A stretch of 64,000 nt of DNA from an uncultured virus (IMG/VR IMGVR_UViG_3300009168_000001) (Duplodnaviria; Heunggongvirae; Uroviricota; Caudoviricetes), in IMG/VR virus record IMGVR_UViG_3300009168_000001, one strand, 5' to 3'. The notes under the pieces are model-generated. The model was not told the origin of the DNA, did no database searches, and was given only the letters and a program-made list of their open reading frames with translations. Positions 1-64,000 of the stretch are shown here, one piece after another; within the stretch, counting starts at the first letter, position 1; the number at the start of each line of letters is the position of its first letter. Position numbers and translations under genes: made by a program.

Positions 1-1383
1 AATCGCATCGTCAACTGGCACAACGGCAAGTCGCGGACGCTCGACGTCTCGATCCACTTCAACGCCTATCAGACCACCAGCGCTGCGATGGGCACCGAGT
101 GCCTGTACCTGACGCAGAAGGATTTGGCGAAGAAGGTTGCGGACGGCGTCGCGCGCGCGACCGGCTTGCCGAATCGCGGGCCGAAGTATCGCGACAACCT
201 GTTCTTCCTCAACTCGACGGATGAAAAGGCTGTCTTGGTCGAGGTGGTGTTCGTGGATAGCTCGCGCGACTCGGAGGTCTACGAGGACCAGTTCGCCGAC
301 GTGTGCAGCGAGCTCGCTTCCGCGTTGGCCGGCAAGAGTATCGAGACCGAGCCGCCGGATGTGGAAGCGCCGCCGACGACGCCTCCAGAGATTCCCGAGG
401 AAGAGCCGGGACGTCCAACCATCGGGCTCGGCGACAACGGCGACTACGTCGTGGAGGTGCAGACCTTGCTCGGCGTATTCCCTGCCGATGGTGACTTCGG
501 ACCGATCACTGACGGCGCTGTGCGCGGCTATCAGGCGGCCTATGGCGAGGGTGTGGTGGCTGACGGCATCGTCGGTCCCAAGACGTGGAAGGCGCTCGAC
601 TATCTCGCGGATGCCAAGGCCTCGGGCAATGACCGTATGCCGGCGGATCAGGCGCGGCGGATCGCTGACATCGCCGAGAAGTCGGCAATCGCCAAGTATT
701 CGTGGAAGGATCGCGGCAAGTTGCCGGTCGGCTACACCTGCGGCATCGCGCAGTGCTTTGGGTTGGCGGCGACGCGGCTGATGCAGGGCCACCCGATTGC
801 GGTGACCGCCGCACAGGCGGACCGTAACCTTGCCGAGAAGGACGCGCTGACGTGGTATCGTGACGAGTTCGCGGCGCACGGCATGGACAACTCGGTCGAC
901 GGCATCGACACGCTGCGGCACCTGTTCGTGCTGTTGCTCGGGCTCGGTGCGCGCGAGTCGAGCGGGCGCTACTGCGAGGGCCGCGATATGTCAGCGGACA
1001 ACGTATCCGCTGACACGGCGGAGGCCTCGATGTACCAGACCAGTTGGAATATCCGCTCGTGCTCGTCGGCGATTCCGCCATTGCTGCAAGAGTACTGGGC
1101 CAACCCGAACGGCTTCCTGCCGACGTTTCAGAACGGCATCAAGCTGGACAAGGACGATCTCGGCAACTTCGGCTCAGGCGATGGTGCCAAGTTTCAATTC
1201 CTGTCGAAGTACTGCCCGGCCTTCCATTGCTTCGTGACCGGCGTCGGCTTGCGCTACCTGCGCCAGCACTGGGGCCCGATCAACCGGCAGGAGGTCGAGA
1301 TACGCGCCGACGCCAACAAGATGCTGTTGGAAGTTCAACACTTGCTCAGCGAGGACTCCGCTGAAATGGAGATGATGTCATGA
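1..1383 (+). CDS. Endolysin (5'-partial): N-acetylmuramoyl-L-alanine amidase (Amidase_3) + peptidoglycan-binding domain + C-terminal lysozyme-like domain
   Basis: Frame is open from base 1 (NRIVNWHNGKSRTLDVSIHFNA). Amidase_3 motifs SIHFNA and AVLVEVVFVD; Pro/Glu linker; PG_binding_1 signature DGDFGPITDGAVRGYQ...DGIVGPKTW; C-terminal RESSG...MYQ. Confidence 0.85.
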   Translation, partial: NRIVNWHNGKSRTLDVSIHFNAYQTTSAAMGTECLYLTQKDLAKKVADGVARATGLPNRGPKYRDNLFFLNSTDEKAVLVEVVFVDSSRDSEVYEDQFADVCSELASALAGKSIETEPPDVEAPPTTPPEIPEEEPGRPTIGLGDNGDYVVEVQTLLGVFPADGDFGPITDGAVRGYQAAYGEGVVADGIVGPKTWKALDYLADAKASGNDRMPADQARRIADIAEKSAIAKYSWKDRGKLPVGYTCGIAQCFGLAATRLMQGHPIAVTAAQADRNLAEKDALTWYRDEFAAHGMDNSVDGIDTLRHLFVLLLGLGARESSGRYCEGRDMSADNVSADTAEASMYQTSWNIRSCSSAIPPLLQEYWANPNGFLPTFQNGIKLDKDDLGNFGSGDGAKFQFLSKYCPAFHCFVTGVGLRYLRQHWGPINRQEVEIRADANKMLLEVQHLLSEDSAEMEMMS

Positions 1384-1553
1384 CCCTTGGTTTAGCGTTC
1401 TATATCATAATGCTGATCTGGCTGGTGTTCGGCGGCTTGATTCATTTCGGCATGGTCGCCACCGCCTACGCTGGCGTCAGCACGCTGTTGCTGTTCGTGC
1501 TTTTTCTTCTGTTGGGTTGGCAAGTGTTCGGTCCTCCGTTGCGGTCATCGTGA
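1380..1553 (+). CDS. Small two-TM membrane protein, holin candidate (57 aa)
   Basis: Hand-translated MTLGLAFYIIMLIWLVFGGLIHFGMVATAYAGVSTLLLFVLFLLLGWQVFGPPLRSS; ATGA overlap with the endolysin stop. Confidence 0.6.
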   Translation: MTLGLAFYIIMLIWLVFGGLIHFGMVATAYAGVSTLLLFVLFLLLGWQVFGPPLRSS

Positions 1554-1636
1554 CCACGGAGGACATGGTGTTGGTCGTGATTGCCGTGGTGGTGGTCGTG
1601 CTGGTCGCCGTGTTGGCGCAGGCGCTCTGGGGATAA
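1550..1636 (+). CDS. Tiny single-TM peptide (28 aa)
   Basis: GTGA-coupled ORF MTTEDMVLVVIAVVVVVLVAVLAQALWG. Confidence 0.4.
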   Translation: MTTEDMVLVVIAVVVVVLVAVLAQALWG

Positions 1637-1638
1637 CC

Positions 1639-1737
1639 ATGCTGGAATGCTGGCTGCCCGTGCTCATCGCGTTCTTCATCGGCACCGCCATGGGCGGCCT
1701 CGCCGTGGCCTTCATGTCTGCCGCCCGGGGCAATTGA
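1639..1737 (+). CDS. Tiny single-TM peptide (32 aa)
   Basis: MLECWLPVLIAFFIGTAMGGLAVAFMSAARGN, starting 2 nt after the previous stop. Confidence 0.4.
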   Translation: MLECWLPVLIAFFIGTAMGGLAVAFMSAARGN

Positions 1738-1741
1738 TCGG

Positions 1742-1758
1742 CCACGTGGAGAGATATT
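1742..1758 (+). repeat. Intergenic motif CCACGTGGAGAGATATT, copy 1
   Basis: Same sequence at 19949-19965; 16-bp core on the - strand at 25201-25216. Lies at a convergent gene junction. Confidence 0.8.
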
Positions 1759-2058
1759 AGGTTCCACCGACCTTGAAGCCGGCGGCGAGGGTCAGGGCCA
1801 GCGCCAATGCCCGCGCCGCCTTGGAATCCGCCTCACCCATGAGGGCAAGGAGCTCGTCCGCTGTCGGAGGAGGGCCGCCCACAACAGCCTCTCGGCGGGC
1901 TTCCCTCGCGATCTGGTGCAGGCGTTCCCGGTGCCGGGCGGCGGTGGCGAAGTGCAGGTGCCGGCATCGCGGGCAGGACGACCGCCGCTTGCCGCCCGGG
2001 GGCAGGGTCCAGTGTCGCCGGCAGGTCTCGCAGATCAGGCGCACAACGGCCACCCAAG

Positions 2059-2331
2059 TTAATGCGGTTGCTTGGCTTTTACCTGTTGCCACGCCCGGCG
2101 CACATCCCTGATTCGCCGGTCGGCGTCTAGCTCTCGCTGTTCGCTACGGGTCGGCTTGCGCATCCCTTCGTCGGTGGTGCTGTCCACGATGTTGAACGCG
2201 CCGCAGGCGAAGCACATCGAGGCATCGCCATTCTTCGGGGCAGCGTCATCCTTGGTAGCGTGCGTCATCCGGTCGTGGTGAGCGCCACAGAACGAACAGG
2301 TGGTGCGCAGGTGGATCGATAGGTCGGTCAT
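2059..2331 (-). CDS. Small Zn-ribbon protein
   Basis: CSFC...CFAC pairs; tightly packed among neighbouring leftward genes. Confidence 0.55.
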   Translation of the reverse strand: MTDLSIHLRTTCSFCGAHHDRMTHATKDDAAPKNGDASMCFACGAFNIVDSTTDEGMRKPTRSEQRELDADRRIRDVRRAWQQVKAKQPH

Positions 2332-2494
2332 TTGCCCTGCATCGCCTTCTCGATCTCGGCGATGATCAGTTCGCGCTCGATGTCGCCCGAGCACGGCAGG
2401 ATGTCGATCTTGCCGGCCATGAACAGCACGAGGTTGGCTTCGGCCATCAGCCGGGCCTCGCGCACGGCGTGCCAGTAGCGTTGCTTGGCGGTCA

Positions 2495-2890
2495 TCATTT
2501 GCTACCTCCCTTTGGCCCAACCAGTAGCATCGGTGGCAACGGTATCGTCATGTCGATGCTTTTCCAAAGATGAAGCACATACGGATGGAAATTGACGTAC
2601 TCGCTCTTCGGTGGATGGTACTGCACGACGAGCTCTTCCTCATTCCAGAAAAGGTCCTTGACGAAACACATCTCCTCCCAAGTCGGGCATCGTTGCTCGC
2701 AGGATGCGGACACATGCTCCCATCCCGTATCGTTCCCGAGGCCGCCCGGTCCGCTGGACAGGGCGAGCATCAGCGCACCGCCCGGTGCGAGTAGTCGGAA
2801 CGCTCCAGCCAAACCGAACGACTCATCGCTACCGTATTGTCCCGTCCTGATCCTGTTCGCTTGCAGCGTCAGCGGCGTGAACTTTTTCAT
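2495..2890 (-). CDS. Conserved phage hypothetical protein
   Basis: Recognisable phage motif GWEHVS...CPTWEEMCFVKDLFW...QYHP...YVNFHPYVLHLW. Confidence 0.7.
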   Translation of the reverse strand: MKKFTPLTLQANRIRTGQYGSDESFGLAGAFRLLAPGGALMLALSSGPGGLGNDTGWEHVSASCEQRCPTWEEMCFVKDLFWNEEELVVQYHPPKSEYVNFHPYVLHLWKSIDMTIPLPPMLLVGPKGGSK

Positions 2891-3111
2891 AGCCACGTCT
2901 CCACGATCACCGGGTCGTCGTTCTCGTCGCGCGTCAGGCAGACCAGCCTCATGTCCATCATTTGCTCGCGCAAGAATTCCAGCGACGGCGCGATGACGAT
3001 GCTGGCGGTGGCGCGCGGTCCGTCAGCGTCGACCTCGAATAGCCGCGCCACATAGTCGTTCGGATAATCACTTGGGTGCTTGTAGACGGTCCACATTCGA
3101 AGCGTGCTCAT
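2887..3111 (-). CDS. Conserved phage hypothetical protein
   Basis: WTVYKHPSDYP...DDPVIVETWL; 4-nt overlaps at both ends. Confidence 0.6.
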   Translation of the reverse strand: MSTLRMWTVYKHPSDYPNDYVARLFEVDADGPRATASIVIAPSLEFLREQMMDMRLVCLTRDENDDPVIVETWL

Positions 3112-3322
3112 GGGATGCCCTTCTCGCGATCCTCTCTGATTTGCTGCGCGACCGCTTCCAGAATTTCTGGCAGTGCCATCGTCGTCATGAGATCGGCCTG
3201 ACAGGAGAATCCGCCGTGGCTCGGCCTTGGATCGACTACGATCAGCAACACGCCACCGACATCTCCGATCCCGAGTTGCTCGCGCACCATCGTGCACAGG
3301 TCGTCGTGTCTGCCCGGTCCAA

Positions 3323-3502
3323 TCATTCGACACCTATCCAAATCATCCACAACCAGATCAGCATCGCAACCGACGCCAGCACGACCATCATGTCGGTCCA
3401 GTCGATGCGGTCCAGTCGCTCCTTTGCGACGTCGATCCAGTCCAGTGGCCGGCCACGCAGTTCGTCTTGTTTGTCGCGCAGTAGTTTCTCCAGATCGGTC
3501 AT
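3323..3502 (-). CDS. Small C-terminally anchored membrane protein (paralogue of 38106-38294)
   Basis: MTDLEKLLRDKQ... followed by a hydrophobic C-terminus. Confidence 0.55.
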   Translation of the reverse strand: MTDLEKLLRDKQDELRGRPLDWIDVAKERLDRIDWTDMMVVLASVAMLIWLWMIWIGVE

Positions 3503-4567
3503 GGCCACACCTTCCTCTTCCTCCAATAGCACTTGGAGTCGCTTCGGTGGTTTGTCGTTGCGATCTTCCATGCGCCAGAGCCGCGCGCACTGTTCGGCGT
3601 TCAAGTATCCGGTGGTTGCGATCTCCACGAATTCAGCCTCGCTGATCGTCCACCAGAATTTCGGCGGGATCGCCTGCGGTTTGGTCACGATGTTTCCAGA
3701 TCGGTCATTGTTTCCTCGGTGGTGCCTTCTCGATGATCTTGTCGATGATCCGCGCCATGTGCTCGCGCATCTTGTCGCGCTGATCCGCCGGAAGCTGTAC
3801 CAGCCCGAAGCCGGCGCACGCCGCGCACGCGCTGATCGCATCTTCGAGCCGCGCGCCCTCCATCGCCTTGCTGACGCGCAACGAAAGCTGATCCATGTAT
3901 TCCTGATATTCCTCGTGGGTCATCTTCGATGAGTCCAGCATCACAACTCCTCTTCGTGGTCGACTTCGTCTGGAATTGTCCAGTCGGGTATCTCGGCGCG
4001 CTGCGCATAGACGACGTTGCTCGCCTTGTCGTACTTGACATCGAACCACTTGTTCTTGTGCGGGCCGTAGCCACCCGTGATGTACAACTGAACTTCTTCC
4101 GGCGGATACTCCTTGGTGCAGGTGATCGCGCCGGTCTCGCCCATCTTCAGGCGCTTCAGGATGTTGTGCACAAGGTCCGACAGTCCATCGAGATGCTCAT
4201 CCATTGCCTCGCTCCTTGATGGCCTCGTCTATAACCCGCTTCAATTCCTCGCTCGGTTCTTTCTTGCCGTAGTCGGTCTCTTCCCACCAGCGCTTGCGCA
4301 ACGCCAGCGGCAGCTTGAACCAGTGCTTGTCCATCTCCTCGCTGAGTCTCACTTCTTGCCGTCCGCGCGTATCAGATGGATGTCTGCCGGCGGCTTGGGC
4401 TTCGCGATGCGCTCGATGTTGTTGCAGTAGCCTTCGATGGCACCGACCATGTAGGTCGGCAGGTACTTGCCCTCGAACTCGTTCATCATCGTCCTGATCT
4501 GCGTGACGTTCCACGCGATGCTGTCTCGGTCTCTCATTCTGTCCCGTTTCATTTCAGTTACTCCTGT

Positions 4568-4601
4568 AAAAAAGCCGCAGGGAGATCACGCTCCCTGCGG
4601 C
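4568..4601 (-). terminator. Rho-independent terminator after the adhesin-like gene
   Basis: 11-bp stem GCCGCAGGGAG/CTCCCTGCGGC followed by T6 on the - strand. Confidence 0.85.
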
Positions 4602-4615
4602 CTCTTACTTCAGCC

Positions 4616-7501
4616 TCAGACGATGAAGCCTGTCGAAAGCTGCGCAGTGATGTGCTGCACACCCAACAGATCGAGATCGCCGTCAGCGATATTGAATGCG
4701 AAGTCGAGGTTCGCCGTCTGCGTTCCAGAGGTGGTCTGGACGAAGCCGATGTCCACGATCTTCAGCACGTCGTTGTCGGTCGGATCGAAGGCGTGCTTGA
4801 CACCCGTCGCGCCACCAGCCGCACCCAACGCCTTGTTGAAGTCGAAGGCATCGCCGGTCAGGCCGTTGGCGGACTGCATGATCTGCATGCCCTGTATCTG
4901 GTAGTGCTCGCCTGCGAGGTTGTAGTCGTTGGACTCGATGATGACGAGGCCATCGTTGTTGTCGAGCGGAAACTCCGTTGTCCATGGTGCAGGCACGCCA
5001 CCGGGAGTCGACGCTTTGTAGATATCCGCGTTCTCGATGTTGAGCATGCGCGTGGTGTGAACGTCGTCACCGCCGCCCAACACACCGTTGGCTCCGTAGT
5101 CGATCAGATCGAGATTGATCAGAAGGTCCTCGGAGTTGCCGATACCGTCGAACTTGAGCGCCACGGCGCTGACCACTTCGGTCGGCGTGATGGGTTCGTT
5201 GACGATGTGCGGGTTCTCTTGGAAGAAGCGCAAGGTGAGCAACTCGCCCTTCTGGATCGTATCGCCGGCCACGCCGTTGGTGGTCTGCGTCGCCGATACC
5301 CAGTCCGCGTGGCTATTGGCGACGAACTCGCCCGCCACCCATGCAGTGTTGCCGGTCTGATTGTCGGCACCAGTGCTATTGGTGATGAAGCCAACGCTGT
5401 TGGTGGTGCTGTTCGCCGTGAACTGGACGAAGAACGGATCACCCTGTTCAACAACCGGAGTCCCCGGGACGTCACCCGACAATTGCTCGACCACGATATT
5501 CGGATGGCCGGTATTGCCGGTCGGCTCTTTCGCCGTGAGCTCCGCAGTGTGGAGCACGTCGAACGAGAAACCCTGCACCGGAGTAAGGTCGGTGATGGTG
5601 AAGGTGTCTGCCGCCTTGTCGAAGTGCAGCGTGCCGGTCGCGGTGCCGTCTTGGACGCCAGCCGTGATCGGGTCTTTGTCGTAGTGGAATGACCAAGAGA
5701 AGTCCGCTGACGCGGCGTCCTCATGGGTCATCGTCGCCACGGCCTGCGTGATATCGGTGACCGGCGGACCATTGACGGTGCCTGTCAACGTGATCTGCGT
5801 GCCCGCGAGGTTCGGATTGACGTCAACGAAGTCCGATCCGCCGGCCAGATAGAACGCCGCCGTGTGATCGTCGTGGCCGATGTCGTAGCCGAACGCGCCG
5901 GTCGCGAACTGGCCAGCTTGGTTTCCAAGATGGATCGCGGTTGCCGTGGTCGAGTTGGACGATGGCACCGTGAGCGTGATCGTGTCGTCATCGATGGAGA
6001 AGTTCTTGCCGATCTCCAGCGTGGTCGACGCCTTGTCACCGTCCCTGTCGGTAATCTCCGCCGTCAGCGTGATCAGGCCAGCCGATGCGAAGAACAGCGT
6101 CTGGTCCGGGCCGGTGTCGGGATCGTGGGTCACCGAACGGAATTGCGTGAACACCACGTCGCCAGCGGCGCTGACGCTGATGGTGAACACGGTGTCGCCG
6201 TCAGTGTTCTTGCCGGAGATCACGCCGCCCGCCTTGGACAGTACGACCAACTGGCCGGTCTCTTCATCGGCAAGGCCGGTCGCGCCAAGGCCGAAGTTGA
6301 GATCGAAGCTGATGGCCGTGCCGCCATCCGCCCCGTAGTTCTTGGTGAACAACGGACCGTAGTCAGCGTGCGCCGCGCCGGCATTTCCCAGTGTGGTTTC
6401 GTCCACCGCAGCAACCGGCGGCGTGCCGTTCGGCGTGATGGTCGGGAAGTCGTCCTTGAAGATCAAGGAGGACGCGATCCCAACCGTCTCGTGGTCCTTG
6501 TCGCCATCCGCGTCGGTAGCGGTCGCCGTCAAGGTGATCAGGTCGTTAGCCGTCAGGCCAGTCGACTGATCCGGTCCGCTGTCGGGCGTGTGCCTGACCG
6601 CGCGCAACTGATCGAGCGTCACCTGACCGGTGCCGTCGACCGATACCGTGAACACCAGATCGCCGCCAGAGGTGCGGCCTTCGATGACGCCAGCCCCCGT
6701 CTCGGACAGGATCGCTTCGAGGTTGGTCGCCACGTCGAAGATGCCAGAACCGCCGCCGGCAGTGTCGAGCGTGTATTCCGTGCCGCTGGCACCTGCACCA
6801 TCGGTGCCGGAATCAACGGTGAAGATTTGCGAGAAGTCGTCGTGCGCGTTGGTGTCTAAAGACGAGTCGTCAACCGTGAGCGTAGGTGCGGTGCCAGTAA
6901 TGGTCACGTCCGGACCATCGTCCAAGACGATGATGTCGTCCCCAATGGGTTTGGACACCACGACAGACGCCGAGATGTTCAAGATGTCGGAGAAGTCCAC
7001 CGCGTCGTTCGGGTCGTTCGGGTCGGTGTGGTGCAGCGGCTGGAACGTGATGCTCTGCACGCCGGCCACCGTGTTGGTCGCATCCGTGCTCTCGATGTAG
7101 AACGCCGCCGCGATGGTGTCGGCACTGAAGCCTGCCACGGCACTGGTCGAGATCAGCACCACCTTGCCACCGTCAGCCGACCACATATAGAGCGGCGAGC
7201 CATCGAGAAGCGTCACGCCTACAACAAGGTCACCGTCGAGATCGTTGCCGGCGGCGTCGGAGAAGAACAGCGACTTGACGGTCTCGTTGAGACCGGGCGT
7301 CACCGTGACCAGATCAGGATCGCTCGCGCCATCAACCAATGCCGCGAAGTTCTTCTGAAAGGCCGTTAGCCCAAGACTGTTAAGGAAAGTCGCGAAGTCG
7401 GAATCGAGACCGCCAAGCGTGGCGGAGACGTCAATGTCACCCGCCTGTACTCCGGCGGTCTGGTCGAGAATCAACTGCCCGTTAATATTGATTGTAGCCA
7501 T
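4616..7501 (-). CDS. 961-aa acidic repeat adhesin-like protein (DUF5801/T1SS-143-like repeats); moron
   Basis: Repeats VFTVSVDGTGQVTLDQLRAVRH / VFTISVSAAGDVVFTQFRSVTH, DADGD/DRDGD and DDGP/DDFP; D/T/G-rich; no signal peptide; own terminator. Confidence 0.75.
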   Translation of the reverse strand: MATININGQLILDQTAGVQAGDIDVSATLGGLDSDFATFLNSLGLTAFQKNFAALVDGASDPDLVTVTPGLNETVKSLFFSDAAGNDLDGDLVVGVTLLDGSPLYMWSADGGKVVLISTSAVAGFSADTIAAAFYIESTDATNTVAGVQSITFQPLHHTDPNDPNDAVDFSDILNISASVVVSKPIGDDIIVLDDGPDVTITGTAPTLTVDDSSLDTNAHDDFSQIFTVDSGTDGAGASGTEYTLDTAGGGSGIFDVATNLEAILSETGAGVIEGRTSGGDLVFTVSVDGTGQVTLDQLRAVRHTPDSGPDQSTGLTANDLITLTATATDADGDKDHETVGIASSLIFKDDFPTITPNGTPPVAAVDETTLGNAGAAHADYGPLFTKNYGADGGTAISFDLNFGLGATGLADEETGQLVVLSKAGGVISGKNTDGDTVFTISVSAAGDVVFTQFRSVTHDPDTGPDQTLFFASAGLITLTAEITDRDGDKASTTLEIGKNFSIDDDTITLTVPSSNSTTATAIHLGNQAGQFATGAFGYDIGHDDHTAAFYLAGGSDFVDVNPNLAGTQITLTGTVNGPPVTDITQAVATMTHEDAASADFSWSFHYDKDPITAGVQDGTATGTLHFDKAADTFTITDLTPVQGFSFDVLHTAELTAKEPTGNTGHPNIVVEQLSGDVPGTPVVEQGDPFFVQFTANSTTNSVGFITNSTGADNQTGNTAWVAGEFVANSHADWVSATQTTNGVAGDTIQKGELLTLRFFQENPHIVNEPITPTEVVSAVALKFDGIGNSEDLLINLDLIDYGANGVLGGGDDVHTTRMLNIENADIYKASTPGGVPAPWTTEFPLDNNDGLVIIESNDYNLAGEHYQIQGMQIMQSANGLTGDAFDFNKALGAAGGATGVKHAFDPTDNDVLKIVDIGFVQTTSGTQTANLDFAFNIADGDLDLLGVQHITAQLSTGFIV

Positions 7502-8666
7502 GTTGATCTAATCCTTGGTCGCTTTAATCCCCCCAGTACAGAGACGCGAGCGGGGGTGATGCCCCGCGTCCCAAACTTCAGGTATGGCGGCGGTCCTTAG
7601 CCTTCGCGTGATCGTCTAAGGCGCGTTTGACCCGTCGCCAAGGAATGGTGACGATATCTCCCGTCTGATTGCCAATGCGGTAACACAGTGTCAGTCCATC
7701 CCTCTGGACGTAATACCAAAGGTCTTTAGTGACATCGTGCGATTCGCATGGATGTCCGGTAAAGTCGAACTTGCGCTTACTCACTGGTGCTCGCCTGTGA
7801 ACTGGGATTGCTAGCCTGTTTGCGTTCCGTGTCTGCGCGGTCTGCAAGAAAGCGGGCGCGGGCATCATCGTCGCGAGTGGCTGCCGGGGACGGCTCCTCA
7901 ACGCATCGGTCACATAGAATTTTATGGCCGCGAAGATTTTGGTCAGCGTCGTGGAGCGGCTTCCCGCATTTGTCGCAGGGTATTCTCTGCGGCATTTCTC
8001 GCCCAACAAAAACACCATCCGTGAACCCGCGCTCATAGACGGCAACGCCGTCTGCACCAGACGTGTCTGGTGTTTGGGCAGAACCGAATGTTCCCCGTGA
8101 CGCGCGAAACCACGTTACGGCTTCGTCAGGCATAAACCCGCCTTTGTTTTCCAAGATCAGATTGATTTCATAGACGCTCAACGCGCTGTTTTGGAACGGT
8201 TGATCGGCAACGATGGCCTGTAGATTTGCCAGCCCACTCGGCTCTTGGGCAACAGTTGTGTAGTCCCCACAAACCCCGTAAGCCGCACCGTTGTAATGGT
8301 GAGCCGCCACCATGCGCTCGACTCCCGGCTTGCCCATCTCAAGAGCGGCATCCATTGCTTCATAGGCCGGGGGCTGTTGCACTGCTTGGGCAACAGCCTG
8401 CATGGCTTGCCAACAACCGATTGCGGCGTCGTTACCAATGGGCTTGCCATACTTTTTGTACGACCAATCACGCGCCGCGTTTAACATCGCTTCAGTGGGC
8501 CGCATTGGTGCTTGGGCAACATCGAGCGACGTACACAGCTTGCGGTCGCGGTGGCCGTTGAAGGTGTCGATGAACTTCTTGGTGCTGATGAGTATCGTAC
8601 CTAGTTGCGGGTCCATTCCTGTCGCCGCCACGATGGCGTCGAAGATGGCTTGGTTATGGTTGATGA

Positions 8667-9368
8667 TCATCGCTTGCACCTCCACGACTTGCCGCCGCGC
8701 GTGACGACCTTGCGCATGTTATGCCGGGTGCAGACGTTAGAGCCAGTGTCGGCGCTGGCAGTACGAATACGGTGATGGCGGCGCTTGACCGCCGGTTGCT
8801 CTTCGTCCTCCTGAACAACAACCGGCGGCACCGCTGCGGGCACGTCGGGCATGACGCGCTCCGTCAGGACAGGCTTCGGATCGGTGGTGGCAACCATCTC
8901 GATCTGTCGGACCTTGTCCTGTTTCTTGGCGACAACAGCGGTTTGGAAAGCATCGGCCCATGCCGCGTCGAAGCGCTCCGATGGGATCGCCGCCGGCTCG
9001 ACTGTCTCTCCCGGTAACCGCTGGATCGCGAACACCATCATCAGCGAGAGGATGGCAGCGCCGCCGAACAGTACCTTGAGCGACGTCAGCTTCCATCCGG
9101 CTCGACGTTCAGCCGCATCACCACCGCTTCCAAATCCGCGCATGGCTCGCCATCCACGAAATATTCCGTTGCATGTTCGCCGCGCCTTCCGCTTTTCAGG
9201 ACGGACAAACGCGGATAGGTTTCGCTCTGATACGTGTTCTGGTAGCCGCCATTGGCGAGGTCCAGCGCCAGTCTCAGCGTCATCTTCGAATTGGTCAGCA
9301 CGTCGCGCATGGTGATCATGTCGTATCCACAAGCTGTCAGGTGATATCGTCAGGAGCGCGCCGGTCAT
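8667..9368 (-). CDS. Membrane-anchored hypothetical protein (true start probably downstream of 9368)
   Basis: Hydrophobic segment VLFGGAAILSLMMVFAI; C-terminal C..H...SWRC. Confidence 0.4.
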   Translation of the reverse strand: MTGALLTISPDSLWIRHDHHARRADQFEDDAETGAGPRQWRLPEHVSERNLSAFVRPEKRKARRTCNGIFRGWRAMRGFGSGGDAAERRAGWKLTSLKVLFGGAAILSLMMVFAIQRLPGETVEPAAIPSERFDAAWADAFQTAVVAKKQDKVRQIEMVATTDPKPVLTERVMPDVPAAVPPVVVQEDEEQPAVKRRHHRIRTASADTGSNVCTRHNMRKVVTRGGKSWRCKR

Positions 9369-9997
9369 GACTTCACCATCTCATGCGCTCGCATGATGGC
9401 TACTTCGAACAGCGCAACTGGATCGATGGCCTGATCGGCCTCCAGATAACTGATGACTTGCTTGACACGCGGTCCGGTCAGCATCGAGACTACAGTGAAG
9501 CCAAGGTAGCGTAATTCGATGCGCACCCTGCCGTTCTTCACGTCATCGATGGCGGTGATCTTCTCGAAGTCGTCACGCGTCATGTGCCGGCCCCCATCTG
9601 TTCGATCATCAGTTCGATGAACCGCTCGGTGTCGGACGTTTCCTTGTCGCGATTGTCGCCGTAGTGGACGGCGACCACGATCTTGATTGCCTCGCAGCGC
9701 GCGGTCTGATCGTGCTTGCCGCGCAGGGCGGCCAGCTTATCGATTGCTTCCTGCGGTGTCATGGTTGCTCCTTCAGGCCGGCAGCACTAACCCACACAAG
9801 CCACGCTTTAGTCAATACAGCCTTTGCAGTTTCCTCAGATTCAGCGATTCCGCTGGCCCGACCGCCCTGTGGCTGGATCGTATTGAGCGACCAAAGCCAC
9901 CGGTCGGTCGCTGAGCTCTCCACGTATCCGATGCGGACGCTGCCGGCGTATGCGGCTTGCAGCGTCCCCGTCGTCTTGTTGCGCTTAAAGGTCAGGC

Positions 9998-10402
9998 TCA
10001 CAGACCAACCTTGATCTTGAACTCGTCGCAGGTCTTTCTGATCTCCGACGACAACGCGCTCACCTGTTCGATCAGGGCTTGCGAGTGCTTGCCCTTCTCG
10101 CGGATCGCCGCCGCCGTTTCCGCGACGTGCTTCATGTCGACGTTGCATTCGATCAGCGCCTCACCGAGGCGCTTCACCATCGTCTTGACGTCGTTGCCCA
10201 TCTCCTCGACCGCCTTGGCTGCGGCCTCGTACTGGGTCAGCACAGCCTCGGCGGACATGCGGCCAAGGTCATCGATCCTGACGTTGTCCTCGCGCGCGGG
10301 CGGTGGCGTGTGGCGCGAGAGCACCTGCCTGATGTCGCGCTCGATCTCATTGGGGCGAACGCCGCTGCCAGTGCGCGGCATCATCGGTGTTGGTTCGATC
10401 AT
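9998..10402 (-). CDS. Coiled-coil hypothetical protein
   Basis: Helical, A/E/K-rich sequence; ATGA overlap with 10399-10803. Confidence 0.55.
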   Translation of the reverse strand: MIEPTPMMPRTGSGVRPNEIERDIRQVLSRHTPPPAREDNVRIDDLGRMSAEAVLTQYEAAAKAVEEMGNDVKTMVKRLGEALIECNVDMKHVAETAAAIREKGKHSQALIEQVSALSSEIRKTCDEFKIKVGL

Positions 10403-10989
10403 TGTTGGATTCCTTGTGCGTTGATCATCATCCAGTAGGTGAGGCCACGGGCGTTCGGCAGTTCGGTGTGAATGCAGCCCCATTGCTCGCCAGTCGACAT
10501 CGCGCGATGGATCACGCGATCCTTTACCACAAGTCCCCAGAACAACCCTGCCTGATACGGACTCTGTTTGCTGATCTTCATGTAGATCGGCCACAGCGGC
10601 GTGCCCCACCAATCCTTCTCGCACATGAAGGACGAGCAACATATTTTCTTCTTGGCGTTGGCTGCCTTGTCGATCTGCGTGTCGGTGTGGTCGAACAGGT
10701 CTGTCAATTCCTGCGGTGTCAGTTGCTGAAGCTTGGCCTGATAGTCAGCGTTGTAAAAGTTGGCGGTCACGGTAATGCCGCCACGTTCGAAGTCCTGTAG
10801 CATCGGTTGCTCCTTTAGTTGTCGAGAAGCTTCTTGAGATCGGTCGGCAGCCTGCCGCGCTTGTGCAGGAAGCGCGCCATCAGCCGGGTGAGGCTACGGG
10901 CGCGCTCGGGCATCGGCAGGTCTTTGGCCGCGTTCACCTGTTCTTCTATCTGATGCAGTTCATCGTCGTTGGCGTTGGCATACTCGCCG

Positions 10990-11331
10990 TCAAACGTCTC
11001 GGTCTTTGTCGTCATGCTTGCTCCTTTGATATCGCCGATAGTAATCCAGAGCGAGCGCGAACGGATCGGCGACGCCGTGCGACTCCCACCACGCAAGTTC
11101 GTTCCCGCTGTGGTGCTGCGCCATATGGTGCAGGTGTTTCAACGGCAACGCCCAACGATCATCGGGACGTTGTCCCATGGCGTTGGACTTGCCGTAGACG
11201 AAAGACGACGCACGAAGATGCGCGGCGTCACATGGTGGCGGCTGTAGGCATCCGCAGGCGCATCGTTGCCGGCGTAGCCACGCGAGGTAGCCCTCGTCAG
11301 ACAAGCGAGGTTTGCGCTGCCTCAGTGTCAC
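10990..11331 (-). CDS. DUF968/HNH-like small nuclease-fold protein
   Basis: YLAWLRRQRCACGC...CDAAH...DDRWALPL..H..QH; directly downstream of recT. Confidence 0.6.
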   Translation of the reverse strand: MTLRQRKPRLSDEGYLAWLRRQRCACGCLQPPPCDAAHLRASSFVYGKSNAMGQRPDDRWALPLKHLHHMAQHHSGNELAWWESHGVADPFALALDYYRRYQRSKHDDKDRDV

Positions 11332-11542
11332 CGTTTGGCTTTTCCTTTCGGCCCTGTCGCGCCGCCTGACGCGCTTTCGCCTTGGCCTTCCTGACTCTCG
11401 GCTTCGAATCCGGCAGGCTCTCCGACCACTTCTCCACCATCGCCGCCATAAGCTTGGCTTCCGCCTTGGTCTCGATCTCCATCGCCTCGATCACCAGCAC
11501 CGTCTTGCCGTCCTTCAACGTCAGACTCATTTCCGCGTTCAT
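11297..11542 (-). CDS. Small basic protein overlapping the RecT C-terminal tail
   Basis: Purine-rich RBS (AGAAGGGAGAGAAGA-ATG); protein-like composition. Confidence 0.45.
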   Translation of the reverse strand: MNAEMSLTLKDGKTVLVIEAMEIETKAEAKLMAAMVEKWSESLPDSKPRVRKAKAKARQAARQGRKEKPNGDTEAAQTSLV

Positions 11543-12320
11543 TCTTCTCTCCCTTCTCGGCGTCGCCGGGATTGGCTTCGCCCTCTATGACCGAGCTCTT
11601 GGTCGCTTCACGCGAGACGTGCTCGGCATCAAACCCTCGGCGCTCGGCGTGCTGCGCCTTCATCTCTTCCAGCCGCTTCGCCAGCGCTTCCGTCTTGCTC
11701 GGCGTCACGTCAATCGGCTCCGCCGGCAGTTCATCGACGGCATAGATGCCGAGGATGACGTCGGGACAGTACAGCCGCGCCCACGTGCGAGATGCCGAAT
11801 AGAACAACTGCACCTCGGGCTGCGTGTCCCACAACGGCGAGCCCTTGACTTGGCCGCGATCATTGCGGCCACGCGCGTCACGCAGCTTGCCCAGTGCCTC
11901 GCTGGTGTATTCGTGCGGCTTGTCCTCGCGCACGAACGTGCCCGACACCTTGCAGCGCCGCTCGTCGCCCTCGCCGAGTATCTCGAACCGCAGCCGACCC
12001 TTGAGAGGTGCCCGCGCCTCAACGATGGCGTGGATCAACTGGCTTTCGTAGGCGGTGCGGTCGTTCGCGATGTAGCTCTTGTTGGCTACGGCGAACGGCG
12101 ACATGCGCCACTCCAGTGCCTGCACCACGATGCCGAGACACGCCCCCGGGTTGCCCCGGAGATGTGCCGGCACCGCCGCGCCAGAGACCGCCATCAACTT
12201 GGCGAACTCCATCACTTCGATCATCGAGGTGAACTTTACACCGCCGATGTCGTGGCTGACGACGACGGCACCAGCGATGGTGCGATCAACGCGCCGTTCG
12301 ATTTCTGCAACATCAACCAT
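11328..12320 (-). CDS. recT: RecT-family single-strand annealing protein
   Basis: VPAHLRGNPGACL...WRMSPFAVA...YESQLIHA...WARLYCPDVILGIY..DE pattern; RecE-like gene nearby. Confidence 0.75.
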   Translation of the reverse strand: MVDVAEIERRVDRTIAGAVVVSHDIGGVKFTSMIEVMEFAKLMAVSGAAVPAHLRGNPGACLGIVVQALEWRMSPFAVANKSYIANDRTAYESQLIHAIVEARAPLKGRLRFEILGEGDERRCKVSGTFVREDKPHEYTSEALGKLRDARGRNDRGQVKGSPLWDTQPEVQLFYSASRTWARLYCPDVILGIYAVDELPAEPIDVTPSKTEALAKRLEEMKAQHAERRGFDAEHVSREATKSSVIEGEANPGDAEKGEKNERGNESDVEGRQDGAGDRGDGDRDQGGSQAYGGDGGEVVGEPAGFEAESQEGQGESASGGATGPKGKAKR

Positions 12321-12347
12321 TCACTTGCTCCTTTCTGACTTGCCTGT

Positions 12348-12668
12348 TCACTTGATCGTCGTCACCGGATCGGGCGTTACAAGCTGCATGTTCTTCAGCC
12401 CGTTCTCGACCTGCGCCTGTCCGTACTTCTGATTCAGTTCGACCATCTTCAGCAACTTGCCGCCTGCATTGCAAGTGGCGTTGCCGATTCCGGGTGTCAC
12501 CGATCCGTTGAGAAGGTCGGTCATCAATGCCGACATCAGCCCAGCGAATTGCTGCGCGGTGTGAATGCCGGCTTCGGCGAAGGCGAGACTCTTGGGGAGG
12601 CTTCGCTGTTGCCCTTGCTTAGCAGACGCTTTACCCGATTTAACTCCGCTCGACCTTTTAACAGCCAT
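12348..12668 (-). CDS. Hypothetical protein
   Basis: AGGAG RBS upstream; overlaps the 3' end of the Zn-finger gene. Confidence 0.5.
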   Translation of the reverse strand: MAVKRSSGVKSGKASAKQGQQRSLPKSLAFAEAGIHTAQQFAGLMSALMTDLLNGSVTPGIGNATCNAGGKLLKMVELNQKYGQAQVENGLKNMQLVTPDPVTTIK

Positions 12669-13639
12669 TGCTTTTCTCCTTTGGGGTTTGAAAGAATTTC
12701 CATCTCGTGTCGCTTCTTGTATTCCTTGATGTACTCTCGGTTGGCTATACTCCATGCTTTTTTGACACTGGCTTTCTGCTCCCTGCGACACCCATCAGAG
12801 CAAGTGTTACGGTCAGGGTGACCCATGAAAATTTCGTCGCAGATTATGCAGGCGTGACGAACGTCACGTGCTCGACCGCCTCGCTTGTGGCCCTTCTCTC
12901 GGACCAAACAGCCACATGACTTCTGTGGTCGCTTGCTACCCAACGCTGTGATGACAACCCACTTCCGCGTTCCGCAATCACATTGGCAGAGCCACCATGT
13001 GGCCGGTCGCCCGCTCCGCTTTCGCACCTCGCTTCTGATCGCGACAAGACGACCGAACCTCTGCCCCGTGATGTCCTTGCGCTTTGATGGATGCGGTATG
13101 TGACCGACGCATTTGATCGAGCAGCACCGTTGGTGCTTGGTCCCGATGAACTCTTCCCCACAGATTATGCACGTCCTTTGATGCCGCTTCCTTCTCGGAT
13201 TTCCGTAATCCCACGCGCACTGGTTCGAGCAGAACTTCGTTCGCGGTGCGCTTGCCAGTATCCAGCGTTTGCGCCCGCCTGCGTAGCTGCGCCCGGTGAC
13301 CAAGCGTTTCGCTTTGCGAGGTATCCGCCCTCCGCACTGCGCGCAATTATCGCGCGGCTCAATTTTCCGATCCCGCTTTTTGCGGGCAACTGTTCTGCAT
13401 GACGGGGAGCAGAATTTTTTCTTGTTGTCGGATGCGCTTTTTTCAAAGGGCCGGCCACAACCTTCACAAGGGACTTTGATGCGCTTCTGACGTTCGACTC
13501 GTTGTTCTGCGAGATGTCGGAGATAGACCTGTCTTGTGCATCGTGATGAGCAGGTCTTGGCCCTTGGCCCACGACCCTCCTTCGGGCCGCGTGGACCGCG
13601 AACGCTGAACTTCTTGCTACAGACGATGCACTGTTTCAT
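12536..13639 (-). CDS. Multi-zinc-finger protein with a homing-endonuclease-associated motif
   Basis: Five CxxC...CSxxC units plus DITGQRFGRLVAI...WLCQCDCG...SCGC; no HNH or GIY-YIG catalytic motif seen. Confidence 0.65.
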   Translation of the reverse strand: MKQCIVCSKKFSVRGPRGPKEGRGPRAKTCSSRCTRQVYLRHLAEQRVERQKRIKVPCEGCGRPFEKSASDNKKKFCSPSCRTVARKKRDRKIEPRDNCAQCGGRIPRKAKRLVTGRSYAGGRKRWILASAPRTKFCSNQCAWDYGNPRRKRHQRTCIICGEEFIGTKHQRCCSIKCVGHIPHPSKRKDITGQRFGRLVAIRSEVRKRSGRPATWWLCQCDCGTRKWVVITALGSKRPQKSCGCLVREKGHKRGGRARDVRHACIICDEIFMGHPDRNTCSDGCRREQKASVKKAWSIANREYIKEYKKRHEMEILSNPKGEKQWLLKGRAELNRVKRLLSKGNSEASPRVSPSPKPAFTPRSNSLG

Positions 13640-13646
13640 TTGGTGG

Positions 13647-14930
13647 TCATCGCTCCACCACGTAGGTCTTTTCGATCACACCGATCCGGTCATCGCCGCG
13701 CTTGTGCGACTTCACCGGGACGCGCTTGCGCACGGTGCCATCCTCGTTCTTCAGGATACGGAAGTGTGCCCTGACATCGTGCTCGCGATTCTTGTGGTGG
13801 GTGACAGCGCGCGCGATCACCTTCTCCACCGTCGACCGCTTCGCCAGATGCAGATGCAGCGTCTTGTGTTCGAGCGGCAACAGCGGCTTGCCGTTCTTCA
13901 TCGTTGGCGGCGTCATCTTCGGTTTGGTCTGCGGCGTGAACTTCGACTCCACACCGAGTTGGCCGGCACCGAGCGCGATGAGAAATCCCCAAATATGCCG
14001 GAGCTCGCCGGCCAATTCCTGCATCAAGACAAGATCGCTCTCGCGTATCTTGTCGTCATGGGCAGACAGGCAGGCATCGTAGGGATGGACGTTCGCATGG
14101 CGCACGCCGAAGGTTAGCGCGCGCATCCAGTGGTGGGCCTGATCGAGATTCACCTCATCGTTCGGGCTCGGGCTGATCACGTTCCACCAGAACGCCATCG
14201 GTCCGGTACAGACGCCCTCATCGAGCCGCGTGAAGTATCGGGCGAAGTGGGCTCCATTGACTCTCGGGTCTGGAGAGATCAGCCAGCCGGTACGCTCGAC
14301 CGCTGGCCCGGCTTCGGTTTCGCCGGCAGCGGTCTTGGTCAGCTTGATGCCGAGCTCCTTGACACGATCCAGCCGCGCGGTGTTGTCGATTTCAATCCAC
14401 GTCACCGGAAATGGCGGGATCGCGAGCGGACGCGCCGCTTCCAAGTCGGCGGCAATCGCAACCGAGAAGTCGGCCACCATCCGCGAGGTGTCGCGGTCGA
14501 GCGTGAAACAATGAGCCCTCCGCAGCATCATGCGCAGATCGTATTTGTCCTTGATCCATTGCAGCCCAACCGGATCGGTGAAAGTTGCCTCATGCACGTG
14601 GTCGATCAGCGCGCGGTCATCGACTTCCGATGCCGGGTTGCGTAATGGGCCGGCGTGCGACTTGAAACCATCCGGGCTGACGTCGGGCCGCTTGGGCTCG
14701 TTCGCAACGCGCAGCAACATCTTCGCCACGTTGTGATCGGGGCGAGCGGCGCGTTGCGTGCGGATGGTATTGTTGGCCGCACTGAACGAGCGGTCGCCTT
14801 TCTCGATGATGAGTTGGTTGCCTTCTTGCTTGACATTCATGCCGTCGCGAAGGGCTTGCTCTATCGTGCCGTTGACGTCGAAGTCAGGCGGCGCGTCGAA
14901 TACGACATCGCCTTTGCCGGGTTTGATCAT
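13647..14930 (-). CDS. Phage hypothetical protein (427 aa)
   Basis: Long ORF coupled to recE; C-terminal REHDVRAHFR...VKSHKRGD motif. Confidence 0.6.
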   Translation of the reverse strand: MIKPGKGDVVFDAPPDFDVNGTIEQALRDGMNVKQEGNQLIIEKGDRSFSAANNTIRTQRAARPDHNVAKMLLRVANEPKRPDVSPDGFKSHAGPLRNPASEVDDRALIDHVHEATFTDPVGLQWIKDKYDLRMMLRRAHCFTLDRDTSRMVADFSVAIAADLEAARPLAIPPFPVTWIEIDNTARLDRVKELGIKLTKTAAGETEAGPAVERTGWLISPDPRVNGAHFARYFTRLDEGVCTGPMAFWWNVISPSPNDEVNLDQAHHWMRALTFGVRHANVHPYDACLSAHDDKIRESDLVLMQELAGELRHIWGFLIALGAGQLGVESKFTPQTKPKMTPPTMKNGKPLLPLEHKTLHLHLAKRSTVEKVIARAVTHHKNREHDVRAHFRILKNEDGTVRKRVPVKSHKRGDDRIGVIEKTYVVER

Positions 14931-15856
14931 GCCAGTCCCTCCCGTTTCAGTCGCTCCTCGATCCGCGCGAACTCGTCGTTCGACAATGAGATCGATTGTA
15001 GGTCATCCTCTCCCGGTCCCGGGAAGCGGTTGATGTCCATGCAGCCCTTGATCTGCCGCAGCATCAGCCGGTTCTGTTGACGACCGAACGAAAGCGCCTT
15101 GTCCGACATAGGTACTGTGCGCGCACAGTACGGGTTCGCCGTCTCGATGAACATCAGCGTGAACGATTCGAACGGCTGACCGAGCATTTCACAGACTTCC
15201 CAGATCAACGCGCCTTGCATGTGGTACGCGTAGGTCCTGATCGAGCTCATCAGTGCCGGCGTGATCACTTCGCTCGCCGTCTTGAGATCGGCGAAGTCGC
15301 CGCTGTCGGTCGGGATCACGTCGGGTCGGACCTTGATCCATAGACCTGTCTCGCCATCCTTGAAGAAGCCAGACGTCTCCACGTATCCGCTCAACAGGCC
15401 ACGCTGCACCAATGGTACGCTTGCGAGCGATTGCGACATCGCGATGATCGACTGCAATTCATCCAGCGTGACGATGATCTTGTCGCCCTGTCGCGCATTC
15501 CAGTCCTTGCAGAAATCAGCGCCGTTGTGCCACGGCTTTTTCAGGCCGGTCTTTTTGTCCGGATATTCCGGCGGCTGTGCGATGAACTTCGTGGAGAAGC
15601 CATCCTCGCCGAGGAAGAGGTGATGCGCCGCCTGTCCGAGGATCATCGCGCGCGTCGACGCCTTCGCCTCGGCTTTCGGGTTCTCGCACCACTGCGCGTT
15701 CATGTGCGCAGGCGAGTGCGTCCAGCACCGACGCAGGTTTGACGATGACACCGCCGGGCCGTTGCAGATGCCGGCGGAGTGATATTTCTCGATGGGGATT
15801 CCTGAGACCCATCCGGGCTTGCTGATCGGGAGCCCATCCCATTTCCTGACTTGCAT
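14927..15856 (-). CDS. recE: RecE/ExoVIII-like PD-(D/E)XK exonuclease (DUF3799-like)
   Basis: YH...VSSSNL...GQAAH...KVRPD...ADLKT...YHMQGA motifs. Confidence 0.75.
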   Translation of the reverse strand: MQVRKWDGLPISKPGWVSGIPIEKYHSAGICNGPAVSSSNLRRCWTHSPAHMNAQWCENPKAEAKASTRAMILGQAAHHLFLGEDGFSTKFIAQPPEYPDKKTGLKKPWHNGADFCKDWNARQGDKIIVTLDELQSIIAMSQSLASVPLVQRGLLSGYVETSGFFKDGETGLWIKVRPDVIPTDSGDFADLKTASEVITPALMSSIRTYAYHMQGALIWEVCEMLGQPFESFTLMFIETANPYCARTVPMSDKALSFGRQQNRLMLRQIKGCMDINRFPGPGEDDLQSISLSNDEFARIEERLKREGLA

Positions 15857-15983
15857 TTCTGTTTGCTCCGTTTGAAAGATGTCCCCCGCGCCGTTCACCG
15901 GATGAGGGTGGAGCGACGCGGGGTTCTCAACGTCCGGGCGGGGGCCCACCCGAACGTCAACTGGCGATGCCGTTAACACCGAA

Positions 15984-16568
15984 CTAGGCCGGCATCGATC
16001 CAAGCTTGTAGACCGCGTAGCGCAGCTTGGCACCCTTTGCGCCCTTGGCTGCGTCACGCGCACCTGTTACCGGGCGATCCTTGCCAGAGCGACCAATCGC
16101 CGAGCGCACGCGGTGCGGCTTCAGCGTCACGGTGACCGGGCCATCGCGCTCGATGCGCTCCAGCAACTTCTGTTGGCCACCTTGCGTGTCGTTCAGCTTG
16201 GCGACCCAGCGGTCGTTGTGCTCGTAGACCTTGCACTTCGACGGCAGGCCGTGCTTGTCGACCTTGGTGACGACGAAGGCGCGTGAGTACTGCCAGTCGA
16301 CGTGACCCTCGACCGCGTGCGGAAACGCGTCCGAGTGGTTATAGGTGCAGATCGCCATCGCGCAGGCCGACGTTGAGCCGGCACCTTTGGCGTTGATCGA
16401 CTTGCGCACATGCGCTGCCGTCAACGTGATCTGAACCTCCTTGGTGGCATATTCCACCGTGGCCCACGCTTTGCGGACCTTCGACGTCCCGTCGCCGTTC
16501 TCCAGACGATAGAGAAACGGATGACGGACCATCGCAACCTTAGACTTCTTCTTCTTGGCTACTGCCAT
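15984..16568 (-). CDS. Basic hypothetical protein, first gene of the leftward arm
   Basis: 194 aa; no HTH/S24 repressor features. Confidence 0.6.
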   Translation of the reverse strand: MAVAKKKKSKVAMVRHPFLYRLENGDGTSKVRKAWATVEYATKEVQITLTAAHVRKSINAKGAGSTSACAMAICTYNHSDAFPHAVEGHVDWQYSRAFVVTKVDKHGLPSKCKVYEHNDRWVAKLNDTQGGQQKLLERIERDGPVTVTLKPHRVRSAIGRSGKDRPVTGARDAAKGAKGAKLRYAVYKLGSMPA

Positions 16569-16640
16569 TGTTGCTGCCTTTCTGCGGGCCATCGCCCACC
16601 GTGAGCGACCGATCAATCCAAGTCGCACTGTAGTCCGTAC

Positions 16641-16679
16641 AACATAGCCGGTTGAAAAATACTTACAAGAGGCTATGTT
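16641..16679. promoter_or_regulatory. Symmetric overlapping divergent promoters
   Basis: + strand TTGAAA-N16-TATGTT; - strand TTGTAA-N16-TATGTT; AACATAGCC/GGCTATGTT inverted repeat; AT-rich gap between divergent arms. Confidence 0.65.
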
Positions 16680-16767
16680 AGCCGATCAAAGGGTTATTGT
16701 TTAACTGCGGGAGTAACCAGTGATGGACTCACTTGTCGAAGCCAGACGATTCATGCGGGGCGAAATT

Positions 16768-17004
16768 ATGAGAAAGTCTAGCCCACGGCGGGACGCCGAG
16801 CGCGATCACGTCATGAAGTTTATTTTCTCCAAGCCGGGGTTCGCCAGCGTGATCGCCCGGCACCTCAAGGTTACGCACCAGAACGTCGCCGCTTGGAACA
16901 AGGTGCCGCCGCATCACGTGATGGCGGTGGCGTCGCTGATCGAGATGACGCCGGAGCAAATCCGGCCAGATATCTTCGGAGGCCGGCGAAAGAGGCGAAC
17001 ATGA
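16768..17004 (+). CDS. Cro/YdaS-like HTH regulator
   Basis: IARHLKVTHQNVAAWNKVP...EQIRPDIFG. Confidence 0.75.
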   Translation: MRKSSPRRDAERDHVMKFIFSKPGFASVIARHLKVTHQNVAAWNKVPPHHVMAVASLIEMTPEQIRPDIFGGRRKRRT

Positions 17005-17492
17005 TCTGGACGGATGAGGCCGACGATCTCCTCATCCGGCTTTGGGACCAAGGCGGATCGTTGGGCTATGTGGCGAACGGAATGAAACAGGCAGGCTACG
17101 TCGTGAGCCGTAACGCGGTCAGCGGACGCCGGCATCGCTTGCCACCAGAGGCCTTCAGGAGAGAGAGCCCGACCGCGATCAAGCCTGTCAGGGAGACGAA
17201 ACCGAAACCACCACCACCAAGGAGCAACGAAGTCGTGAAAGTAGCCGCAAGGAAACCGGTCAGCATCGCCGAGGTCGATGCGCTGTCGAAGCACATCGGC
17301 GTCGAGTATCTCGAACAGACGTCGTTCGGCTGCAAGGCGATCATGCCGTCGCGCGGTGGCACATGGGAATTGCAGCGCGTGTGCGGCAAGCCGCGCGGTC
17401 CGGACTACAACGGCAACCGGTCGTCGTACTGTCCGACGCACTTCCGGATGTTCACCAACCCGCTGCCGATGCCGAAGAAGGCGCACGGATGA
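17001..17492 (+). CDS. gcrA: GcrA-family cell-cycle regulator homologue
   Basis: N-terminus WTDEADDLLIRLWDQG...VSRNAVSGRRHRL; C-terminus LEQ...CK...VCG...SYCPTH. Confidence 0.8.
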   Translation: MIWTDEADDLLIRLWDQGGSLGYVANGMKQAGYVVSRNAVSGRRHRLPPEAFRRESPTAIKPVRETKPKPPPPRSNEVVKVAARKPVSIAEVDALSKHIGVEYLEQTSFGCKAIMPSRGGTWELQRVCGKPRGPDYNGNRSSYCPTHFRMFTNPLPMPKKAHG

Positions 17493-17803
17493 GCGAGACC
17501 TGTCCGCGCTGCGGCCAGCCACTGCCGCCGCAGAAGCGCTTGGGTGTCTACATGCCGCCGAAGAAGGCGGCGATCTTCGACTTCGTGCGCGATCATCCGA
17601 CCGTCACGGCGGAGGGCATCCGGGCGCAGTGCTTCAGAGACAATACGACGCTCAAGACGATCCGCGTGCACATCTGTCAGATCAACGATCTACTGGCCGG
17701 CACCGAGGTCATGATCAAGGGCGATATCATCAACGGCAAGCGCGAGCACGGTGGCTACCGGATCGTGAAGCGCGCGGCAAAGAAGTGGAAACCGAAGCGA
17801 TGA
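17489..17803 (+). CDS. Zn-ribbon + winged-helix-like protein
   Basis: CPRCGQ, then IFDFV...TIRVHICQINDLL...GYRI. Confidence 0.6.
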   Translation: MSETCPRCGQPLPPQKRLGVYMPPKKAAIFDFVRDHPTVTAEGIRAQCFRDNTTLKTIRVHICQINDLLAGTEVMIKGDIINGKREHGGYRIVKRAAKKWKPKR

Positions 17804-17999
17804 CTGACGACTACCTGCCGACCTTGGAGAAGGGTGAGACGCCACCGCCGGGCTTCGTCGGCTACAGCCACGACGGTCACTTCATCCATCACTGTCACTG
17901 CGGCAAGTTCGCGCCCTACGGGTTCGGCTATTTCCCGAAGAAGGGCGAGGCTGGCCGGTGGTTCTGCCGGGAGCACAGGCCGTGAAGCGCGCGAAGGAG

Positions 18000-18896
18000 A
18001 TGTCGAAGTACGACACGCTGAGCTATCTTCTCGGTGCCTACGGGACCAACCAGATGAACGAGCAACAATTCTGGGCAGCGATGAACGGAAGAGGCTACAC
18101 CAACGACGACATCGACGCATGGTGCGCCGAGTACTACCAACGGGAGGAAGTGAACGATGAGAGACGCAGAAAAGAAGCCGAAGATCGGACCGCGCGAACA
18201 GCAACTCCGCGATATGCGCGAGGCCCGGATCGCGAAGAACAAGCAACTGATCGACAAGAACGCCAAGGAGATCGCGGCGACGTTGCGGACCAAGGTCAAG
18301 GCCGGCGTCAAGGGACGCGCGACGAAGGTGGTGACCAAGGTCAAGGCGAAGCGCGGCAGAACTGGGAGATAATCGACGGCGAGATATGGATCACGCTGAC
18401 GCCGCAGATGATCACATGGGTCGATGGAATCGCGAGGGAGCGATGGCGGATCGCCCAAGCCGTTGGTGCCAATAACGAGGGCCGCGATCCCGAAAGGGTA
18501 TGGATCGATAAGCGGGATGGTTATCGTGCAGAGATGGCGGGCCGGCGGTTCTTCGGGCTCGATGTGTCGTGGTCGATCACCATACCGGTTGATGGCGTGC
18601 ATCGGCCCGACTTCTCTGACTTCATCGACGTCAAAGGTCGGACGAATTCGATCATGATGATGGGCGTCAACTGGCAATCGTTCGCGCCACACTACGCCTA
18701 CCTGTACATCTGCGGCGCGCAGCATCCGCGTTATCGTATCATCGGCTGGTGCTGGGGCTACGAGGCCGGCACGAGGGAGAGGTTCTATGACGCCTACCGC
18801 AAGAACAGGCCGGCGTTCTGGGTGGCGGAGGATGATCCGATCATGAAATCGCCATTCGAGTTGCGCGATCTTGCGTTGGCAAAGGTGATCAAATGA
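18000..18896 (+). CDS. Hypothetical protein; C-terminal half possibly PD-(D/E)XK nuclease-like
   Basis: AAGGAG RBS; AE...PDF...IDVK spacing. The middle third is the alternative frame of 18157-18372. Confidence 0.45.
   Translation: MSKYDTLSYLLGAYGTNQMNEQQFWAAMNGRGYTNDDIDAWCAEYYQREEVNDERRRKEAEDRTARTATPRYARGPDREEQATDRQERQGDRGDVADQGQGRRQGTRDEGGDQGQGEARQNWEIIDGEIWITLTPQMITWVDGIARERWRIAQAVGANNEGRDPERVWIDKRDGYRAEMAGRRFFGLDVSWSITIPVDGVHRPDFSDFIDVKGRTNSIMMMGVNWQSFAPHYAYLYICGAQHPRYRIIGWCWGYEAGTRERFYDAYRKNRPAFWVAEDDPIMKSPFELRDLALAKVIK
18157..18372 (+). CDS. Small Lys/Arg-rich protein nested in 18000-18896
   Basis: GGAGG RBS; high-GC codon usage. Confidence 0.5.
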   Translation: MRDAEKKPKIGPREQQLRDMREARIAKNKQLIDKNAKEIAATLRTKVKAGVKGRATKVVTKVKAKRGRTGR

Positions 18897-19441
18897 CCTT
18901 CACTGGCCGCATCCTCGCGCTCGATCTTGCCACGACGACGGGTTACGCCGTTGGCGTGCCGGGATCGGCACCGACCTGCGGCCACATCCGCTTCAGCAAG
19001 CCGGGCTCGACGCGCGCGGCGACCTATCACGCGTTCATTCACTGGCTCGACAAGACGTTCGGCGGGCGCGATGGAGAGCCGAGCGCGATCCCCGATCTGA
19101 TCGTCTACGAGTCGCCAGCCATTCCGTCGTTCATGGGTGGTCGGACCAACATCGAGACCACGCGCTTATTGTTCGGTCTCGCCGAGAATCTGGAGGCGTG
19201 GTGCTACGGCAAGACCGAATTGCGCGAGGCGACGACGAGCCAAGTGCGCTGCCACTTCCTCGGCCAGAACATGAAGGCCAAGATCGCCAAGCCGCTGACG
19301 CTGGAGCGGTGCCGCGACTTTGGCTGGCAGGTCGAGACCGAGGACGAGGCCGACGCCGCCGCGCTCTGGGACTACACCCAGTGCTGGCTCAATCCGCAGA
19401 TGGCGTTCAAGACGACGCCCTTGTTTCGGAAATTGAAATAG
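18893..19441 (+). CDS. RuvC-like Holliday junction resolvase
   Basis: ILALDLATTTGYA, IVYE and DEADAAAL acidic catalytic motifs. Confidence 0.8.
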   Translation: MTFTGRILALDLATTTGYAVGVPGSAPTCGHIRFSKPGSTRAATYHAFIHWLDKTFGGRDGEPSAIPDLIVYESPAIPSFMGGRTNIETTRLLFGLAENLEAWCYGKTELREATTSQVRCHFLGQNMKAKIAKPLTLERCRDFGWQVETEDEADAAALWDYTQCWLNPQMAFKTTPLFRKLK

Positions 19442-19497
19442 GTTTACGATGATGAACCCCCGCCACCGGGCCAAGGTGGCACCACAGGAGAACCATC

Positions 19498-19935
19498 ATG
19501 CTAGACAACGTCACACCTATGCCGACTCCTCCCGCAGCGGCACCTGTCGAGAAACTCCGCACCATCACGCTGACCGGACGTGCGCCGATCCAGATCAAGG
19601 AATCGGAATGGCCGATCATCGCCGAAGGTTGGTCGGGCTGGGATGATTCCAGCGGCGCGCCCTACTCCTTCGACGTCAAGTTCAAGGTGAGACAGGGCAA
19701 GCATAGCCGGATGATCATCTACGGGACGTGGGGCTATTGGGAAGATAACCCTGCGAACAGCCAGAACATCCGCGTCGGTCGCCACGCCACGGTGACCGAG
19801 GACCATGAACTTTGGAAGCATCTGCGGGAGGTCGGCGAGGAAATGCGCGAGCGCGTCCTGTACGAGAAGCTGAAGAAGCACGTGACGCTTGCGCTCGATA
19901 GTTGCTTCGAGAAGCTGAAGCCTCAGACCTACTGA
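19498..19935 (+). CDS. Hypothetical protein
   Basis: AGGAG RBS; 145 aa. Confidence 0.6.
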   Translation: MLDNVTPMPTPPAAAPVEKLRTITLTGRAPIQIKESEWPIIAEGWSGWDDSSGAPYSFDVKFKVRQGKHSRMIIYGTWGYWEDNPANSQNIRVGRHATVTEDHELWKHLREVGEEMRERVLYEKLKKHVTLALDSCFEKLKPQTY

Positions 19936-19948
19936 CCTATTCCATCGC

Positions 19949-19965
19949 CCACGTGGAGAGATATT
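19949..19965 (+). repeat. Intergenic motif CCACGTGGAGAGATATT, copy 2
   Basis: Identical to 1742-1758; match extends to 22 bp with one mismatch. Confidence 0.8.
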
Positions 19966-20908
19966 TGCCGGCACCACAATATCTCGTGGTGTCATCAACG
20001 AGTCACCATGGATGATGGTCAACCGGTTCTGTCACGACGTGCCCAGTATTTCTTCGTGACGCTCCGGTGAAAGAGTCCACTTGACGACAGTTCACATGGA
20101 GTCGCAGGGTGCGACTCAAGCGAAAGGCGTCGCTGGTCCCAACCGGCGACGCCTCTCTAAACCCGACGACCTTGTTGCTGCAAGGCGTGGATGTCTGCGC
20201 GAACACTACTACAAGTTCCCGCATATCATCAACCCTCCCCAGCATCAAGCGTTCCGGCGACCAGTGTAGGGCTTGCCCCGTCTGGAGGTCGTTAAACTCT
20301 TGCCAGACAGGCCGACCGTCCCTTCGCGGCTCCGCGATGACAGGTCAGGCCCGTCCACCAACCCTGTCCGTGGATTCGGGATTCCGAATTCGTGGGGGGT
20401 TGGGGGGTGTGGCCTCTTGAGCCCTCGCTCACCACGATGACAGGACGAGCAAGAGAGGGAGAGCAATGAGGTGAAGAAGTGGAGAGCGTATCAGCCAACA
20501 GCATACGACTTACAGAGAGACCCAAGCTTAGCGGTGAAGAAGAAAGCGAAGGTGAAGGGATTCAACTGGGCGAGATGGAATGCGGAGAACAGTAGAGCGG
20601 CGCGTGAGGCTGACATAGCACTTGCGGTGCTGAAGGACATGAAGAAGGAGCAACAATGAACGGTCCCCAACCAGACGACGAAGAAGATCAGCACAAGACT
20701 TTCCTCCTCGCAGCCCTCCGGGCGGCATCGGCGCGGGCCAAGCTGATGGACGCGGACATCACCACCATCGGCATCGCTTTGAAGGGCGACCTGATTGGCT
20801 GCGAGACCGCTGTGGCGTGGATCAGGGACTCTGGGCTGTTGGGCATGGTCGGGGCGATTCCCGAACAGGTGGGGCGCGCAGAGACGCGGATCAGGGTGGA
20901 GATGTCCG

Positions 20909-21352
20909 ATGCTGCGGGATGATCGCCGCCACACGGACACGCTGTTGGTCGCGATAGACCGGCTCGAAGAGGTCGTGAGGTTGCTTGCCGGCATTGTGCG
21001 TGAGCACGAGAGCGTGGAGAACGTCGACTTTCTGGATCGCAGGATCGAGGACGTTGACTTCGGCGGCAGCACAACACGCATCCGCAATATGTTTCACAAT
21101 CACAACGTCGACGTCGAGTCGAAGCGCACAATGGCTGCGGGCTACAACGTCACCCATAACGGCCAGTACTTCACCAGCAAGATCGAGACGGTGCGCGATC
21201 TGGTTGGGCTCAGCGAGAAGGACTTGCTGCGTTGCTACAACATCGGTCGCCTGTCGGTGGACCGGATCAAGGGTGTGCTGGCGGCTCATGGTCTAAGCCT
21301 CTCGACGTACAAGTTCTGGGCTGACTCTCACGCGGATGAGGAAGTGCCATGA
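20909..21352 (+). CDS. Stand-alone RNA polymerase alpha-subunit CTD-like protein
   Basis: IEDVDF..TTRIRN...IETVRDLVGLSEKDLLRCYNIGRLSVDRIKGVLAAHGLSL aligns by eye with the RpoA CTD, with a ~25-aa insertion. Confidence 0.75.
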   Translation: MLRDDRRHTDTLLVAIDRLEEVVRLLAGIVREHESVENVDFLDRRIEDVDFGGSTTRIRNMFHNHNVDVESKRTMAAGYNVTHNGQYFTSKIETVRDLVGLSEKDLLRCYNIGRLSVDRIKGVLAAHGLSLSTYKFWADSHADEEVP

Positions 21353-22902
21353 CGCTGCGTGATGACCAAGAGGTGGCGCTTCAGGCGCTGCGTGACGCGG
21401 TAGGGCAAGGCAAGCGGCGGATCATGATGCAAGCGCCGACAGGTTACGGCAAGACGATGCTGGCCAGTGCTGTAGTCAACAACGCGCGCGCCAAGGACAA
21501 GCGCATCCTGTTCACGGTGCCGGCGATCTCGCTGATCGACCAGACCATCGAGATGTTTGCCAAGCAAGGCATCTGGGACATCGGTGTCATTCAGGCGACG
21601 CATCATCAGACGGACTGGAATCAACCGATCCAGATTTGCTCGATCCAGTCACTGATGAAGCGAACGATACCGAAGGCCGACGTTGTGCTCCTCGATGAGG
21701 CGCATCGCTGGTTCAGGTTCTATGAGCGCTGGCTGGCACCGTCGATCATGCCAGACTGGGCCAACGTGCCGTTCATTGGTCTCAGCGCGACGCCGTGGAC
21801 GAAAGGTCTCGGCGCTTGGTTCGATCACTTCCATCGTGCGGCGACGATCCAAGACATGATCGACGCCGGCAACCTGTCGCCGTTCAAGGTCTATGCGCCG
21901 TCGCATCCCGACCTGTCGAACGTGCGCACGGTCGGCGGTGACTACCACGAGGGCGAACTGTCCGACCTGATGTCGGAGAAGCGACTGGTCGCCGACATTG
22001 TCGAGACGTGGCTGAAGCTGGGACGTGGCCGACCGACGCTGTGCTACTGCGTCGACCGCGCGCACGCCAAGAAGGTGCAAGCACAGTTCATCGCAGCCGG
22101 CGTGCGCTGTGGCTATCAGGACCACCTGACCGGCGACCAGAGCAAGCGCAGCAAAAAGACCGGGCAATGGATCGAGGGCCGCGAGAGCGTCAAGCGGAAA
22201 TTTCACAATGGGGAATACGAGGTGGTGTGCAACGTCGAGACGTTGACGACGGGCGTCGACTGGGATGTGCGCTGCATCTCGATGTGCCGACCGACCAAGA
22301 GCGATATGCTGTTCTGCCAGATCGTCGGGCGTGGCCTGCGCATTGCGCCCAACAAGGACGACTGCCTGATCCTCGACCACAGTGACAACCACCTGCGGCT
22401 TGGCTTCGTCACCGACGTCGATGCGAGCTACACCGGGTTGCACGACGGCAAGTCGCCGACGCACGAGAACCGAACCAGTGCGATCCGGCTGCCGAAGGAG
22501 TGCCCGGGCTGCGGTTACCTGAAGGCACCGAAGATGGCGCAGTGCCCGGCGTGCAAGTTCGTCGCGCAGCGGGTGAGCAAGATCGAGCCCGAGGCCGGCG
22601 AGCTCCGCGAGCTCAAGCCGAAACCGAAGAGGCCGATGAGTGATGGCGCGTACCTGACGCACAACGAGAAGGCGATGTTCTATGCCGAGCTCAAGGGCTA
22701 CGCGTACCAGCATAATTACAAAGAGGGCTGGGCGGCGAACAAGTATCGTGAGAGAATCGGCACGTGGCCGGCGAACGACATGAAGCACATCCAGATGCTT
22801 GCACCGAAGCCGAGCACCGCATCGTGGATCAAGAGCCGCGCCATCGCGTGGGCAAAGTCAAAGGCGAGAAACTATGGACAGCAAGACGATAGAACTTCTT
22901 GA
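21349..22902 (+). CDS. Superfamily II helicase (RadD/YejH-like) with C-terminal Zn ribbon
   Basis: APTGYGKT, DEAH, SATP, QIVGRGLR, CPGC...CPAC. Confidence 0.9.
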   Translation: MTLRDDQEVALQALRDAVGQGKRRIMMQAPTGYGKTMLASAVVNNARAKDKRILFTVPAISLIDQTIEMFAKQGIWDIGVIQATHHQTDWNQPIQICSIQSLMKRTIPKADVVLLDEAHRWFRFYERWLAPSIMPDWANVPFIGLSATPWTKGLGAWFDHFHRAATIQDMIDAGNLSPFKVYAPSHPDLSNVRTVGGDYHEGELSDLMSEKRLVADIVETWLKLGRGRPTLCYCVDRAHAKKVQAQFIAAGVRCGYQDHLTGDQSKRSKKTGQWIEGRESVKRKFHNGEYEVVCNVETLTTGVDWDVRCISMCRPTKSDMLFCQIVGRGLRIAPNKDDCLILDHSDNHLRLGFVTDVDASYTGLHDGKSPTHENRTSAIRLPKECPGCGYLKAPKMAQCPACKFVAQRVSKIEPEAGELRELKPKPKRPMSDGAYLTHNEKAMFYAELKGYAYQHNYKEGWAANKYRERIGTWPANDMKHIQMLAPKPSTASWIKSRAIAWAKSKARNYGQQDDRTS

Positions 22903-23577
22903 CTACGCGTCGATGTGGATCACACCAAATGTTCATGCGGACGATATCGAGCACGAGCGTCAACAGATGGAAGCGAAGTATCGCAAGAAGCTGGCGGTTC
23001 ATACGCGCGAGATCGTCTCGCGCTCCGGAGCCCAGTGCACGCGGATCGAATGGAGGGTGGTGGACCCATGAGAAGGTACGAAAAGTCGCCGCCAAGGATG
23101 GCCGCGCTGACGTGGGCGATCAGGAAGGCAAACGAGAGTCCGAAGAATTATGTGGCGTTCAAGGACCGGCCACCGATGAGCGGCAGGACGGTGATCCATC
23201 ATCCCAAGAGCAAGCGACCCATCACACTGCCGAAGATCGACTGGGGGAAGTGATGCGTGAGCCGGAGATGATCGAGATCAAGGAGCGCGTGATCGATCCG
23301 CGCGACCTTTGCCAGTGGGAGAATCCGATGGCGTTCTGTTCGCAGTGTGGGACGTACTTGCACTGCAAGCACGACGACGAGATCGAGTATCGGCGGCGGG
23401 AGGAGAAGGAATAATGGACTGGGACAAGGTTGCTGATGTGTTGGAGGATGAAGCCAAGCGGCTTCGGCTTGATGCGGTGGGCGGCTTCCCCAACGACTTC
23501 GATACTCAGAAGGAGATGCGGACTCGCGCCAGCATATTCGAGGTGTTCGGGAAAGCCTTGCGCTACGGGTTAGAGCC

Positions 23578-23670
23578 ATGAGCGTGATCGACCGGGTGTC
23601 GTTGTGGGATCAGCACTGCAAGCACGACGACGAGATCGAGTATCGCAGGCGTGAGGAGAAGGAGATGTGA
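23578..23670 (+). pseudogene. 30-aa chimeric mini-ORF (recombination scar)
   Basis: 5' half matches the start of 24788-25108; 3' half matches the end of 23253-23414. Confidence 0.65.
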
Positions 23671-24341
23671 GACGCCATAACCGTCATCGTCACGAGAGTG
23701 AGGTTGGCTTTGATTCAAACGTCATTGATCGTGATTTCGATGACGGTGACTTGGACCTTGCGCTGATGCGGCACCAGATCGTGATGCACGGCGCGGTTAC
23801 GCTGCATCCCGATGGTGACCGTCGCGACGGGGTCTATGACCCGGTGCCGTTGCACAGCCACATACCTGACGGCGGAGAATTCCTGAGCAAGGCGCAGGTG
23901 CGTGAGCGTGCAAGGTGGAAGCAAAAGGTGAAGGAAGAGGCGGAGCAATGGGAGCGCGAACACGCCGAGGAAACGGATGCGTGGTATCGCGTACAGAGAG
24001 AGCGGGAGGAGAAGTGGCGGCGTGATCATGCCAGAGAGGAAATGCTGCGGGAGAGATATCGTCGCGAGGTGAGCCATAGGCCTGCGGCTTGGAAGCCGCC
24101 GCCAGAGAACAAGCACGAGGAGATGCTGCGCAACATGCGGGTGGGGGACCCGCCGCCAAAGGGCATCGGTCGGGTGTGGCGGAATTACCTGATGATCAGC
24201 GAGGACGACATCAACACCAACCCTGCGCTGGAGGACTACCCGTGGCATGAGGTGTGGCGCGGTCATGGCATGATCATCTTGAAGCGGCAGGATGAGCCGG
24301 CACCGTGGTATTCTTCGGACGTCGCGTGGAGGTTCTTATGA
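23667..24341 (+). CDS. Charged hypothetical protein
   Basis: 224 aa with an R/E-rich helical middle; coupled start and stop. Confidence 0.5.
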   Translation: MRRHNRHRHESEVGFDSNVIDRDFDDGDLDLALMRHQIVMHGAVTLHPDGDRRDGVYDPVPLHSHIPDGGEFLSKAQVRERARWKQKVKEEAEQWEREHAEETDAWYRVQREREEKWRRDHAREEMLRERYRREVSHRPAAWKPPPENKHEEMLRNMRVGDPPPKGIGRVWRNYLMISEDDINTNPALEDYPWHEVWRGHGMIILKRQDEPAPWYSSDVAWRFL

Positions 24342-24485
24342 GAGATCAGTCGTTCGAGTTCACGCCAGACATGCCGGTTGAAACGATGACCGATCAGGAA
24401 TTGTTCGAGGTGTTGCGGACGCTGGTCATCCAGCACGGCGATTCAATGCACGTGCGCGTGCTGCACGAATTCAGGGAGAGGTTCA

Positions 24486-24791
24486 ATGCACACCAAAGAC
24501 ATGCTCGCCGATGAACTGCGCAAGGTCGGCCTCAACGACATGGCGGATCGCGCCGCGACCGGCTGGTATCACGACTTCCTGTCACCGCTCGACACGCCCT
24601 CCATCACGCTGGCGGACGATCTCGCGCTGGCAGCGGCCAGAGCACAACACTGTGGCTTCAGCGCCGACATCATCGCGTTGCGCCAGCGTCACCTCAACGG
24701 CGACTTCGATGCCAGCAAGGAAGAGAGCGACGACTGGGCGGAGTCACCGGACGGTCAGGATGCATTCCAACTGTTGATGAGGAAGCCATGA
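24486..24791 (+). CDS. Phage hypothetical protein
   Basis: GAGG RBS; GWYHDFLSPL...NGDFDA. Confidence 0.6.
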   Translation: MHTKDMLADELRKVGLNDMADRAATGWYHDFLSPLDTPSITLADDLALAAARAQHCGFSADIIALRQRHLNGDFDASKEESDDWAESPDGQDAFQLLMRKP

Positions 24792-25108
24792 GCGTGATCG
24801 ACAACGTGTCGCTGTCGGATCAGATCGCGGAAGTGAAGCGCGAGCTCGAACAGCGCAAGCGCGTCTATGTGCGCATGGTCGACAACGAGAAGATGACGAA
24901 GGCTCAGGCTGAGCGGCAGATGCTGGCGATGTGTGCGGTGCTGCACACGCTGGAATTTCTACGAGACTTTCCGGGGCGGGTCTCCGTTCCCGCCCACCCA
25001 ACTGTTGACAGCGAGGGCGCACACGCCGCGCCAGACCCGAAGGTCTCCACGCTTGGGACTGGGCCGGAAACACAACGGGGCGGCATCGCTGCCGCCCCAT
25101 CGGCTTAG
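24788..25108 (+). CDS. Phage hypothetical protein
   Basis: QIAEVKRELEQRKRVY motif; ATGA overlap. Confidence 0.6.
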   Translation: MSVIDNVSLSDQIAEVKRELEQRKRVYVRMVDNEKMTKAQAERQMLAMCAVLHTLEFLRDFPGRVSVPAHPTVDSEGAHAAPDPKVSTLGTGPETQRGGIAAAPSA

Positions 25109-25200
25109 CCAGCGGGCTGGTAAAGGAGCAACCCAAACCCAGCCGCCGGAAAGACTTCGCGGGACCCTACCAACCGATCTTGGCTGGCGCAACCCGGTGA

Positions 25201-25216
25201 AATATCTCTCCACGTG
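25201..25216 (-). repeat. Intergenic motif CACGTGGAGAGATATT, copy 3
   Basis: Reverse complement of the copy 1/2 core, at the convergent junction of the + and - arms. Confidence 0.8.
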
Positions 25217-25828
25217 AGAGATCAATATGGTGCCAGCCGCTGCGACGGTGGCAAAGAGCCGCGCCTGTACAGCGGAGACCCGTAGTAGGGACCGTCCCAA
25301 GGTTCGGCGGCGGTGTAGTTGGTGGCGGTCTGCGGGTCGATGACCGGGACGCAGACACCGGAGACTTTCATCACGACGCGATGGCCGTTGATGTCCTGCG
25401 GTGCCGGCGCGACGTAGAACTTCTGCAATATCTCATTGCACTGTACTTCGGTTGGCCAGTTGCTGGACTCGGACGTGACGGCGAGGCCGCCAGTGTCCGA
25501 GATCGCCAGCACTGATGCGAGGAGACGCCATATCATTTGGGCATCTCCTTGATCAGCTTGGCGTTGGTGAGGGCGGCCATCACCTTCTTGATGCCAATCG
25601 ACCTGAAGATCATGGCGAGCACGGCACCGAGCGCTTCGTCGGCGGTGATCTCGTGCTCCTCGTCCAAGCCCTCAACGAGGTGAACGGCACCTTCGATGAA
25701 GTCGGTTGCGACCGACATCAGTAACGCGGCGCGCTCCCTGTCCTCGTCCATCAGTTGGGCGACCGACATCGCGCTCTCGCGACATCGCTCGACCGCCAGC
25801 CGGGCGAGATCGTTGAATTGAGTCTGTT

Positions 25829-26182
25829 TCATCTGTTGCTCCTTATCGTGCCGGTCTGCCGGCCCATGTTGTCGTAGACGGTGGTCGTGCCGTTCTGCGT
25901 GCTCGCCCGGCCAGTGTTCTGGCCGAGTGAGTTATAGAACGTGGTGTTGCCGCGCGTGTCGGTTGACGACCGACCGACGTTGCGCCCCATCGAATCCTGA
26001 TAGGTGCGCTGGATCGTCTGACCGTGCACCACCTGTCCGATCAGCAACAGGATGACGAACGGCAGCATGAACCAGCCGAGGAATTTCAGGAAGCCGGCGT
26101 TGGCCGCACGCCGTTGCGCTGGCGTGCGGGCCAACCTGTCCTGAGCGTCATTGAGGAAGAGCCATCCAAGAGCCCACCACAT
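25829..26182 (-). CDS. Membrane protein with three [DN]xxG[RQ]xxG repeats
   Basis: TM segment, then DSMGRNVG / NSLGQNTG / DNMGRQTG. Confidence 0.6.
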   Translation of the reverse strand: MWWALGWLFLNDAQDRLARTPAQRRAANAGFLKFLGWFMLPFVILLLIGQVVHGQTIQRTYQDSMGRNVGRSSTDTRGNTTFYNSLGQNTGRASTQNGTTTVYDNMGRQTGTIRSNR

Positions 26183-26703
26183 CACGCACCTGCCTTTCTG
26201 CGTCGCCGCCGCTGTTGGATGCGCTCGGGATAGTCGAGCAACCATTGCTGACCAGCCTCCAGCCCGAGCTCGAACAGCATCGGTGCGGTCTTGCCGGCGT
26301 AGTACCAGTCAAGCACGCCATAGACGCCGTTCTTCAGCACCGCCTTCTTGACGTAGTCGGTCTTGAGCGGGACGCCGAAGTAGCCGTTGATGCCCTTGCC
26401 TTCGGTGGTCGGGTCGATGACGTTGCCGTCACCGTCGATGCACCACGCGTGATCGAGCGGGCAACCGTGCACGAACACCTTGCCTTCGACGTAGGTGAAG
26501 TCGCCGTCGATGGCCACGTGCAGCGCGTTGCCGAAACAGTTGTGCTGTTCAAGCCGTGGCCCGACGAACGTGTTCGGTCCCGGCAGATAGCCGACACCGT
26601 GTGCAAGCAAGAAGTCGTAGTAGAGATTCTTGCCGAAGAAATCGCGCACGTTCTGGAAGTGCGTGCGCATCCCGAGGATCGGGTCATCGTTCTCGTCAAT
26701 CAT
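26182..26703 (-). CDS. Transglutaminase/papain-like fold protein (putative Cys-His-Asp triad)
   Basis: NCFGNA...YVEG...HAWC...VIDPT. Confidence 0.55.
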   Translation of the reverse strand: MIDENDDPILGMRTHFQNVRDFFGKNLYYDFLLAHGVGYLPGPNTFVGPRLEQHNCFGNALHVAIDGDFTYVEGKVFVHGCPLDHAWCIDGDGNVIDPTTEGKGINGYFGVPLKTDYVKKAVLKNGVYGVLDWYYAGKTAPMLFELGLEAGQQWLLDYPERIQQRRRRRKAGA

Positions 26704-27030
26704 TGCATTGTTGCTCCTTTTAGCGATTGTAGTTCGTGGAAGAGGTCAACGCCTTCATCACCGTCAACGATGGTGACGCTGGCGATGTTCAACGGGACGA
26801 TCTCCGCCGTTTCCATCAGGCAGTGGCCGCAGTGGAGTTGAATTATCGGGATATCCTTGCGTGGCAAGGTCATCATGCTGGCCTTACCGCAGCGCGGACA
26901 TTTCAGATCGAACAGGTAGTGCACGTGTTGCTCCTTTGAGAGTTAGAAACCGGTTGGCCCCATCAACAACAGGGCGCAGATGATGATGATCGCGGAGAAC
27001 GCGGCGACGCCGGCCATCGCGATCAGGTCC

Positions 27031-27453
27031 TCAGTCGCCATAGCCGAATCCTTTCGGTGCCGGTTGCGGCCACTCCCACATTACGGCGTGGTTCATGGCG
27101 ATGATCGGACGCACGATCTCCTCGCGTTCAATCGCCGCCTCGACGTCATTGACGCCGAGATACCAGCGCACGTCCGGTAGTTCCGAACGCCGCAGGTCGA
27201 CGGTCTCGCCGGCTTGGTCGTAGCCGTAGAACACCGCCGGGCCTGCGATCAGCTTGTGGGCGATGCCGCAGTAGGCTTGCTTCGACGGCGGGAAGAACAG
27301 GCTGTGCTGGTGCACGACGTAGCCGAGCCCGCGCCAGAGCGCGCCGTGGTCGACGTTGTCGAGACCGACCGAGGCCTGCGCCTCGATCAGCGAGTCGAAT
27401 GGTACAGCTTCGATGGTCCGCTTGTGCGGGTTGACGATAATGAAACGTGTCAT
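27031..27453 (-). CDS. Hypothetical protein (DUF3846-like)
   Basis: IIVNP...IAGPAVFYGYDQAGETVD; AAGGAGCAA RBS. Confidence 0.5.
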   Translation of the reverse strand: MTRFIIVNPHKRTIEAVPFDSLIEAQASVGLDNVDHGALWRGLGYVVHQHSLFFPPSKQAYCGIAHKLIAGPAVFYGYDQAGETVDLRRSELPDVRWYLGVNDVEAAIEREEIVRPIIAMNHAVMWEWPQPAPKGFGYGD

Positions 27454-27468
27454 GGTGTTTGCTCCTTT

Positions 27469-27837
27469 TCAGATCAGGCCAAAGCGGAAGCGGGCGGCAT
27501 CGAGCCGCTCGCGGTTCTTGCGGTCGAACGTGTCGCGCTGCGCGGTGTAGCGATGGTTGCGTTGTTCATCGCGCAGCTTCATGTCGCAGCCGGCACCGGA
27601 GTTGATCAGCAACCTGACATCCTCCTGCACGAGACCCGTGGTGCGGTCGACCAGACCGCAGCGCGAGCCGTCCGTGTCCCATTGCAGTTCGGGACACGGG
27701 CCTTGACGCTTGCCGTGGATCGCCGCCGCCAGATCGCAGAGCGACGAGGTGCAGCACAACCCACAGCGGTTACAGGGATCGCCATGCCGGGGCTTCTTCT
27801 CCAGCATGGCGCGGGGTACGACGGCGACGATGCTCAT
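27469..27837 (-). CDS. CxxCxxCC (YkgJ-like) cysteine-cluster protein
   Basis: CNRCGLCC...CP.L...CGL. Confidence 0.6.
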   Translation of the reverse strand: MSIVAVVPRAMLEKKPRHGDPCNRCGLCCTSSLCDLAAAIHGKRQGPCPELQWDTDGSRCGLVDRTTGLVQEDVRLLINSGAGCDMKLRDEQRNHRYTAQRDTFDRKNRERLDAARFRFGLI

Positions 27838-27997
27838 CGCTTGCTCCTCATTCTGAGGGCCATGCGAAGTGCGCGTATCCAGTTGTTGGTCCCCGACTTC
27901 AGGGTCTGCCCGCCGACGACCTTGACCTTGGTCATCGTGGTGTCGGCGAACAGGGTCACCTCGTAGGTCTTGCCACCAAAGGTGACGAGCATAGTGG

Positions 27998-28234
27998 TCA
28001 CGGCTTATCCTCCGTAAAGTTGAAGTAGAAGCGCGGGCTATGGGTGAATTCCATCGAGCCCTTTGCGCCGTCGCTCTTGCGGGTGACGAACACGAACGGC
28101 GCGAGGAACGACTGCACCGTGAAGTCACGCTGTAGCTCCTCGGTATTCCAGCGCTGATCGGCGCGTGCCAGATCGGCGTATGGCTGGTTGGTCTCCAGCA
28201 TCTCGCGGCGGAGTGCTTCGGTCGGGTCGGACAT
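27998..28234 (-). CDS. Conserved phage hypothetical protein
   Basis: FLAPFVFVTRKSDGAKGSMEFTHSPRFYF. Confidence 0.6.
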   Translation of the reverse strand: MSDPTEALRREMLETNQPYADLARADQRWNTEELQRDFTVQSFLAPFVFVTRKSDGAKGSMEFTHSPRFYFNFTEDKP

Positions 28235-28572
28235 TATGCGGCCTCCTCATCTAGGACTGCGTTGTAAAGATCATCGCTTGCGATGCGTTCGAGTAGATCG
28301 ATGGCGAGCCGCTTGGTATCGCCACCGCGCGACACGGCGGCGGACCGCAGTGACATCATGGCAGCGAGACTGATCGGCAGCGGCAACGTGATGGTGCCGG
28401 ATGGCTTGTGTCTGCCGCCCTTGCGCAGCGAGATGCCGCGCTTGCTGCACATCACGGTGAGCGAGCCCGGCGTGATGCCGAACTGTTCGGCGATCTCGTA
28501 CTTGGTCAGGCCTTGCTCGATCAGCGCGGGTACGCCGTCGAGCATGGCCATGTTGACGCGGGACTGTCTCAT
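28234..28572 (-). CDS. HTH-containing protein
   Basis: GLTKYEIAEQFGITPGSLTVMCSKRGISL. Confidence 0.6.
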   Translation of the reverse strand: MRQSRVNMAMLDGVPALIEQGLTKYEIAEQFGITPGSLTVMCSKRGISLRKGGRHKPSGTITLPLPISLAAMMSLRSAAVSRGGDTKRLAIDLLERIASDDLYNAVLDEEAA

Positions 28573-28991
28573 CGTTCTTGCTCCATTGCGATCAGGGTCA
28601 GTAGGGTGCTGTGTGCCTCTTGCTGGCGGGCGATGTAGGCGGTGAGTGCCTCGCGCCGCAGCGTGACAATCACGCGTCGGTCGGGGTGGTTGGAATTCCA
28701 CCAGCGCTGCGCGGTGACCGCGCGGGCGTGGCTGGTGTAGACGGCGACGTCGTCGCTCTGCGGATGATCAAGGCGAAGCGGACCAAGCCGCTGGTTGCCG
28801 TCGACCTTCTGACAGATCAGGTTCATGTCGTCGGCGGTCTTGAGGACGTAGCCGGCGGGGCCGTCCTCCATCAGTGCGCGGGTGGCCTCGATGTTGAGGA
28901 GGATCACGCGCGCCATCTCTGTCGGTGTCATCTGGGTTGCTCCTTATAGAAATCCCGGCAGCGGGGATTCGCTGCCGGGGTTAGATCAATG

Positions 28992-29507
28992 TCAGCCGTT
29001 TCGAATCAGGTCTAGGGCTGCCTTGCCACTCACCGGCATCTTACGGGTCTCGCCGGCCTTCTTCGCTTTCATCGTGGCGATCCGGCCACGCGCCTTTGCG
29101 ACCTTGGTCGTGGCTTGCTCCTCCCTGATCTGATCGGCGATCACGGCATCCGCTGCCTTCTGCGCTGCGTCACCGCGCCGTAGGAATTCGGGGATGTCGA
29201 GGTTGGCGTCGGGGTCGACACCGACCGCGCCGGGGCATTGCGGCCCGGAGGGACCGGTGAGGCCGAGCGGCTCGAACGTCAGCTTGACGTTGTCCGGGTT
29301 GGCGACCGGGTGAGACGTGACCTTGACGGCCACCGGGGCGGCGATCTCCTCGACCAGCCGATCAGCCACGCTGGGCTGATGGACCTTGAGCATCCGCTTC
29401 CGCTTCTTCTCCAGCTTGTCGATCATGGTGACCGACCGCTTGAGTCGTGACTTCCACCGGGCGATGCTCGCATCGAGATGCTCGATGGTCTCAGTCTTGC
29501 GTGTCAT
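28992..29507 (-). CDS. Hypothetical protein
   Basis: AAGGAG RBS; coiled N-terminus; LDIPEFLRR motif; GC-rich hairpin at 28955-28978 downstream. Confidence 0.55.
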   Translation of the reverse strand: MTRKTETIEHLDASIARWKSRLKRSVTMIDKLEKKRKRMLKVHQPSVADRLVEEIAAPVAVKVTSHPVANPDNVKLTFEPLGLTGPSGPQCPGAVGVDPDANLDIPEFLRRGDAAQKAADAVIADQIREEQATTKVAKARGRIATMKAKKAGETRKMPVSGKAALDLIRNG

Positions 29508-29906
29508 GGTTACTCCTTTGGTTGACAACGCGTGCAGTGTAGCAAACGCACCTCCGCCAAATCGGGAGTCGGATCGACTCCAGATCAGCAAACACTGCAA
29601 TGGCAGTGTCTGGCTTTGCGTTCGCTCAAACTTGACATGGGAAATTGCAGGGCGCGACGCATGCGAGATGCGCCGCGCGATGTTGTAAACGCCGACAGTG
29701 TAGCGGCTAGCCCGGCAAAAATATTTTTCGCATGCCCCAGTCTTTGCCGTCGCACCATCCCTCGATGTACTCGCGCGCGTACATCATCTTGAGCCGGCGC
29801 TGATCATCGTTCTGGTACGACCATGCGCGTATCTGCCGGCCTTGCCACGTCACGACGACCGCGCCGCGATCATTGTCGGTGACGCGCGGTCGGTTCAATG
29901 TCTCGT

Positions 29907-30233
29907 TCATGGCCACCTCCATCCGTCAGCCTCTTCGTCCCACGTCATTCCGACCGGGACCAGCCAGCAATCACCGTCTTGATGGACGGTGTACTTGTTG
30001 CCGGCATCGTCGGTGACGACGGCACTATCGCACACGGTCTCCCATGCGTCCCAGTACTCGCGATGCTCGGGACCGATCTCAAGGATGGCCCAGTCATCGT
30101 CGTCAACGCCGCTGACGCGCTTGGCGCGCTCCTCCTTCGTCCACGACTGAGCGAAGTCGCGCGGGATGTAAACGCCGCGCGCGTCGTTCAGAAACAGGAA
30201 CGGCTCTGGCCGTTCGTAATGTGCCTCACTCAT
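29907..30233 (-). CDS. Phage hypothetical protein
   Basis: DARGVYIPRDF...YWDAW...QDGDCW; AAGGAGCAAC RBS. Confidence 0.6.
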   Translation of the reverse strand: MSEAHYERPEPFLFLNDARGVYIPRDFAQSWTKEERAKRVSGVDDDDWAILEIGPEHREYWDAWETVCDSAVVTDDAGNKYTVHQDGDCWLVPVGMTWDEEADGWRWP

Positions 30234-30715
30234 CGTTGCTCCTTCTGTGGAATATTCCATTGCATGCCGTCCTGATCGGGCTCGGTCATGTAGACTTTGT
30301 GCGCGCTTTGCGGCGTGAACATCGTTCGCTCGGTTGATCGTGGGTAGCCGACGACGACGTTGCCGCCGTTGTTGACCAGCGAGTGGATGAGACTGAGCAC
30401 CGACTTGTTGTCAATCGCGCCGGCTGCGTTGGGCAGGATGGTCGCCGCCATGATGTTATCGTTGGTCGATGGCGAGAACACCACCTTGCAACGATCAGGC
30501 CTGAGCGCTGGCGGCAGTCTCTCGTGCGGGTCCTCGCGTGACTGGCTCATCAGCCAGAGGCACTCGAAGTCTCGACAGGTCGCGGGCCGGGCGTCGTAGA
30601 TGGTGCAGCCCTCGCCAACGGCGCAGTGCTTGCACCAGTCGCCGGCCTTGCTCTGCACCTCGGGCACCTCGAACACGCGACAGCACGCGGTGCACGTGCC
30701 ACAGTGGTTGGTCAT
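30230..30715 (-). CDS. YkgJ-like cysteine-cluster protein
   Basis: CGTCTACC...C.IYDARPATCRDFECLW. Confidence 0.7.
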   Translation of the reverse strand: MTNHCGTCTACCRVFEVPEVQSKAGDWCKHCAVGEGCTIYDARPATCRDFECLWLMSQSREDPHERLPPALRPDRCKVVFSPSTNDNIMAATILPNAAGAIDNKSVLSLIHSLVNNGGNVVVGYPRSTERTMFTPQSAHKVYMTEPDQDGMQWNIPQKEQR

Positions 30716-31217
30716 GGCTTCACCTCATCGTAGGTGACGACGTCGATGCCCATCGCGATCAGCTTGGCGCTGGCCTCGCGGTGGACGTTGACCCAGTAGG
30801 CGAAGTTCTCGCGCTTGTAGGGCCGGGCGTGCAGGGCGGCGTCGACGTTGGTCGCCGCGACCGAGCGGTGGGTGATCAGCGCGCTGAGCTCGATGGCGAG
30901 GGCGCGGTCAACGATGGTCGTCATAGTGTTGCTCCTTACGTTTGATGTTGTCGGACTTGATGCGAACGCGCAGCGCAAGCCGGCTGTTGGGTTTCAGTTT
31001 GCGCCAGTACGCCGCGCGCTGCACCAGTTGCATGACGCGCGGCGGACCGGCAGGGATGAACACCTCGACGTGGTTGTCAGTCACGCGGTAGGAATTACCC
31101 TTGTGCTCGATGATCATTTGCAGTGCTGAGCCGTGCCGTGGTTGTGGCAGGTGTGGTTGGGATGTGCGTTGCTCACCGTGAGCGATGACAACAGCGCGAG
31201 GATGACGAACAGGACTT

Positions 31218-31427
31218 TCATGGTTGCTCCTTTGAGACTCGTTTGACGGTGGCTCTGACGTACTTCATGAAGCTTCGAGAGGATGGGGAAGCCGCGACGA
31301 TGACGAAGCGGCCATTCGGCAACCGTAGACGGTAGTGCCCGCCGCCGGTTGGTTCGAGATCAGCGCCGGGAAATTCCCGGCGGAGCTCGCGCACGATCTT
31401 GCGCATCAGTGCTTGTGGCTCGACCAC
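31218..31427 (-). CDS. Small HicA-like fold protein
   Basis: TGGGHYRLRLPNG...SPS motif. Confidence 0.4.
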   Translation of the reverse strand: MVEPQALMRKIVRELRREFPGADLEPTGGGHYRLRLPNGRFVIVAASPSSRSFMKYVRATVKRVSKEQP

Positions 31428-31756
31428 GTGGCACCGCCATCGTGGCTATGGTGGCCTTGCGCCAGCGCCTGTCGACTGACGCCGCGCCCGGCCAGTTGCT
31501 CGGCACGAGCAATCGCTTGCTTGGCCAGAGCCGAGCCGGTCGCCATGATGACGCGGTAGGTACAAGCGTCGCTGACACCGCCGCGCTCGGCATCGGTCAT
31601 GCCCGTGAAGGCAATGGCACCGGTCCGCTTGTCGACGGCGATCTTGATCTTGCCCTTGCGGATGAGCTCATCGGTGAACGCGATGATCTCCTTCACTTGG
31701 GTCTTACGTTCGGAGAGAGTCTGGTTCTTGTTCTGGAGTCGAGTATCGCATGCCAT
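31406..31756 (-). CDS. AAA-associated hypothetical protein
   Basis: RBS present; third gene of the AAA cluster; C-terminal GHHSHDGG. Confidence 0.6.
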   Translation of the reverse strand: MACDTRLQNKNQTLSERKTQVKEIIAFTDELIRKGKIKIAVDKRTGAIAFTGMTDAERGGVSDACTYRVIMATGSALAKQAIARAEQLAGRGVSRQALAQGHHSHDGGATWSSHKH

Positions 31757-31812
31757 GATGGTTGCTCCTCGTGAGAGTGAACCGGGCGGCGGTGGTGCCG
31801 CCCGGGTATCGC

Positions 31813-32601
31813 TTACAGGTCGATGGCGTGGGCCTTGGGCTTCGCGGCCTTGACCTTGGCCTCGGGTGCCAGATCGAGCGCCCGGCCTTCCTGACGTGGC
31901 GTGGCCACCTCGCGGGCCTCATCGAGATCGAGGAACGCGGTGCGCGCCTCGGTCACCTTGCGGATCGCCCGCAGGTCGATCTCGGCGGCAGCGGTCTCGC
32001 CGGCCTGTACGATCTTGCGTGCCGATGAGCGCGCCGCATCGATGGCCAACTGTATCCGCACCGCAGCGTCAGGGCTGAGCATCTGGCCGATGCCCTTGGC
32101 CTTGTTGGCGGCGTCGCGGATCGACTTGACGTCGAGGTTCTTCAGGCCTTGCTCCATCTGGCCCAGAAGATCAGAGACTTCCGAGTTGATGGCGCGGACC
32201 GCCTCGACATCGTCGGCGGCGATCTTGCCAACCATGACGTAGACCGACACGCGGGTCAGGGTCGCCGTGGAGTTGAAGCTGTCAACGATCTGGTGCGCAT
32301 CCTTGATCGCCTTGTCGAGCTCTTGCTGCGCGGCCTCGGGGCAGAGCAAGCCGAACGCTGAGTTGACGCACACGCTATTGATGATCGAGCGTGCCTTGCC
32401 GCGCGCCTCGCCGGCAGCCTTGAATTCGACCGGGTCGGCGATCACGCGCTTGGTCTCCCACTCGGCAATCGCCTTGCCGTCGTCGGTGGTGGCGCTGCCA
32501 AGGTCGCGCTTGTCGTACTTGACGTTGCCCTTCACGCTGGTCTTGAGCGAGATGAGGAAGCCGGGGCGGAGGGTTTCGACGTTGGATAATTTCGGTGACA
32601 T
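31813..32601 (-). CDS. AAA-associated helical protein (262 aa)
   Basis: AAGGAGCAACC RBS; Ala-rich helices; hairpin at 31783-31804 downstream. Confidence 0.65.
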   Translation of the reverse strand: MSPKLSNVETLRPGFLISLKTSVKGNVKYDKRDLGSATTDDGKAIAEWETKRVIADPVEFKAAGEARGKARSIINSVCVNSAFGLLCPEAAQQELDKAIKDAHQIVDSFNSTATLTRVSVYVMVGKIAADDVEAVRAINSEVSDLLGQMEQGLKNLDVKSIRDAANKAKGIGQMLSPDAAVRIQLAIDAARSSARKIVQAGETAAAEIDLRAIRKVTEARTAFLDLDEAREVATPRQEGRALDLAPEAKVKAAKPKAHAIDL

Positions 32602-32628
32602 GATGGTTGCTCCTTGAGCATGAGAATG

Positions 32629-32661
32629 AAAAAGGCGACGCCGCACCATTGCAGCGTCGCC
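32629..32661 (-). terminator. Intra-operon Rho-independent terminator after the AAA gene
   Basis: GGCGACGC/GCGTCGCC stem followed by T5 on the - strand. Confidence 0.6.
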
Positions 32662-32668
32662 GTTGGTT

Positions 32669-34255
32669 TTACAGATCGAGCGCGCGAACCTTGCGCGCCT
32701 GATCGGTTGCCTCGGGTGCCGAGGCGGGACGCGCCCGACCGGCAGCCCAGTCACGCAGCGCCGTGATCTTCTCGGACGCTGTCACGCTGAGCGGCACCAC
32801 CGTCTTGGCGGCGTCGATCAGATCGACCGTGGTGATCTCGCGAGCACCATCGTTGAACGCTGCGAACAGCGCATCGGGCACGATGGCTGCGATCTCCGAG
32901 CCGGTGAAGCCCTCGGTCGCTTTCGCAACCTTGGCCGCATCGACCTTGACGTCGCCGCGATCATACTGACGCAGTGCGGCAGCGAGCACCGCGTGGCGCT
33001 CGACCGTGGTGGGCAGGTCAACGAACCACAGTTCATCGAACCGACCCTTGCGCAGCAACTCCGGTGGCAGCGAGGATGCATCGTTCGCCGTCGCAATGAC
33101 GAACGCTTCGCCCTGTCGCTCCTGCATCCAGTTCAACACCGCACCAAGCGCATCGCTCGACACGCCGCCGTCAGACGATCCCGACGTCGCGCCTTGCAGC
33201 GCTTTTTCGATTTCATCGAACCAGACAACGCACCTGCCAATCGCTTCGATCAGCTTGAACAGCCGGCGCAGGTTGGCTTCACTGTCTCCGACGAACTTGG
33301 ACTTGAGCGCGCCAAGGTCGACCTTCAACAGCGGACACTGCCACGCGGTCGAGACCGCCTTGGCCGTGAGCGACTTGCCGGTGCCCGGGATGCCGACGAG
33401 CAAGATGCCCTTCGGTGCCGGCAGGCCGTAAGCCCGCGCAGCCGGCGAGTAGGCCGACTTGCGGACGCCGAGCCAGCCCTTGAGGTTATCAAGGCCGCCG
33501 ACCGCATCGAGGCCGCCTTTCATCGGCTCGATCCATTCCACGACGCGCTCGCGGCTAACGACGCGCTTCTTCTCGTTGGCGACCAGCACCGGGTCGATCT
33601 TGCGCAACTGCACCAGTGACCGGGCGTAGCACGCCTGAGCCTCTTCGCCGGAGAGGCCGACCGCCGCATCGATGGCGGCGTCGCGCTGACCGTTGGGCGC
33701 TGCGCTTTCACGCAGGTCATCGGGCAGGCCTTCAATCGCCGCATCGAGGATCGCGGCGATCTCCGCCCGATCCGGCATCGGCCAGTCGATGACCGTGGCA
33801 TGGCCAGCGAGCTCCGCCGGCATGTCCGCCTTGGGCGAGATCACGATCAGCGCCTGCGCCGAGTCGCGCGGTGCGCCCGGCAATGACCGCGCGAGGTTGC
33901 GCAGCATGCGCACGGTGGTGAAGCCCACGGCACCTTCGAGCCACGGTGCCAGATCGCGCATGATCCAGACGCCGCGCTCACGTCCCGAGGCGCGCCCACC
34001 GATCAGGGTGAGCACGGCAGCCGGGTCCTCGCTGCCACGCATCTCGGTGACAGGTTTGCCGGAAAGATCGGCGACGCCCTGAGCGACGTCCCACGTGCGC
34101 GGGATGTAGCCGGCAGCGGCAGCCGCTTCGATCAGAAGCGCCTCGACCCGCGCCTCTTCGCGGGTGACGATCCAGATCAGCGGGTTACGTGCCCGCAGTA
34201 GAGCGGAGACGTCAGCGGCGACCACTTGGCCGCGTGTCTTGGTTTCGGTAGTCAT
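32669..34255 (-). CDS. Ycf46-like AAA+ ATPase
   Basis: Walker A GIPGTGKS, Walker B VWFDEIEK, ATAN, RKGRFD; degenerate N-terminal AAA module. Confidence 0.9.
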   Translation of the reverse strand: MTTETKTRGQVVAADVSALLRARNPLIWIVTREEARVEALLIEAAAAAGYIPRTWDVAQGVADLSGKPVTEMRGSEDPAAVLTLIGGRASGRERGVWIMRDLAPWLEGAVGFTTVRMLRNLARSLPGAPRDSAQALIVISPKADMPAELAGHATVIDWPMPDRAEIAAILDAAIEGLPDDLRESAAPNGQRDAAIDAAVGLSGEEAQACYARSLVQLRKIDPVLVANEKKRVVSRERVVEWIEPMKGGLDAVGGLDNLKGWLGVRKSAYSPAARAYGLPAPKGILLVGIPGTGKSLTAKAVSTAWQCPLLKVDLGALKSKFVGDSEANLRRLFKLIEAIGRCVVWFDEIEKALQGATSGSSDGGVSSDALGAVLNWMQERQGEAFVIATANDASSLPPELLRKGRFDELWFVDLPTTVERHAVLAAALRQYDRGDVKVDAAKVAKATEGFTGSEIAAIVPDALFAAFNDGAREITTVDLIDAAKTVVPLSVTASEKITALRDWAAGRARPASAPEATDQARKVRALDL

Positions 34256-34482
34256 GGTGTTGCTCCTTGTGCTGAATGATCAGCGGTTGAACAGTGACGT
34301 GAGAAGCGCCGGGCCCTCGGTCCGGTCGCCGGCTTCGATCTCTTCGACGGCTTCGTCGGCGAGTTGGTCGATGCACTCTTCGCAGAGATACTCATCGACC
34401 GAGCGGCACCAGTAGAGATCGGTGACGCGCGGGCAGCGGTTGCAGCGGTGGGTGAGTTGCGAGAATTGCATGGTGTTGCTCC

Positions 34483-34701
34483 TCAGTGGTTGAGCGCCGC
34501 AACGGCGGCGTTGATGTCGTCCTGTTTGGCCGACGTCTTGATGATCTTGAACTTGGTGCCCTTCGGTACCGTGAAGCCGATGCTGTCGTGCATCGACTGG
34601 CCTTCTTCGACCACGACGTTGCGGTCGTAGTCACCGAACTGCGGCGACCATGTCTTGGTCTCGGGATCGCGTTCGATCAGCGTGTAGTAATGACGTGCCA
34701 T
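34483..34701 (-). CDS. Small hypothetical protein, first gene after the structured leader
   Basis: AAGGAGCAAC RBS; WSPQFGDYD. Confidence 0.6.
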   Translation of the reverse strand: MARHYYTLIERDPETKTWSPQFGDYDRNVVVEEGQSMHDSIGFTVPKGTKFKIIKTSAKQDDINAAVAALNH

Positions 34702-34724
34702 CGTGTTGCTCCTTGTTGATGGTG

Positions 34725-35125
34725 ATGAAGTGCATCTTGCCGCAGCCGGTTCGTCGTCAGGCTAGAATTGCAAACTGCGTTGTCCTGATCGTCGTCGTGC
34801 TGCGGTGTAGATGAACTCGTTGGCCCCGTGGTCACCGCGCAGTCGTTATGGCGTGCTGCGCATCTAGTGTGGGTGGCTGCCGTTCTTCCTGACGTCGTGA
34901 TGGCGTGCGTCAGGGTCTCAGTGGCAGAGGACGACGCGGGCATTTGATTGCTCCCCAGAGACCTGAACCATTGGGCTTCCCCCCAGTGGAAAGATCGAGG
35001 AGAGGCTTGCCTGCATCCGTCGATCCGGTCGTTCCGGCCCCGGGTCGTGAAGTGAGCCTGTATGAGGCCGCACCCGGGGGGTCGATCTCGCCGCCCGATC
35101 AACCGGACCGAACAACGAGCCCTCA
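34725..35125 (-). ncRNA. Candidate structured leader / ncRNA
   Basis: Dense nested inverted repeats and twin hairpins with a shared 13-nt loop; no convincing CDS. Confidence 0.5.
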
Positions 35126-35245
35126 ATCTAGCGCCCACCGTGGCGAATACAAGTGACTGTTGAGCCTGTACAACAAATAATTTCATCAGGGAACCCTTGG
35201 GAAATCAGCCACTTAGGCCAAACCAGCGCTCTGGGTGGTGAATTA

Positions 35246-35283
35246 TCGCTCCCGGGGATGGCTAAATCGACCACCGGGAGCGA
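35246..35283. promoter_or_regulatory. Perfect 10-bp inverted repeat upstream of the nusG-like gene
   Basis: TCGCTCCCGG-N18-CCGGGAGCGA. Confidence 0.45.
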
Positions 35284-35373
35284 CGCATTGTCCCTTGGGC
35301 CAAGCTTGACGGGCCCCATCACCGCCGGCAGGGTGCAACCCTTCAAACCGATTCGAGACGGGAGGAATGCACG

Positions 35374-35841
35374 TTGTTCTGGTCCGTCGTTCAGTCACAG
35401 CCGGCCTGCGAGCGCCGCGCCATCACCCACATCGAGCGGCAGGGCTTCACGCTGTATGCGCCAAAGGAAAAGATCATCCGCATCGTGCGGGGTCGCAAGG
35501 TGCACACATGGCGCTGGTTATTCCCGCGCTATTTGTTTGTGTGGATCGAAGATCAGTGGCAGCGCCTGTTCTCGACCATCGGTGTCACCACCGTGCTCAT
35601 GAACGGCGACAAGCCGGCCAAGCTGCCAGATGAATTCATTCCCGACATGAAGTCCCGCGAACACCACGGACTGATCGAGCTCAAGCGCTCTCGGTTCAAC
35701 AAGGGACAACAAGTGCAGGTAACCGGCGGATTGTTCGTCGGTCAGCGCGGCATCTACCAGAACATGACATCTCGACAGCGCGAGGTGATCTTACTGGAGA
35801 CGCTGGGCAGAGTTGAACTGGCTCCGGGCTTGCTGAGATAA
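35374..35841 (+). CDS. NusG/RfaH-family antiterminator
   Basis: W.VVQ...LFPRYLFV...STIGV (NGN domain) and GQQVQVTGGLFVG (KOW); GGAGG RBS, TTG start. Confidence 0.85.
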   Translation: MFWSVVQSQPACERRAITHIERQGFTLYAPKEKIIRIVRGRKVHTWRWLFPRYLFVWIEDQWQRLFSTIGVTTVLMNGDKPAKLPDEFIPDMKSREHHGLIELKRSRFNKGQQVQVTGGLFVGQRGIYQNMTSRQREVILLETLGRVELAPGLLR

Positions 35842-35946
35842 AGCAGCACCATGTGGGCGAACTGATCTGGCATCGCGTCACACCGTGCCAGTGGTCGACC
35901 GGTAGTGGCCAACTGAACCTCATCTGTAAACAACAGGCATCATCAC

Positions 35947-36426
35947 ATGACCGATACAACGGACATGGGCTCCAACGTCGTACCGATAAAGAAGGACAAA
36001 CGCGGTCGCTTCGGCAAAGAGGGCGTGCCCAACCCGGGCCGGCTGCGCGGCACCGTCAACAAGAACACCCGCCTGTTAAGGGAAGCGATCATGCTCGCTG
36101 CCGAGATCGAGGGACAGGACGGTCAGGGCAAGGGCAAGCTGGTCGGCTTCTGCCGCAGGGTGGCGCAAGAGGACCTGCGCGCGTTCTGCATGTTGCTCGC
36201 ACGCGTGATCCCGTTGCAGGTGGAGAGCAAGACCATCGATGACACGCCAAAGCGCACCACCTACAAATCAGTGGACGAGGTGAAGCGCGAACTGGCCAGC
36301 CGTGGCATCTCGATGGAGGTGATGTTCAAGATCATGCAGGCCGAGCCTGATCCGATGGCCACCAAGGAGACCACCACCATCGACAGCGACACTCCGCCGG
36401 AGAGCATTGACGTCATCGAACCGTGA
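35947..36426 (+). CDS. Terminase small subunit (putative)
   Basis: GRF.K...NPGR..GTVNK motif; directly upstream of TerL. Confidence 0.65.
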   Translation: MTDTTDMGSNVVPIKKDKRGRFGKEGVPNPGRLRGTVNKNTRLLREAIMLAAEIEGQDGQGKGKLVGFCRRVAQEDLRAFCMLLARVIPLQVESKTIDDTPKRTTYKSVDEVKRELASRGISMEVMFKIMQAEPDPMATKETTTIDSDTPPESIDVIEP

Positions 36427-36442
36427 CAGATAGAAATGCCGC

Positions 36443-37909
36443 ATGGTTCAATTCCCACCCGAGAAGGAAGAGCTAACCGAGGCTGATCAAGCCAAGCTGA
36501 ACGAGCTCGGCTACGCGGTGGCCCGCGATGACTTCTACGCCTTCCGCAACATCATCCGGCCCAACATGGTCAAGACGTGGTGGCAGAAGCATCTCGCCGA
36601 TAACCTGCAATGGTTCTACGGGCAGATGGTCAAGGGCAAGCGCCCGGCGATGGTGATCATGGCACCACCGCAGCACGGCAAGACCGAACAGGTGACGGAC
36701 TTCATTTCGTGGGTGGCCGGCAGAGACCCGAACCTGCGCACCATCTTTGGATCGTACAGCGACGAGCTCGGCGTCAAAGTGAACCTCGCGCTGCAACGCA
36801 TCTACGACAGCGAGCGCTACCGGCAGGTGTTCGAGCTCACCCGCATCAATGACACCGCCGCATCGTCAACCGCCGCGCGATGGCTGCGCAATTCAACGAT
36901 CCTCGAATACGTCGGCTACGAGGGATCGTTCCGCAACACCACCGTGATGGGCCAGATCAACGGCATGGGGCTCGACCTTGGCGTGATCGATGATCCGATG
37001 AAGGGCCGCGCCGAAGCGCAGAGCAAGACGATACGCGACAAGACGTGGAGTTGGATGACCGACGACTTCTTCGGGCGCTTCAGTGATCAGGCCGGCCTGT
37101 TGATGATCATGACACGCTGGCACCTCGATGATCCGCTCGGCAGGTGGATCGAGCACTTCCCGCAGACACGCGTGCTGCGCTACACCGCAGTGGCCGAACG
37201 CAACGAGAAATTCCGCCAGAAGGGCGAAGCGCTCTTCCCCGAGATGAAGCCGCTGGAGTTTCTGCAACAGCGGCGCAAGGTGCTCACCAACGCCGGCTGG
37301 CAATCGATCTACCAGCAAACACCGGTCGCTGCCGGCGGCGATATGTTTCCGACCGAGCGCTTCAACATCATCTCAGGCGTCGACCGTTCGCAAATCAGGA
37401 AGAGCATTCGCTACATCGACAAGGCCGGCACCAAGGACGGCGGCGCGTACACCGCAGCGACGCTGGTGCACGACATGCGCGACGGCACCACCGTGATCGA
37501 GGACGTGATCCGTGGCCAGTGGTCGGCCATCGAGCGCGAGCAACGCATCCTGCAAGCGGCGCAAACCGACAAGGTAATCTGCAAGCGCTACTCGGTATGG
37601 GTGGAGCAAGAGCCGGGATCAGGTGGCAAGGAATCCGCCGAGGGCACCATCCGCAGACTCAAAGGTTTCGATGCGCACGCCGACAAGGTGACCGGAGCGA
37701 AAGAGGTTCGAGCCGAGCCCTACGCCGCACAGGTGCAGGCCGGCAACGTGTCGCTGGTCGCAGGCGAGTGGAATAGGGCTTTCCTGCAAGAGCACGAGGA
37801 GTATCCTTACGGTAAGTACCTCGATCAGGTCGACAGTGCAGCCGGCGCGTTCAACAAGCTGGCCGAGAGCATCGGGTCGTATGATCGAACGCTGTCGTGG
37901 GTGGGGTGA
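36443..37909 (+). CDS. terL: Terminase large subunit
   Basis: APPQHGKT, GVIDDP, MTRWH; nuclease motifs DKAG and DQVD. Confidence 0.92.
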   Translation: MVQFPPEKEELTEADQAKLNELGYAVARDDFYAFRNIIRPNMVKTWWQKHLADNLQWFYGQMVKGKRPAMVIMAPPQHGKTEQVTDFISWVAGRDPNLRTIFGSYSDELGVKVNLALQRIYDSERYRQVFELTRINDTAASSTAARWLRNSTILEYVGYEGSFRNTTVMGQINGMGLDLGVIDDPMKGRAEAQSKTIRDKTWSWMTDDFFGRFSDQAGLLMIMTRWHLDDPLGRWIEHFPQTRVLRYTAVAERNEKFRQKGEALFPEMKPLEFLQQRRKVLTNAGWQSIYQQTPVAAGGDMFPTERFNIISGVDRSQIRKSIRYIDKAGTKDGGAYTAATLVHDMRDGTTVIEDVIRGQWSAIEREQRILQAAQTDKVICKRYSVWVEQEPGSGGKESAEGTIRRLKGFDAHADKVTGAKEVRAEPYAAQVQAGNVSLVAGEWNRAFLQEHEEYPYGKYLDQVDSAAGAFNKLAESIGSYDRTLSWVG

Positions 37910-38105
37910 TGACCAACGATGAAATCAGGGACGCGCTCAAGATCATGAAGCAACGCGTCATGGGCAAAGGGCTGTTGCGGATGACCGATGATCGCACGTC
38001 GGCCATGCTCGATCTGATCATCGACGCCGAGATGATGTTGACGGTGGGAGGCAGCCGGCCACGCAACGAGATCGTCGCCGACATCGAGCGCGAACTTCAG
38101 GTGAA

Positions 38106-38294
38106 GTGATGGCCGACCTAGAGAAGATGCTTCGCGACAAGCAAGAATCCTTACCACCACTTCGCGAGCGGGCCGAGGACTGGATCGACCGGCTCGGGGA
38201 TTGGAAGTACACCAAGGTTCGCTGGTATCACTATTTGATTGCGCTCCTCGCCTACGCTGCGGGATATTGGACCGCGTGGTTCTTCGGAGTGTGA
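38106..38294 (+). CDS. Small C-terminally anchored membrane protein (paralogue of 3323-3502)
   Basis: MADLEKMLRDKQ... followed by a TM segment. Confidence 0.55.
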   Translation: MMADLEKMLRDKQESLPPLRERAEDWIDRLGDWKYTKVRWYHYLIALLAYAAGYWTAWFFGV

Positions 38295-38507
38295 GATGGT
38301 TGCGACCGTGACGCCGATCAATGGCATGCAGGTGATCGTGGTGCCCGACAACGATGCTGACGCGGTCAACGTGCCGCCCGGCATCCTCAAGATGCTCGGA
38401 CCCAACACCACGCTGATGAGCAACGACAGCCGGCGTTGCTACATGCGCAAGACGCACTGGGAAAATATGAAAGACAGCTTCGCACTAACCAGCAAGTGAG
38501 GGACACC

Positions 38508-38975
38508 ATGCTGACCGTCGTCAATGGACCGATCATTCGTGCAGGTGAGTCACTGTCAGAGCCCATCGACTGCGGTGACGGGCAGATGGTGCGCATCACC
38601 ATGCCGGCGGACTGGACGTTCGCCGCGCTGACGTTTCAATTCTCCACCGATGGCACGTTCTTTAATGAGATGTACGGGCTCGACGGTTTCGCCGTCACCA
38701 TCAAGACCGTGGTGCCCGGAAGTGGCGTGATCATTCCCGAGGAGATCGGGCGCGCCATCAAGTTTATCAAGTTCAGGTCGGGGCACGAGGGCAACCCGGT
38801 GCCGCAGGAGGCGGATCGCAATTTCGCCGTTGCGGTCTACAGCGAGGGCGCAGCACCAGCACCCGCGCGCTCGGCATCGAAGAAGCGGCTTCCATCCGAG
38901 ATGGAAACGATGATGGAGGAGCGGCGTGCAAAGAAGCCGCCGGCCAAGAAGAAGGCCGCGAAGAAAAAGCGCTAG
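38508..38975 (+). CDS. Beta-rich hypothetical protein with a Lys-rich tail
   Basis: GESLS...ITMPADWT.A.LTFQ.S.DG; ends KKPPAKKKAAKKKR. Confidence 0.6.
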   Translation: MLTVVNGPIIRAGESLSEPIDCGDGQMVRITMPADWTFAALTFQFSTDGTFFNEMYGLDGFAVTIKTVVPGSGVIIPEEIGRAIKFIKFRSGHEGNPVPQEADRNFAVAVYSEGAAPAPARSASKKRLPSEMETMMEERRAKKPPAKKKAAKKKR

Positions 38976-39262
38976 CATGTGGCTGTTGCTGGCGGTGTTC
39001 GCCGTCGCTGCCCTGATCGACCATTCGTACTATCTCGCGACCATGTTCGTGCTGACGTCGCTGTTCTACGCGCTGACGAGGTTGTCATGACGCATCACGT
39101 CATCGAGCGCACATCCCCGAAAGGGCAGGACTTCATCGGCACCTGTCGCCTGTGCGGCATGCGTGGGCTGAAGATGTCGGCGGTGCATGAGGATTGTGAG
39201 AACGTGCGCGGTCTCACGCCGGAGCAAGCGTTGCTTGAGGCGATACACGGCGAAGAGGTGAA

Positions 39263-42200
39263 GTGATGTACCTGTTCGACACCTTCACCAATTTCCTGTC
39301 GGGCCTTGGCGTGATGGGGCGCGACAAGTCGACCGGCCATCAGTACACCAAGCAACTGTGGACGCGTGAGCAACTTGAAGCCGCGTTCACCTCCGACTGG
39401 ATCACGCGCAAGGCGATCACGATCCCGGCGCAGGATAGCGTGCGCGAGTGGCGCGCGTGGCAGGCCGAGCAAGACCAGATCGAGTCACTGGAGGAGACCG
39501 AGGACCGCTTACGCGTGCAATTGAAATTGCAGGAGGCGCTGATCAAGTCGCGGCTCTATGGCGGTTCGTGCCTGTTGCTCGGCGTCGAAGGCAACATGGC
39601 AAGCGAGCTCGATCCCGAGACCATCGGCAAGGACGGTTTGAAATTCCTGCACGTGTTCGCGCCGCATCAGTTGGTGCTCAAGGACCTGATCAAGGACATC
39701 TCGTCGCCGTACTACGGGCAGCCCGAATTCTACACGCTGCACGATGACACCGGAAAGGTTGGCGACGTCGACATTCATCCCTCGCGCATGATTCGGTTCT
39801 GTGGGCTGGAGACCCCGGACCCGATGGCCAACTATGGCTGGGGCGATCCGCTGTTGATGATGATCAACGACGCCGTGAGTGCGACCGGCACCGTGCTGCA
39901 ATCCATCGCCGCGATGATTCAGGAAGCCAAGTTCGACGTCGTCAAGATACCGGGCCTGACCGAAATCTTCTCGACCAGCGAGGGCACCACGCGTCTGGTC
40001 AAGCGCTTCTCCGAGGCCAACGTGGCGAAGAGCATCATCAATGCGGTGGTGCTCGATGGCGAAGAGGAGTGGCAGCGCATCGGCATCGACTTCTCCGGCA
40101 TGCCCGAGGTGATGCAGATGTATTTGCAGGTTGCCGCAGGTGCCTGCGATATCCCGGTGACGCGCTTCGTCGGCCAGTCGCCGGCAGGGTTGAATGCGAC
40201 CGGCGACAGCGACATGAGGAATTACTACGACCGCATCCATTCCGATCAGGTGTTGCGGTTGACGCCGGCACTGGAGAAGCTGGACATCGCAATCCAGCGC
40301 TCGGCGCTCGGCAACTTCGATGAGGATATTTTCTACGAATGGAATCCGCTCTGGCAGATGAGCGACGCCGAGAAGGCGACCATTGCCAAGACCAAGGCAG
40401 ACACCGCCGCCGTGGATGTCACAAGCGGGCTGGTGCCGTTCGAGGCTCTGGTCAAGGGCCGCGTCAACCAGTTGATCGAGGACGGCACCTATCCCGGCAT
40501 GGAAGCCGGCATCGAGGAGGCGATTGCCAATCAGGAATCGCTCGATGAGGAGGAGCTCGCGGGTGAGCTCGCCGCCCAAGCGCCGAAGCAACTAACCGGG
40601 CCGGAGTCGAAGCGCGGCATGGAAGGCCAGAGCGGCAAGGAGGTAGCGAAAGACAGCGCTGTCCCTTTCGCGCGTCAGGCGGCATTGGACCGTTTGGCGA
40701 GGACATTGCATGATCTGTTGATCCCGTGGAATGAACTGGAGCATCCGCGCGGCGGGTTGGAGAACCCGGGACAGTTCACCTCGAAGGGCATGACCAAGAC
40801 GGCGGCGTTTGTCTCGCCGAGCGTCAAGTCAGGTCTCGACTTCAAGGGCGCGGTGAAGGAATTGAATTCGCGCCAGCAAGCGCGACTGCGTGCAGCATCA
40901 GCCGACATCAACAGCAAGGTCGGCATTCAGGGCGCGCAGGAGGTCAACATCATCGGCGCGTGGTCGGACGGTGCCGAGAATTCCATCATGTCGCGCAGTG
41001 ACGCCGACTGGGAGCGCACCAAGCTTGCAAGCGTGATGAAGGGCCACCTCGCCGACCAGAAGGCGGTGCTGGTGTTTCAACAGGGCGATGGGCCGGCGAC
41101 GCTGGCGCAGTTCGAGGCCAAGGGCAGCTTAGATAAAATTCACAAAGGGCTGTTGAAGGACGGCATCGAGAACCATACCATCGTGCCGACCAAGGATGGT
41201 GCGACGGTGTTCGTGGTCGACACCGATGGCAACTCGCTCGAAGCACTGGACAAGGCGGCAGCACGTCATGGCAAAGACAACCCAGTCTACTACCAGTTCG
41301 GAAAAGCCGAGTTCATCGGCTACGACGGCAAAGGATCGGACCGCGAGCAACGAGACCGCGCGCGAGCGATATACCAAGATGTCATTGACCAATCCCCGGT
41401 TCAAAATGCTCAAGCCATCTGGCAAGACATACGCGATCATTGGCAGCCCCCCACCGACCAAAAAGGGTACGCACTGACACCCAGTGCGCTGGTTGCCGAG
41501 CATCCCGACATCAAACCGAATTCGGTGGTGGTGACGGACGCAGCGAAGATGATCAACGACCGGGCCGGCGAGATACTGCAACGCGATCTCGGGCTCGACC
41601 ACGTGGACGAGGACAACCACACGGAAGAGACCGACGACTATCTGGCCGGCGTCATCGCGATGGAATTGCGTGAGGGCCTGATCGGTGGCGTCTCTGGTGC
41701 CGACTGGTACGACGAGACCATGAAGAAGGCGATGCGCATTGCCGAGGAAATCTATCCCGGCATTGCCAAGGACAAGAACCAGAAGTTCATCTACACCGCC
41801 GCGCTCGCGATCACCTCGCAGGGTGAGACCGTCGACCGCAACGTGGCGCTGGCAGATCAGGCCTACACGTATTTCCTTGAGCACGGCAGGTATCCGACCG
41901 ACATCAAGGCGAAGAAGGCAAGTATTGCCGGCAACCTCAAGAAGATGAACGAGATGATCGAGGAGGCCGGATCAATCGACAAGGTTCGCGAATTCTTCGA
42001 CAAGCCGATGACCGCGCGCGATCTAGCTAAGGCAACCGGGGTCGAGCCCGGCGCTACACTGAAGGATGACTTGCTGTATGGCTCGGCAATGCTTGGACCG
42101 AAGATCGGGCAGGGCTTCTATCAGAATCTCAACGGCAACTTCACGCCGATCACGATGGACTTGTGGTTCATGCGCGCGTGGGGACGCATCACCAACACGG

Positions 42201-42664
42201 GCGTTGCCGGCGGTGGCCACGAGAAACAGATGGAGCGCTTCGTCGGTGCGCTGAAGGACGCCGGCCATCCGGTGCCGCGCAGTGAAGCGGACCGCATCGA
42301 GCTCGCCGCCAAGATTTACAAGGAGCACGAGCGCGCGTTCGCCGCCGCTGCCAAGGCCAAGGAGGAGTACGAAAAGACCGAACTGATCCTCGCATCCGAG
42401 CGGCTGACGCTGATGGCCAACGGCATGATGGTCGAGCAACCGAAGAACGGAAGCCAGCGCAAGTGGATCACGAGCGTGTTCAACAAGGCGATTGCGAAGT
42501 TGAAGAGCGAGCGCGGCATCACGCTGACGCCGGCAGGTGCACAGGCGACGTGGTGGTGGCCCGAGAAGATTCTCTGGGAGGAGATGGGCGTTCGCGGCAA
42601 GGAGCGTGACACCGATTATGCCAAGTCACTGTCGACGCTGTCGAAGAAGAGGCGAGACGCATGA
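39263..42664 (+). CDS. Portal protein (DUF1073-type) fused to a ~650-aa C-terminal cargo
   Basis: aa 1-~440: SRLYGGS, IHPSR, DIPVTRFVGQSPAGLNATGDSDMRNYYD, WNPLWQ. The ORF continues without a stop to 1133 aa. Confidence 0.85.
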   Translation: MMYLFDTFTNFLSGLGVMGRDKSTGHQYTKQLWTREQLEAAFTSDWITRKAITIPAQDSVREWRAWQAEQDQIESLEETEDRLRVQLKLQEALIKSRLYGGSCLLLGVEGNMASELDPETIGKDGLKFLHVFAPHQLVLKDLIKDISSPYYGQPEFYTLHDDTGKVGDVDIHPSRMIRFCGLETPDPMANYGWGDPLLMMINDAVSATGTVLQSIAAMIQEAKFDVVKIPGLTEIFSTSEGTTRLVKRFSEANVAKSIINAVVLDGEEEWQRIGIDFSGMPEVMQMYLQVAAGACDIPVTRFVGQSPAGLNATGDSDMRNYYDRIHSDQVLRLTPALEKLDIAIQRSALGNFDEDIFYEWNPLWQMSDAEKATIAKTKADTAAVDVTSGLVPFEALVKGRVNQLIEDGTYPGMEAGIEEAIANQESLDEEELAGELAAQAPKQLTGPESKRGMEGQSGKEVAKDSAVPFARQAALDRLARTLHDLLIPWNELEHPRGGLENPGQFTSKGMTKTAAFVSPSVKSGLDFKGAVKELNSRQQARLRAASADINSKVGIQGAQEVNIIGAWSDGAENSIMSRSDADWERTKLASVMKGHLADQKAVLVFQQGDGPATLAQFEAKGSLDKIHKGLLKDGIENHTIVPTKDGATVFVVDTDGNSLEALDKAAARHGKDNPVYYQFGKAEFIGYDGKGSDREQRDRARAIYQDVIDQSPVQNAQAIWQDIRDHWQPPTDQKGYALTPSALVAEHPDIKPNSVVVTDAAKMINDRAGEILQRDLGLDHVDEDNHTEETDDYLAGVIAMELREGLIGGVSGADWYDETMKKAMRIAEEIYPGIAKDKNQKFIYTAALAITSQGETVDRNVALADQAYTYFLEHGRYPTDIKAKKASIAGNLKKMNEMIEEAGSIDKVREFFDKPMTARDLAKATGVEPGATLKDDLLYGSAMLGPKIGQGFYQNLNGNFTPITMDLWFMRAWGRITNTGVAGGGHEKQMERFVGALKDAGHPVPRSEADRIELAAKIYKEHERAFAAAAKAKEEYEKTELILASERLTLMANGMMVEQPKNGSQRKWITSVFNKAIAKLKSERGITLTPAGAQATWWWPEKILWEEMGVRGKERDTDYAKSLSTLSKKRRDA

Positions 42665-44814
42665 TCAAGGGCAAGCCAAGCTTTGCACCGTGGCAGGACG
42701 ATCCTGATCCGCCGGATTACTGGGACGACGACGACTATGAGGCGATGCGCGTTCGGCTGCGCGCGTACTGGGGCGGCACACCGCTCGATGACACATGGGA
42801 CCCGGGCAGGCATCCGCGCAACGAGGAAGGCGAGTTCGCCAGCGTGATCACGGTGGAGGAGGAAACGCCGGAGGCGGTTGGCAAGCTGGGACGCATCGCG
42901 GTGAAAAATTTGGAGGCGCTCAGCGCCACGGGTGAGCAATATCGCGGCACGCGCATCAAGGCCTACACCACGCAGGGCGAGACCGGCATCTTCATCGAGA
43001 ACGCGCAGCGGCTGATCAAGAGCACGGGCAAATACCAGAAGGCGACGCGGTCGTATCGCTTGCGGGTGCCGTTCAAGATCAAGACCATGAGCCACGACGC
43101 GATCCGCGAGTGGAACGAGGAGAAGCATTCACGCGTGCAGGGTGGTGCGACCGGCGGACAGTTCGGCACTGGCACCGGACCGATGACCGCACGCAAGGAG
43201 AAGAGCGGACGCGCCACCGCAGCAATTGCTGGCCGGCACAAGGAGCACGTGCAGGGCGAGCGCGCCAAGGCGCAGGAGGCCCAGCAACAATCGATGCAGG
43301 CGGAGGCCGCCGCGCAAGCGCAAGAGGTGAAAGCGAAAGAGGATCAGACCGCCGCCAAGAAGGGCAAGAAGGTCTCGCGCAAGGAGGACTTCGACAAGGC
43401 CGGCGTGCGCATCCGTGGCGTGACCAGCGAGCACGAGACGTTCATCGCCAAGTGGAATGACAAGATCGGGATCGACCCTGCGGAATTCGAGAAGATGTTC
43501 ACCGGAGGCTTGCAGGACCGGGTCGATCTGTCGGTCGGCATGAGCGGGTCGGAGATTCAGGTCAGTGGCACCATCAAGGATGAGCGCGGCAACAGCATCG
43601 GCAATTTCGACCGCGACATCAAGCCGGATAAGAACGAGGCTTACAGCGCCTACTTCAAGCTGGAGAAGGCCGCGACCGGCGACGACACCGGCAAGCGCAT
43701 CCTCGGCGGCAACATCGAGACCTATGAGGCGATGGGCATCGACACCGTCAAGGTGACGGCCAACATCGACGTCGGCGGCTACGCGTGGGCCAAGTACGGC
43801 TACGTGCCGACCGCGTCCGCATGGTCGACGCTGTCGGGTGATTTGGAGCGCAAGCTTGACCGTGAGACCGAAGAGGGCCCGAGCGGATCGCGACATCGGC
43901 GCAGTAGCGGTGACACCTACGAGGCCGACGACTGGGACATGCTGTCATCCGATCAACAGGAGGAGACGCAACGGCGCTGGATGCGCGACAGCCGTGATGA
44001 ATTCGTGCAGAGCGAGATCGAGAGTTGGCGCGACAGCGGTCGACCGAAGGAAGAGGCGAAGAAGGAGATCGTCTCGGACTGGAGTAGCGGCGACAATGAC
44101 TGGGCGCTGGATAAATTGAAGGAGCTCCGCAAGGAGCGGCTCGACAAGGCGAAAGAGAGCGGCGAGGAGATCAAGGACTTCGCGCTGAACGACGAACAGA
44201 TACTGGGCGCGCTGACCATCGATGATTACGAGTCGCGCTACGAGGATGGCGGCGACGATCCGGAATGGACGTGGGACGATGCCACGCTGGCCGCCGCAGG
44301 AGAGTTGAAGGCCAAGGGCCAGATGGAGTTGCCCGGGATCGAGCCGCCCGACTACAGCAAGATACTGACCGACGCGGAGCGCACCGAGATCACCGACGCG
44401 CTGACCGACGCCTTCAATGCCAAGGCGGAGGAGGATGAGAGCGACATCGACCCGCCGGATTACTTGAGCGAACAGGTCGAGGAATATCAGGACGAGTACT
44501 GGAGCCAGAAAGACAACGCCGAGAAGCTGTCGCTCGCCATCGACTATGGCCAAGCCGACATCGAGGTCGAGAGCGAGGATGACGGCGACGATCAGGAAGA
44601 GATGGACCTGACCGAGGAGGAGAAGCAATCGCCGGAAGTCAGTGAGCTTTACGATCTGGTGCGCAGTGGCGATCCGAAGTCGATCTGGAAGATCGCCGAT
44701 TCCTCGATGGGCAAGAAGCTGTTGCTGGGCTCGGGCTGGTCGGGCGTGCTGAACCTGAAAGACCCGGAGAGCTACGCGCGGTTTAAGGCCTATGTGGGCA
44801 AGAGGAAAAGCTGA
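42661..44814 (+). CDS. Putative head-packaged polyvalent protein with a split GNAT-like domain
   Basis: Two W..H[PS]R..G.F tags; GDDTGKRIL...TANIDVGGYAWAKYGY; long D/E-rich insert; then GKKLLLGSGWSG. Confidence 0.6.
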   Translation: MIKGKPSFAPWQDDPDPPDYWDDDDYEAMRVRLRAYWGGTPLDDTWDPGRHPRNEEGEFASVITVEEETPEAVGKLGRIAVKNLEALSATGEQYRGTRIKAYTTQGETGIFIENAQRLIKSTGKYQKATRSYRLRVPFKIKTMSHDAIREWNEEKHSRVQGGATGGQFGTGTGPMTARKEKSGRATAAIAGRHKEHVQGERAKAQEAQQQSMQAEAAAQAQEVKAKEDQTAAKKGKKVSRKEDFDKAGVRIRGVTSEHETFIAKWNDKIGIDPAEFEKMFTGGLQDRVDLSVGMSGSEIQVSGTIKDERGNSIGNFDRDIKPDKNEAYSAYFKLEKAATGDDTGKRILGGNIETYEAMGIDTVKVTANIDVGGYAWAKYGYVPTASAWSTLSGDLERKLDRETEEGPSGSRHRRSSGDTYEADDWDMLSSDQQEETQRRWMRDSRDEFVQSEIESWRDSGRPKEEAKKEIVSDWSSGDNDWALDKLKELRKERLDKAKESGEEIKDFALNDEQILGALTIDDYESRYEDGGDDPEWTWDDATLAAAGELKAKGQMELPGIEPPDYSKILTDAERTEITDALTDAFNAKAEEDESDIDPPDYLSEQVEEYQDEYWSQKDNAEKLSLAIDYGQADIEVESEDDGDDQEEMDLTEEEKQSPEVSELYDLVRSGDPKSIWKIADSSMGKKLLLGSGWSGVLNLKDPESYARFKAYVGKRKS

Positions 44815-45008
44815 TGCCGAAGATACACGGGGCCGCCGAGGGCGAAGTGGCGCAGGAATTCTTCTATGAGGAAGGTGCCGGCAAGATGGCCGATGCAGAT
44901 TTGCATAATCGAATCATGTTCGTGGCCGAGCACTGCGTGGTCGATGAGACCATCATGGCACCGATCCGCGAGCGCTATCGGCGGAAGCACGCAAAGAAGG
45001 GCAAATGA
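44814..45008 (+). CDS. Small protein coupled to the GNAT-like gene
   Basis: TGATG overlap; 64 aa. Confidence 0.55.
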   Translation: MPKIHGAAEGEVAQEFFYEEGAGKMADADLHNRIMFVAEHCVVDETIMAPIRERYRRKHAKKGK

Positions 45009-46084
45009 TCAACCGGCGTGACCCGACCCGCAGCGCACCGTTGCGCCGACATGGTCGCGCGCTGGTCAATCGCCGGGTGCATGCGCTGCATCTGCGGCTG
45101 CGGCAGGGATTATCCGAACAGGACGTGGTTGGCTTGCGCGCGCAGGCGGCAACATCGCCGCCGCTGGCGTTCATCAACTGGATCGAAAGCGTCTCGCACA
45201 AGATGGCGCGCGCTGAGAACATGATAGGGTTATTGATCGATCAGACGCTGACGACGCCGATGGGCTGGCCACGTGAACTGATCGAGCGGGCGGTCGAGCA
45301 TGGCATCGAACTTGTGGAAGCGGAGCTATCCACGTCGCTTGGACGTCTCGACGCTGGAGAGGTGTCACGACTGCATTCGCATGCGGCCACATCTGAGGTT
45401 CGGGGAATTGCTGGGGAGACGGAGCGCCGGCTGTTGCGGCACGTGGTTCGCGCGATTGAGACCAAGCAAAGCCCGGAAGCGCTGATGCGCGAGGTGCGCG
45501 CGACGCTGGAGAAGATCACGCGGCTGCGGCTGCACCTGATGATCAACACGGGCGTGGTCCGCGCGGTCAACGCCGGCAAGTTGTTCGCATACGCGAGTGA
45601 GGGCATTGATCAGGTTGGCATCGACCCCGAGTGGCTACCGCACACTCATCAACGTGACAGTGCGGCTGGTCATCCTCGCGCTGATCTTGTCCCACTTATT
45701 CTCGATGCGCGCTCGAAGAAGGCGAAGCGCCGCGAGCGTGTCGCCAAGAACAAGGCCAAGCGGGTTCGACGCAAGCGCGGTGTCGCCGAGGAATTGCTGA
45801 AGGAGATCGCCGCCAACGCGTTCGGGCAACAGGCCACTGGCTTTGCCGAGCGCGTGCTGGAGGTGATCGAGGAAGCCGAGGACCCGGTCACGATGGTCAA
45901 CGTGCTCACCGCAGGCGACGACAAGGTCTGCCAAGCGTGTGAGGATATCGCGTCAGACGGACCCTATGAGCTCGAAGAGGCGCGCGACCTGATCCCGGCG
46001 CACCCGAATTGCCGTTGCAGTTTCATCCCGTTCGGCGATAAACGCTTTGCTCCAATCGAGGAGCAATTGGAGGAGTGGGAGTGA
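45005..46084 (+). CDS. MuF/SPP1 gp7-like head morphogenesis protein
   Basis: N-terminal DPTR; C-terminal GDDKVC..C...IPAHPNCRC. Confidence 0.8.
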   Translation: MINRRDPTRSAPLRRHGRALVNRRVHALHLRLRQGLSEQDVVGLRAQAATSPPLAFINWIESVSHKMARAENMIGLLIDQTLTTPMGWPRELIERAVEHGIELVEAELSTSLGRLDAGEVSRLHSHAATSEVRGIAGETERRLLRHVVRAIETKQSPEALMREVRATLEKITRLRLHLMINTGVVRAVNAGKLFAYASEGIDQVGIDPEWLPHTHQRDSAAGHPRADLVPLILDARSKKAKRRERVAKNKAKRVRRKRGVAEELLKEIAANAFGQQATGFAERVLEVIEEAEDPVTMVNVLTAGDDKVCQACEDIASDGPYELEEARDLIPAHPNCRCSFIPFGDKRFAPIEEQLEEWE

Positions 46085-46341
46085 TGACACGATTTATCGC
46101 AAACGAGACCTTCACGTCAGAAGAGAATGGTCTGGAGTACGCGCAAGGAGCGATCTACGACGTCGACCCGAGCAACTCGCCGTATCTCGACAAGTGGAAG
46201 GCCGATGGCAAGGTCCGCGATCCGGACGCGAAAGAGGAGGCCGAATACGACGAGGCCTCCGCCAAGGATGACGACGACGGGCCGGAAGAGGATGAGGACG
46301 ACGACGACAAGGACGACGAGGATGAACCTGCATCGAGGTGA
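46084..46341 (+). CDS. Small acidic-tailed protein (paralogue of 46465-46671)
   Basis: RF...F.SEE...EY..G..Y...W...GKVR. Confidence 0.6.
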   Translation: MTRFIANETFTSEENGLEYAQGAIYDVDPSNSPYLDKWKADGKVRDPDAKEEAEYDEASAKDDDDGPEEDEDDDDKDDEDEPASR

Positions 46342-46464
46342 ACTGAACGAAGGTCCCGGCAGGCAACGGCCTGTCGTGGACCCTTCGCCGCACACTTACT
46401 CGGCGTCGCTTCCCGTCAGCGATGGGCTGACATGGGGTGACGTCATCGAACTGGAGCAATCACA

Positions 46465-46671
46465 ATGGCACGTCGTTTCACCGTCATCGACGGTTTCTTC
46501 TCCGACGAAATGAAGAGCGAATATGTCGCCGGCATGAGCTACGAGGCCGCAGACGGCTCGGGCTTGTCCGAACTGGTCGATGAGTGGATCGAACAGGGCA
46601 AGGTTCGCGAAGGTGGTCCGGAGGCCACCATCACCGGCAGCGATGCCCCACCTGAAGATGAGAAGGAGTAA
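46465..46671 (+). CDS. Small acidic protein (paralogue of 46084-46341)
   Basis: RF...FFSDE...EY..G..Y...W...GKVR. Confidence 0.6.
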   Translation: MARRFTVIDGFFSDEMKSEYVAGMSYEAADGSGLSELVDEWIEQGKVREGGPEATITGSDAPPEDEKE

Positions 46672-46676
46672 CGCCG

Positions 46677-47054
46677 ATGGCCGTGACGCATCCGACCGCC
46701 ACACGCAATGGCTTGTGCGATTACGTGGTCGATCAACTCGACCTCAACACGCCGCCCGGGAAACTGGTGTTGCAGACCGGCGCTGGTGCGGCGGTGGCCA
46801 CGCTGACGTTCGCCAACCCGGCGTTCGGTGCAGCGGCGGCTGGTGTTGCGACCGCCAACGCCATCGTGGCCGACACCAACGCGGTCGGCGGCACCATCGC
46901 GAAAGCCGAGCTCAGACAAGGCAACGCCACGCCGATTGTGCTGTGCTCGGTCACTGCGACTGGAGGTGGCGGAGATATCCAACTCAACAGCGTGGTTATC
47001 TCCGCCGGCCAACAGGTCTCGCTGACGTCGCTGACCTATGCCGCTCCAGCCTGA
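46677..47054 (+). CDS. Virion structural protein (fibre-base type)
   Basis: Ala/Thr-rich beta protein; AAGGAG RBS; precedes the large fibre gene. Confidence 0.55.
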   Translation: MAVTHPTATRNGLCDYVVDQLDLNTPPGKLVLQTGAGAAVATLTFANPAFGAAAAGVATANAIVADTNAVGGTIAKAELRQGNATPIVLCSVTATGGGGDIQLNSVVISAGQQVSLTSLTYAAPA

Positions 47055-47427
47055 TCGTCACGTCGTCCCGTGCGGCGCGTGCAATCTGTGCTGCAAGATG
47101 ATGACGCCGATCCTCCCTGCCATGGGTGACGATCCGTCGAGCTATTCGACGGCGGTGTGCTTCACGCCGGGCAAGGACCCGTATCTGATCCTCAACCGTC
47201 ACGACAACGGCGACTGCGTTTATCTCGGGCCGCATGGCTGTCTGATCTGGGAGCGCGCGCCGTTCACCTGCCGGCAGTTCGATTGCCGCGACGTGTTCAA
47301 GAACAGTGACCGGGCGGGCCGCAAGCTGGCGGTCAAGCACGGCGATATGTCGAAGGAAATCTTCGACCGTGGAAGGGAGCTCCTCAAATGTGGATCGTCC
47401 TCGACCCCGAGCCGGATGTGGCGATAG
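47038..47427 (+). CDS. YkgJ-like cysteine-cluster protein
   Basis: CGACNLCC...CVYL...C.IWERAPFTCRQFDC. Confidence 0.7.
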   Translation: MPLQPDRHVVPCGACNLCCKMMTPILPAMGDDPSSYSTAVCFTPGKDPYLILNRHDNGDCVYLGPHGCLIWERAPFTCRQFDCRDVFKNSDRAGRKLAVKHGDMSKEIFDRGRELLKCGSSSTPSRMWR

Positions 47428-47560
47428 CGCGCTTCGATGATTCCATCGACGCGGTGAACTGGATTGCCGACGAGATCAAGATCACACAGGACGTCGAGCG
47501 CGTCGCGATGCTGCAACGCTGCGTGGTCGCGCCGTATGATCCCGAGCGCGACGCTGCCTG

Positions 47561-54711
<7,151 letters not shown>

Positions 54712-54712
54712 C

Positions 54713-55243
54713 ATGGGCATCGATATCGGCGGCAACACCATCATCCAGAGTGCGGGCGGCATTTCGCTCAACACGCTGGCGTTCAATTCCGCCGGTCAAG
54801 GTTCGGCCAGATCGATCCCCGGTTACTCCGGCTGGAAGGGCACCGGCAATTACTACGCCGCACCGAGCGGGTGGGAGACCGACACTGCGCAATGGCAATC
54901 TGGCCTGAACCTTGCGAACGGCGTCTTTACCTGTCCGGTCGCTGGGCTATATGCGATGGGCTACAACGGCATCCACAACGGCGGCAGCAACATCCCGTCC
55001 GCCGCGTCGAACACTTATGGCTATGCCGGCTTCGCCAAGAACGGCGCGCTGTCTTACTACGTGCACTGGAATCAGGAGACCAACACCTATTGGAATACAG
55101 GCGGCACCTCGGCGGTGTTCTCGTGCGCGGCGGGTGACACGCTGGCGCTGTTCGTTAACCGCCCGCCAGTAAATGGGGTGCAGTCTGGCTACGGGCTGTA
55201 TCCGGCTTCTCACCACTGCGTGTGGTGCAAGTTGATAGGTTGA
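54713..55243 (+). CDS. C1q-like domain protein 1
   Basis: GVFTCPVAGLY...CAAGDTL. Confidence 0.7.
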   Translation: MGIDIGGNTIIQSAGGISLNTLAFNSAGQGSARSIPGYSGWKGTGNYYAAPSGWETDTAQWQSGLNLANGVFTCPVAGLYAMGYNGIHNGGSNIPSAASNTYGYAGFAKNGALSYYVHWNQETNTYWNTGGTSAVFSCAAGDTLALFVNRPPVNGVQSGYGLYPASHHCVWCKLIG

Positions 55244-55246
55244 TCG

Positions 55247-55756
55247 ATGGGGTTTGATGTCGGTGGCATTGCGTTGACATCACCGGGTGACGGCACCTTC
55301 GTTGTGACAGGTGCTGCACCGTGGATGAGGGTGAACACTAGCGGCATCCTGACGCGACCGCAGATGCCGTTCATGCGCGGACAGATGAGCGGCAAGGGCG
55401 GTGCCTACAATGCCGGTGGCGCGCCTCTAAAAGTCACCGCTGATGTGAATGGTGGTTCGTGCTGGAACGATGCGACCGGGCTCTTCACCGCGCCCGTGGC
55501 GGGTTACTACTTGGCGACGGCGGGCAACATCGCTGGCCAGCAAGCGGCTTATCTCTACTTGCGCAAGAACGGCGGCGACATCCACTTCGTGCACTGGAAT
55601 CATGTTGCCGTCTGGCATTACGTGACGCTCTCTGCCATCGCGTCCCTTGCTGCCGGTGATTATTTGTCGTGGCACGTCACCGGCAGGACGCCAGACACTG
55701 CCGGCTTCTACGGCGATGGAGGACATTGCATGTACTCAATCGCGCTGATGGCCTGA
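55247..55756 (+). CDS. C1q-like domain protein 2
   Basis: TGLFTAPVAGYY...LAAGDYL. Confidence 0.75.
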   Translation: MGFDVGGIALTSPGDGTFVVTGAAPWMRVNTSGILTRPQMPFMRGQMSGKGGAYNAGGAPLKVTADVNGGSCWNDATGLFTAPVAGYYLATAGNIAGQQAAYLYLRKNGGDIHFVHWNHVAVWHYVTLSAIASLAAGDYLSWHVTGRTPDTAGFYGDGGHCMYSIALMA

Positions 55757-55757
55757 C

Positions 55758-56270
55758 ATGCCGGTCGATATCAACGGTTACGCGCTTTCAAATGCATCGG
55801 GCCTCAAATTCGGCGCGTCCAACACCAAGATCGTCGCAGCGAATTACGGGATCAACGATCCGATGCTACCGGCGATGCTGGGGGCGGCAACACTTGGCGG
55901 TGCCTACAAGGTCTATCCGTTCCCGGTCAATGACGTGAACCTCAACGTCGGATCGCCATGGTCAAACAGCGGATATCGCTTCACCTGTCCTATGACCGGT
56001 CGCTACTACACGTCGTTCTCTGGCATCTGTGGCAGCGGCGTCAGCATGGGTGGTTACTTCGGCGTCATCGTCAATGGCGGGCTATGGTACTTCAGCTATC
56101 GCGACAGCAACGCGCTGTGGGAGTTGGTGCACATGGAGGTGATCCTGAACCTGTCTGCCGGCGATTATGTCCAGTGGGCGATGAACATCGCGCCAGCGCC
56201 AGACTCGGGCACGACAGGCGGCGCGTACCAGTCCTCCCACAACACTTCCACCATCTGGCTCGTAGGATGA
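55758..56270 (+). CDS. C1q-like domain protein 3
   Basis: YRFTCPMTGRYY...LSAGDYV. Confidence 0.7.
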   Translation: MPVDINGYALSNASGLKFGASNTKIVAANYGINDPMLPAMLGAATLGGAYKVYPFPVNDVNLNVGSPWSNSGYRFTCPMTGRYYTSFSGICGSGVSMGGYFGVIVNGGLWYFSYRDSNALWELVHMEVILNLSAGDYVQWAMNIAPAPDSGTTGGAYQSSHNTSTIWLVG

Positions 56271-56275
56271 GATAC

Positions 56276-56554
56276 ATGCCGGTCACATACACGATCACGC
56301 TGAGCGACGTCGAACAGAAGGCGTTTGAGTACGTCGCGACCGACGTCGAATTCTGGATTCAGAACGCGGTGCACGAGCGCGCGCGGCTCGCCATCGAGGA
56401 GATGGTGCAAGACCACATCAAGGAGAAGCTGGCCAAGGGCGAGTCGATCTCGGGCACGCGAGAAGAGATCGCAATGAACACCGACCTGCCGAACGCGGTC
56501 GCACGAAACGAAGCGATGTTGAAGTCAATGGTGGCACCGCCCGGGACCGTGTGA
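56276..56554 (+). CDS. Small helical protein following the C1q genes (possible chaperone/adaptor)
   Basis: YTITLSD...WIQNAVHERARLAIEE. Confidence 0.55.
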   Translation: MPVTYTITLSDVEQKAFEYVATDVEFWIQNAVHERARLAIEEMVQDHIKEKLAKGESISGTREEIAMNTDLPNAVARNEAMLKSMVAPPGTV

Positions 56555-57624
56555 TGTTCGACTTTCCATCCTCGCCAACGGTCGGGCAGACCTATCAGCC
56601 ATCGGCGGCAGCGCCGACCTATCGCTGGGACGGCGTGAAATGGAAACTCATTGCGCCGCCGTTCGGTGCCGGCGCATCGGCAGTGCTGCCGGCAATGGAT
56701 GGCATCGCGGGACCGGGCACCGCCAACCAGTGGTCGCGTGGCGATCACAAGCACGCTTACGACACGCGTTACGTTCCGGTGAATAGTCCGACGTTCACGG
56801 GCACGCTGACGGCACCATCGTTCACGTTTGCCGGCGACATGACGGTCAGCGGCAAGTTCATCGGCACGGCAGACGGTCATCAACTCGGCAACCACATCGG
56901 CACGGTGTCGACCGACTGGAACGCGATGACGCCGAGCGAGACCAATATCATCTTTTACGACTACGGCAGCAACAACTGGGCCGGCATCGGGGCCGACAGA
57001 AGCGGCTTCTTCTTCGTGCGCACGGGCGGCGGCGGCAGCAACAACGTCTCGGGCATGGTCGCCAACCTGTCGAACGTCGAATTCACTGGCGCGCTTTACG
57101 CACCGACGCCACCGAACGGCACTAACTCAAACGTGGTGGCGACGACCGCCTACGTGGTCGCGAATCAGCCGGTCGGCGGACCGTATCTGCCACTGAGCGG
57201 CGGCACGATGACCGGCACGCTCACGGTGAGCTATGGCCACGTTATGCCGTACCGCAACGGTGCGACCGGTGTTTGCTACGTGAGCAACGGCGATGTCTAC
57301 GTCTATTACGACGGCACCAATTACAGCCTCGGCAATGGCGGTGCGCTTCATACGCTGGCCGGGCGCATCTGGGGATCGAGCGACTGGTCGAGGCCAGTGA
57401 CATCAGCGCGGATCGGGCCGCTCGCCGCCGACCAGTGGCTCAGGGCTGGAGACGCTTACTCCAGCCCGCCAGCCCCGCTGACAGAATCCTACGGCGGCGC
57501 GGTGGTGACCGGCTGTTCTGGAGCCACCATGAACCTCGACGGCATCACGTTCGGCAATTACTTCCGCTTCCGCTACAATCAAATCTATGTCGAAGGCACG
57601 TGGTACACGGCGGGCTATGTGTGA
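56551..57624 (+). CDS. Fibre protein paralogue 1
   Basis: DFPSSPTVGQ...Y.WDG.KW, SRGDH.H, NWAGIG.D, ATT..V, GRIWG. Confidence 0.7.
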   Translation: MMFDFPSSPTVGQTYQPSAAAPTYRWDGVKWKLIAPPFGAGASAVLPAMDGIAGPGTANQWSRGDHKHAYDTRYVPVNSPTFTGTLTAPSFTFAGDMTVSGKFIGTADGHQLGNHIGTVSTDWNAMTPSETNIIFYDYGSNNWAGIGADRSGFFFVRTGGGGSNNVSGMVANLSNVEFTGALYAPTPPNGTNSNVVATTAYVVANQPVGGPYLPLSGGTMTGTLTVSYGHVMPYRNGATGVCYVSNGDVYVYYDGTNYSLGNGGALHTLAGRIWGSSDWSRPVTSARIGPLAADQWLRAGDAYSSPPAPLTESYGGAVVTGCSGATMNLDGITFGNYFRFRYNQIYVEGTWYTAGYV

Positions 57625-58616
57625 TGATGGATTTCCCGAGCGCGCCAACGTCAGGGCAGATTTACGCCGGCTACAAATGGGACGGCGCGAAGTGGACGTG
57701 TTCAACCGCACCATTGCCGATGGGAGATTCGCCGTCCGACACCAACCCGCTGGTGAACGGCGTCAACATTCCGGGCATCGTCACCAAGTATTCGCGCGGT
57801 GACCATGTCCATCCGACCGACACCTCGCGCGCGAAGCCGAACAACGAGACGCTGACCGGTGCACCAACCGGAGGATCGGCGAGCATCACCGGCAACATCA
57901 CGGTCAACGGGGTGTTCTTCTCGTCGGCCAAACAGCACTATCTCGGCGTGCCCTCCGGTCCCGGCTACTCGGCAACGAAGTCCGAAGCCAACATTCTTCT
58001 GTACGACAACGGCGGCGACAACTGGGCCGGCATGGGCACGGACTCGGGCGGCGCTTGGTGGCTGCGCACCGGTCTGTCAGGCACACCGGCTCCGGCGATC
58101 TACATCGATCAGGCGCGCAACGTCACGCTTTCGAAATCACCGGTCGCGCCGACACCGGGCGCGGGCACCAACAACACGCAGGCCGCGACCACGAACTTCG
58201 TGCTGTCTAATCCGGCGAGCGGGCCTTATCTGCCGCTGGCCGGCGGCACCACCACGGGCGGGATTTTCTACGTCAACGGTGACCTGCGCACCTATCGTCC
58301 GGACGGCACGGGCGTGATCTATCTCGCCAATACCGGCGACCGCTATCTCTACTACAACGGCGCTGGCTTCCACATGAACGGCGCGCATTGCTACTCGGCG
58401 GCAGGAAGGCTGTGGGGCGCGTCAGACTTCCCGACACCCATCGTCAACATTCGGTTAGCCTACCTTGCCGATCAGACGCTGGCGTATGGCGCGGGACTGA
58501 CCGAATCCTACGGTGGCGGCGTCATCACCGGCAGAAGCGGTTATGGCGACACGTCGCGCTATCGGCAATTCCAGATTCAACTCGGACCAACATGGTACGC
58601 GGTGGGCTATGCTTAA
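57624..58616 (+). CDS. Fibre protein paralogue 2
   Basis: Same motif order as paralogue 1; ends WYAVGYA. Confidence 0.7.
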   Translation: MMDFPSAPTSGQIYAGYKWDGAKWTCSTAPLPMGDSPSDTNPLVNGVNIPGIVTKYSRGDHVHPTDTSRAKPNNETLTGAPTGGSASITGNITVNGVFFSSAKQHYLGVPSGPGYSATKSEANILLYDNGGDNWAGMGTDSGGAWWLRTGLSGTPAPAIYIDQARNVTLSKSPVAPTPGAGTNNTQAATTNFVLSNPASGPYLPLAGGTTTGGIFYVNGDLRTYRPDGTGVIYLANTGDRYLYYNGAGFHMNGAHCYSAAGRLWGASDFPTPIVNIRLAYLADQTLAYGAGLTESYGGGVITGRSGYGDTSRYRQFQIQLGPTWYAVGYA

Positions 58617-59652
58617 TTTTCCCGACGCACCGAGTGTTGGTCAGAAATTCTCGCCGGGCGCGGGACTACCGATCTATGGCTGGGACGGCATCAAGTGGAT
58701 CACGTTCACACCGGAGCTCGCCAGCAAGGTGGCACCGTCCAACAGCAATCCTGTTATGGATGGTGTTGCTGGTGCTGGTAGTGCAAACGCTTACGCGCGT
58801 GGTGATCATGTCCATCCGACCGATACGACGCGAGCACCGATCAACAACGCGGCCTTCACCGGGACGCTGACGGCGTCGTTTCTCACCGTTCTCGGCAACG
58901 TCTCGATTGTCGGAAGGTTGATCTCGACCGCCAAGGGACATCAGTTCGGTGGCGCGCGCGGCACCTCGGCAGGTGGCGGCGTACTGCCGAGCGACGCCAA
59001 CATCAAGTTCTACGATCACTCTGGTGCCAACGGGAGTTGGTCTGGCATCGGCTCAGACGGCAGCGGTCACGTCTGGGTTCGCACCGGCTACAGCGGCAAT
59101 CCGGTGCCGGTGTTCTTCGTCCTCAATGACCAGACCATGTACTTTCGCGAGTCGCCGGTTCTCCTGACGCCGGGTGCCGGAGATAATTCAACCAAGGTCG
59201 CGACGACGGCGTTCGTGATGGCACGCAAGCCGACCAATATGTACCCGCTGGATTCGAGCGCCACCGTCACCGGCAACGTCAACATCGCCAACGCCGATCT
59301 GTGGATACATCGAAACGATACTTACGGCGTGCTCTATCTCGGTAACACCGGCTCGCGCTACCTGATCTATGACACCGCGAACTACAGCTTCTCCGGCGCG
59401 CATGTCTTTGCCGCCAATGGCCGGCTCTACGGCACGGGTGACTGGGGCTCGGCACCGTACAACAACGCACGGCTCGCCTACATCGGCGACGTCAACATCA
59501 ATTATCAAGGTGGATTACAAGAACCCTATGGCGGTTCGGCGCGCACCGGGGGCACCGGTCCAACAGGTGGCGGTGGCGGCAATTCGTGGACGCTGCGCTT
59601 CCGGCAATTTCAGTACTACACCACCAGTTGGTTCGCGATAGGTTACGCATGA
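58609..59652 (+). CDS. Fibre protein paralogue 3
   Basis: Same motif order as paralogue 1; ends WFAIGYA. Confidence 0.7.
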   Translation: MLNFPDAPSVGQKFSPGAGLPIYGWDGIKWITFTPELASKVAPSNSNPVMDGVAGAGSANAYARGDHVHPTDTTRAPINNAAFTGTLTASFLTVLGNVSIVGRLISTAKGHQFGGARGTSAGGGVLPSDANIKFYDHSGANGSWSGIGSDGSGHVWVRTGYSGNPVPVFFVLNDQTMYFRESPVLLTPGAGDNSTKVATTAFVMARKPTNMYPLDSSATVTGNVNIANADLWIHRNDTYGVLYLGNTGSRYLIYDTANYSFSGAHVFAANGRLYGTGDWGSAPYNNARLAYIGDVNINYQGGLQEPYGGSARTGGTGPTGGGGGNSWTLRFRQFQYYTTSWFAIGYA

Positions 59653-60110
59653 AGATCATCGACCACGGCAAGTGGCTTCCGTACAAGCCGCCGAAAGACA
59701 ATTGGCCGGAGAACGCGCCGCTCAATGCGCTGTTCGCCAAGCGCGAGAGCGACGGCAAGGACTGGTACGAGCACGTCAACGATCCGACGAGCTTCCAGCC
59801 CGACACCGTCAAGGTCGGCTTCATGTTTCACGACTTCGAACAGGAATGGATCATCGGGCCGGCCTCGACTGATCCGACGCTGATCTTCCCGGCCAATATG
59901 TACGTGCGCGAGATCGATGGCTTCGGCTCTGTCGATGAGGACGAGATCATCGCCGCGTTCCGCAACAAGGTGATCGACGTTGCCACCAATGCCATGCGCG
60001 ACCGACCGATTGCGCCGCAACTGACGCCAGAACAACTGATGGCGACGCACCCGAATACGATTCTCGACCTGATCGAGCGCGTCAAGAAACTGGAGGAGAG
60101 ATTGAAGTGA
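59649..60110 (+). CDS. Fibre assembly chaperone-like protein
   Basis: ESDGKDWY...D...IFP motif typical of tail-fibre assembly proteins; follows the fibre genes. Confidence 0.6.
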   Translation: MKIIDHGKWLPYKPPKDNWPENAPLNALFAKRESDGKDWYEHVNDPTSFQPDTVKVGFMFHDFEQEWIIGPASTDPTLIFPANMYVREIDGFGSVDEDEIIAAFRNKVIDVATNAMRDRPIAPQLTPEQLMATHPNTILDLIERVKKLEERLK

Positions 60111-62302
60111 TCATTCTCCCCGACAGAAACATCGCGCGTGCGAAGTATCTATTGCCGATGCTCTATCGAGATTGGCGCAAGCCTCTCTCGTGGGAAGGTA
60201 AGGACACATCCAACGTCCTCGGCATCTACTTTCTCGTGCAGGCGTGGCGTGCGGACAAGCGCGTGGTCTGGACGGGGCGCTTCGAGGACCGCGAAGATGC
60301 CGATGAGTTTCTCTACGCTATAGCGACAGGGTCGCTCCTGAAGGACAAGTATATCCAGCGGCTCGTGCAGCCGATGCCGTGGTCCGGTTATCGTGAATCG
60401 GATTTCGACCCAGCGATGCTCTACGACGAGACCATCCACTACAACATGGTCACGCAAATCGGCATCGGTGCGAGCTCTGGCGTGTGGACGGCACCGGGTG
60501 ATTGCTACGGTCTGCGAGACCGGGCTGGTGAGATTGCCGACGTGATTAGCGGCGGCGGTGGCGGCGGATCAGGCAGCGGTGGCTACAGCGCGGCGGGCGG
60601 TGGTGGCGGCGGGTTTGCCCGCATCACCAGCTACGGAATGTCTCCCGGTCAACAGTTCAGCTACGGCATAGCCGGTGGTGCCGCTGGCGGCACTGGCGAT
60701 GGCTATAGCGCCTATGCTGCGAACGGTGCCAGTGCGGGCGCAAGTTGGTTCATCAGTGGAGGTGTGCTTGCTGCTAACGGCGGCGGCGCTGGCAACGCTA
60801 CAACACAAACGACAACCGGTGGCGCTGGCGGTGCCGGTTACGCTGGAGCATGGGGCAAGACCGGAGGACGCGGCGGATATACGACAGCCTATCCCTACAG
60901 CGGTGGCGGCGGTGGTGGTGGCGCTTCTGGTCCGAACGGTGACGGTTGGAATGGTGGTGACAGCGCTGCAAACTACGCTCAAACGAATGGCGGCAGCGGC
61001 AATGGCAACCAGATCGGCGGCGGCGGCCCGTCTACGGATGGCGCGGCAGGAAATTGGTACGGCCCTTGGGGACCGGGCGGCGGCGGTGGTGGCCAGCGCA
61101 TCATATCCTCTGCGCCGAATGGTCAATACTACGCTGGCAGTGGTGGGCACTACGGCGGCGGCGGCGCTGGGCAGGCCATGCCTGCCGGTCAGCCGGGCTC
61201 ACGCGGATATGGCGGCAGTGGCGGCTCGGGCATTCTCGTCATTCAGTACGAATCGACACCAACCGTCGTAGTCTCAAGCATAAGTCCTGCCAGCGGACCA
61301 ACCGGCGGCGGTCAGGCTGTCGCGGTTTCCGGTAGCGGCTTTGCCAACATCAGTTCAGCCAACATCGGTGGCGCACCGATCACGGGGATTTCGTACAACG
61401 CCAACACTCTCTACGGCACCACGTCTCCGGGCGGCGCGGGCACCTATAACGCCTACGTCTACGGTCCTTACTCGACCGGCGTTGGCGGCAGCTACACCTA
61501 CGTCACGCCGCCATCGGTCAGTTCTGCCGTGCCAGCTTCAGGCCCGATAGGCGGCGGCAACTACGTTCGCGTCTACGGCGCTAACATGAGCGGCGCGACA
61601 GCGATCTACTTCAACGGCGTTCCGGGTACGAGTCTATCAAACGTCGATGCGAATTCTGTGCAGTGCTACGCGCCTGCGGGTGCGGCTGGTGCTTGCAGCA
61701 TCGCCGTCTACAACGGTTACGGCAGTGGCGCGGCGACGGTCTACACCTTTGTCACGCCGCCATCGGTGAGTTATGTCACGCCGGCCTCGGGACCAACCAC
61801 GCCAAACAACGCCGTCTTGGCTGTCATCACCGGCGCGAACATGGATGGTGTTAACTCGGTGACGTTTGGCGGTGTGGCCGCGTCGCCCATTGCGGTTATC
61901 AATTCGACTACGGTTCACGCTTGGGTGCCGGCGCATGCCGCTGGCTTGGTCAATGTCGTGGTCACCAACGGCTACGGCTCTGGCAACGCCAACGCCTACA
62001 CCTACGTCGTGCCGCCGTCGCTGAGCGCCTGCAATCCGGTCCTTGGTCTCACGCATGGTGGCATGGCGGTGACATTGACCGGAGCCAACCTGTCAGGCGT
62101 CACCAGCGTTACTTTCGGCGGCACAGCGGCAACCAGCGTGGTCGTGGTCAACGCCAACACCATCACCTGCATCACGCCGGCTCACGCCAGAGGCCTCGTG
62201 GATATCGTCGCAACCAACACCTACGGTTCGGGCGTGCTGGCGAATGGATTTACTTACTTGCTTCCAGCGGCTGGCTTCAACATGCCGATGATGGGAATCT
62301 GA
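60107..62302 (+). CDS. Glycine-rich protein with four IPT/TIG domains
   Basis: GGGGG-rich domain ending GGSGILVIQY; four P.SG...GG..V...G.N repeats. Confidence 0.8.
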   Translation: MIILPDRNIARAKYLLPMLYRDWRKPLSWEGKDTSNVLGIYFLVQAWRADKRVVWTGRFEDREDADEFLYAIATGSLLKDKYIQRLVQPMPWSGYRESDFDPAMLYDETIHYNMVTQIGIGASSGVWTAPGDCYGLRDRAGEIADVISGGGGGGSGSGGYSAAGGGGGGFARITSYGMSPGQQFSYGIAGGAAGGTGDGYSAYAANGASAGASWFISGGVLAANGGGAGNATTQTTTGGAGGAGYAGAWGKTGGRGGYTTAYPYSGGGGGGGASGPNGDGWNGGDSAANYAQTNGGSGNGNQIGGGGPSTDGAAGNWYGPWGPGGGGGGQRIISSAPNGQYYAGSGGHYGGGGAGQAMPAGQPGSRGYGGSGGSGILVIQYESTPTVVVSSISPASGPTGGGQAVAVSGSGFANISSANIGGAPITGISYNANTLYGTTSPGGAGTYNAYVYGPYSTGVGGSYTYVTPPSVSSAVPASGPIGGGNYVRVYGANMSGATAIYFNGVPGTSLSNVDANSVQCYAPAGAAGACSIAVYNGYGSGAATVYTFVTPPSVSYVTPASGPTTPNNAVLAVITGANMDGVNSVTFGGVAASPIAVINSTTVHAWVPAHAAGLVNVVVTNGYGSGNANAYTYVVPPSLSACNPVLGLTHGGMAVTLTGANLSGVTSVTFGGTAATSVVVVNANTITCITPAHARGLVDIVATNTYGSGVLANGFTYLLPAAGFNMPMMGI

Positions 62303-62541
62303 AGGGAGAAACAGATGAGCGAAGTCATAAGCCAGAAGATCGAACGCGAGGTCCGCTACCTGATCGGCGATCTGCACATGCAGGTCATCGTGTTGCGCGC
62401 CGCGCTCGACACGACGCAGCCGCAGCCCGAGCAACCGAAGCCGGCACCACCACCACCGCCGCAGCCGATTCCGCCGCAGCCCGAGCACGATGAACCACCG
62501 CCGAAGTCTGCAAAGACCAACGGCGCAACGCAGATCAGAGG

Positions 62542-62970
62542 TTGACCATGGCCGTGAATGTCAGTGTCGATGCCACGTGGCGCATGACGCGCTTCGAGTT
62601 TAATGCGCCGCACACGCCGAGCGGCATGGTGTCTGGCTATAGCGAGGTGCTGTTGCAGGCACCTGCCAAGCCAACCAAGGGCGCGGAGTTCATGCGTTCG
62701 CGGATGCCGGCACCGGCACCGCAGGAAGGTGACGACAAGGTCACCTATGGCGTGATGCCCGGCTCGATGATCAGCCGCGCCATGACCAGCGTGATGGACG
62801 AGACCGTCACCGTCGACGGCAAGACCGTTGCGTTCAAGGACGTGGTGGCGGCTAGCGTGGCGTTCTTCGAGAAGTGGCGGGTGGAGGACGAGAACAAACC
62901 GCCTCCGGCACCCGCGATAACCGCGCCGATGCCGGGGGACTCGGGCTCGATACCGCTTCCGCCGAGCTAG
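62542..62970 (+). CDS. Hypothetical protein
   Basis: GAGG RBS; Pro-rich tail. Confidence 0.5.
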   Translation: MTMAVNVSVDATWRMTRFEFNAPHTPSGMVSGYSEVLLQAPAKPTKGAEFMRSRMPAPAPQEGDDKVTYGVMPGSMISRAMTSVMDETVTVDGKTVAFKDVVAASVAFFEKWRVEDENKPPPAPAITAPMPGDSGSIPLPPS

Positions 62971-62973
62971 GCC

Positions 62974-63264
62974 ATGGTGGAGAGCGCGAAGGGCTGGCTC
63001 AAACAGAACAGCACGCTGGTCTACTTCTTACTAGCGCAACTGGTAGCGCTGGCCGCAGGTGCGGCCAGCATCCTCTCGTACTCCGTCAAGCTTGAGACCC
63101 GAGTCCACATTCTGGAGACGCGCGGTGCTGCCTACAGCGTGCAGCGCATGGACGCGATGGCGAACGAGATCGCTGTGCTGAAAGAGAAGATTCAGAACAA
63201 CGAGGAATCGATTAGCCGCGTTCGTGATCGATACCTGAACGACAGGGATAGACAGAGCAAGTGA
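62974..63264 (+). CDS. TM + coiled-coil small protein
   Basis: Hydrophobic LVYFLLAQLVALAAGAASIL, then heptads. Confidence 0.55.
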   Translation: MVESAKGWLKQNSTLVYFLLAQLVALAAGAASILSYSVKLETRVHILETRGAAYSVQRMDAMANEIAVLKEKIQNNEESISRVRDRYLNDRDRQSK

Positions 63265-63271
63265 GGGTGCC

Positions 63272-63508
63272 ATGGCTGTAGGTGAGCAAGCTGGTAAAGC
63301 CGTCACGGGCGTCCTCGACGTGATGAAGGCGCAGCCGCTGGTGCTGGGCCTGCTGTTGGTGATCTTCGCCCTGATTGGCTTCGTCTACTTGCAATCGTCG
63401 CAGTTCAATACGGCGCGCGCCGAGAACGTCAAACTGTTCATCGACGTCCAGAAAGAGGTTCAGAAGCTGCTGAGCCAATGCATCGTTCCGCCGCCATCGC
63501 AGCGGTAG
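63272..63508 (+). CDS. Single-TM small protein
   Basis: QPLVLGLLLVIFALIGFVYL. Confidence 0.55.
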   Translation: MAVGEQAGKAVTGVLDVMKAQPLVLGLLLVIFALIGFVYLQSSQFNTARAENVKLFIDVQKEVQKLLSQCIVPPPSQR

Positions 63509-63528
63509 CCAACCCACAAGGTGACATC

Positions 63529-64000
63529 ATGACAACGAAGCACACGGACGCCATGGCGTTCGAGGAGACGTTTGCGCTGGATGCTGCGATGTTTACCAAC
63601 AAGTTCGCGCTGCATCAGACCAAGGACGGCTACATGATCTGTCAGCCGCGCATCGCGCGCACTGGCATTCAGGAATATCTCGGCGCGGAGATGGGTCGAC
63701 CTGACATGAAGGTGGTCCGGGTCTATCGCCCCGAGAGCGAAGTGATGGCCCATGATTCCGTGATGTCGCTGGCCGGCAAGCCGATCACCATCGAGCATCC
63801 CAATGAGCCTGTCACTGCGGAGAACTGGCGCGACGTCGCCGTGGGACACGTCGGCAGGGACATCCTGCGCGACGGCGAATTCATCCGCGTGCCGCTGCAT
63901 CTGATGGATGCCGCAGCCATCAACGAAGTGAAGGGCGGTCGGTCGCAATTGTCGGTCGGCTACAGCGCAGTGATCCAGTGGGCGGACGGCGTCACGCCTG
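63529..64000 (+). CDS. DUF2213 protein (putative prohead protease/scaffold), 3'-partial
   Basis: Hand-translated DGYMIC..RIARTGIQEY...VYRPESEV...GKPITIEHP...VGHV...QLSVGY. Confidence 0.85.
   Translation, partial: MTTKHTDAMAFEETFALDAAMFTNKFALHQTKDGYMICQPRIARTGIQEYLGAEMGRPDMKVVRVYRPESEVMAHDSVMSLAGKPITIEHPNEPVTAENWRDVAVGHVGRDILRDGEFIRVPLHLMDAAAINEVKGGRSQLSVGYSAVIQWADGVTP

Follow-up and report, generated by a model that had tools for sequence, protein, structure and literature searches.

An uncultured soil or sediment phage has a portal gene that continues in frame for about 650 further amino acids. This raises two questions: whether the fusion is genuine, and what such a cargo, joined C-terminal to the portal, might do in a virion. 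We addressed both for a 64,000-nucleotide stretch of DNA (hereafter the window); the whole genome has about 86 kb.

The portal-cargo gene and its surroundings

A preliminary description of this locus, made from the letters of the DNA, read a portal continuing through a linker, an HPR tag and two further domains without a stop. The single open reading frame at 39263..42664 has this layout, and the motifs quoted there (ALAITSQ, GPKIGQGFYQNLNG, ITMDLWFMR, AQATWW and the HPR tag) were all present in its translation. The features discussed below are as follows.

36443..37909, + strand: large terminase subunit (Terminase_6N E 1.6e-11, Terminase_6C E 2.4e-05, phrog_38 E 5e-71)
39263/39266..42664, + strand: portal-cargo ORF, 1133/1132 aa, one open frame
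39263..40717, + strand: portal proper, aa 1 to ~485 (PF06381, phrog_146, TIGR01555)
40742..40777, + strand: header tag H-P-R-G-G-L-E-N-P-G-Q-F, after W-N-E-L-E, aa 494-505 (regular expression)
40808..41443, + strand: module A, tandem ferredoxin-like domain, aa 516-727 (BLAST mapping as a mobile unit)
41501..42652, + strand: module B, predicted all-alpha HhH-GPD (DNA glycosylase)-like domain, aa 747-1130 (AlphaFold, VIA all-PDB search)
42101..42160, + strand: candidate active-site block of module B, L-G-P-K(947)-I-G-Q-G-F-Y-Q-N-L...T-M-D(966)-L-W-F-M-R(971) (conservation)
42661..44814, + strand: 717-aa ORF downstream, second tagged cargo protein (tags at 42811-42837 and 43126-43164)
45005..46084, + strand: MuF-like head morphogenesis protein (phrog_758 E 1.3e-07 and other head-morphogenesis PHROGs, aa ~289-343)

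The N-terminal part is a phage portal, and this identification is solid. Pfam family PF06381 matched aa 37-383 (E 1.4e-98, 330.3 bits against a cut-off of 33.8) over profile positions 2-356 of 357, and is therefore a full-length match; the portal family phrog_146 matched aa 2-480 (E 2.1e-121), and TIGR01555 scored 238.9 bits against a cut-off of 196.25 (E 9.4e-71). The ORF opens with GTG at 39263; the next ATG, at 39266, follows a GAGG-like stretch and is the start used by a database protein of 1132 aa with 99% identity (P0002). In the cargo, the header tag (aa 494-505) is followed by module A (aa ~516-727) and module B (aa ~747-1130).

The gene sits in a head block, with the large terminase subunit before it, the MuF-like gene after it and tail fibre genes farther along. 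Its stop overlaps the ATG of the 717-aa ORF (ATGA), which had no match in Pfam, PHROG, NCBIfam or PDB. Pfam Phage_Mu_F gave 17.9 bits on the MuF-like protein, under the cut-off of 29.6, and a 1711-aa neighbour found nothing among PDB sequences. Neither a head protease nor a major capsid protein was recognised among the scanned ORFs of the window; since it spans 64 kb of the ~86-kb genome, this does not amount to absence of these genes.

Integrity and variability of the fusion

The junction was checked in contigs, not raw reads, of metagenome runs. No stop or frameshift after the portal domain was found in the contigs of three runs: those of runs X1 and X2, either of which may be the source sample, matched 39900-41500 without a single difference or gap, and pieces from run X4, not flagged as a possible source, were identical over 40503-40661 and 40652-41133, with no indels. 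An artefact, in which portal and cargo are two genes and the stop or frameshift separating them had been missed, finds some support in three related loci with the two genes in different frames (L011-L013), but it is negligibly probable given the matching, indel-free contigs, the single frame kept by nine of the 15 viral loci (66-99% identity), and the many database proteins of separate sources that also carry the fusion. The portal-cargo fusion is very probably real and of the polyvalent kind.

Related phages were compared for fused versus separate genes, as the preliminary description had proposed. The portal, module A and module B share one frame in the nine loci mentioned. In L011-L013, which are near-identical to one another, a portal ORF of 491-492 aa lies beside a 717-aa cargo gene; of the remaining loci, one is truncated by the contig end and two encode giant proteins without a portal. 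At one fused locus (L008) the frame runs on into a homologue of the next cargo gene (61.5% identity). Many database proteins of 1127-1217 aa likewise carry PF06381 plus the cargo.

BLAST mapping of relatives showed the two domains beyond the portal to be real, separately mobile modules, which were joined, separate or order-swapped (P0038, P0040, P0043) among 91 relatives. They also exist as a free gene directly after the portal and inside proteins of 2000-4000 aa with ART-PolyVal, InPase, LPD22 and LPD38; at least one of these four hallmark domains was present in 11 of the 17 giant relatives scanned. Other relatives carry InPase, ART-PolyVal, NUDIX, topoisomerase IB and ADP-ribosyltransferase domains. 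The cargo query (A and B together) retrieved 2256 representative clusters at E <= 0.001, and module B was present in 140 of 216 relatives. A scan of genome contigs returned nine loci, all giant ORFs in metagenome-assembled genomes. The 15 structural matches of module B in BFVD at E <= 1e-3 were pieces of proteins, most of which are named as polyvalent-protein-associated.

A header tag shared by cargo proteins

The header tag has the consensus W-N-E-x-x-H-P-R...G-x-F, and its regular expression, run in six frames, occurred three times in real ORFs (40742-40777, 42811-42837 and 43126-43164). Standalone cargo proteins (P0010, P0017, P0019) start at the tag, and in 60 of 105 relatives the 90 aa that precede module A include a P-R...G-x-[FW] motif. 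Because the separate cargo gene of related phages begins exactly at the tag, the sequences favour a head-internal, probably released cargo over the enzyme positioned at the exit channel that had been suggested before. The fusion points vary (portal | cargo | next cargo), and together with the shared tag they are relevant to the targeting of proteins into the capsid.

Module A

The AlphaFold model of module A had a pLDDT of 92.4. Phage SAM lyases (T3 gene 0.3 type; Svi3-3) led its structural rows in two programs. In the structural search against PDB, 6zm9_A gave Z 7.9 with 112 residues aligned of a 129-residue chain, and 7ock_L gave Z 7.2; Foldseek returned 8bb1_E (E 3.5e-3, TM 0.56 on the target) and 7ock_K with probability 1.00, the SAM lyase rows as a whole being weak (E 2.8e-3 to 5.8e-3, TM 0.51-0.56). 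Efflux-pump porter and ACT/CutA-type ferredoxin-like rows scored almost equally. Unlike a SAM lyase, module A has about 210 aa in two ferredoxin-like halves, and the scores are in the generic ferredoxin-like range, so the modelled likeness is weak. Neither PHROG nor Pfam gave any match on aa 481-740, to SAM lyase or otherwise, and the protein atlas held no usable match to module A. A phage counter-defence enzyme such as a SAM lyase would suit the context.

Fold of module B

The last domain had been read as a helix-hairpin-helix glycosylase-like fold. Its AlphaFold model (pLDDT 93.6, pTM 0.88) carries a helical-hairpin insert at aa ~981-1055. In the VIA all-PDB search, the top 23 rows were 20 DNA glycosylases, two DUF2419 proteins and PaMx11 gp46, spanning Z 10.5 to 5.8 with nearly whole targets covered. 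The best row, 3n0u_A, aligned 199 of 209 target residues at rmsd 4.1 with Z 10.5, although a Z of about 10 falls inside the range of helical models, which may reach Z 13-14 by common arrangement; 7rdt_A and 2abk_A gave Z 9.2 and 7.3. The next unrelated row (Z 5.5) aligned the insert hairpin alone. In a second comparison, among Foldseek's top 983 chains, the top five were DUF2419/Qng1 and AGOG glycosylases.

Other searches did not return this fold. Foldseek against PDB found nothing at E <= 0.001 (best E 0.31). Pfam, HhH-GPD and LPD models included, matched nothing on the C-terminal pieces at E <= 10, nor did NCBIfam at E <= 1; PDB sequence and profile searches with module B gave chance rows only. 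In five genomes holding module B, PF00730 flagged ordinary glycosylase genes only, not module B. Alignment with hhalign of the module B profile to E. coli Nth alone, to a 9-sequence set and, for the whole module and for its core, to an 11-sequence diverse HhH-GPD set gave probabilities of 0.05-1.7%, and no inference was drawn from it, as the alignments contradict one another. The candidate hairpin, L-G-P-K-I-G-Q-G, is modelled as helices 200-204 and 206-216 with one residue between them. This is a tighter turn than in a canonical helix-hairpin-helix, and a G-h-G hairpin appears to be lacking.

The earlier reading thus holds in part: it stands in the VIA search and the Foldseek-restricted comparison, but not in the Foldseek E-values, Pfam, hhalign or the canonical hairpin. 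From the model, we consider it likely that module B has the HhH-GPD fold. Our main reading as a whole, in which a polyvalent cargo on the portal chain is released at infection and module B, a divergent member or a look-alike of the HhH-GPD base-excision fold, acts on DNA, has a probability of about 0.55.

Candidate active site

The Lys/Asp pair previously picked out as possibly catalytic proved invariant: K947, D966, G945, G949, F952, N955 and W968 were conserved in all 140 module-B domains, and R971 in 139 of them. Altogether 11 polar or aromatic positions, K947, D966, R975, S852 and N955 among them, were invariant at identities down to ~30%, a pattern typical of an active site as far as conservation can tell. 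Sequence spacing from Lys to Asp is 19 and from Asp to Arg 5, compared with 18 and 5 for K120/D138/R143 of E. coli Nth. D966 directly precedes model helix 227-237. An S-Q motif lies ~94 residues ahead of the Lys; in Nth, Q41 lies 79 ahead. A partial MBD4 row from VIA stops at model residue 223 and chain residue 533, beside the catalytic Asp of MBD4.

Alternative explanations for module B

On the same glycosylase fold, module B could have a free nucleotide or nucleoside as its substrate, like DUF2419/Qng1 in queuine salvage. Early in infection it could, for example, destroy a host signal or cofactor built on a nucleotide. Qng1 acts on a free nucleotide. DUF2419 proteins are among the best VIA rows (7ugk_A, Z 8.7, 220 residues aligned; 7u07_A, Z 7.7), a likeness comparable to that of many glycosylases and with no sequence match, and 7ugk_A ranks first in the Foldseek-restricted comparison. 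Module B has no excess of basic residues (54 K+R vs 58 D+E), and its fusion partners in relatives include domains with nucleotide or NAD substrates (InPase, NUDIX, ART, RelA/SpoT type). However, DNA glycosylase rows are more numerous than those of DUF2419 (20 against 2) and reach higher scores (Z 10.5), the Lys/Asp/Arg spacing fits endonuclease III, and DNA-acting partners such as topoisomerase IB also occur. We regard this explanation as unlikely.

No better placed is the idea that module B, on its glycosylase scaffold, has no catalytic role and instead binds DNA or is a structural protein of the head, which could serve as a DNA-end holder, pilot or plug at the portal. The "minor head protein and DNA pilot" family phrog_220 shares the portal part; yet the eleven invariant polar or aromatic positions would be typical of an active site, and inside giant proteins module B lies far from any portal.

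Still less probable is a transferase that modifies bases of the phage's own DNA, like the 5-PmdU glycinyltransferase PaMx11 gp46, itself of glycosylase fold. This protein (8z2m_A) aligned 197 residues at Z 6.8, but it ranks 21st, under 18 glycosylases, and Pfam detected no gene for hypermodification, such as a hydroxymethylase or kinase, in 52 of the 79 greedily called ORFs of the window, the other 27 being mostly short; the window covers 64 kb of the ~86-kb genome.

Proposed role

Portals are dodecamers whose C-terminus faces the capsid interior. Because the cargo belongs to the portal chain, twelve copies would be built into each prohead. A cargo that stayed on the portal could not be injected; most likely it would be cut free near the tag and exit with the DNA at infection, a step modelled on proposals for portal- and MuF-fused effectors. 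No head protease for such a cleavage was recognised among the scanned ORFs of the window. The observations that bear on packaging and delivery are the fusion to the portal and the gene context. Module B would then bind DNA and flip a base, Asp966 and Lys947 serving chemistry of the N-glycosylase or AP-lyase type, and module A may be a second enzyme-like domain.

Since the last module appears to be folded like a DNA base-excision enzyme, the head of the phage probably contains an enzyme that acts on DNA. That module B cleaves a glycosidic bond in DNA is possible at somewhat less than even odds. The fullest version is doubtful: module B would found a large undescribed HhH-GPD branch that tailed phages load into the head, whether as a portal fusion, as a neighbouring gene product or within giant ejection proteins, and inject with the genome, acting as a DNA glycosylase/AP lyase and forming, tagged together with module A, a portal-borne counter-defence kit. 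If true, twelve copies of such a kit would be guaranteed per virion, and module B might remove bases damaged or marked by host defences on incoming DNA, or attack host DNA. Many uncultured phages and two cultured ones would then deliver a base-excision type enzyme with the genome, which bears on how phages handle DNA-targeting defences. With the fold assignment and its invariant Lys, Asp and Arg, a hitherto anonymous domain gains an enzyme hypothesis open to direct test.

Comparison with known systems

Modelling suggests that module B shares the two-lobed all-alpha fold of the HhH-GPD glycosylases (Nth, OGG, AGOG, MutY, AlkA, MagIII). Unlike these enzymes, to which it has no detectable sequence relationship, it apparently lacks a canonical G-h-G hairpin, and it has no iron-sulfur motif. 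It is about twice as large, with additional N-terminal sequence and a 75-residue helical-hairpin insert, and is carried in phage cargo proteins.

DUF7178 (PF23802) fills the slot after module A in four relatives (P0073, P0082, P0084, P0086), and its clusters from viruses are protein-language-model neighbours of module B. The DUF7178 model gave a weak sub-threshold match within module B of another relative (P0058, E 7.8e-4) and no match on the portal-cargo protein at E <= 10; hhalign against P0084 and hmmsearch revealed only a faint, collinear similarity, and the link to DUF7178 is retained as a lead. The literature searched contained no mention of DUF7178.

Two cultured podovirus-like phages have module-B relatives within giant internal virion proteins (identity 22-31% across 310-335 aa, E 3e-6 to 4e-35): Octadecabacter BD virus 1, in gp16, and Limnohabitans phage DC33, in a 3125-aa protein. 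Both proteins, of ~3000 aa, are encoded in the structural gene block, unfused to the portal, and their sole annotation is "lysin containing a beta/gamma crystallin motif" or hypothetical. A lytic transglycosylase reading of module B, taken from the "lysin" label of gp16, was dropped because the Glu behind S-Q-G is not conserved (109 of 140 domains) and no lysozyme-type fold was among the VIA rows.

The theme of portal-fused, injected effectors is known, although most of their domains lack an assigned function. Effector domains fused to portal and MuF proteins have been described and argued to be packaged and injected (Iyer, Burroughs, Anand, de Souza, Aravind 2017, PMC5512222). The main text of that paper does not contain the word "glycosylase", and no mention of a glycosylase fold in polyvalent or portal-fused proteins was found in the literature searched. 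Compared with the polyvalent domains as that main text presents them, modules A and B differ in that neither matches any Pfam model, LPD models included. Our model-based reading is a known theme, portal-fused cargo, bearing an undescribed and widespread family of glycosylase-like fold with a putative function. In its architecture, the cargo resembles the phage-type polyvalent proteins as described there: several shuffled effector-like domains share one polypeptide with a portal, and the gene lies in the head block.

Genomic context and structure of the portal-cargo gene

The window appears to be a segment of an uncultured tailed phage genome. The large terminase gene is located just upstream of the portal-cargo ORF, a MuF-like gene and tail-fibre genes are found downstream, and the closest relatives reside on contigs of 80-88 kb. 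The two cargo-encoding ORFs are as follows:

39263..42664, plus strand: a single portal-cargo ORF of 1133 aa, with GTG as the first codon
42661..44814, plus strand: a cargo ORF of 717 aa, carrying the header tag twice (at 42811-42837 and 43126-43164) and showing no family match

The likelier start of the portal-cargo ORF is the ATG at 39266, because a 99% identical database protein of 1132 aa (P0002) aligns from residue 2. This ATG follows a GAGG-like stretch and is overlapped by the stop codon of the upstream ORF. The N-terminal part of the product is a portal protein, as indicated by matches to PF06381 (aa 37-383, E 1.4e-98), phrog_146 (aa 2-480, E 2.1e-121) and TIGR01555 (E 9.4e-71). The motifs quoted in the preliminary description were all present in the translation of 39263..42664.

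The gene of a phage-encoded NusG-like protein (35374-35841, plus strand; Pfam NusG E 3.1e-15) precedes the terminase gene by about 600 bases, an interval that contains one 159-aa ORF (35947-36426). An AAA+ ATPase (32669-34255, minus strand; Pfam AAA E 8.4e-28) matched phrog_8638 over nearly the full length (E 2.8e-174), and a 961-aa ORF (4616-7501, minus strand) contained three DUF5801 stretches (E 4.2e-61) with no PHROG match. The structural block includes a 1711-aa ORF (47561-52696, plus strand), for which the only match was phrog_10080 of unknown function (E 3.1e-18) and neither Pfam nor PDB sequence matches were obtained; the G+C content rises to 0.688 within it, at 50001-52000. A 731-aa ORF of the tail region (60107-62302, plus strand) carries four IPT/TIG stretches (E 6.3e-37).

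In-frame fusion of portal and cargo

The in-frame fusion of portal and cargo proposed earlier was confirmed at the level of assembled contigs, rather than raw reads, from three runs. Contigs of two runs, either of which is possibly the source sample, spanned 39900-41500 with 0 differences and 0 gaps, and a third run, not listed among the candidate sources, yielded identical contig pieces across 40503-41133 with no insertion or deletion listed. Moreover, the portal and both cargo modules were encoded in one open frame in 9 of 15 related viral loci. Therefore, the fusion is genuine. The comparison of fused and separate genes, also suggested in the preliminary description, revealed adjacent separate genes in three near-identical loci, where a portal of 491-492 aa is followed, 6 bases past its stop codon, by a 717-aa cargo gene in another frame; one further locus was cut by the contig end, and two encoded giant proteins without a portal. 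Since portal and cargo are separate genes in some relatives, the boundary between them is evolutionarily labile.

Cargo modules and the header tag

A search with aa 481-1133 matched 91 proteins, and their mapping onto the cargo delineated two independent units, module A (aa ~516-727) and module B (aa ~747-1130), in agreement with the two further domains initially noticed behind the portal. Among the relatives, these modules occur together, each alone, and also in reversed order. At E <= 0.001, a search of 1.84 billion representatives matched 2256 clusters, including many with proteins of 2000-4000 aa. LPD22, LPD38, ART-PolyVal or InPase domains were present in 11 of the 17 giant relatives scanned, and further relatives carry NUDIX, topoisomerase IB, ADP-ribosyltransferase or FAD-oxidoreductase domains. 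The cargo layout follows the syntax of phage-type polyvalent proteins. Two cultured phages, Limnohabitans phage DC33 and Octadecabacter BD virus 1, harbor module B relatives within ~3000-aa proteins of their structural blocks.

Limnohabitans phage DC33 (PQ492659.1) has a 39-kb genome encoding a 3125-aa protein with a module B relative; the taxonomy of this record reads Inoviridae, a label that looks wrong. In five database relatives (P0030, P0035, P0036, P0038 and P0089), module A and/or B is fused to Pfam domains of FAD/NAD(P)-oxidoreductases (thioredoxin-reductase-like), with only module B in P0030 and only module A in P0089. An oxidoreductase is an unusual partner for head cargo.

The header tag, W-[ND]-E-x-x-H-[PS]-R...G-x-F, occurs in three copies in real ORFs of the window, one before module A and two in the next ORF downstream, and free-standing cargo proteins (P0010, P0017 and P0019) open with it. 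A looser form precedes module A by no more than 90 aa in 60 of 105 relatives, but precedes module B in only 13 of 129. The start codon of the 717-aa ORF overlaps the stop codon of the portal-cargo ORF (ATGA), and at a related viral locus (L008) its homologue is fused in frame behind the portal and modules A and B. Thus, the locus consists of a portal followed by a series of cargo modules whose division into genes shifts. In four relatives (P0073, P0082, P0084 and P0086), the slot after module A, held here by module B, is occupied by the Pfam domain DUF7178, perhaps a remote homologue of module B or a substitute for it.

Module A had no sequence-family match. Its structural model (pLDDT 92.4) comprises two ferredoxin-like halves and two helices. 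The best matches in two programs were phage SAM lyases (6zm9_A, Z 7.9; T3 SAM lyase in Foldseek, probability 1.00, E about 3e-3, TM 0.5-0.56 on the target), with efflux-pump porter, ACT and CutA-type entries close behind. Many polar residues are conserved in the alignment, which suggests that module A is an enzyme.

Fold and candidate active site of module B

Module B had no match in Pfam (E <= 10), NCBIfam, PDB sequence or PDB profile searches. The AlphaFold model, built from a 50-sequence alignment, has high confidence scores (pLDDT 93.6, pTM 0.88) and is all-alpha. Foldseek found no PDB match at E <= 0.001 and 15 BFVD matches at this threshold, mostly pieces of proteins named polyvalent-protein-associated. 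The model was also aligned, without Foldseek, to 48,161 PDB representatives. The best 23 matches comprised 20 HhH-GPD DNA glycosylases, two queuine-salvage DUF2419 proteins and gp46 of phage PaMx11. Tm1821 OGG ranked first (Z 10.5, rmsd 4.1, 199/209 residues), and NTHL1 (9.2), ROS1 (8.9), EndoIII (8.7 and 8.1), MagIII (8.2), OGG1 (8.0), MutY, AGOG, AlkA and others were also present, along with DUF2419 (8.7 and 7.7) and gp46 (6.8), although helical models can attain such Z scores by common arrangement. The glycosylase-type fold was accepted because one superfamily fills the list and whole targets are covered. The matches ranked next (Z <= 5.5) cover no more than a helical hairpin (model residues 241-315), which is read as an insert. 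When the 983 chains ranked best by Foldseek were re-examined, DUF2419 came out on top together with four entries of the AGOG type.

The glycosylase-like nature of the last domain, as originally proposed, is indicated by one structural aligner but not by Foldseek, Pfam or hhalign, and its hairpin is non-canonical. With a diverse 11-sequence HhH-GPD profile, hhalign gave probabilities of <= 1.7% and mutually inconsistent alignments, and a PF00730 search of five genomes holding module B did not flag it. Module B is not basic.

The candidate Lys/Asp pair of the preliminary description, K947 and D966, proved to be conserved in all 140 module B domains, as were G945, G949, F952, N955, W968, R975, W815, Y816 and S852; R971 was present in 139. 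The best-conserved block reads L-G-P-K-I-G-Q-G-F-Y-Q-N-L...T-M-D-L-W-F-M-R. In the model, D966 directly precedes a helix, and K947 lies at the start of the preceding helix. The alignment with the glycosylase domain of MBD4 is partial and stops at model residue 223, paired with chain residue 533, which adjoins the catalytic Asp of MBD4. Q853, K947, D966 and R971 are spaced by 94, 19 and 5 residues, compared with 79, 18 and 5 for Q41, K120, D138 and R143 of E. coli endonuclease III (Nth), in which K120 and D138 are the catalytic pair.

Possible role and relation to polyvalent proteins

The proposed mechanism builds on a real portal-cargo chain, mobile modules, a glycosylase-type fold obtained with one aligner and an invariant polar set. 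Twelve cargo copies per prohead would face the interior, could be cleaved free near the tag and would then exit with the DNA. D966 and K947 might flip a base in a DNA substrate and carry out chemistry on a glycosidic bond or AP site. Among the scanned ORFs of the window, no protease, capsid or hypermodification genes were recognized.

Literature searches on DUF7178, on polyvalent proteins with a DNA glycosylase and on HhH-GPD with virions returned nothing relevant. Portal and MuF proteins with fused effector domains have been described, and packaging and injection of these effectors argued (Iyer et al. 2017, PMC5512222); in the main text of that article, "glycosylase" has 0 occurrences and module B is not named. 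The portal-cargo architecture falls within this known theme of polyvalent and portal-fused effectors.
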